Assembly: GCA_964016885.1 (NCBI GenBank)
Contig: OZ024743.1
Location: 292,082,001-292,146,000 of the forward strand
Length of the DNA stretch: 64,000 nt
Reading direction: 5' to 3'
From: Eledone cirrhosa
Taxonomy: Eukaryota
Each line of letters begins with the position of its first letter. Positions within the stretch are counted from its first letter, which is position 1. A program made the position numbers and the translations under genes. Below are positions 1 through 64,000 of this stretch, piece after piece. The notes beneath the pieces are model-generated. The model worked only from the letters and a program-made list of their open reading frames with translations. It was not told the origin of the DNA and searched no databases.

Positions 1-13444: not shown

Positions 13445-14212
13445 TGTCATGATAACCACTTATCATCATCATTATCATCATCATTGTCATCATCATGTCG
13501 TCGTCGACATCGCCATACTCATCGCCATCATTATCATTACTATCATCATCATGTTCATTATCATCACTATCATCATCATCAACATCATCCTAATCATCAT
13601 CATCATCATCATCATTAATTTCATCATCATCTTCAAAATCGTCATCATCGTCGCCATCATCATCATCATTAACATAATCATCATCATCGTCTTCATAATC
13701 ATCCTCATCACATCATCATTATCACTATCATCAGTCACATGACCTTCGTCGTCATCGTTGTCATTGATATCATCATCATTGAGGTCATATTATCCTCCTC
13801 CTCTTTATCATCATCATCATCAGCATTATCATCCTTATCACAGTCCTCTCCCCCCCCCCCCTCGTCATCATCCTCATCTTCATCAACATCTTCAACATCA
13901 TTATCGTTCTGCTATTCATCATAATCATCACCATCGTTATAACTATCTTCCGCATCATCATCATCCTCATCATCTTCCTCCTCCCCTTCTTATTCCTCCT
14001 CCCCTTCTCCTACCTCCTCCCCTTCTCCTACCTCCTCCCCTTCTTTTTGTCTCATCTTCCACGTCTTCCCCTCCTACTTTCCCCGCCTCCTCTTCCATTC
14101 CTACTCTTCTCCGCCTCCTCTTCCCCCCTTTCTTCCTCTTCCTCTTCACCCTCTGCCTCCTCCTCCTAGTCGTCATCCTCATCAGCATCGACATCATCAT
14201 CATTATCATCAC
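13445..14212. repeat. (CAT)n / (CCT)n trinucleotide low-complexity tract
   Basis: Direct inspection. Confidence 0.95.
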
Positions 14213-14323
14213 GATGTATGAAGGCAATTTTGAAGTGTGAATAAAGTAGGAGATATGAAGATGGCTATAGCATTACATTGTAGACTACTGTTGGTTTTGA
14301 AAGAAGTTGAAGGTTGAATAAAA

Positions 14324-14455
14324 GAGTAGTAGTAGTAGTAATAGTAGTGGTAGTAGTAGTAGTAGTAGCAGTAGTAGCAGCAGCAGCAGCAGCAGCGGCG
14401 GTGGTAGTAGCAGCAACAGCACCATTAGCAATAGCTCCAGCAGCAGTAGCATTAA

Positions 14456-14545
<90 letters not shown>

Positions 14546-14628
14546 CAGTAGTAGCCGCAGCAGCAGCAGCGGGGTGGTAGTAGCAGCAACAGCACCATTA
14601 GCAATAGATCCAGCAGCAGTAGCATTCA

Positions 14629-14670
<42 letters not shown>

Positions 14671-14765
14671 CAGCAGCAGCAGCAGCGGTGGTGGTAGTAG
14701 CAGCAACAGCACCATTAGCAATAGCTCCAGCAGCAGTAGCATTCATAGAAGTAGTAGTAGTAGTG

Positions 14766-14806
<41 letters not shown>

Positions 14807-14886
14807 CGTAGCAGCAGCAGCAGCAGCGGTGGTGGTAGTAGCAGCAACAGCACCATTAGCAATAGCTCCAGCAGCAGTAGCATTCA

Positions 14887-14952
<66 letters not shown>

Positions 14953-15039
14953 CAGCAGCAGCAGCAGCAGCAGCGGTGGTGGTAGTAGCAGCAGCCGCAC
15001 CATTAGCAATAGCTCCAGCAACAGTAGCATTAATAGAAA

Positions 15040-15093
<54 letters not shown>

Positions 15094-15131
15094 AAATAGC
15101 TCCAGCAGCAGTAGCATTCATAGCAGTAGTA

Positions 15132-15179
<48 letters not shown>

Positions 15180-15218
15180 CAGCAACAGCAGCAGTAGCAT
15201 TCATAGCAATAGCAGCAG
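14324..15218. repeat. Minisatellite of GCAACAGCACCATTAGCAATAGCTCCAGCAGCAGTAGCATT units separated by variable (GTA)n/(GCA)n
   Basis: Five near-complete units plus partial ones. Confidence 0.95.
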
Positions 15219-16483
15219 GAGTTTTATAAAGGGTGAAATAATAGAAACGAATAAAAAGAAGAAACAGAAAACCAAGAACAATAACAGCAGCAATAACAAT
15301 CGAAACAATAATGATTGCAACAACAAAACAAAACGATCGAATACCATTTTGAATAAACAACAATAATATTGAGAACAAATAATACTGAAAAATAAAAGAC
15401 ACTCGCTGAAATAGAAAAAAAAAATGTGAGCGAACCAATGAATGTAGAAGGACAACAATAAAAGTGAAAAGTGAAACGCTTAAGAAGAATGAAATAAACA
15501 GTAAACCATTAAAAATTTGGAAAAGAGAATAGAAAAGATGCTAAGAAAGAAGAAACTAAGCGATATGTAAAATGGCTGCCAAATTCGCTCATTATCGCTT
15601 CCATTTATAGACAAGCTTTGTTCTTTTTAAGATGCTTCATGGCTAAGGCACCATCTTTTAGTGCTGGCAGATTTTGTTATTGATACTCCTCCTTCTTACT
15701 CTATCCATATAACTCTCTCTTTTATTCATTATTTATTTATTTCATTTATTTCATTCATTTTATTTATTTGTCTATTCCAAATGCTGTTGTGGAATTTGCT
15801 GTTTATCACTTTCAATTGTTTACATGTAAGAAAAAGAGAGCGTTAGATCTTTCTCAAAATAAAATAAAATTTGTTCTTTTATATCTACTTTTCCTTTTAT
15901 TGCGTTCAATTTTATTTATTATTATTAATATTATTTTATGTTTCAGTTTTGGTTATCTTTTTCTCTGCTTGATATGTTTATGTTGTTTGCTAATCTGTTA
16001 GGCTGTTTTCTTTTTTAAGATCTTTTTTTTATTTTGGATGTATTTATTTTCCTATATTTCGTTTCATATATTCCAACATGTGTTACTTATACGCTTAACT
16101 AACCATGTGAAGCTTGATCTAGCTTAATGTGATTGTGAGTATAGGTGTGTATGTTTAGGATGAGCGAGAGGCTGTGGAGAGGACATTAAGAAGATGAGAA
16201 GTGTGGAGTGGGCGAGGAAAAGATTGGACGGAATCATGGCTAATGCATACTCGTATAAATCAAGTTATGTAAATCTATACAGGCACATAGACAGATGGTT
16301 TGATAAGTATGAGAGTCAAATATGGACAATGAGCAGAGCTAGCTTGATAGATAGTAAGATAAATAGTTAGATATATAGATGTATATGTATATAAATGTAT
16401 ATTTATATTCATAATTAGTGTAAATGTATAAAGTATATGAAGAAGATAGCTAACTATACTAACATACAGACAGAGAGGATGAC

Positions 16484-16514
16484 AGATAGATAGATAGATA
16501 GATAGATAGATAGT
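16484..16514. repeat. (GATA)n microsatellite at 3' end of Tx1-A
   Basis: Direct inspection. Confidence 0.95.
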
Positions 16515-16734
16515 TAGATTTCGCTATTTGCCACAAGGGCGTACAAGAAAAGGGGACAATACAATGACATACAGTCGTATAAAAAATATAAAACAAACAA
16601 TTATAACAATCGAAATTCCCAATAGGGGAGAAGCGCCACAAATCGGTTGTTTAATACCCCGTCAATAAAACAACCCTCAACTTCAGGAGCGTGTTTGCAA
16701 GTGCTCATTTCTTCCTTTTGCTCTCTTCTTTAAC

Positions 16735-19707
16735 CTACAGGCTTATAAACAGAGAAGGCCCAATCACTCGGGCCATTTTTGCCACATTCACTCACCTTTC
16801 AGTAAATTTACTGGGATGCAGTGCCTCTCTCTCCACTCTGATTCTCCTTCTAAAGTGATACTTAAAGAAGGGAATCAATTGTTGTCCGGAGAGAAAAGCA
16901 TCTGTCCCCAGTCCTCTCAATCTCGTCCACCATATAACTTCTTTCACCATAGATACTGTACAGAGGAAAACCGCCTCTCTTTCGTTTTTGAAAGAGGCTG
17001 GCGGTTTGATCCTTACTATGGACTCGGCAGTCAACTGGATTTGTCCCATACGCGACAGCAGTTGTTCTGCATAGTTCCACAGGTCGGTTACGCCCGAGCA
17101 GTGTGCAATTGCGTGCAGGACGGTTTCAATGTCCTGCGGGCATCTTGGACACGTCCTGTTAGAAGGATCCCTTAGAGGGGCATCCGTGCCTGTAGATCTC
17201 GTCACGAACTGGTAGAGCTCCTCTGTGGCACTGCCAGGCCAGGGACCTCTGGAAGAGCATGAGTTCCATCTTGGCAAGGTGTTCACAAGGACAAGGCACG
17301 ACAGTCAAGCGGTAGTAGATGACGGATGCTATGAAAGTGTTCGTCACATCCGCTCGACCTTTCAAGGACAGTTTGCACTCTGCTCACTTCTGGGTGAGCG
17401 CAGACACCTTGGCCTTGACCTCGTTCCAGTTCTTGTCCACCTGGAGGTCTGGACCGAACCAGACCCCGAGCAATTTCACCGGTCTGTCCGTCCAGCGTCC
17501 AAAGACGCTGTCGGACGTCATCGGCTTGCCTCTCCACGTACCGAGTTGCAAACCGACAGACTTGTCCGTGTTTAGTTTTGCTCCCGCCAGTGTTTCGTAT
17601 ACTTTCAGTAAGTTGCCGTTCACCCTGATTTCCGAGTTGCTCGACACCATTACCGTCACGTCGTCGGCATAAGCCGACGCCGCTTTGCGCAGTCCCGGTT
17701 CTAGAGGGATGCCCTGCAACAGCTCCAATTTCCACAGTAGTTGCTCAAGAGTCAATACATACAGAATGGAGGAGAGAGGGCACCAGTGTCGACTGGAACG
17801 CGTGATTGAGAACGGCTCCGCTAAGTAGCCGTTCACCTTGACCATTGAGCAGATGCTGGTGGGCAGCGTCTCGATCCAGCCTCTGAAAGCGGGACCGGAA
17901 CCGGCCGCCTTGAGAGCCGCTTCGAAGTATCGATGGTCGACCCTATCGAATGCCTTAAACTGATCCAAATTGATCAGAGCCCCACAGAAGCCGGGTTTAC
18001 TTGACACCCTCTCTGTGATGTATCGCATGAGGTGGAGGTTGTTGTGTATGGACCTGCTCGGGATTGCATACGTTTGCGCTTTCCCTACCAGCTATTCGAC
18101 AACAAGCGCCATCCTCGTCGCTAGCACCTTGGCCAAAATCTTTAACTCTGTGTTGAGCAGAGTTGTGGGCCTGAAGTTGTTAATGTCCTCCCCCTTCTTC
18201 TCGTCTTTCCTGATCAACGTTACTACGCCCTTGCCTGCAGAACTGGGAATTCTCCCGTTCTGCTGCCAATTGCAGTAGACGGCTTCGAGGACGCCAGAGA
18301 ACAAGTCCGGCATGCCTATGTAAAACTCATAGGGTAGAGCATCTAGACTGAGTGACTTTCGTTTCCCGCAGCGGCCCAGAGCGTCTTGTATCACAGTGTC
18401 TGTGATCGGTTTTTCGCAGAACTCGGCGTCCTTGTTCCAGAGAAGCGGTAGGCCGTCGAGGTATGAACTAGAGTCTATTGCCCCGTTCGGCTCACCATCG
18501 TTCTGCTCAAATAGTCTCGCAAAGTGCTGCTTAAAGGCCGCGCACATTTGCTTGGGATCAAGTAGCACGCTTCCGTTTTGATCTTTCAAAGACCGAATCG
18601 TGGACTTGTTGCCAATGTTTCCCTCCGCCACTCGGGTCCAGCTTATAGCTTTCGCTCCTTCGTTTCCTAGACACAGCCTTCGTGTTCGCATCGAAGAACT
18701 GATCCAGTGCCGTTCTCGACGCTAACACTCTAGCCGCGTTGCCACTTCTAAATGCCTCCTCTACCTTGGTTATCAGTTCTCTTTCTATTTTGTTTTTCTC
18801 TAAGGCTAACTCTCTGCTAAACCCTATCGATTCTACTCTAATTGCTTTCTTGAGAGAGTACCACCATCTATTGTTGACGATGGCTCCGTTAACTGTTGCT
18901 TGACTAGTCTACTTATCCGTTCACTGTAAGCTTTACGTGCGGACAACAACACGTTAAGCTTCCAGTGTCCGGGTCTTGTCTATGTGTTCTGTCACGGTTG
19001 ACTACGCAGACTACTAATTTGTGATCTGAATAGGCAACCATGGGCATTCGTGGACAGCGTACCATCTCCTTGTCCCTTTCTCTAATGAAGAACCTATCTA
19101 AATACGATCTAGATGTCCCGCTACGGTTTGCCCACGTCCACTGTGGTGCAGTCGGGAAACCCAGTCGATACCTATCGGCCAGTTGGAATTGGCCGATTCA
19201 AGTTTTGAGGCTGTTGCACCCCCCTCTACTGGGACATGCTCCCACATAGTCCCATCGTGCATCTAGGATACCATTCCAGTCCCCCACTAAAAGTAAGAAG
19301 CGAGACGTTCCCAGAAAAGACTCTAGACGCTTAAATAAGTCTAGCCGTGATTGTGGTTGCCCGGTCGGGTCATAAACGGCCACCAGTCTGAAGGCTCCAC
19401 CTCCAATACTGTTCACGCCTAGGACTACCAGTCTACCCTCCGCGTCCAAGTGTACTTGCTGTACTTCGACGTGCAGGTTCTTCCGAAAAATGACAACCAC
19501 TCCCCTTCCACCTCCTGGCTGACAGAGAGATGCGTAGATCTCAAAGTCGTCGAAGATGGGGGTTTAGTTGCTGCCTGTTGTGGATTCTGGACTCGGTGAT
19601 GGCTATCGCATCCATACCGTGTAACCTAAGGTCGTTTAAAAGTTGGCCTGTTTCCAGGGCATCCCTAGGCCACGCACATTCACGCTTCCAACTCGTAAAC
19701 TAGCCAT
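16735..19707 (-). pseudogene. Tx1-A ORF2: apurinic-like endonuclease, RT, C-terminal Cys motif
   Basis: MASLRVGSVNVRGLG, LVAVY, VGDWN, SDH, NNFRPTTLLNTELKILAKVLA, LDQFKAFDRVDH, AYADD, CPRC..ETVLH; stops and frameshifts. Confidence 0.9.
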
Positions 19708-19748
19708 GTTGGTGGAGAAGAGTTGGCGAAAAGGACGAAAAGGTACAC

Positions 19749-21659
19749 TTACCTTTTCGTTTCCTGGAGATCGGGTTGTTGAATGTCCATTTCAGTTCTG
19801 GTGGGGGTGTTGGGTGGGCTTGGGAAACTTTTAATAAGACGCGGTTAATAGGTTTTTGACAGAGGTTGCCAACATCCTACGAAAACTGTTCTCTCAATTT
19901 CTGATAGGTTTCTATCGAAACCCTTATTAGTTTTAGGTGTGGAGACGATTGTGCTTTGACGAAAGTTTTGCCCTCCGTCTCCAACTTGGGGTTGTGGGAG
20001 ATGACCTCCATCAAACTCTTGTTATTTGTGTTGATGTATGCGTATTGTTGTTTGTGTTTTTGTTGTGTTGTTTTAGTTTGTTGTTCGTCCGGGAGTTTTC
20101 TTTTTATGGTGTGTGTTTAGGGTGCTGCTGGTGTTAGATTTGCTGGTAGGTTGATGGTTGACTGTGGTGTTGTTTGTGTTGTTGCTTGTGTCTGTGGTTG
20201 TGTGTTGGTGTTGGTGATTGGAGTTTTGGTGGTTTTGTGGTGCCTCTTTTTTTTTTTTTTTAGATTTCCGAGGTTCTCCTTCTTCTTCACTTAAAGAAGG
20301 AGAAGCAGCCTCATCTGTCGATGAATAATCATCGTTAGGAGTGTGGGGTAGGTGTATGTTGTGTGGTGGTGGTGTTTTGGTGTGTGTGTTTGTAGTAGTG
20401 TTTGATGGAGTGGGATGGGGTGGGGTTGTGTTCTTCAGGGGTGTTGTCTGTGTTTATTCTGTTGTTGTTGGTTGAGTGGCTCTTTGTTTTGGTGTGTTTG
20501 CTCGTTTCGTCTGTTGTTGTACTTGTGGTGGTGATTGTTTTGGTGTTGGTGTTGGTAATAGTATTTTTTTAATGATGTTGTTGTGGTGTGTTTGTGAAGG
20601 ACAGGACGCCTTTAGGTGTGCTGTGCTACCACAGCGAAAGCAATGAAGTTTACGACCTCCACTGAAATGTCTATTCTGTTGGTGTCGTCGATGACGACTT
20701 TTTCGAGTATTATTGAGATTTTCTCCGGCCTCATCTGCATCATAATCTCAAAATCAGTAACCGCCCACCTTTGTCTAATAGACTTTCGTATTGCAAGAAT
20801 AGCATCGGTCTCTGGCTCCACGAAGCCGGCCAAGATCCACCAGATGTTAATGTTTGGTGGTATATTTTTAATTTTTATTTTTTGTGTCCTTTTTTCCCAT
20901 GTACGTAGGGAAAAAGGTGAATGCTTTTGACACCATTGGTGTCACAGAATGTTTTGGGGCGAGTGCCTCGCTTTTAAACAGTACGGAAATACTTCCGTAC
21001 TGTTTTCCTCATTGAAGAAAGTCAATATTTGCTAGAGTCTCCTTCAAGGTGGCTTCTATGTCTCCTTGACTCACAAACATTGGCTTTCTCGTTGTGATTG
21101 AGACAGTCCTGTAGGTCACTGTCCTCCGAACTGTCTCTTCTTTTATTTCGAGGGGTGAGTTAATTCTAAACCCACCCTTGTATTCGAAAGTTACAAATTT
21201 TCTCCCTTGCTGGAGCATATCTCTTGCATTGGGGATGTCAAGATTTATAAAATCATGTTTTTTGTTATCTGTATCAGCGAAAGACATGTTTTGTGTGGTG
21301 TTGCTGTTGTTGTTGTTGTTGTTGTTATCGTTGTTAGACTCGGTGTTGGAAATCTCAATTTCTTGACGAGGTGAACATTTATGTGTAGATGTATATATGG
21401 AGTTGTTGTTGTTGTCTTTTTCATGTGTATGTATGTTAATAGGTTTACTTCCTGTGTGTTCCTGTGTGTTATTATTATTTTGCTCCGCTCCGACGGGAGA
21501 AATTTTAAAATCTTCAAATGGTAATATATTTTTCTCTTTGTAGACATTCGTATCTATGATGACGTCCATAGTAGCAGAAGCAGATATAACGTTAATATCT
21601 GCCTCCCTACTTCTCTTCTCTCTGTCGACGTTGTCTAGCGTTCTTTCCGAGCTATTCAT
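19749..21659 (-). pseudogene. Tx1-A ORF1 (gag-like, CX2CX4HX4C)
   Basis: Starts MNSSERT; HCFRCGSTAHLKASC near 20605-20645; ends MDIQQPDLQETKR*. Confidence 0.75.
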
Positions 21660-21874
21660 CTTTTATACTTGGCAAAATTTGATATTTTAAAACAATTTTT
21701 AAATTAAATTTTCGCCCTTAAAGGGGCGAAAAATGGGATTACCACCCCGCTGTCAATTCAGCTTGGGGGTTAATCTACAAAATGATATGTTTTTTCAAAC
21801 AATTAGTTCGGGTTTTTGCATAGAATTTAACAAAAAAGCTTACCGGCGATGTTCTACGCGTCAGGCAGTTAAAG

Positions 21875-21923
<49 letters not shown>

Positions 21924-21924
21924 T

Positions 21925-21987
<63 letters not shown>
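21875..21987. repeat. (GATA)n microsatellite separating Tx1-A and Tx1-B
   Basis: About 28 GATA units. Confidence 0.97.
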
Positions 21988-22235
21988 TCTTTATTTGCCA
22001 AAGGGGCGTACAAAAATGGGACATTACAAGACGTGACGTCCGGCGGTTTTACATAAAAATAACTTTAACATTAATAAATAACAATAAAGTATATATAATA
22101 AAATAACAAGTGAAATCCCCAGTAGGGGGGAACGTTATTGCAGGGTTGTTTTACACCCCGTGGATAGATCAGCCCTCAACACCAGCAACACGTTTTGTAG
22201 GTGTTCCTGTCTTCCCTCTGTTTATCTTCCTCAAC

Positions 22236-25200
22236 TTACAGGTTTATATACAGAGAAGGCCCATTCACTCGGACCATTTCTGCCACACTCACCCACCTTT
22301 CAGCGAATTTACTGGGGTGTAGCACCTCTCTCTCCACTCTCACCTTCCTTCTGAAGTGATACTTAAAGAAGGGGATAAGTTGTTGTCCGGAGAGAAAGGT
22401 GTTTGCCCTCAGTCCTTTTAACCTCGTCCACCATATTACCTCTTTCGTCATAGCCACCAAACAGAGGAAAGCCGCTTCTCCTTCGTTCTTAAATGAAGGC
22501 GGCGGGGTGATCCTCACGATGGACTCGGCTGATAACTGGATGCGTCCCACACGTGACAGCACCTGTTCGACATAATTCCACAGGTCGGTCACCTCTGGGC
22601 ACTGAACAATTGAGTGCAGAAAGGTTTCGATGTCCTGCTCGCATCTTGGACAGGTCTTTTTGGCAGGATCTCTGACAGGGCGTACGTGCCTGTAGATTTT
22701 GTCTCGAACTGGTAGAGCTCCTCGGTAGCACTGCCAGGCCAGAGACCTCTCGTAGTTATCCATAGGCCCTGGACGGAAACTCCTCTCGAACAGACTGGTC
22801 AGTTCGTCCTCCTCGATGCCTAGAGTTTCCCCGAAAATGTCGTCGCTCTTATCCTCCACTAATACCCTATAGAATGTCGAAGTGGAGTCTCCGCTGATTG
22901 CCGTTTCCGCTTGGTAGAGGGCTGTGAGCGCCTGTAAGCACGCGACGTGCCGGGCACCCATTTTCGGTCTTCGCTTGACCCAGGGATGCAGCTGTTAATG
23001 AGACGAGTTGTGGAAGAGCTTGTCTTACAAACGACAGCTACACCGGTTCATCGGTCAGGAATAGCTGGAGATGGCGTAGCCTCAGCGCATGATTGCGCAT
23101 GATCAACCACGTCATGCGCATGATCAGCCACATCATGCGCAGCCCTCCGTTAGAAGGGTCTTGACAGCAGATGGATCTCCTCACCAATGCAGCCTGTTTC
23201 TTCCAGAGGAAAGTGAAGAGTAGGCGTTCCATTTTGGTAAAGTATTCGCGGAGGCAAGGCACAACTGTCATGTGGTAGTAGATGACGGACGCTATGTAAG
23301 TGTTCGCCACCTCCGCTCGACCATTCAAGGAGAGTTTGCACTCAGCCCACTTCTGGGTGACTGCAAACACTTCTGGGTGAGCGCAAACACCTTGGCCGTG
23401 ACCTCGTTCCAGTTCTTGTCCACCTGGAGGTCTGGACCGAACCAGACCTCGAGCAATTTTCACCGGTCCGTCCGTCCAGCGTCCAACGACACTGTAGGAA
23501 GGCATGGGTTTGCCTCTCCATGTGCTGAGTTGCAAACCGACAGACTTGTTTGGGTTTAGTCTTGTTCCTGTCAACGTTTCGTATTCCTGTAATAGGTTGC
23601 CGATTAACCTGTGTCCGAGGTTTTCGACAACAGTACGGTTATGTCGTCGGCATAGGCCGACGCTGCTTTCCGCAGTCCTGGTTCGATCTTGATGCCCTGC
23701 AACAGCTCCAACTTCCGTAGTAATGGCTCAAGAGTCAGTACATACAGAATGGAGGAGAGAGGGCTTACTTGACGGATGGAACGCATGATTTGGAATGGGT
23801 CTGATAGGTAGCCATTCACCTTGACTGCCGCGCAGATGCTGGTGTGCATGGCAGCGAACCAGCCTCTGAAGACAGGACCGAAGCCGGCCGCCTTCAGAAC
23901 TGCTTCCAAGTATTGATGGTCGACCCTATCAAATGCCTTAGACTGATCTAAATTGATCAGAGCCCCACCGAAGCCAGGTTTACACCCTACCCTCTCTATG
24001 ATGTATGGCATGAGGTTGTCGTGTATGCCCCTGGTCGGGTTTGCACACGTTTGGGTTTCCCCTACCAGGTTTTCGTCGACAAGCACCAGCCTCGCTGCTA
24101 ACACCTTGGCCAAAATCTTTAACTCTGTGTTGAACAGAGTTATGGGCCTGAAATTGCTTATCTCATCCCCCTTGTTCTCATCTTTCTGATCAGAGTTACT
24201 ACGCCCCTGCCTACAGAACTGGGAATCCTCCCATTCTACTGGCAGTTGCAGTAGACCCCTTCGAGGACGCCAGAGAACAAGTCTGGCATGCCTATGTAAA
24301 ACTCATAGGGTAGACCATCTAAATTGGGTGATTTGCGTTTCCCGCAGCGGCTTAGGGTATTTTCTATTTCGCTCGCCTTGATCGGCCTTTCGCAGCTCTC
24401 TGCATCCGTGCTCGAGAGTCGCGGTACGCCGTCGAGCTAGAAGCTGAAGTCCATCACCTCGCTCGGTGTACCGCTTTGCCTGAACAGTTGTGCAAAATGC
24501 TGCTGGAAGGCCGTGCACATCTGCTTGGATTCAAGTAGAATGCCTCCATCTTTGTCTTCCAAAGACCGAATTGTGGATTTGTTGCCACTTCTCGCCTCTG
24601 CAACTCGGGCCCAGCTAACAGCTTTGGCTCCATAGTTTCTCAGAGCACGTGTTCTACTTCTGACAATACAACCTTCGTGTCTCACGTTGAAGAACTGGTC
24701 TAGTGCCGTTATCGCCGCTAGGACGTCAGCTGTACTGACATTCCTATGTGCCTCTTCTATTTTAGCTACCAGTTCCTTTTCAGATTTGTTTTTTTCTAAA
24801 GTTTTTTTCCTTGCTAAATGCTATCGATTCTATTCTAATTGCTCTCTTGAGAGAGCTCCACCACCTATTGTTGACGATCGCCCCCGTCAACAGGCACTTA
24901 ACTAAGGTGATAATCCGTTTACTGTAGGCCTTACGCGCCGGATGCGACATGTTTAGCTTCCAGTATCCGTGTCCCTGTCTATGTGTTCTATCAAGGTTGA
25001 CTACGCAGGTGACTAATTTGGGGTCTGAATAGGCAACCATGTGCATTTGTGGACAGCTTAATGTTTCCTTATCATTATGTCTAATTTAAAATCTATCTAA
25101 ATACGACCTAGAAGACCCAGTGCGGTTGCTCCACGTCCACAGTGGTGCACTTGGGAAGTCTAGTCGATATTTATCAGCCAGTTGGTATTGGCTGATGAGA

Positions 25201-25695
25201 TTGTTGAGGCTATTACACCCACCTCTATTATCACAAGCTCCTACATAGTCCCAACGTGCGTCTAAGATGCCATTCCAGTCCCCCGCTAACATTAAGGAGC
25301 GAGACGTTCCCAGGAATGGCTCCAGACGCTTGGAGAACTCTGGTCGCGATGTCCCAGTCGGGACATATACGGCCACCAGTCTGAAAGCTCCACCTTCACT
25401 ATCATTCACGTCCAGGACCACCAGACTGCCCTCCAGGTCCAAGTGAATCGACTGTATTTTGAGATCCAAGTTTTTTCGAAACAGAACAGCAACTCCACCC
25501 CCACCTCCTGGCTGACAGAGAGATGCGTAGATCTCAAAATCATCGAACATGGGGGTTAGCTGTTGCTTGTCGTGAATCCTGGACTCGGTGATGGCTATCA
25601 CATCTATACAATATGACCTGAGATAATTTAAAAGCTGGCCTTGTTTCTAGGACATACCCAGGCCATGTACATTCAAACATGCAGCTTGTAGGTGA
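22236..25695 (-). pseudogene. Tx1-B ORF2: endonuclease, RT, Cys motif
   Basis: LNVHGLG, IAITES, AGDWN, SYLDRF, LDQSKAFDRVDH, AYADD, CPRCEQDIETFLH. Confidence 0.9.
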
Positions 25696-25727
25696 ACAAG
25701 AGTTAAGGAGAGAAAAGGCAGGAACAC

Positions 25728-27610
25728 TTACCTTTTCGTTTCCTGCAGGTCGGGTTGTTCGATCTCCATGTCCAGATAGGTAGTGTTTGGGGAAGGAGGG
25801 AATCCTTTTAGCAGGACACAGTTAAGGGGCTTTTGGCAAGGGGGGCCCCACATCATGTGGGAAGTTCTCTTTTACAGTTTCATACTGTAGGGTTGTTTCC
25901 GTGATAAGTTTGAGGTTTGGGGGTGGGTCGTTGGTGGGGAAGGTTTTTCCCTTCCGTTTGTATTGTGGGGTCCTTTCGGACAGTTTCCGCCAGTTCTTTG
26001 TTTCTTGTTTTTATGTATGTGTAATGTGTTTTGTTTTTTATGTGTACTGTTTCTGTTTGTAGTTTTCTTTTTGTGGTTGGGGTTTGTGATTGTGGTGGTG
26101 TGGGTGTTTTTTTTTGTTGGTGAAGTGTTGGTTGTTTTGGTGGTGATTACGTTGGTGTGTTTGTCGTTTCTGGCGGTGTGTTTATGATGGGATTGGGTGT
26201 GCGCGTGTGTCCTGTTTATGTTTTTCTGTTTTTCTTTTGTCTTTTTTGTTTTGGGGATTTTTGGGATTCTTCTCCATTCTCACTTGGAGATGTAGAGGTT
26301 CCCGTGTCTGAGACTTCTGAATCAGGGGTAGATGGTAGGGGTATGTTGTGTGGTGGAGTGTTTGTGCAGTTATTTGTGGAAGTCTTTGACAGCTGGTGGG
26401 GAGGCAATGGAGGGTTTTTTCAGTGGGATTTTGTGTGTGTGGTTGTCTATGGTCTGTGGTGGTGTGGGAGTGGATGTTGCAGGTGTTTGTGTTGTGTTTG
26501 GTTTGGAGTGTTGATGTTGGGGTTTTTGGTGTTGGTAATAACACCTTTTTTTCCTCGGTTTGTTTAAGAGAGTGCAAAAGGCGTTTAAGTGTGCGGTTTT
26601 CTCACACTTATGGCACTGAGGTATGTTCCCCTCCACTAAAATGGAGATGACATCTTCCTCAAGGACGATCCTGTCCGGTATTTGCTCAACTCTCTCTGGC
26701 CTCATTTGTACCAGAACCTCGATGCAGGTTCCAAACCAGTTATGCCGGTCTGTCCTGTCTACAGATAGGAGGCTGTCCTCAACCTTCTTCAGGATGCAGC
26801 GTAGGATCCACCATATGTTGACATCTGCTGGGATCCTGGTTATTTTTATTCGTAGGAACTTCTTCCCATGTATGTGGGGAAGAAGATGTGTTGATCCGTT
26901 TTTATTGGGTGAACCGAGTGGTTTTGTGCCAGAGTTTAGCTCTTAAAGAGCACTGACACACTTCCATACTGTTTACCTCTTTGGAGGTATGCCACGTCTG
27001 GCTTGATGTCTTTTAGTGCAGCTTTTATAGTGCTTGTTGGGTGCGTTGTGTGTTTTTTGGTAATGATGTCAACTGTTCTATAAATTAGCTTCTTTTTCTG
27101 TGTCATTTCTCTTACTTGTGGGGTATGTGTATGTGTGGGGTGTCTCCCTCAAACGTCACATAGCTGGAAGCTTCTTCCAAATATTGGGACTTTTGGGAAA
27201 TGTCCATGGAGTAGTATTTAAAATCCTGTTGCTTAACAACTGTTGCTGCAAATGAAAAGTTGTTATTGTTTGTTTTGGTGGTGATGATGGTCTCATTCGT
27301 TGTGTTGCCACTGATTCCTTTTATTGTGTTGTTGTTGTTCTCATTTATTGTGTTGCTGTTGTTGTTTGTGGTGGTGTTAGTATTGCTAAATATACTTCCT
27401 TCTGTGTGTGGATACATGTGACGTTTGTGACGTCAAGCCTGTTCAGTTGCTTACAAGCAGCTGAAGGTTGTACTTCTTCTAAATGTTGAGGCGATAATGT
27501 TGGCATTCCTTTGTTTATGTCTGCTCTAATCTGCTGGTCAAGTAGGCATGGCTTTCCCTTCCCATCTTCTTGTTTTGACAAAGATATAGGTGCTTTTGCT
27601 TCGGCCATTT
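25728..27610 (-). pseudogene. Tx1-B ORF1 (gag-like, CCHC)
   Basis: PQCHKCEKTAHLNAFC; ends MEIEQPDLQETKR*; start approximate (MAEAKAP near 27608). Confidence 0.7.
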
Positions 27611-28902
27611 TTTTTAAATTGAAGTGTCTTGCAAACATTTTTTCGAAAATATTTTGGATGTTTTTGCCCTGAGAGGCACGATATTTTGGGAGACTGACCA
27701 GATCAAAATTTGACCTGTCAGTCCCTCTACAAATTGGTATAAAAATAAGGGGACAATACAAAGGGGGAAGTTTACATACAATAAAAACGTGTAAAATATG
27801 TATCTAGATAGATAAATAGATAGGTAGATGCAAAGATAAATAGATACACAGATATATAGATTGATGAGTAAACCATATATCAATACAGTGTTACGCAGCT
27901 TAGTAGCTATTAAAATATAGGTAAACGACTTAAAAATATGTGCTTACCCAAATATATTGAAATACTCGTATACATGTGGGTGTGTCTTTATAAATGTAAT
28001 GTGTCTACATTATTAAATACGCTATACGTGTTTGTTTAAGATGTTTATCTTCAATATGTTTCATAAATACAAGCGAATAGTTTCAGTACTTTCATATATA
28101 CAGTTATTTGTGTGTATTTTTACATTTGATGCGTCTAACACTATACGTGAGTGCACTAAAGATGAAAGTTCTCTTCAATTGCTTGTGTGATTGTGTATTT
28201 CACTGCATATACCCGTGTGTGTGCGTATTTAATGCGTATTTTATTTAAGTATGCAATATATGCATCGAATAAGATGAGTGTGCATGTGATATGGAGGTCT
28301 GCCTGTATGTACTCATGAGTTGTAAGTCGAATTACTTCTATGTAATCATCTGCAATATACATTATGTAGGTATGTCGTTTCTCGGCCATCTTCTGTGTCA
28401 GCGGAAATGCATGACATCTTGGGAAAATGTACTTGGCCATAAACTCTTTACGACACGACACTTATGAATGCAAGTAGGTAAACTGAATATATGAAGAAGT
28501 TTATCATATAGATTTCATCGGGGCGTACTCTATAAAGGTGATTCTGATTCATACTAAATTTAAATAATACATTTTAATTGTTTTTAACGTAAGCAAATTA
28601 CAGATAATTCAGAGATAGCAAGAAGGTAGTAACTCCATTGTTATTATTTCCACAGAAAATAACAAGAGAGTGGTGAAATGGAGATATGTGGAAAACTATA
28701 TGTACAGATTTTGACAGTGGTATGAAAATTAAAAAATTGAAACTAATTCGTTGCTTTATGTAACATACTATGTTATTGAAAAATTCCTTAAAATGCGGAC
28801 TCAGAGAGTATTCGAAATTATATGGAGATTAATTTGGGTTTATAGATTAGGAAATATTCTTGAGCATATGTTTGGTGTTTATTAATGTATATAAGTTATA
28901 AT

Positions 28903-29088
28903 TGTTTCTACTTTTAACACAAGGCCAGCAATTACCCAGTGCTTTACTGGTACTTTATTTTATCGACCCCGTAAGGATGAAAGGCAAAGTAAACATCGGC
29001 GGGATTTGAACTCAGAATGGCAAGGACCGTAACTCTATGCGTCAAAGCATGGCGTCCGACCCTCTATCGATACTGCCAATCCACCGCC
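28903..29088 (-). mobile_element. tRNA-derived SINE with 12-bp target-site duplication
   Basis: B box GAGTTCAAATCC on minus; TSD ATAAGTTATAAT at 28891-28902 and 29089-29100; same family at 40207, 56900, 57085. Confidence 0.85.
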
Positions 29089-29158
29089 ATAAGTTATAAT
29101 AAAGTCATATATGCACCCATTTTTAATTTGCATAGGTATAATAATCATACATTTATTT

Positions 29159-32342
<3,184 letters not shown>

Positions 32343-32430
32343 ATATTTAAATAGAACAGATACACTATACCATTTCCTGTCAGCATGACTTGGCAAGCTA
32401 TTTAGAACACTGGTTTGAGAACTTTACTTC

Positions 32431-32465
32431 CCTCTGAAGAAGAGATATTATCTCGAAAATTTAGG
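32431..32465 (+). ncRNA. Minimal hammerhead in PLE-2 5' pseudo-LTR
   Basis: CCT-CTGAAGA-A-GAGAT-ATT-ATCTC-GAAA-ATT-T-AGG. Confidence 0.65.
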
Positions 32466-32598
32466 ACATTTAAATAAATCTAAGGTAAAAGACTAATTGT
32501 CAACAAAATCTTTTGCATTTGCATTCTTTATTCTATGTCCATACCTGCATTGTTTTGTCTTTATTATACATATACAAACGTTTATACCTCATTACACA

Positions 32599-35178
32599 AT
32601 GCTTCAAGTGAACTATAACCTCCTCCCTTCCTTACGCCTGAGCCAGGCCCAGTTCACAACTGTAAAGAAACTCTTCCAGCTATCTGAAAAGCGCGCCAAA
32701 GCCGGCTGCCAAATAAACTTCCTAAAACGATGCCCGAATAACAACATCATCCCCCAAACTATCAAAAATGTGCACCTACCAACATGCTTCAAATCACCAG
32801 GCCTAAAACGATCACTTAGTTACATACAAAAATTCTGCCTAAGAAAACTCATATAACATCTACACCGCACGCTAGAACAACACATACGGACTATTTCCAG
32901 CCTTGTACCACAACTCGCTGAAACCCCAGAACCTCTTTCAAGAGTCATCTCCGCCACTATAGACAGGTCATACCACCATCGCCGAGACTACGAGAAAATA
33001 CGTCTAACGCAAACATTTCTCAATTCAAGACGGCCAACTGTCTTAACAATATCCCAAATCTAAACACCAACAGAGGCGAACAAGACGGTACCAACACCGA
33101 ACCTAGCGGCGCCCCGACCAACAACACACCTGACGCAAAACACCTCGTCAGAGACTTGACAGGATCCCTCTCCCGAGAGGAATTAGACCTCCTCAGCCTG
33201 GGTCCCAAGTTCATATTGAAACAGAGACTGGACGACAAATTATGGCTCGACATAGAAACGAATTTCTGTCGGGCTGCCTACCAACTAAAATGGATATCCT
33301 CTCTCGGCAACAACACCACGGAATCTATCAAACCCAGATTCCCGATATACCAACTGGATCGCCCACTCTGTCCACCGCCTGCCAACCGCGAGATTGAAGA
33401 AAAACTCTCGAAACTAAAACATTCCGTATTTAACATCTTACGGAAACAGAAGAAGATAGCCCCAAACCTTTCCAGGACACAACAACTCGCCCTGAAGAAC
33501 CTACGGAATAGGGAACTTATATACTTACCATCCGACAAAGGTAAAGAGTTTTGTGTCATCTCTCAAGCCACGTACAATAACCTAGCCTTTGAACACCTAA
33601 GCGACAATGAATTATACACAGAGATCCCGGACATGACTGCAGCCCAGATCGAAAAACAGACCAACTCCACCTGGTTCGATATCTGTAGGAGAAGACAACT
33701 CCTAAATAAAGTTAAGCTCAACTACACCACTAGAAATAGCAGACTGCCCACTTTCTACCACCTCATCAGGACCCACAAGAATAGTACTAAGACGCAAATA
33801 AGACCCACCGTCTCTAGCATAGAAGGACCTTATACAAAATTTCCTGACTCCTCTCCCAGGTCATCAAGCTTCTACTCTCCACCTTTCCCGGGCATGTCGG
33901 TAGCTCCGACGAAGTTATACGTAGACTACACCAACTCCAGCCAGAACAACTTAAACTAAATAAATACGCCTTTAGCCTCGACGTTGTCTCCCTCTACACT
34001 ACAGTCCCCGCTCATCCAGCTGTCGATTTATTGACGGACTGCGTGGTCGCAGAGGACATCCACTGCTAAGGCCTCCACCCGACGGACATACACCAGCTTT
34101 TGTCCTTCACAGTAGACAACACGTACTTCACCTTCAACCACCACACATACAGAGAGACAACAGGATTACCCATGGGATCCAGCCTATCGGGCCTGCTGGC
34201 CATCACCTACATGAACCAGCTAGAAGTCCGATCCCTCAACACCTGCCATTCCCATACCTTCTTTACGCGATATGTAGATGACATACTCATCCTTACATCA
34301 TCCCGTGAGGAGGCAGATAAAATATACACAAGATTCTCCAGCATGGACGCCAGTATAAAGTTCAGCATGGCACACCCCGATGACCGCTGATCCCTATACC
34401 TACTGGACTTCCAACTCAGGGTAACAGAGGAAGGCAACATCTACACCTGCTTCTATAAAAAAAGCCGCCAGCAGGGACCTGTTCGTACATTTCAGATCGG
34501 CCCTCCCACTCAGTGCCAAGTTCGGATACATAAGGAACGAACTGGCACGTATCCGGAACAAATGCACCGACGCTAGAGACCGAGACACACACCACACATT
34601 TCCTGGAAGTACTCAAATTGAACGGATACACGACATCCACCACAAACCGTGCCAGAAAGAACAGAGGACACCACACCCGTGGCACTAACACTTGCTTCCT
34701 GAAGCTCCCACACTTCAGTGAAGAAACAACAAAAGCCATCCGCAGAGCTATCAGACGAGAAAGACTAGATATCCAACTGGCCCACTCAGGTCCTTCTCTA
34801 CGCGGACAGCTAACCAAAAGACACTCCACCAGACATGACAACTGCTGCAGACTAGCCAACTGCCCCATCAGCGATACAGACATATGCCACCAGGCTTACG
34901 TCGTATACAGACTAGAGTGCGACAAATGCAACAACTTCTACGTTGGTAGCACCACCAGACCACTCCACATAAGAATAAAAGAACACCTCAATACTAACGC
35001 TTCTTCATTTAAGAAACACCTAGTTAAATGCAAAAACACCGACAAAACCATAACAGTTAGGATAGAAACTAAGGAAAGAAACCTCGGCAATCTTAGAATT
35101 AAGGAAGCACTAATTATAGATAAAACGCAACCACCAATCAATAATAGACTAGAACTCAACACACAATTTATAACCTGA
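32599..35178 (+). pseudogene. PLE-2 ORF: RT and C-terminal GIY-YIG endonuclease
   Basis: LLSLGPKF, PSDKGK, LPTFYHLIRTHK, LDVVSLYT, GLPMGSSLS, RYVDD, VVYRLECDKCNNFYVGSTTRPLHIRIKEH, IKEA, PINNRLE; stops and frameshifts. Confidence 0.93.
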
Positions 35179-35583
35179 TAGAGCTTCTAGCCCCATATTT
35201 ACAAACACCCCACACACAAACACGCACGCGCGCACACACACACACGCTTACACCTCCACTTATTCTCTCTCACACATACACACACAAAACCAGTTCTAAC
35301 ACCAGATAACACCTATCCCCCACGTTTACGAATAGACATATCTTCTCACACTCACATACACACACTCACATACTTACACCTTCATGCATTCTCCCACACA
35401 CTTAAACAGGCATGTATAAAAAAAAACAAAAAAAAAACAAACAAACCCCTTTTAAAGGGAGACTATTCTTTATCCACCTAATTTTAACTCTTTGATATTA
35501 GAGATAGAACAGATACTCTATACCATTTCCTGTCAGCATGACTTGGCAAGCTATTTAGAACACTGGTTTGAGAGCTTTACTTC

Positions 35584-35618
35584 CCTCTGAAGAAGAGATA
35601 TTATCTCGAAAATTAAGG
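35584..35618 (+). ncRNA. Minimal hammerhead in PLE-2 3' pseudo-LTR
   Basis: Same motif; stem III is the loopless palindrome AATT. Confidence 0.65.
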
Positions 35619-35777
35619 ACATTTAAATAAATCTAAGGTAAAAGACTAATTGTCAACAATATCTTTTGCATTTGCATTCTTTACTCTATGTCCATACCTG
35701 CATTGTTTTGGCTTTATTATACGTATACAAACGTTTTTACCTCATTACACAATGCTTCAAGTGAACTATAACCTCCT

Positions 35778-35829
<52 letters not shown>

Positions 35830-36076
35830 TAAAGAAAACGAAAGATCAGTGATGCATCTGGACTTAATTTATTGCGTGTTACAATTCTTTCGCCGGCAGG
35901 TAGCTCGAGAAATGGTCCCTGTATGGATCTGGCTGATTCTGCGGCTGCTGGTTCTTTCAGACACGGGTATTTCGTTCGGAGCAAATGAATGTACGTAATG
36001 TATATTTAATAATATAATGCATGTTTATTTTAAAAATGTTGAAGACCATTCGCTATGAATGTTAAAGCAGAGGGGA

Positions 36077-36124
36077 GTAATCGACGGACCCCGTTTCTCA
36101 TTTGTTAGTAGTTGTCAAGACTAC
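36077..36124 (-). ncRNA. Type I hammerhead, U3-A8 core variant (copy 1)
   Basis: GTAGTC-TTGACAA-CTACTAACAAATGA-GAAA-CGG-GGT-CCG-TC-GATTAC. Confidence 0.7.
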
Positions 36125-36406
36125 CTACCTCTTCATTTCTTCCGATAGTTAAAGAAGCTGGATTCTTATAGAATTCCAGTTATGTTTATGAGCTGTTTTA
36201 ACTCAGTAACATACAGAGTAGCTGCCGGCCCAGATGAAAATGGAAATAAGTATTGGTGCCCTGAAATAGCGATGTATATATGAATGTAAGTATTGTATAT
36301 TTAATTATATACTGTATGTTTAATTATATACTGTATGTTTATTCGCTATGAATTTTAAAGTAGTGATTAACATCAGATATCTAGTCTCGGCAAAAGCAAA
36401 GGGTCT

Positions 36407-36451
36407 AATCGACGGTCACCGTTTCTCACTGGTAAGTGGTTGTCAAGACTT
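36407..36451 (-). ncRNA. Type I hammerhead, U3-A8 core variant (copy 2)
   Basis: AGTC-TTGACAA-C-CACT-TACC-AGTG-A-GAAA-CGG-TGA-CCG-TC-GATT. Confidence 0.75.
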
Positions 36452-36594
36452 CATACCGCTTCGTTTTTGCCGCGAATTATATAACCTGGATGCTAATAGA
36501 ATTCGAATTGTGTTTATGAGCTATATAAACTCATTAACACATATTTGAGTTGGGCATATCTGTCTGCGCGCATATATATATATATGTATATATA

Positions 36595-36636
<42 letters not shown>

Positions 36637-36645
36637 TATGTAAAC

Positions 36646-36753
<108 letters not shown>

Positions 36754-37165
36754 ATATATGAGTGTTATTGTTTAGAACAAAGATATCTCTGATCGAGCAG
36801 ACATAAGAGTGATGTAGATGTGTCAATATCTCAGGTTGTAAATTATGTGCATTCATCGGCACTCGTGTATTGTTAATTAAATTATTCTCTCTACGTGTGT
36901 ATATTGATAATATATAATATGTGTGTATATTTATAATATATAAATATACACACATAGGGGGACTCCGTGTGCAGAACAGTACCACAGACATCAGCTTATT
37001 GACATACAGCATACAATACATAATCTGCATAAAACTTATTTTTAAAAAGACGCGCAGATCTATTGAAAGTTAAATTACTCGCTCTGCATCACATACTAGT
37101 GTATAAATGATAGAGATATACGTTTTCAGGATAAAATCGACTACTCATGTACATATATATACTTA

Positions 37166-37244
37166 TGTGTGTGTCCCCAAAAAAATGAATACACACTTTA
37201 ACACCAGATAACTCATATAGGTATTTATTTTTGGGACACCCTGT
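37166..37244. mobile_element. Tc1/mariner-type MITE remnant
   Basis: Imperfect TIRs tgtgtccccaaaaaaat / attttttgggacaccctg followed by TA. Confidence 0.5.
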
Positions 37245-37269
37245 ACACGTATATATATATATATATATA

Positions 37270-37342
37270 TTTATTAAAATAACAGATTAAAGTTTAAGCC
37301 AAGAATCGGTGCTTTCTCCCTTGACGGGATCTTCTGAAACTA
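37270..37342 (-). ncRNA. Isolated hammerhead-like module (U4A family) between two (TA)n tracts
   Basis: AGTTT-CAGAAGA-TCCC-GTCAA-GGGA-GAAA-GC...GC-TT-AAACT on minus. Confidence 0.55.
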
Positions 37343-37344
37343 TA

Positions 37345-37377
<33 letters not shown>

Positions 37378-37790
37378 GAATGTATGTATAGTATATTTGG
37401 CAATATATTGTATGTTTAATTAAAAACATTTAGAATACCATTCGCTATGAGTTTTAAAGTAGTGACTATGCCCCTTACTTATTCTCGGCAAAAACAACAG
37501 TGAGCGGCCAACAGACAGTCTATTTCTCATTTGTGAGCATTTATCAAGACCACACAATCAGTTGCCTTTGCAGAGAATTATAGAGGCTGTATTCTTATAG
37601 AATTCCAGTAATAATCAGGAGCTGATTAAACAGAGCGATTGCCGGTCCAGCAAAACTTACGTATTAGTATTGGTGCTCTGAAATAGCGAATGGTCTTCTA
37701 CTTGTTTTTAATTAAACATACAGTATATTGCCAAATATACTATACACACATTCATGTGTACATCACTATTTCAGAGCACCAATACTAATA
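37378..37790 (-). repeat. Third unit of the U3-A8 HHR repeat with inverted terminal segment (37682-37790)
   Basis: Homologous to 35985-36290; HHR at 37504-37553 GTGGTC-TTGATAA-...-GAAA-TAGAC-T-GTCTG-TT-GGCCGC; flanked by (TA)n. Confidence 0.75.
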
Positions 37791-39030
37791 TATATATATA
37801 TATATATATATTGTTGGAAAATGTAGGAATCCAAAATGCAGAGCATAATTGTAACCACAGTCGAATGTCAAATGTCTAGTTTATAAAAATGATTAAAATA
37901 CCCCTCTGCATATTATTTCTGCTAGAACGCAATGTATATTAGAAGATTTAAACTTAATTCTAATTTTTTTTTTTTTAATTAGAAGCCTTAAAGTTAAATA
38001 ACGTTCCTGTTTACATAAATAACATTGAGTCATTACTTTTATGTATTTTGGAGATTATTTCTTCATAAGGTGCTACGTATTCTTACTTGACTGTCGCCAG
38101 AATAATCTTGCTATAGCACAAGTTTATGCATATCAAACATGATGTCAAGTATAGCTGAAATATTCGATAACATTGCTAACTAATTCGGGAAATTCTATGA
38201 TGCAGGACAATCCAGGAGGCCCTCCGAAAAGTAAACATATCTGGAATGACGTAGAAACAACAGTGCATAATAGACTACTTTGGTTGGAGTTTACTAAACG
38301 ATGCGAAGAAAGGCTCAGTAGAATATATTTCAGAATAACTCGACAATGGGATTTAATAATGAGCGGGAGTACGGAGAAGATCCATAAGCTGAACAATTTT
38401 CTCTGAAAATCGCAAAGACTGCATCCCACTTTAGAATGGAACCCCCGTTGGGATGGTTGGCTGCTGCAATGGATCTCGCTATCCAATCTTCGTGGGAATG
38501 TTATCACCATTCTGTCTCAGTGGCACAGTAGAATCGCCACTCAGATTAGGGGGTCTAGATTCTGTCCATCCCTCGCTCACTCCCTTCCCTGCGTTTCTTC
38601 ATTCTATTTCTTTTATTTTTATTTTCCCCCTTCCCATTTTTTGTTTCATTTTTTTTTTGTGAATGAATTACCAATAAATAGGTAGAGCTGTATTATCTAG
38701 TGATGAATTATCCATAATAGATAAAAGCAGATTTCTCTTCACATTAGAATGATATTTTATTCAATGCAAAAATCCTTATTAATGCTGAACAATCATTTTA
38801 AAATCGGATTCAAACGCAAGTTCTCATCAGATGATCTGTGTGAATGTTAGCGTTCAACTAGTCTTCACGGCCATGTAAAATTTAGAGATTTGTACAGGTA
38901 CAATTTTCATATTAAAACACTCTATACATAATAATTTGGCATCGAGTTTGATTTCACTATGTAGAAATTTGAGTGTATTCTAATACGAATTTGGATTAAT
39001 TAAATCAAAACACAACAGAACCCTCTGTGT

Positions 39031-39925
39031 TCAGAGAATGTGAGGAACCTGTGAGACGTGGGATCGGCTGGGACTTGGCCCAGTAGACGTCCCTCCTCCT
39101 TCTCCCCCTGTTGACGTCAAGTCCCCCCAACGCACTTGGGATGCCATCCAGTGCAGCCTGGCCTCACACAAGCTCACGCGCCATATCGACCAGCACCGCC
39201 TTGCTTGTTTTCGTGTGCCCTCCAAACCCCACAGTGGTGCCTGGCTCCATGCCCTGCCCTCCTTCTCCACTGGCACGCAGCTAGACAACCATAGCCTGCG
39301 AATCGGCGTTTCCCTGAGGCTCGGCCTCCGGATCTGCCAGCCACACCAATGTCGCTGCGGTTCCACCGTGGACTCTTTCGGCCTCCAGCCGCTTTCCTGT
39401 CGCCAGAATGCCGGCCGCATTCCACGCCATGCTTCCCTCAACGCGGTCATTAATCATGGCTTGGACGCTGCAGGCTTCCCTTCCCAGCTCGAGCCGGTGG
39501 GGCTGAATCGGGGGGACGGCAAAAGGCCAGATAGCATGACCATCTTCCCGTTCCGCGGTGACAAACCCCTCGTCTGGGATGCCACTTGCATCGATACTTT
39601 CTGCAGCCGCAACCTGGTGCAGTCTGCAACTGACCCAGGTTCTGCTGCACGTCGGGATGAGGGGGCCAAAATCCTCAAATACCGGTCACTCTCCGATAGG
39701 TTTGCGGTCGTACCTCTGGCAGTGGAGACTTCTGGTGTCCTCGTCCCGAGGGCTACATCGATACTCACCACCATAGACGCTGAGCTGACCAGCCGCAGGT
39801 GTGAGCCCCGCGATTTCGAGCGGTTTTTCCAGCGCGTCTCCCTTCCCGTCCACCGGGGAAAGGACTTCTCCATTCTGTCCGCCGGGGTTGTGGGTAGACC
39901 CCATCGCGTAACAATACATTAGTTA
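39031..39925 (+). pseudogene. 5'-truncated CRE-clade non-LTR element: zinc motif and restriction-like endonuclease
   Basis: HSGAWLHALPS, LRLGLRIC.PHQCRCG, GRIPRH..LN, LEPVGL.RGDGKRPD, LVWDATC.DT, KILKY, PLAVETSG. Confidence 0.85.
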
Positions 39926-39991
39926 AATACCATTCTTTCATTTGATATAATAATAACTTGTGAGGAGAATTTGTTCGATGGAAACCGTGCA

Positions 39992-40190
39992 TCTATATAT
40001 ATAAAACTGATGTTGTATGTGTGTGTGTGTATGTGACCTCCTCTTTGCAAAGTCTATACAAATCCACATTTCTTCTCCGATTGACTTCAAATTTGCATTT
40101 ATATATTCCTTGCGGTCTAAAGATATTAACTGCAGCTTTTATTTTTCAATTTTCTGTTAAAGGGGTGTTAGGCGCCGGTTATCCATCTCC
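39992..40190 (+). mobile_element. 5' part of non-autonomous Helitron-like element
   Basis: A|TCTATATATATAAAACTGA start shared with element at 40650, followed by (TG)n and ccgattgacttcaaatttg. Confidence 0.5.
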
Positions 40191-40206
40191 GTCGCGCTCA
40201 TATAAT

Positions 40207-40381
40207 TGTTTCTACTTTAGGCACAAGGCCAGCAATTACCCAGTGCATTACTGGTACTTTATGTTATCGACCTCGTAAGGATGAAAGGCTAAGTCAATCT
40301 CGGCGGGATTTGAACTCAGATCGTAAAGGGACGTAACTATGCTGGAAAGCATGGCGTCCGACTCTCTACCGATACTGCCAA
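40207..40381 (-). mobile_element. tRNA-derived SINE with 15-bp TSD
   Basis: Same family as 28903-29088; TSD TCGCGCTCATATAAT at 40192-40206 and 40382-40396. Confidence 0.85.
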
Positions 40382-40399
40382 TCGCGCTCATATAATATC

Positions 40400-40649
40400 T
40401 GTATGTATGCCTGGCTCTCTTCATTACGACATTCTGACGAACATTGATGACGTATTATGTTCGCTATTGTCCGTTCATTGCCAGGGAACGTCTTCACGAA
40501 CCAAAGTATCGTCTTCCTGTTTTCCTTCGGTTGCAACGTTTTTCGAAATATTTACTTCTGCGTTCACAGATTGATGTTTTTAGTTTCAGAAGATCTCATT
40601 AATGGTGAAAGCAACGATTCTTTGCTTAAACTTTAATCTGTTATTTTAA
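40400..40649 (+). repeat. Dispersed non-coding repeat ending in U4A hammerhead-like fold (40566-40641)
   Basis: Homologous to 46115-46475 and 56176-56555; ACAGATTGA-TGTTTTT-AGTTT-CAGAAGA-...-GAAA-GCAA-CGATTCT-TTGC-TT-AAACT-TTAATCTGT. Confidence 0.75.
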
Positions 40650-40760
40650 TCTATATATTTATATATATAAAACTGAGGAAGGATGTATGTATGTATGTGT
40701 GTGTGAGTGTGTGTGTGTGTGTGTGTGGGTGTTAATGTGTGTGTGTGTGGGGGGGTGTTA

Positions 40761-40832
<72 letters not shown>

Positions 40833-41373
40833 AACCCGAGAAGTACCCAACCGATCTTTTTCAAACTTTACATGTGTATTACTTATATTTCAGGGAGTGT
40901 TATGCACATAAAAATATTCTACTTTTTTATCCTTAGGGCCCGCATTAGGTGAAAAACGCGTTACGTCAGGCCGATTTCCTTGAAATTGTAACTATGTATT
41001 AGTCAGTCTCTTCTTCATACCGGGAGCAAAGAAAATCCAACTGTTTTTATGGTCTAGAGCCAGCATTAGGTGAAAAACTTCATTTTCTTTCTGCTTTTTA
41101 GGGCTTTTTTGAGGCGTTACGTCTAGCCGATTTTTCCCGAAATTTCAAGGCATATTATGCACATAAAAAAAATTCATTATCTTGATCCCCTAGGGCTCGC
41201 ATTAAGTGAAAACATGCCTTCTTCGAGGAAAATCTTAGATTATCCCGCCATCAGAGTATTCGGTTTATTTTCTTTACATATTGTCCAGGCATGCAGTTTT
41301 TCCACGATGAATACTGTTGGCAGTCCGTGTTCCAAAATACATTATCCCGTGCAACGACAGGTACCACTGCTAG
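40650..41373 (+). mobile_element. Non-autonomous Helitron
   Basis: 5' TC after A, internal (TG)n and tandem subrepeats, 3' hairpin CCCGTGCAACGACAGG then CTAG before T. Confidence 0.75.
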
Positions 41374-41743
41374 TCTGATGTATACAATTCGAAAGAAATA
41401 GTAGTGCTTACTTTCCAAGTAGGGGGCATAGGTTACGCATCATTTTTTCGAGCATCAAGTTAGATTGCAGAAATAAACAATAACTGTATACATACACATA
41501 TTAATATATTATATATATATATATATAAAAGTTATTTTATATACATATACACACACCAGACCAGTGAACTCTCCCCATCGGACGGGGAGATCTCCTAACT
41601 ACTTTAGGTTGTGTATATCTTTCATTATGTAAAATCTTCCGAATTTGCCCCATTTCTCCCACTTTCCTCCATAGTACTCCCCGTTAGTCTTTTAAGTGGT
41701 TGGCAGTTCTGACACACACCTTCTGCGTCGATTTGTTTCATTT

Positions 41744-41817
<74 letters not shown>

Positions 41818-41818
41818 T

Positions 41819-41851
<33 letters not shown>

Positions 41852-43187
41852 ATATATGTATGTATAAATACATGTGTGTGTGTGTGTGCTTGTTTTCTAT
41901 GCGTTTATATATATACGCATACATATGTAAAACTATTACAATATTTGTAGATCATTCTCCAGTTGAATTCTGTTATATGCCTGATCGTTACACCAAAAAA
42001 TTCCATTTTATTACCATCACCTTTTTTAAAGGTTCTTTTTGTGTGGGGGGAATATATTTTGCTGCTAGCAACATATGGAGGTAAGAAAGGATGAGTAAAA
42101 TGTCTGTTGTAATTCTAACACGCTTATTGTAGAAGTTCTATTATTATTGATGTTATTGCTTTTGTTAACACGTTGCCAGGTTTATTCTTGAATCTCAAAA
42201 CATAATTTTTACACCTACTTTTCATTTTCTCACGCTATTTAATAAGAAGCATTCTGCCTATATTTTAATATTGTTCGTGCTGAATGTTTTATTAGTTCTT
42301 TCCCTATATTTGATTTAGTTGACTGTATCTTGATATATTCACTTCTTTTTCATTTTTGTTTTATTTTATTTTAATTTACATTCAAGTAATTCTTAGTAAC
42401 TTCCTTTCCTATTATATACGAGTGGATGAGGTGTAGGAATATACATATATATATACATATATACATACATATATATGCATATACATCTCTTTCTTTCTCG
42501 CTCACACCCCTTTCTCTCTCTCTTGCTTTCTAAATATATATATATATATACAGTCACACCATACATGCATACACATACAGTCACTGATATATATATATAT
42601 ATATATATATTATATAGATATACACACACATGTGTACGTATGTGCGCATTTGTGTTTTTATAATTTGTGTTGTATTTAGGTAAATGTTTTTAAATATTTT
42701 AAATATTTTTTCATGAAAATCAATTGAAAGGAATAATGAAATAATCTGAAAAAACATTTATTTCTCATTTTTTATTTATTCAAGCTATGATTTCTATGGA
42801 AATATACCAAAGTTCTATCAGAGTTACGAGCAATCCGTGCAATTCTAAATTAAAAACAAAGGAGAAAACAAAATAATAGAATCTAAAACCACATCGGAAT
42901 TATAATAAAGAGATAAATTAAATATAGTTTCTAATGTACTCACGATAATAAATTTGCACGTAGATTTCTCATAGATTTACGCGTATACAAAAACACTCAT
43001 GTAACGAAGTGGAACACACAGAAACGTCTACTCAACCAATCACACACACAAAACACCAAGACCAATCAGTATATTCTATATACGCGCGTGGCGGCGTATT
43101 TATGCAATAATGCAATCGAAATAGTCATGTACATGTATTAGGAGATTTCTATGAATATACATAGAGATTTAATATAAATACATTCCC

Positions 43188-43240
<53 letters not shown>

Positions 43241-43241
<1 letters not shown>

Positions 43242-44113
43242 TGTTATATTTTGGGAGGGTCATGTTGCCAATAAGAAACACACGCACCAGTCGCTTTCAC
43301 TTCAATTTATTATAATAAAATTATAAATTTAGGAATTTATAAATTTCTGGTTGGTTGGTTGGTTCCACAACCAGATGATTGTTTATATAATGTCAAAGTT
43401 CTTTCGTCACACATTATGTGACCTCTTCAGTGACTGGGGATTCTTTTCTTTGTTTTTGTGCCTCTACTTTGTTCTGTCCTACGCCATCTTGTTTTTGTGT
43501 ATGTTGTGTACTTATTTTGCGCATGTGTTACATCCGGGTGTCTGTGTGTGTTTATATTTGTTTATTTATTTGTTTATTTACATGCTACTGGTTGGTTGTT
43601 TGTTCTATGTGCGTGTCTGTTTTCATTTTGTCCTTAATTGTAAGTTGTGATGTTGCTGTTCCATTCATGAATGGAATAGCAACATCACAACTTACATAGA
43701 ACAAACAACCAACCAGTAACATGTAAATAAACAAATAAATAAACAAATACACAGACACACGGGTGTAACACATGCGCAAAATAAGCACACAACACACACA
43801 AAAACAAGATGACGTAGGACAGAACAAAGGAGTGGCATAAAAACAAAGAAAATAATCCCCAGTTCCTGAAGAGGTCACATAATGTGTGAGGAAAGAACCT
43901 TGACAATATATAAAAAATCATCTGGTTGTGGAACCAACCAACCAACCAGAAATTTATAAATTCCTGAATTTATAAATTTACTACAATAGATTGAAGTGAA
44001 ACTTGAAGTGCGTGTATTTCTTATTGGCAACATGACTCTCCTCAAGTATAGCAATATCGGTTTCAACAGACGTTTTCAGATAAAGAATCTTGCTAAACAA
44101 ATTCAGAAACGAA
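43241..44113. mobile_element. Palindromic pair of PLE pseudo-LTRs (no coding body)
   Basis: Inverted arms centred at 43667/43668 (ccattca|tgaatgg); HHR at 43392-43434 (-) and degenerate 43861-43904 (+); same family as 430-763; (TA)n both sides. Confidence 0.85.
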
Positions 44114-45229
<1,116 letters not shown>

Positions 45230-45438
45230 TAGTGGAGTGCGTACGCATTGACTTACACAGTCGATAATACACTTACTGATTTGTCTTTATGATTCAGAAA
45301 CAAAAACTAATGATCACATGTGTTAGTTACGATGAATTCTGAGACCAAGGAGGTCAGATTGATCGTGTTCAGCAGAGTCTCTCACAAAACACTTCCCAAA
45401 ATATGTTTCATTATAAATATATATAAATATATATAATA

Positions 45439-45875
45439 CTAGCAGAGGTACCCGGCGTTGCTCGGTTATTACATAGCAGTTGTGTATACCATTTATGTCA
45501 ATACTTCAGTGCTGCTTCGAAAGCTATACTTTTACAAAATCATCGGCTTTTTCCAAAATGGTGTTCCTGCCCCCGGGGGTCCCCTACTCAATATGTGCCA
45601 ATTCTGAGAATTCACATTCATCTGTAGGACAAACGTAGCCCATGTGTCAAGTTTTGTGAAAATCGGTTGGGAACTCCAGAAGTTATGACGTTTTTTTTCA
45701 TTGGACTGCAATGTTTCAATCGACTCCAAGGAAGTGGTTAAAAGGGGTTATCTGCCAGGAGGCCCTATAATCAATATCTGGAAAAATGAAAGTGCCCATG
45801 ACCATCCGGAGAACATAAGTAACCTATGCCTTAAGTTTGGTGAAAATACTGTAGAAATGCATGAGGTTTATACAT
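45439..45875 (-). mobile_element. Non-autonomous Helitron-like element (3' end)
   Basis: Minus strand CCGAGCAACGCCGGGTACCTCTG-CTAG|T terminus similar to 41345-41373; far end uncertain. Confidence 0.65.
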
Positions 45876-45930
45876 ACGCGCGCGTGTTCGTGCGTGCGTG
45901 CGTCCGTGTGTGTTTGTGTGTGTATGTGTG

Positions 45931-46032
<102 letters not shown>

Positions 46033-46114
46033 TGTTTGTGGGTGTGTATGTATTTGTGTGTGCGTATGTATGTCCGTCGGGGCTACGTGTGTACTGGCCT
46101 AAATCTTCACTATC

Positions 46115-46475
46115 TACTTTTACTATTTTAATAATCTCTGTCATTTTTTTTTACAATTTTATTTACATCATTATTAAACTCCGGGGCTGGAAATCATTCA
46201 ATATTAGTCTTACCACTCCATTTATACCATAAACTAGGTCTTGTCTTTGCATGAAATTGTTCTACTCGGTCCACATAACGACGTATTATCCTCGCTTTTT
46301 TTCCGTTCATTACCAGGTAACGTCTTCACGAAACAAAATATCGTCTTCCATTTTCCTTCGGTTGCAACGTTTCTCGAAATATATACTTCTGCATTCACAG
46401 ATTAAATCTTTTAATTTCAGAAGATCCCATTAATGTTGAAAGCAGCGATTCTTTGCTTAAACTTTAATCTGTTCT
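46115..46475 (+). repeat. U4A hammerhead-like repeat family copy
   Basis: Homology to 56176-56555 and 40400-40649; fold at 46397-46472 with ACAGATTAA/TTAATCTGT. Confidence 0.75.
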
Positions 46476-46507
46476 TATGGCATATATATATATAAAAAGA
46501 GAGAGAG

Positions 46508-46578
<71 letters not shown>

Positions 46579-46763
46579 TTTGTACGGCTTTTGGAGAGAA
46601 GGAGTGACCAGCAGTACGTTGTTCGGTATTATTACGAAAAGGTGTCGCAGAGAATCCCGCGTGAACTAACCAGCTCGGGAGGAAACTGCTTACCTCGAAT
46701 TTGCCATCGTTCTTGTCAACGCTTCGTTTAGTTGGTATTTGTTGGTCCACAGTTAGATGAATG

Positions 46764-46850
<87 letters not shown>

Positions 46851-46949
46851 TGTGGGGGGGGCGCGCGTGGCTGTGTGTGAATGTAGCGAAGATAATACGT
46901 CAGAATGATGTTATGCAGACAGCCGGACATACAGAGAGATATTATAAGA

Positions 46950-47230
46950 GCTCGACGAAGATGGATAACCGGCGCCTAACACCCTTTAACAACAGAAAAT
47001 TGGAAAAAGAAAAGCGGCAGTTAATATATTTAGACCGCAAGGAATATATAAATGCAAGTTTGAAGTCAATCGGAGTAGAAATGTGGATTTGTATAGACTT
47101 TGCAAAAATGTGGAAACACAGACAACATTTTTATATATATAGATATATTGAGAAATTACAATTATGCTGGGCTGGCGATGTCATCAGAATGAACGACAAA
47201 GGTTTTCATGAACAGCCACGTTGGTGGAGG
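46950..47230 (+). pseudogene. Degraded RTE-clade LINE 3' fragments
   Basis: MDNRRL...INASLKSIGVEMW and LQLCWAGDVIRMND resemble RTE C-terminal QLRWAGHVxRM. Confidence 0.4.
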
Positions 47231-50200
47231 ATATAGAAATATTGGATGGCCATGGCTCAAGTACAAAGACAATTCGAAGAGTACATTTTCTGCAACCAAT
47301 ACATCTTATGAAACATTTGAGCAAGTGGCCTTCCGGTAGAAAAAATGCAGATCTACGAACTATAGTGGGATCAGGAACTTCAAGTATGGTTCTACTCATA
47401 GGCTACAAGAAGCAAGAGGGAGAGAATTACATTATTAAACATACCAACAACATTATCCAGTATACCTCTCTCTTTCACGATATGTGGAATTGGCAGGTCA
47501 AAAATACCATGCCCAATATCAACATCCAAACTGAATGAACTGAATGATTTGTTCGGATCCTCATTCTTCGACATCGATGGGAATGTCCATATATATATAT
47601 ATATATTTCTTCCCGCATTATTGAAATGATTAGATTGTTACGGGAGTGTTAAAAAATACATAAATAGATTTAAATATTGTTGTTATCCAAATGAAATAAC
47701 ATGTATATACTAAATGTACGAGGTGAAATACGTTCTTAAAACCGAAGAAATGTCCTGCTTACAGATGAAAATAAAACAAACAACTTTTCAGTTCTGATAC
47801 ATACTATAATGATAATTGTATGGAGATTTTATCAAGGATTGTTGAATTAGTATTGTAGAGAGAGAGGGGAGAGAGAGAGAGAGAGAAACAAATAGATACC
47901 AAATTCCGTCCACATAGCATTCCTTAAACAATAAAATGCCAAATACACTTTAAAATCAAAGCTAAAATGTACAATATATATCTTATTTGCTTCTATTATC
48001 ATGGATTTAGTTGATGTATATGTATGTTAGACAACTAGAGTTTGCTAAAGAACTAAACATTTTCGCAAAGTCTGTATTCAATTTGTGTATCTCAGGATAT
48101 TCATTTTAAATAGATATTGAAAATAAAAATTTTATATATAAAATAACTTAAAGAGAGAAAAGAAAAACAACAGATAAGTCTAATTTGAGTTTATAACCAA
48201 CAAGACTCGCTAAAATATCTTCCTTCATAGAATACTACAATATTTTTCGTACATATATTTCTTTAAACATTTTTTTTTTAATTGTGTTTCACTGCATGGT
48301 TACTTGATATTATGTAACGAACTCAAGCTTCATAACATCTAGTACATTTATCTCACTATTGATATATTATCATATATCACATTATGTTATATAAATTATT
48401 TTCTGTATGCATATACATTTTTGAAATAAAACTAATTTTCGTTATATATATAAAATAAACCCATCAAGCTTCTTAAAGTAAAACGTGACTTCGATATATG
48501 GTAAGTAATGAGGAAAACGCTGATTTATGTGTTCTAGAAAACATTTATGTATCTTAAAGTAAATATTTCCACAAATATATTTTGGCATCTTGAAAATGTA
48601 TTGGTAATTAAGCGCATACATGGATACATCAATATACATTTTGCTTCGAAATACAAATTTTATTTGTCAAACTTGATTAAAGTATATGCAACAATCATAT
48701 GTACATAGCCATGGGGTTTGTGACTGCAAATATCACTACTTACAAATTAACTTTAACTAATACGTAAAGTTACGCACATCTATTGTTTGCATCAGCATTT
48801 ACCAACTTACATCTCGTCTCACAAACTTTCATGACAGCATTAGACATTTTAAAATTTGGTTGTATGTAGTACAATTTGCCAAACCATATTCTGAGCGATC
48901 TAGATCCTGTTTCCTTTTGTGCCAATGAGATATTTGCCACTCGTCATCGTGTCGAATTAAAATTATGAGCAACATTTGAAACGACATAATTAAAATAACG
49001 TTGTCTTAATGAAAACAATCCTACTTTCAGGATAAATTCATGACAGCTTAATAGATGGAATATTTCGTAAGTTCTACGAGTTTGAAATTAATTACAAAAA
49101 CAGAACATTGCGACATTCTTAGTCCTGTAAATGAAATAGTGACAAAACATAATTTTTATTTCCAAAAGCTTTTGAATGACGCAGTCCCATGATATTCAAA
49201 ACGATTATCCTTTTTAGAAGAGGTAAACTGCTATAATGGAAACATTCAGATATGTCAACAAAGAATTATATTGTTTGCCAACTTACGGCAAAATGAAAAA
49301 CAATCTCAATCAATCGTGCATTATATATTTTATAGAGGTACCTTTTTCAAATGAAAGTGCTACAGAATCATTTAGACATTAGATCGGACAACGACGAAAG
49401 ACAATGCGAAATGTATAAATGAAAACAATAAGGCACAAATATATCCATCTAAAGAAAATATATCGATGCTTCTTTAGCTTTTCCAAAATGAGAGAAAGAT
49501 TTCCGTGAAAATTTCGTACATATATATAAAATACACATGAGTGCTTAAAAGGCGAGTGAAACAAATAAATGAAGGGCGGGGAAAGCGACGTTATTTGTAT
49601 ACAAAATGATTCTTGTTGAACACATGGTTGGTTGTCAGGTCTTTGAAGTAGAAGCATGGGGCTTTTAAGCAAATAAGGATTTCGGCATCTACGAATCTAT
49701 ATATCTACATAGCTATATACCTATAGGTTCATTTATCTATATCATACCGTATCTACGTGAGATCACTGTCATCTACAGTGAAATATCTCTTATCTGCTCA
49801 GATAAATATCAGGCTATGAAAATCGTTATGACTGGGAGATAATTCGCTGTTATATGGTAGGATTTGTATTGCTTACATAATTATAATAATGCTTTAGATG
49901 GTAATGCTTAATTATGCAAACCATAAATTCATATTTAGTTTTGTCGTACAGAATTGTCGAGCGATTATTAGCTTTTAATATGTTTGGGATTCATTTATCT
50001 CAATTATAGTCAAATTCATATGGATTCCCGCATATCCGTATGCAAGCGTTTAAACTGATTTTCTTTACGTAGCTTTGCGGGTATACACTCGACAATAGGT
50101 AGTAAATACTTTAATACACCATATAACATTTGAATCCAATTGTATTAAATCATGATACAGACTTTGTTTTACTATTACATTCGTTGGTCTTCCCCCACTT

Positions 50201-51737
50201 AATTCCTGAGAAATGCATAATGGTCTGGCAACGGAGGTATTGTTAAGACATAAGTTGGTGTGATTCAGTAATTAATGTACTTGAAATATAATAACCCTCT
50301 CCGCAAGTTTATGAACAATCTATAAAATATCCTTCAAATGCCAAGCAGTGTGTTTAGATTTGATAATACTCGATATCAATGAATTTCTACATTATGTGGA
50401 CAAAACAGCCGAATGGTTAAGACAGGTTGCTTTTTAGTTCGATCCATTGACTGCAATTGTGGGCGTGTATAAGGTATCATAGCACTGAATCAACATGAGC
50501 CCTGGTAGTAAAACTGGGTAAGTTGAAACTCTCTGAAAGTCCATAGGATGAACTACACCGGTTATTCAAATGTTAACTCAAGTTTGTGAGTGAAATCTTA
50601 GTATATAAGGTGTGGTGGTCACGGCACACATTATAACATACTGAATCACCCTGAGAATTACATTAAAGCTACACCTGCCTGTGTTGGATCAATTAGAACA
50701 CTTATAATCGATACCGACGGAGATCCATTTATTTACTAGATTATAATAATGTATTTCCCCCGCACAGTATTTGAAACACTTGACATTTTTTAAAACTCAA
50801 CTACAGTATTTGTTAACAAGCAGTGTATTATCCTCTTACATTTATAACATAGTGTATTGAATAATGTTTTCTTATGTTGTCAAATCTGAAGTACCTGCTG
50901 AATCTACAGTTTCTGTACTATCTCATCAGTGAACACAAGACCTCACCATCGTTAACACTAATGAATCCAATTAGGTCGATACTACGATTATTCCTTTACG
51001 ATGTTTATGCATTGCATCTCGAGGATTTTACTTTCAAATATGTTTTAGAACAACACAAAATATAACTTGATACATAGAATTAATTCGAAATTATAATAAA
51101 ATGACAGTTTCCATATCTGCACAGCACCAAAAATCTATGCTGTTGTAATGATCCTCAAATCGATATTTCTTGTTGCAATTTGCTAGGTGATAACTATTAT
51201 TATTTACATTCTTAGATAACTGATCCCTTATTTATACATCAATAATTTCTTGTTTACAACATAGTATTCACACATATACGCTTCGCCTTCATTTTCCCGA
51301 TTTTGAAGGAAAAGTAATCAAAGCTGAAATAATAAACAGACAAACTAGCGCTTCTATATTCGTGTTCGAATTATGCAGTGACGACTACAAAGTATTATTT
51401 TCTTTAAAATACGTAACACAAAATTCGTTTCCATCCTTATTTTCTTCTTTTGCTACAGAATACTTTACGTTCGGTATATAATTGTATATAACGTGTCTAC
51501 TTTGATGTGCTTTTCACTCATTATTACCTGGGCAACCGGTCCTAGAGAGCTAGCAGGGAAAGCTGTCATTTTTAGTTATATTCAGGTTGATTATATCAAT
51601 CATAGATATTTTATTAATCCACTACTCCAACAATGAGATAAATAACTGGTATTAGATAGAGAAATCTATGCGATAAACATTGCGTGATACATTCTTATTT
51701 CAAACATATATGTTATCAATATATTTGATGACGCAAT

Positions 51738-51768
<31 letters not shown>

Positions 51769-51769
51769 C

Positions 51770-51806
<37 letters not shown>

Positions 51807-51907
51807 GGTGTGTGTATGTGTGCGTCTGTGCGTGTGTTTGTCCGTGTGTGTCTGTGAGAGAGAGTATGTATATTTTGTGAAACTGTGTATACATGTACAC
51901 ACATGCA

Positions 51908-51969
<62 letters not shown>

Positions 51970-51994
51970 ATATACATATAAATCTGTGTGGTGC

Positions 51995-52112
<118 letters not shown>

Positions 52113-53020
52113 ATATAATTCATGTACGTCTATATATAAATACACACAACACACGTTTTATGTGTGCGAGTGCATACAAACATGAGCGATCACGCATTTA
52201 ACTGCAATAAGAATGGCAGTGTATCAGGAGTTACTATACAGGTATAATATGAAGTGTTTTCTTTTTCATGTTCCATGAAGTAAAACGCGTAACACAGCAT
52301 AAGTATGATATATAATTTGCAACCTAGGATTAAGAATGCTACAAAAGAATCTAAGAAAATAAAATATTAACACGGTGAATTTTCTATAGAACCCTGTGAA
52401 TTTGATCCTTGTATTCGTATATTTCTCCAAACAAAGCAATCTCATTTTCTTTTCAAATTGATTATTTTGTTTTGTTGGAGGTTTTCGTATGCTTTATTTC
52501 TTTTGCCGGTGAATGTCGTAGAAATGTTGTCATTTATATGAAACAAACCATAGAATAACATTTTCTATTCCATTATACTGATTGAAATTGTAAGTCACGG
52601 CTTGAAATGACGTCTTAATTCTTCAGGAACTGAAAGTTGGGAACATAACTTGTCGGTTGGTTCATCCTCAACTTTCATATCTGATAGTTTGCATCTTCTA
52701 TTTAATTTTTGTTTAGTTTTCCAAATTTTCTTCCCCCACCCCACCCCCTTTTTTCCGTTTCAGAGTGGTTTTAGTTTATGCATTATTATTAATAGAATTT
52801 TTATTTGTTTATATTGTTTGTTGTTGCTGTAACTTTTTTGTTAATATTTTTGAATTTTAATCATCTTCTCTATTTCCTTAAATTCTCCAACATACTAAGT
52901 GTTTAATAATTTAGATTTCCTTTATGAAATTCAAATCATATTATCATGACATTTTCAAGTGATAATTATAAATTGGTATAAAAAGAGTAGCAACAACATC
53001 AATAATGACGCAGATACTAC

Positions 53021-53067
<47 letters not shown>

Positions 53068-54385
53068 ATAATAGTAACTATAAATATAACAACAATAATA
53101 GTAATAATAAAACTATTAATTATTATTTAAAAATTAATAATTTTAATATCGAAAACAAAATGGGAGATTTTTGTCATTTAAAGTTCAAATGTTCAAATTG
53201 AATTAAAGAATGAAGAAGTATAGAAAGTGATCGATTAATTTTTCTAAAATATTTTTTTTAAAAACCATACATAAATATAAAAGTATAAATCTCTAATTTA
53301 ATCGCCAACACGAACAGAAAAATCACCGAAATTATATTTCCATAACGGCAAAACATCCTGTTTCCTTTTCTTGCTTGTTTTTAGTTGTGTAGGTTCTCAT
53401 TTTACTTTCGTTTTGTAATTTGGTTGTAGTGTAGAAGGGTATTGTCTCGTTTTTGTTATTGTTATGGTTCTTGTTATTTTTATAAATACGTGTTGTAGTT
53501 GTTATGTTCATTGTTATAGTAATTTCTGTTTATTCCGTTGAAGGTGTTCTCCGAGTGATTATATACCTGCTGGTTCTGTCAATCTCTTTTAAATCTAAAG
53601 AAAGAGAAGGTGAATGATGTGAAAGAAGACAATGAAAATGTGTCTCAATTGTTTATTTTAAGCTACAATGCAAAACTTGAACTGCGCTCTGCAACCTAAC
53701 ACAAATATTTCTTAATTATAATTGTGCTTTCGCTGTTCGATTCTTATTTACAACTAAAGAGGTGAACTCTAATGAACTGTAGCATTTGCAAATTGGTGTA
53801 GGTTTTCTTCCGCAGTTTACAATAAAAGTATAAAGCTATAGACAGAATAGGAAATCATTAATGCTCCTTTATATACGTTTGAGCCGTTATTGTCGTTGAT
53901 GTTTTATTATTATATTGTTTGATAATGAAATGGCATATCTCTTTACCAACTATATACATTTTGACAATAAACGAATATCGGTAAACAATAAACAAATTAG
54001 GAATGAGCAATGAATCAATAGTAGGCTACCGGATTCCGACAATCAATCGCCGATGACAAATAAACAATGAATAAACGATGACCAATAATAGCCAATAATC
54101 GTTGACTAACACGAACATGTAACCAATTAAATTGCACAGTCTTTTATTTTTCTATCAAATTCTACTGATCGAAAACTGTCATCGTTCGTTAACCTAAATA
54201 AGGCGACAAATTAGCAAAGTAGTGTGAGCGTCGGATTAAATACCAGGTGGCATTTGTTCCGGTACACATTTCTCTAATTTCGAAACCAGCTAATGGTTGT
54301 CCAGTGCGGTGTATTAAAGGAATTATTGTAGCGTCTGATGGGAAAACTTGCGATATTTGTTCTGAGTTCAAATCTTTCTCAACAT

Positions 54386-54574
54386 TGAAGGGCCGTCTAA
54401 AAGTTAATAGGCTGACCAAGCTACCCTCATGTAATGACCAAATATGGTTTATTTTTCAATATAGACTCTGAAGAGAAACAATGCAGAAAAGTTGAAATTA
54501 AGGCATACGTGATTTCACAGCTCTAGCATCAATCATTTATAGTAAGCCTATAAACTTTTCAGTCGACCCTCGTA
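54386..54574. mobile_element. Mariner-type MITE
   Basis: TIRs gaagggccgtctaaaagttaataggctgac / gtaagcctataaacttttcagtcgaccctcgta; related copy at about 61472-61650. Confidence 0.7.
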
Positions 54575-56041
54575 TCTATCGGCTCTCTACGCAGAGAAAG
54601 TGAAATGGAACAAATTATATTCTACAATACAATTAATCTGCCTGGATACTATCTATTCCTGTTATATCTTGTCGCTGTAAATATAAATTGTCAGTAGATA
54701 TCATAATACGCCTCGAGAATCACCATTTTAACAGTCTTTCATATGACGTGGGTAATAATAAAAGAAAACATTTCTTGAAACGAAATTAATAAAAATCTGT
54801 TTATAAATAAATAATATAATTCTCTATAATATATCTAATAAGCAAACGAAAATTATATCAAATGTTTTTTATTTATTTTTTGAAAAACATCAGACAGAGA
54901 TTAAATAATGCTGAAGAGTAATACGGAGAGTGGAGACAATTTATATCTTCAAGGAATCTTTCTTTTAATCTAAGTTGCACATTTAATCTAAAAGAAAATT
55001 ACAAATGAAGAACCAATCTTTCTTGATATCAATAATAGACCAGCCTGATCGAAGTTTTAAAAAGCTCACTTGACAGCCTTGTGTTTTCGGGTTACAACCC
55101 ACTACATGACATCTTAGGCAAATTTTGTTTTACTATAAATTGCATTATGTATAAACTTGGGTTGGCGGAAATTATTTAGAAGTCCAAAGGATAAACTCTG
55201 CTTGTAATACATTGGGCAAACCTCGTCACACATTGTGTCTCACTGCTTCTGAAAATTACGCTAAGATTAGACGCCGCTGTAACAATCAATCACATGTTAA
55301 TTAAATAGGTAAGCAGTTCCACTGATAGAATATCAGGAAGGTTCTTCGTCAAAACCGACAGAGACCCATCTACTTTAATAGGGTACTTGCATCTATATAT
55401 TGTGCAAATAAAAGAGGGATAGGTCGTAACCTTTTTGAATTTCATATAGGCAAGTCACATATATAATTTTATGTATTTGCACTCTCTTGACCAAAACGAT
55501 ACGGACGTAAAATAAATAGCTGTAACTATAACCACTGATTGAAACCGGTGTACATGGTCAGATCAATGGGGGATGCGTATAATCTTATTACATGCTGCTT
55601 TTTTCACTTTTACTTGCAATGTTAATATAAATCGAAAGTGTACTATAGTATTTACGATGTCGTCTCTTAGAATTCGTGTAGGGAAATACACAGCAAGAAG
55701 CTGTTCCATTAATCGAGTAGGGACAGTTTTAACACTGAAAGAAGAAAACTTCAGCCAGCAGGAAGTTAAATGATATCGTAAAACTTATTCTGTTATAGTG
55801 TTCGTGTTAAAGATGTTCTTTGGTTGTGAATTTTATCACTTTTACATTTTACATCGTGCGCACCACGATAGGAATATAGATTTATTTAGTGAAAATTCTC
55901 TAAGGCATATATTTACTACTTACAACATATGAAGCAAGAAAATTCCTAATTTTTAGAGATTCCACGGATGAAAAAATGAGAAGAGGTGATTGCTAAAAGC
56001 GCGAAATATAGATTATATGCAAAACTATAAAACACACACAC

Positions 56042-56099
<58 letters not shown>

Positions 56100-56175
56100 C
56101 ATGTGAAGACTAAAATCCAAAGAGGGCTCGATAAGGATACATATATATCAAATGTATAAGAACCCTAGAGCAAAT

Positions 56176-56555
56176 ATTTATTAAAATAACAGATTAAAGT
56201 TTAAGCAAAGACTTTCACACTTAACGGGATCTTTGGAAACTAAAAAATCAATCTGTGAACGCAGAAGTAAATATTTCGAAAAACGTTGCAACTGAAGGAA
56301 AACAGGAACACTATACTTTGGTTCTTGAAGACGTTCCCTGGCAATGAACGGAAAAAACGAAGATAATACGTCATTATGTGGAGCGATGAGTACAATTACA
56401 CGCAAAGACAAAACCACGTTTATGGTATAAATGAAGTCGTAGACTAATTCTATTTAGGAAACCGAATGATTCTCGGCTTTAGAAATAAGAATAATGTAAA
56501 TAAATTAGTAGAACGAAAATGACAGAGGTTATTGAAATCAACAATAATTAAATAT
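56176..56555 (-). repeat. U4A hammerhead-like repeat family copy (decayed core)
   Basis: Reverse complement homology to 46115-46475. Confidence 0.75.
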
Positions 56556-56899
56556 ATACATACACGCATCCATATACGTACATACACACGCATACGCGAA
56601 AACACCCGCCATGCATGCATATACAGCACGTACACATAAACACGCGCACACATACATAAACCCGTGAATGCCTATGTAAATAATAAGTCAATCAGAAACG
56701 GTTAATTAGGAATTATTTACTGTAAACACAAACACCAGTATATCATAAAGAATTATCAAAAGGGATTGAATTTAACCAGATACATATTTTAAGAAATAAA
56801 GCATTATCAAATGTTGAACATAGACAAGTACTTCGAGCACGCAAGCGAAGGGGGGTAGAATTACGAAGAGCTAAAAGAGTGTGTTTTTAGGATTAGTAT

Positions 56900-57295
56900 T
56901 GCTAGTGTCGGTAGAGCGTCAGGCAACATCCTTTGTAGCATATAGTTACAGCCCTTTACGGTCTGAGTTCAAATGCCGTCTGATATTAACTTTGCATTTC
57001 ATCCTGACGGAGTCGGTAAATTAAAGCACCAGTAATGCACTGGTGTAATTGCCTACCTTGTGCCAAAAGTAGATACAATTATTTCGTGGATCGGTAGAAT
57101 CGGTAGAGAGTCAGACACCACGGTGTGTAGCATGGAGTTATCGCCCTTTACGTTCTTAGTTCAAATCTCTCTGAGGTTAGCTTTGCTTTTCATCCTTACG
57201 AGATCGATACTTACCAGTAATGCACTTGTGTTGATTTAATCGAATTTCCCTAACCCCTTCAATTTGCTGGCCTTGTACCTAAAGAAAAAAAATAT
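56900..57295 (+). mobile_element. Two tandem tRNA-derived SINEs
   Basis: ggtagagcgtcag..ctttacg..gagttcaaat..ctttgc.tttcatcct.acg..accagtaatgcact repeated twice; family of 28903-29088. Confidence 0.75.
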
Positions 57296-57650
57296 TATTA
57301 TTATTATTATTGGCCACTAGCCTTTAACCACATAATAGGGTCACATTACATCTCCCCGCCTCTTAAACTATTAATTGCTGGTTGATCGTGAAGTATATGT
57401 AGCAGATGATTTCCTTTATAAGAAAAGTATTTAGATACTGGCTTTTAATGTTGTAGAAGTCAAGATGATTGTAATTTTCCCATGTATAATGCTTCGCTAG
57501 ATATTAGAAAAAGTCGGTGTCCAACAGCAACAGGTCAGCCGTCGAGCTCCGACGCTTTCTAATTTAGCCATACTCTGCTATCCTAAGTATCGAATAGTCT
57601 ATTGAATAAGGTTCTAGCTAGTTTAATACTAGTTTAATACTAGTTTAATC

Positions 57651-57960
<310 letters not shown>

Positions 57961-59094
57961 TATAGTTTGTCATGCATGTGATAACCTACACCATCATATA
58001 TCAAACTGATCGACATTATTATGTATAACATGCTTGACAACACCAGATTTGAAATATAACGGATGATTGACACAGAATCAAGTATGATTGTTAATCTCCT
58101 ATTTTAATTTCCATATGAGATGTATATCATTGTAAGTTTTAATAATCCTTCCGACTATCTCAATCTCGCTTCCTTTTGCTGTGGTGAAATCCTTGAAACA
58201 CGCTACAACTATTTCTGTCAAATCTTCGTATTTCTATTAATAGCACTATTACTGTCTCTCACATAAACTTCTCTACAATTTTATTTTTATTCTTCTTTAG
58301 TTTATAGCAGTCCACTGCTGAAGTTATTCTCCTTCTTTCACTTTCATTAAAGTTAAATAATTATTCAATGATTTCCCGGTACAACTGACTATGTAACGTT
58401 GTCACACTTATTTAACGGATACCTGACGCTCGGCAAACCTGACATTTTAACAACTTGGCTTATGCTAGAAGGTTGTCATTCTAAATTGAAACATTCTCCC
58501 CAGTCCCGCAAGTCTTTGCTTAGTATTTATTGTATAACACCCGCTACCAGAAACTGGACAAGGTTGATATAGTAGTAATGCAATTTACTCTGCAACCATT
58601 GTTGGTGTTAATGTTCTGTATTAGAGAAAACCAGGAAAATTGTCCACTAACAGATAACTCCATTCTTCCTGATATATCTTAGCCCTTGATCCGTCACAAG
58701 AATATTAATGCTATTTATTTACTCACTTTTGAATCAAATTCATTTATTAAATTAGGATATTTCAGTAAAAAAAAAGGCATTGATCAGTGAATGTGTCTGC
58801 TTTGGTTTCCATATTAGTAACATCCTTAAATTGTACAAACTAAAAGATGATCGTGAGCTTATAGAGTTTATAAAGATTCATGTTTCGATGTTGCGTTGAG
58901 TCAATAGATAACGAGTTTTGTGCTTGGCCATGCTACTTCTTCTTCTTCTTCTTGAAAATGTATATGACTGCGTCATATACCTTTTCAAGGTAGACAAATC
59001 AAGAATATACCTTTTGTTGCTGCCTCGCTTTTCGAAGACCTGCCGCGAAATCTGCACTCTTCATTAGCAAGCTTGGACTCTCCAGGCATTTCTA

Positions 59095-60760
59095 TCAAAA
59101 CACTAATCATAGACTTCATCGGGGAGGCTTAATAAGGAGATCCCTCTGTAATTGGAAGAATCTCTCTTGTCTCCCTTTTTGAAAATTGGGATTATCACTC
59201 CCGATTGCGATTGCTTGGGTGCCATTCCATGGATCCAAGCCACCCGGCTCACATGAGTCAGCCAGAAAATATCTTCTCTATTTAAGCCTTTTAATATTTC
59301 GAGCCGGATTTCATCTTTCTCAGTGAACTTGCCATATTTGAACAGTTTAACTACACCTGTGACCACAGCCTCTGAGATGCACATGTGCATCATGAGTATT
59401 CAGCTCTCTGAAGAGAGGAGAACCCCAGGCGCGTTCCTGATAGCAGGTGTGGATGAGGGCTTCTTATTACGAAGTCGGGGATGGTCCTCGAGAACACTTT
59501 AATGATTAATCTATAGTCGGATTCCAGCTTAACCCCAAAGTCCACCGATGATTTAAATTTGGATGCCTTTACTGTCGTTGAGATTCTTACTGCCTGTACC
59601 GCAAGTGCAATAATTAGGAGGGCTTATTTCAAAGCCAAGTTTGTAGGCCTCCTTCTTTGCTCAATTGGCATCTTTGACCTCTTGATTGAACCAAGTTCTT
59701 TTCCTGCTATCCGGCGTCAGACAAAGTCTCTTTCACCTGCAGCATTTTACAGCTGAAGCAGAAACATCTGCGCTCAACAATCTCCACTCATTTTGCACAC
59801 GGAGTTCTCTGAATTTGGATGCAATAGTATCTTCATACATGGTTATGATTTCCTTATCCACCTGTGCTTCCCACATTATTCTAAAGGTTACCTGTCAGTT
59901 TTGTGGGATTCTTTGGATTTAGGCTGTCTCGAGTTGCAGATATGTAGATGGCGATCAGTTGACAGTTCAGTCCCGCTTTTAACTCAGACACCCAGCACAG
60001 AATCATTTAGATCAGAGACAATAATAAAATCAATTATTGATCTCTGTCCCTGATTCACATTATACCATGTATATTTATGGGTGTCTCTATGCTGGAGGAA
60101 GGTGTTCATAATATAGAGTCCATTGCTAGAACAGAAGTATTGTACGGCCTATCCATTCGTATGCAACTCGGAGCCACCATTCCTTCCAATTACTCCATTC
60201 AATGCCAGGTGGTCAGTGCAAATATGTGCATTGAAGTCTTATATCAAGATATATTACTCAGTCTTAACTACATCTAACGCTGCAGTGACTTCATCAAAGG
60301 AGGGCTTGTATTCGGATACCTTGTTTGGTGCATAAACTTGCACAACATATAGACATCTATCTTTCAACCCATGCTTCAAGAGGAAAATCTCCCCTCCTAA
60401 CGGGATCCAGTCCATAACACATTCTGACAGCCAGGGCTTGCGAGTTTCCCCACTCCCACGTGTGCAGTCATTTCTGGTACCACACCTGAATAGTGGTACT
60501 TCCATCCTCCATTCAAATCTACAGTAACAGAGCCATGGCACTTTGTTGAGGAAACCCCGACTATATCTAGATGGTAGCATCTTGCCTCCTCCACTAGTTC
60601 CTGCTCATAACCTATCAGGCTTGTGATGTTTCAGATCTCATTATTTGCTCCCTTCTTGACCCTCTTTGGGATCTCGGGTTACGCAATCTTTGTGCGTCCA
60701 TCCCACGCCTCTCAGGACAGGTCACAGGCACATCACCAGTTTTTGCCGCAGGAAATGAAA
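59095..60760 (-). pseudogene. Degraded RTE-clade LINE (endonuclease and RT N-terminus)
   Basis: YHLDIVGVSSTK..GGWKYHYSGV, VVQVYAPN, IIPIFKKGDKRDSSNYRGISLLSLP. Confidence 0.85.
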
Positions 60761-60940
60761 ACCGCAATATAGTTTTCGAACATGCCTTTCTACATATGCC
60801 TGAACACGTCTCTTATTAACATACGCGAAGTCTAGGCATCCTTTACCCAACTTGTCAACATTTTTCCGGACAACTATAAGCCAAACACATACTATGAATC
60901 GGCCGCCGCGTGCATGTTCTCCAATTTTATTTAAATTTTA

Positions 60941-61095
60941 AGTAATATTAGTATTAAATTCCAGTGCATCTGCATTCACTTACATTGCATTCCAAAGATT
61001 TTCCTGGTGTAAGTGAAGAGCCAAGAGAAAGATTACATGGAGATTAAAATGGAAGCAATAGAAGAGAGATACATGGTGAAATGAGATATAAATGG
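60941..61095 (+). pseudogene. Chapaev/CMC-like transposase C-terminal remnant
   Basis: SNISIKFQCICIHLHCIPKI..GVSEEPRERLHGD..IEERY resembles NMSIKLHFLHSHLD.FP..GAVSEEQGERFHQDI..MEERYQG (recalled consensus). Confidence 0.45.
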
Positions 61096-61471
61096 TGGTA
61101 TATTACTACTGGAATCTTCAGGTGAACTGTTATGGTAAGTCATACTCTCGGATATTCTACAAAAGAAGCTTTATAAGTTGAATAATTAATTACTTATTTT
61201 CTTCATTGTTTTGCTTTTACTTACCATTATTATAGATTTTTATGCAATAAGACATTTATATTCAAATAATCTGATTCATAAAAATGTAGCCGTTTTAAAA
61301 TAATATATAAATGTCATTAGTAATTTCGATTCCAAACTCTAGCTTAATGAATTAAAGCTTATATAATTAAACCAATCCCATTTTAGTAATCAGTGGCCCA
61401 ATTATTATAGAATAAAGATGTACGTGGAATTCCTAATTTCAGCGAAGATTTGGATACATCGATTTGGATAC

Positions 61472-61650
61472 TACGACGTTCGACTGAAAGATTCATAGAC
61501 TGAAAAGTTCATAGGCTGACCGAGATACTCTCAGGAAATTATCAAATGAGGTTTCTTTTTCAACATAGTCCCTGGAAAGAAACAACGCAGTTTTGAATAA
61601 GAAGAGTTGAAATCAATACACGCAAGATTTCACAGCCCTAGCATCACTGT
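61472..61650 (+). mobile_element. Mariner-type MITE, one TIR
   Basis: tacgacgttcgactgaaa..aagttcataggctgaccgagatactctca, homologous to 54386-54540. Confidence 0.6.
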
Positions 61651-61942
61651 TTGTTGACCGAATTGGAAAAGGTGATTGTATATTCGAAATGTCCAGCCCA
61701 AATATACGGAAGAATATTTCGAATCTTCTGCTTGTTTGAAAAAACATTTTTGGTAGTCAATAACATCCTCTATAGTTGATAATCTCTTGTTCATGGTTTA
61801 AGAATACCTAATTTTGTTAACATTCGACAGTGAGATTTAACATTTAGAAAATGTATGCGTGTATACATAAAAATTTACCAAAATCAAGAGGCGGTATTGA
61901 AAACGTAGAGGATTACTGCAGTATATGTAGTGTGGTAAATAA

Positions 61943-62003
<61 letters not shown>

Positions 62004-62054
62004 GGAAAGTAATAAATCGGAGAATAGACCGTTAAAACATGTTTATTTAAAACA

Positions 62055-62095
62055 GCATCTACGTACGTTTCGCCCAGTTGGGCTTCGCAAGGGCA
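62055..62095 (-). ncRNA. Degenerate hammerhead-like motif
   Basis: CTTGCGA-A-GCCC-AACT-GGGC-GAAA-CGTACG-TA; core damaged, palindromic stem III. Confidence 0.35.
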
Positions 62096-62306
62096 TAAAT
62101 AACCAAAAGTTACTTTCCCACGTGCTTACGCTCTGCTAACTCTCTAGCCCATTAAATATTAACACTTCGAATATTTAATACTGCCGGCACTAGTATCGAG
62201 CACCTTTGGCATACGCTACTTGACAAATAACAATGTGTATCACCTATCCTCCCTTTTTTTTCTCTCTCTCTTGATACGTAAATACTATATATATATATAT
62301 ATATAT

Positions 62307-62987
62307 AAGTAAGTTAATTTTATAATTTTCTTATCTTACGTCTCTTATATTATTGTTCTGCAACCCCATGCATTGAACCACAATGTTATTAAGACAAAAC
62401 CTATATATTTGCTGGCATCGATATGCATTTGTATGTATATATATGTTACTAGATATAAATTCTTTATTATTATCTCCAAAATATTTGTCGAGCAATACTG
62501 GCCATGACTGCTGCTACGGTAGCAGGCTAGCCGCTGTCTTATTAACAACCCACTTTCCACCGATTGACCTCGATGTCACGTGTTCGATTCTTTTTGAATT
62601 TGCCACAGACACAGAGGCAGTGATTTTCTCAATAGCTAGGAAGTAAGTCCACGCTTTGCTATTTCCTATTCACTGATTTATTTTTAATAAGCTTCCAGTG
62701 TCCTCGCTTTGCCTGGAACTTATATGAGAATTGACTTTCCTGATGACGGGATGTTTCTCCACACCTTCTTCGGAAGATGTATCTACTCCATTCCAGAAAC
62801 TAATTAGTTGGAAGTGATATTTTAGAAAGTAAGTTAATTTGATAATTTTCTTATCTTACGTCTCTTATATTATTGTTCTGCAACCCCATGCATTGAACCA
62901 CAATGTTATTAAGACAAAACCTATATATTTGCTGGCATCGATATGCATTTGTATGTATATATATGTTACTAGATATAAATTCTTTAT

Positions 62988-62990
<3 letters not shown>
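62307..62990 (+). mobile_element. Non-coding HHR element with 164-bp terminal redundancy (520-nt period), retrozyme-like
   Basis: 62307-62470 = 62827-62990 (one visible mismatch); (TA)n on both sides; contains HHR. Confidence 0.8.
62734..62815 (+). ncRNA. Type I hammerhead with extended stem II
   Basis: ACTTTC-CTGATGA-C-GGGATG-[insert with CTTC-TTCG-GAAG hairpin]-CATTCC-A-GAAA-CTAATTAG-TT-GGAAGT; GUU site at 62809. Confidence 0.75.
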
Positions 62991-63025
<35 letters not shown>

Positions 63026-63104
63026 AGGTCCAAACACAAGGGAGACAAACTCACACTCTCACTGCCTCCATCTCTCCGGCTCTCGGCATCTCTCACTATT
63101 ATAA

Positions 63105-63460
63105 GTGAATGTGAGCCCACGTGCTGGCCACTCCGCGGCCCCGATGGACAGAATAAAGTAGGCGTTTACCCGGAAGTAGTTCACGGAGACGCACTGGAAG
63201 AGTCATTCCAGGTCGCGAGGCTTACACTGGCGGGAAGCCAGCTCCAGGTCGACGGTGGTAAGTAGGGAGGTGGTCCTTGGGTCAATGACACCAGAAATAT
63301 CCACCGCCACGGGCTCAAACGTAGAACAAACCATATTTGGAGAGTTTACCTGCCTCAGCCCGAAGTGCAGCGGAGCCTAGTTTAGTCGCAGAATGCACCA
63401 GCTTGCCACTGGAGAAAGCGTCGCTACATGTGTCATCCAAGATGGGGTGTTTACCACTGT
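63105..63460 (-). pseudogene. CRE-clade restriction-like endonuclease fragment
   Basis: GKHPILDDTCSDAFSSGKLVHSATKLGSAALRAEAGKLSKY..FEPVAVDISGV aligns with 39560-39740. Confidence 0.75.
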
Positions 63461-64000
63461 ACATATATGCATATATATACATATGGCAGAACGGAATCCC
63501 TGTTGATGAAATGAATCCACTATTCGATCATGGAATACCACGAGCATGCCAGTTACGTAAGTTGGATAACTAATTTCGGATTTCATAGAAACACTTTAAA
63601 CGCATGTCGTTTGATTTTTCCAGGTGTATCTTTTTAACCTGTTAGTTCTTTCGTTACTTTGGTATTGCCTACCGCAATGTTGAATTTGTCAAGTTATTTA
63701 AACGTATGTTATTACTCTCAGGACCCTACCCTTATTGAATGCTTTGCTAACTCATTCCTATTGTAGGTCGACTTTGCTTTCCCACAGCCAAAGCTTCGAT
63801 TTTACTCAGCTTCCACTTGTATATATATATATTTATATATATATATGTATTACAAAGTGAGGTTTTTTACAAAATGGAAAATAAGCGAGGTGTCCTACAC
63901 GAGTGAAAGTATAAAGGAAAAAATATGAAATCGAAAATGCAACAGGAGTCTTATTTTTAAAAACATATATATATTTATTTGGTTCCTTTACCGGTTCGCA

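Follow-up and report, generated by a model that had tools for sequence, protein, structure and literature searches.

In the 64,000-nt stretch of Eledone cirrhosa DNA analysed here (the window), a 684-nt element lies between two (TA)n tracts, and the locus raises the question of what kind of element this is and which machinery copied it. The initial annotation, made from the letters alone, had offered two readings: a young non-autonomous retrozyme, or a partial tandem pseudo-LTR of a Penelope-like element (PLE). Circular RNAs are expressed from animal non-LTR retrozymes, for whose mobilisation PLEs have been named as a strong candidate (PMC7229834, Cervera and de la Pena 2020). In a preprint that favours local tandem growth, a PLE origin is argued from co-occurrence and pLTR homology (Li, Clavereau and Pollet, 10.64898/2026.07.22.740005). 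Both works leave open the mobilising enzyme of animal retrozymes and the role of the circles in transposition.

The element and its family

With unit positions (u1–u520) counted from window 62307, the element consists of a 520-nt unit followed by a 164-nt partial second unit (Table 1). The direct repeats at 62307–62470 and 62827–62990 are 164 nt long, lie 520 nt apart and differ at a single position (T/G at u15), which confirms the 1.3 units of a 520-nt monomer first read between the (TA)n tracts. Both repeats carry a minority G at u108. The initial finding of no credible ORF also holds: the longest ATG frame of the unit has 87 aa and no Pfam match, and the frame is not conserved, since an ATG frame of at least 80 aa is present in one of 161 distinct units. 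The whole unit folds better than 100 of 100 shuffled sequences (z -3.3), and the tail hairpins were obtained from the consensus fold of 10 variants, with weak covariation (2/32 pairs).

Table 1. Features of the 684-nt element and its flanks (window coordinates)
Feature	Position	Strand	Remarks
Left (TA)n tract	62286..62306 (about)	.	5'-truncation junction of the insertion
520-nt unit, u1–u520	62307..62826	+	36% GC; without credible ORF
Type I hammerhead motif	62734..62815	+	predicted cut after U62809 (u503)
Hammerhead stem I	62734–39 / 62810–15	+	
Hammerhead core CUGAUGA	62740–46	+	
Extended domain II	62747..62795	+	unpaired C62747; stem II 62748–53/62789–94; extra A62795
Distal hairpin of domain II	62761–80	+	C(UUCG)G-capped
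GAAA	62796–99	+	
Helix III	62799..62808	+	palindromic (ACUAAUUAGU), 10 nt
Second, partial unit, u1–u164	62827..62990	+	terminal redundancy
Proximal fixed family end, u44	62870	+	internal in the window copy; 60/134 3' ends at u44–47
120-nt "tail"	62871..62990	+	contains two predicted, conserved hairpins; runs as far as u164, the distal fixed end
Right (TA)n tract	62991..63024 (about)	.	target; target-site duplication unreadable inside the tract

The window's own genome (3.0 Gb) was searched for relatives. Searching with the unit gave 2,750 candidates, and the best of the 40 that were scored are 97–99% identical to it and lie on many contigs, as expected of the young, multi-copy, non-autonomous hammerhead retroelement first proposed. 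The exact 18-nt core occurs 12,847 times and the full-core pattern at least 10,239 times, with 0 for the reversed controls, so a single-copy local duplication is excluded; none of the copies examined is joined to an ORF, and the unit is thus not always attached to a PLE ORF. Units are short, tandem and dispersed, from monomers to multimers; they are 500–609 nt long, run head to tail, and fall into subfamilies 66–99% alike, that of the window having 174 exact 30-nt ribozyme matches. Among sequencing runs, none of RNA was listed as containing the sequence, and three contig runs of one sample (kind not on record) contain family variants only; neither result has a bearing on expression.

The window element is a real, young copy of an animal non-LTR retrozyme, and the class is a known one. 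Like the metazoan members described so far, the family consists of tandem units, in monomers to multimers, that lack an ORF, are low in GC and contain a type I hammerhead each, and it co-occurs with PLEs. Its unit length (520–560 nt here) compares with 170–400 nt in PMC7229834 and falls within the 51–972 bp of preprint 10.64898/2026.07.22.740005. The ribozymes of the metazoan non-LTR retrozymes are canonical, whereas that found here is of the PLE-type minimal form with a 49-nt domain II; and the link to PLEs, which in the retrozyme preprint is pLTR homology, is here the geometry of insertion. What the family adds to the class is the PLE link by insertion signature, the long tail, the two-armed multimers and the form of the ribozyme. 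The literature searched describes no retrozyme whose fixed ends are paired, whose tail has 120 nt or whose ribozyme takes such a form; repeat catalogues may list the family.

An extended hammerhead motif

The motif had been described as one intact hammerhead, and all the parts described are present; "intact" needs qualifying, however, by the extra C and A round stem II, the GUU triplet, which is fixed across the family, the palindromic 10-nt helix III, and a minimum free energy (MFE) structure of the isolated motif that is not a hammerhead. The isolated motif folds no better than shuffled sequences, and no Rfam hammerhead family matches at E ≤ 1 over window 58000–64000 or at E ≤ 10 over the motif itself.

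Covariation was assessed in 26 diverse variants (32 clusters were formed from 268 motifs, and six that were truncated or rearranged were left out). In these, 94.8% of the cells of stem II and the distal hairpin are paired, as against 40–48% in slid controls. Eight of the 14 pairs have changes on both sides, and none of 500 shuffles attains the covariation score, although this shuffle count is not a probability because the variant sequences are related. RNAalifold recovers both helices unprompted. The C after CUGANGA is invariant (26/26) and the G10.1-C11.1 pair is present in 24/26; the extra A before GAAA is likewise fixed, with 12,847 cores having CA and 97 a non-A base at this position. The UUCG loop is not general among the variants. 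The extra hairpin of stem II that had been noticed at first is therefore a real and conserved extension, but its supposed branched form is ruled out by the covariation and RNAalifold, which give instead a linear succession of stem, pyrimidine-rich internal loop and hairpin. The conserved internal loop of this extended domain II occupies the expected place of loop 2. One of its bases, u454 (window 62760), is T, A, C or G among young copies. Of 36 informative comparisons within insertions it is discordant in 17, far more often than the linked markers u393 and u426, and T is present in every discordant pair; perhaps it is a copying hotspot or a modified base.

The minimal hammerheads of PLEs show poor cleavage in vitro and are presumed to be active as dimers (PMC4209133, Cervera and de la Pena 2014). 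The motif shares with them the base added between A9 and G10.1, the G10.1-C11.1 pair, the palindromic helix III and a short stem I; found here only are the fixed A between C11.1 and G12, the GUU triplet, the 10-nt length of the palindrome, and the distal hairpin beyond a conserved internal loop. By the dimer model of PMC4209133, the palindrome is predicted to pair two ribozymes into a dimer; its duplex has -9.0 kcal/mol, and its invariance among the variants follows from the way the sequences were selected. Our literature search for extended stem II in type I hammerheads returned nothing relevant. Cleavage persists in an axolotl retrozyme whose stem II has a U-U mismatch at its base (PMC7229834), which makes activity of the present motif plausible; among nine predicted Xenopus retrozymes, cleavage was reported for one and not for the other eight (10.64898/2026.07.22.740005), a result counted against the reading favoured below.

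Insertion at TA tracts and the probable connection to PLEs

We analysed 85 young insertion clusters with 134 3' ends; four segmental duplicates (two of them 161/161 pairs) were dropped and arms were counted in 80 insertions. The 3' ends fall on two sites 120 nt apart, 60/134 at u44–47 and 63/134 at u159–167, with 11/134 elsewhere. Nearly all of them adjoin TA tracts, and the 5' ends are scattered. Two head-to-head arms exist in 46 of the 80 insertions, a few short second arms having been missed; 39 of the 46 pair u44 with u164, seven have one irregular end, and the combination 44/44 occurs in none. Single-armed young insertions split 16/16/2, and the same two fixed ends are found in a sister subfamily. 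Pure fold-back synthesis of the inverted arm is contradicted by arms that are not nested (e.g. L012).

Partial tandems, 5' truncation, an inverted 5' arm, a tail on one arm and a (TA)n target are thus all present. Published descriptions of PLEs include partial tandems, a truncated arm in inverted orientation and a one-ended tail of 30–40 bp (PMC8557442, PMC3846280). Purified PLE protein nicks AT-rich DNA and extends both strands, and in vitro it starts at two internal RNA sites, which define the tail (PMC11167929). Since the two fixed ends and the mirror-image arms in TA tracts are as in PLEs, the family is likely copied by a PLE enzyme, and PLE-type mobilisation can be held with high confidence. 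In these terms u44 would be the first start of reverse transcription, and u164 is the end used by the window copy. Because its right end is this distal start site, the 164-nt overlap follows directly and is no arbitrary overrun. The left boundary had been placed about 18 nt past the cleavage site, and in unit terms it is the 18th base 3' of the cut, a position that the arm ends do not show to be meaningful. Three arms stop 2–4 nt from the cut, and on the second pass 15 of 47 arms (hand count) stop within 31 nt before it, a share within the 19–43% of the next intervals; the left boundary was therefore dropped as evidence of run-off at the cut site.

EN+ PLEs of the Neptune/Nematis type (Craig et al. 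2021, PMC8557442; Arkhipova et al. 2013, PMC3846280; Frangieh et al. 2024, PMC11167929) also have partial tandems, 5' truncation, an inverted 5' arm, a one-ended tail, a microsatellite target (as in Neptune/Naiad) and a hammerhead upstream of the ends. They differ in carrying an RT/GIY-YIG ORF, absent here, and the five local families have no sequence likeness to the unit. The tail is 120 nt here, 30–40 bp in published PLEs and about 39–68 nt in the local ORF-bearing families. Non-autonomous Chlamys elements such as MRC1 (PMC8557442) are likewise ORF-less and of PLE type, with pLTRs and multicopy head-to-tail insertions; however, their 3' end resembles autonomous families and the hammerhead is mostly absent. 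It is scarcely credible that the family is instead a satellite or MITE-like repeat that spread at the DNA level through recombination and bears a vestigial ribozyme-like motif. The missing Rfam match and the poor folding of the isolated motif would suit such a repeat, but its polar truncation (fixed 3' ends with random 5' truncation) largely refutes it, and both the inverted arms built at each insertion and the covarying stems round a conserved core speak against it.

A GIY-YIG search of the genome gave 10,597 candidates, of which 150 were scored, and 50 loci were examined. The candidates inspected have frames in which RT is combined with a C-terminal GIY-YIG and a CxxxxCxxC linker, and they are therefore of the Neptune/Nematis type. 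The ORF-bearing families A, C, E and F have two TA-adjoining ends about 68, 48, 45–50 and 39 nt apart, respectively, and in family F one of each end is found in six of six complete two-armed copies. Family F is young: many of its copies keep an open frame of 777 aa, and these are 97–100% identical. As seen at L319:1284-6200, in this abundant PLE the 777-aa RT/GIY-YIG frame follows a stretch that lies in a different frame, the 3' UTR is rich in microsatellites, the hammerhead is a U3-A8 variant and the tail has 39 nt.

Among the five local families compared (A, B, C, E and F), sequence likeness pointed to no partner: for the 181 nt after the cut site, 93–285 of 300 shuffles score as high. No 120-nt tail was found among the ORF-bearing families examined. 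The ORFs beside copies at L048, L069, L113, L116, L118 and L308 are independent neighbours, and same-strand core spacings of 2–5 kb, considered as partner elements, are local duplications. Neither the 97 core variants without the extra A nor the GUA/GUC variants (140, as against 47 in the control) include a separate ORF-linked family. These results bear on the proposal that an unsampled autonomous PLE has the unit as its pseudo-LTR and that the window copy is a truncated partial tandem of this pseudo-LTR. Every insertion hallmark is PLE-like (PMC8557442, PMC3846280), and the cores inspected number a few hundred out of over 10,000, the GIY-YIG candidates scored 150 out of 10,597; nevertheless we judge the proposal very unlikely, as units run head to tail at 500–609 nt and never with an ORF, no ORF was continuous with the unit among the cores inspected, none of the 51 distinct 5' flanks other than TA has a match to PLE proteins, and the ORFs near copies are set apart by TA tracts or unrelated DNA. 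The two readings offered at first are in fact not alternatives: the element is an ORF-less retrozyme with the insertion geometry of a PLE.

Several neighbouring elements were recognized. Another hammerhead family, unrelated to the first and with 1,777 candidates, has a two-armed insertion at window 62000–62285 that adjoins the same TA tract as the 520-nt element. Its core is of the U3-A8 type, its palindrome is ACGUACGU and its two fixed ends lie about 165 nt from each other, and long tails are thus not unique to the 520-nt family; no linked ORF was found in the 16 matching loci examined, one unrelated neighbour apart. The right edge of the window (63840–64000, minus strand), continuing into L113:835-4700, holds the 3' end of a Neptune/Nematis-type PLE of family A, which is 5'-truncated and frameshifted and has a degenerate hammerhead. 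An older unit copy, 90% identical, lies in the TA tract at the 5' junction of this PLE (L113:4858-5424). At L028:1200-2190, the 3' end of a family E PLE is joined 5' to 5' to a unit copy by three bases, with no TA tract at the junction and a snap-back palindrome on each side; this single case, not counted as proof, is possibly one event primed on two different RNAs. Short frames at window 59100–60600 (minus strand), read by eye, resemble fragments of a LINE-type endonuclease and reverse transcriptase.

Circular or linear template

Arms cross the cut site seamlessly in 110 of 124 cases, 30 of them twice. Segments differ by 1.1–1.5% within one insertion, as against 2.4% from locus to locus. Of 107 informative lineage-marker comparisons within insertions, 30 are discordant, which was counted against a single template; between insertions the figure is 11,877 of 13,558. 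When seven rearranged or array loci are set aside, rare variants common to different units are found at 8 of 8,828 positions (7/49 loci), where parallel mutation would give 0.17, and those that both arms carry in the same register at 20 of 6,880 positions (13/32 loci). The same-register excess is not significant (region-stratified P = 0.08), and leans towards some templates having been linear.

In 26 sister arrays, chosen as top matches and hence biased to long young arrays, 24 markers are fixed across all units and four are private; subset variants do not recur at other loci save for one marker, which is explained by a neighbouring insertion. One sister insertion has 10 + 4 full units on its two arms, all sharing one variant, with five unshared substitutions and T-runs of 14–62 that differ unit by unit. 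These T-run differences may also have arisen after insertion or in assembly, and gene conversion may have shaped such arrays as well. A further insertion (L290+L339) has 9 + 2 full units on two arms and zero substitutions in the 11. At L293 (G000:C4:311539300-311544800) each of the two arms alternates between two types of unit, as would be expected of a heterodimeric circle used as template or of a duplication spanning two units. Patterns such as those of the sister arrays are what several rounds of copying on one circle or circular dimer would be expected to produce, and they favour such copying short of proving it.

An alternative, again with PLE-type mobilisation, is that read-through RNAs transcribed from tandem master loci serve as templates in linear and mostly uncut form; long uniform arrays would then arise by unequal crossing-over or conversion once inserted, and any circles would be only a by-product. 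In vitro the PLE protein works predominantly on uncut RNA, and insertion persists when the ribozyme is mutated (PMC11167929); local amplification is the model of preprint 10.64898/2026.07.22.740005. The same-register excess, the block duplications in arrays L287, L289 and L112, and the bounded arm length in the young subfamily (at most 878 nt, L112 left out) were also counted on this side and against the circle. Linear templates sit less easily with variants that every unit carries on both arms and that hardly any mutation has followed (L290+L339), with array subset variants that do not recur elsewhere (the one exception being explained), and with a ribozyme fold kept by compensatory change across subfamilies 66–99% alike. 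On balance we regard such linear copying as rather unlikely, and judging from these sequence patterns a circular RNA template in at least some events as fairly probable.

We accordingly favour, with fair confidence, a reading of the window element as an ORF-less, 5'-truncated, single-armed copy, mobilised in trans by the RT/GIY-YIG protein of a Neptune/Nematis-type PLE, probably from circular RNA in some events. Tandem copies would be transcribed, paired ribozymes would cut the RNA after u503, and a host ligase would close the monomer into a circle. The window copy has one ribozyme and so could not by itself release a unit-length RNA. A protein dimer would then bind hairpins in u30–u165 and nick both strands of a TA tract, one cDNA being primed at u44 and the other at u164. 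Both cDNAs would be extended back across the ribozyme junction and become joined head to head at their 5' ends. The window copy would be the u164-primed cDNA of 684 nt, its second arm lost or never made. In a more specific form, for which the chances seem slightly less than even, a pair of PLE enzymes would copy one ribozyme circle by rolling circle from two start sites, for up to ten or more turns per arm, laying head-to-head arms into TA tracts and leaving a direct record in the genome; the hammerhead, with the C and A round stem II, the conserved internal loop and the distal hairpin, would be a form tuned to remain uncleaved before dimerisation or protein binding.

In short, the family gives insertion-level evidence for the mobilisation of an animal retrozyme by PLEs, and its very young two-armed multimers separate circular from linear models of copying. 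The same genome holds a young ORF-bearing PLE family suitable for in vitro tests. The 120-nt tail suggests that the spacing of the start sites would follow the RNA, instead of being fixed at 30–40 nt.
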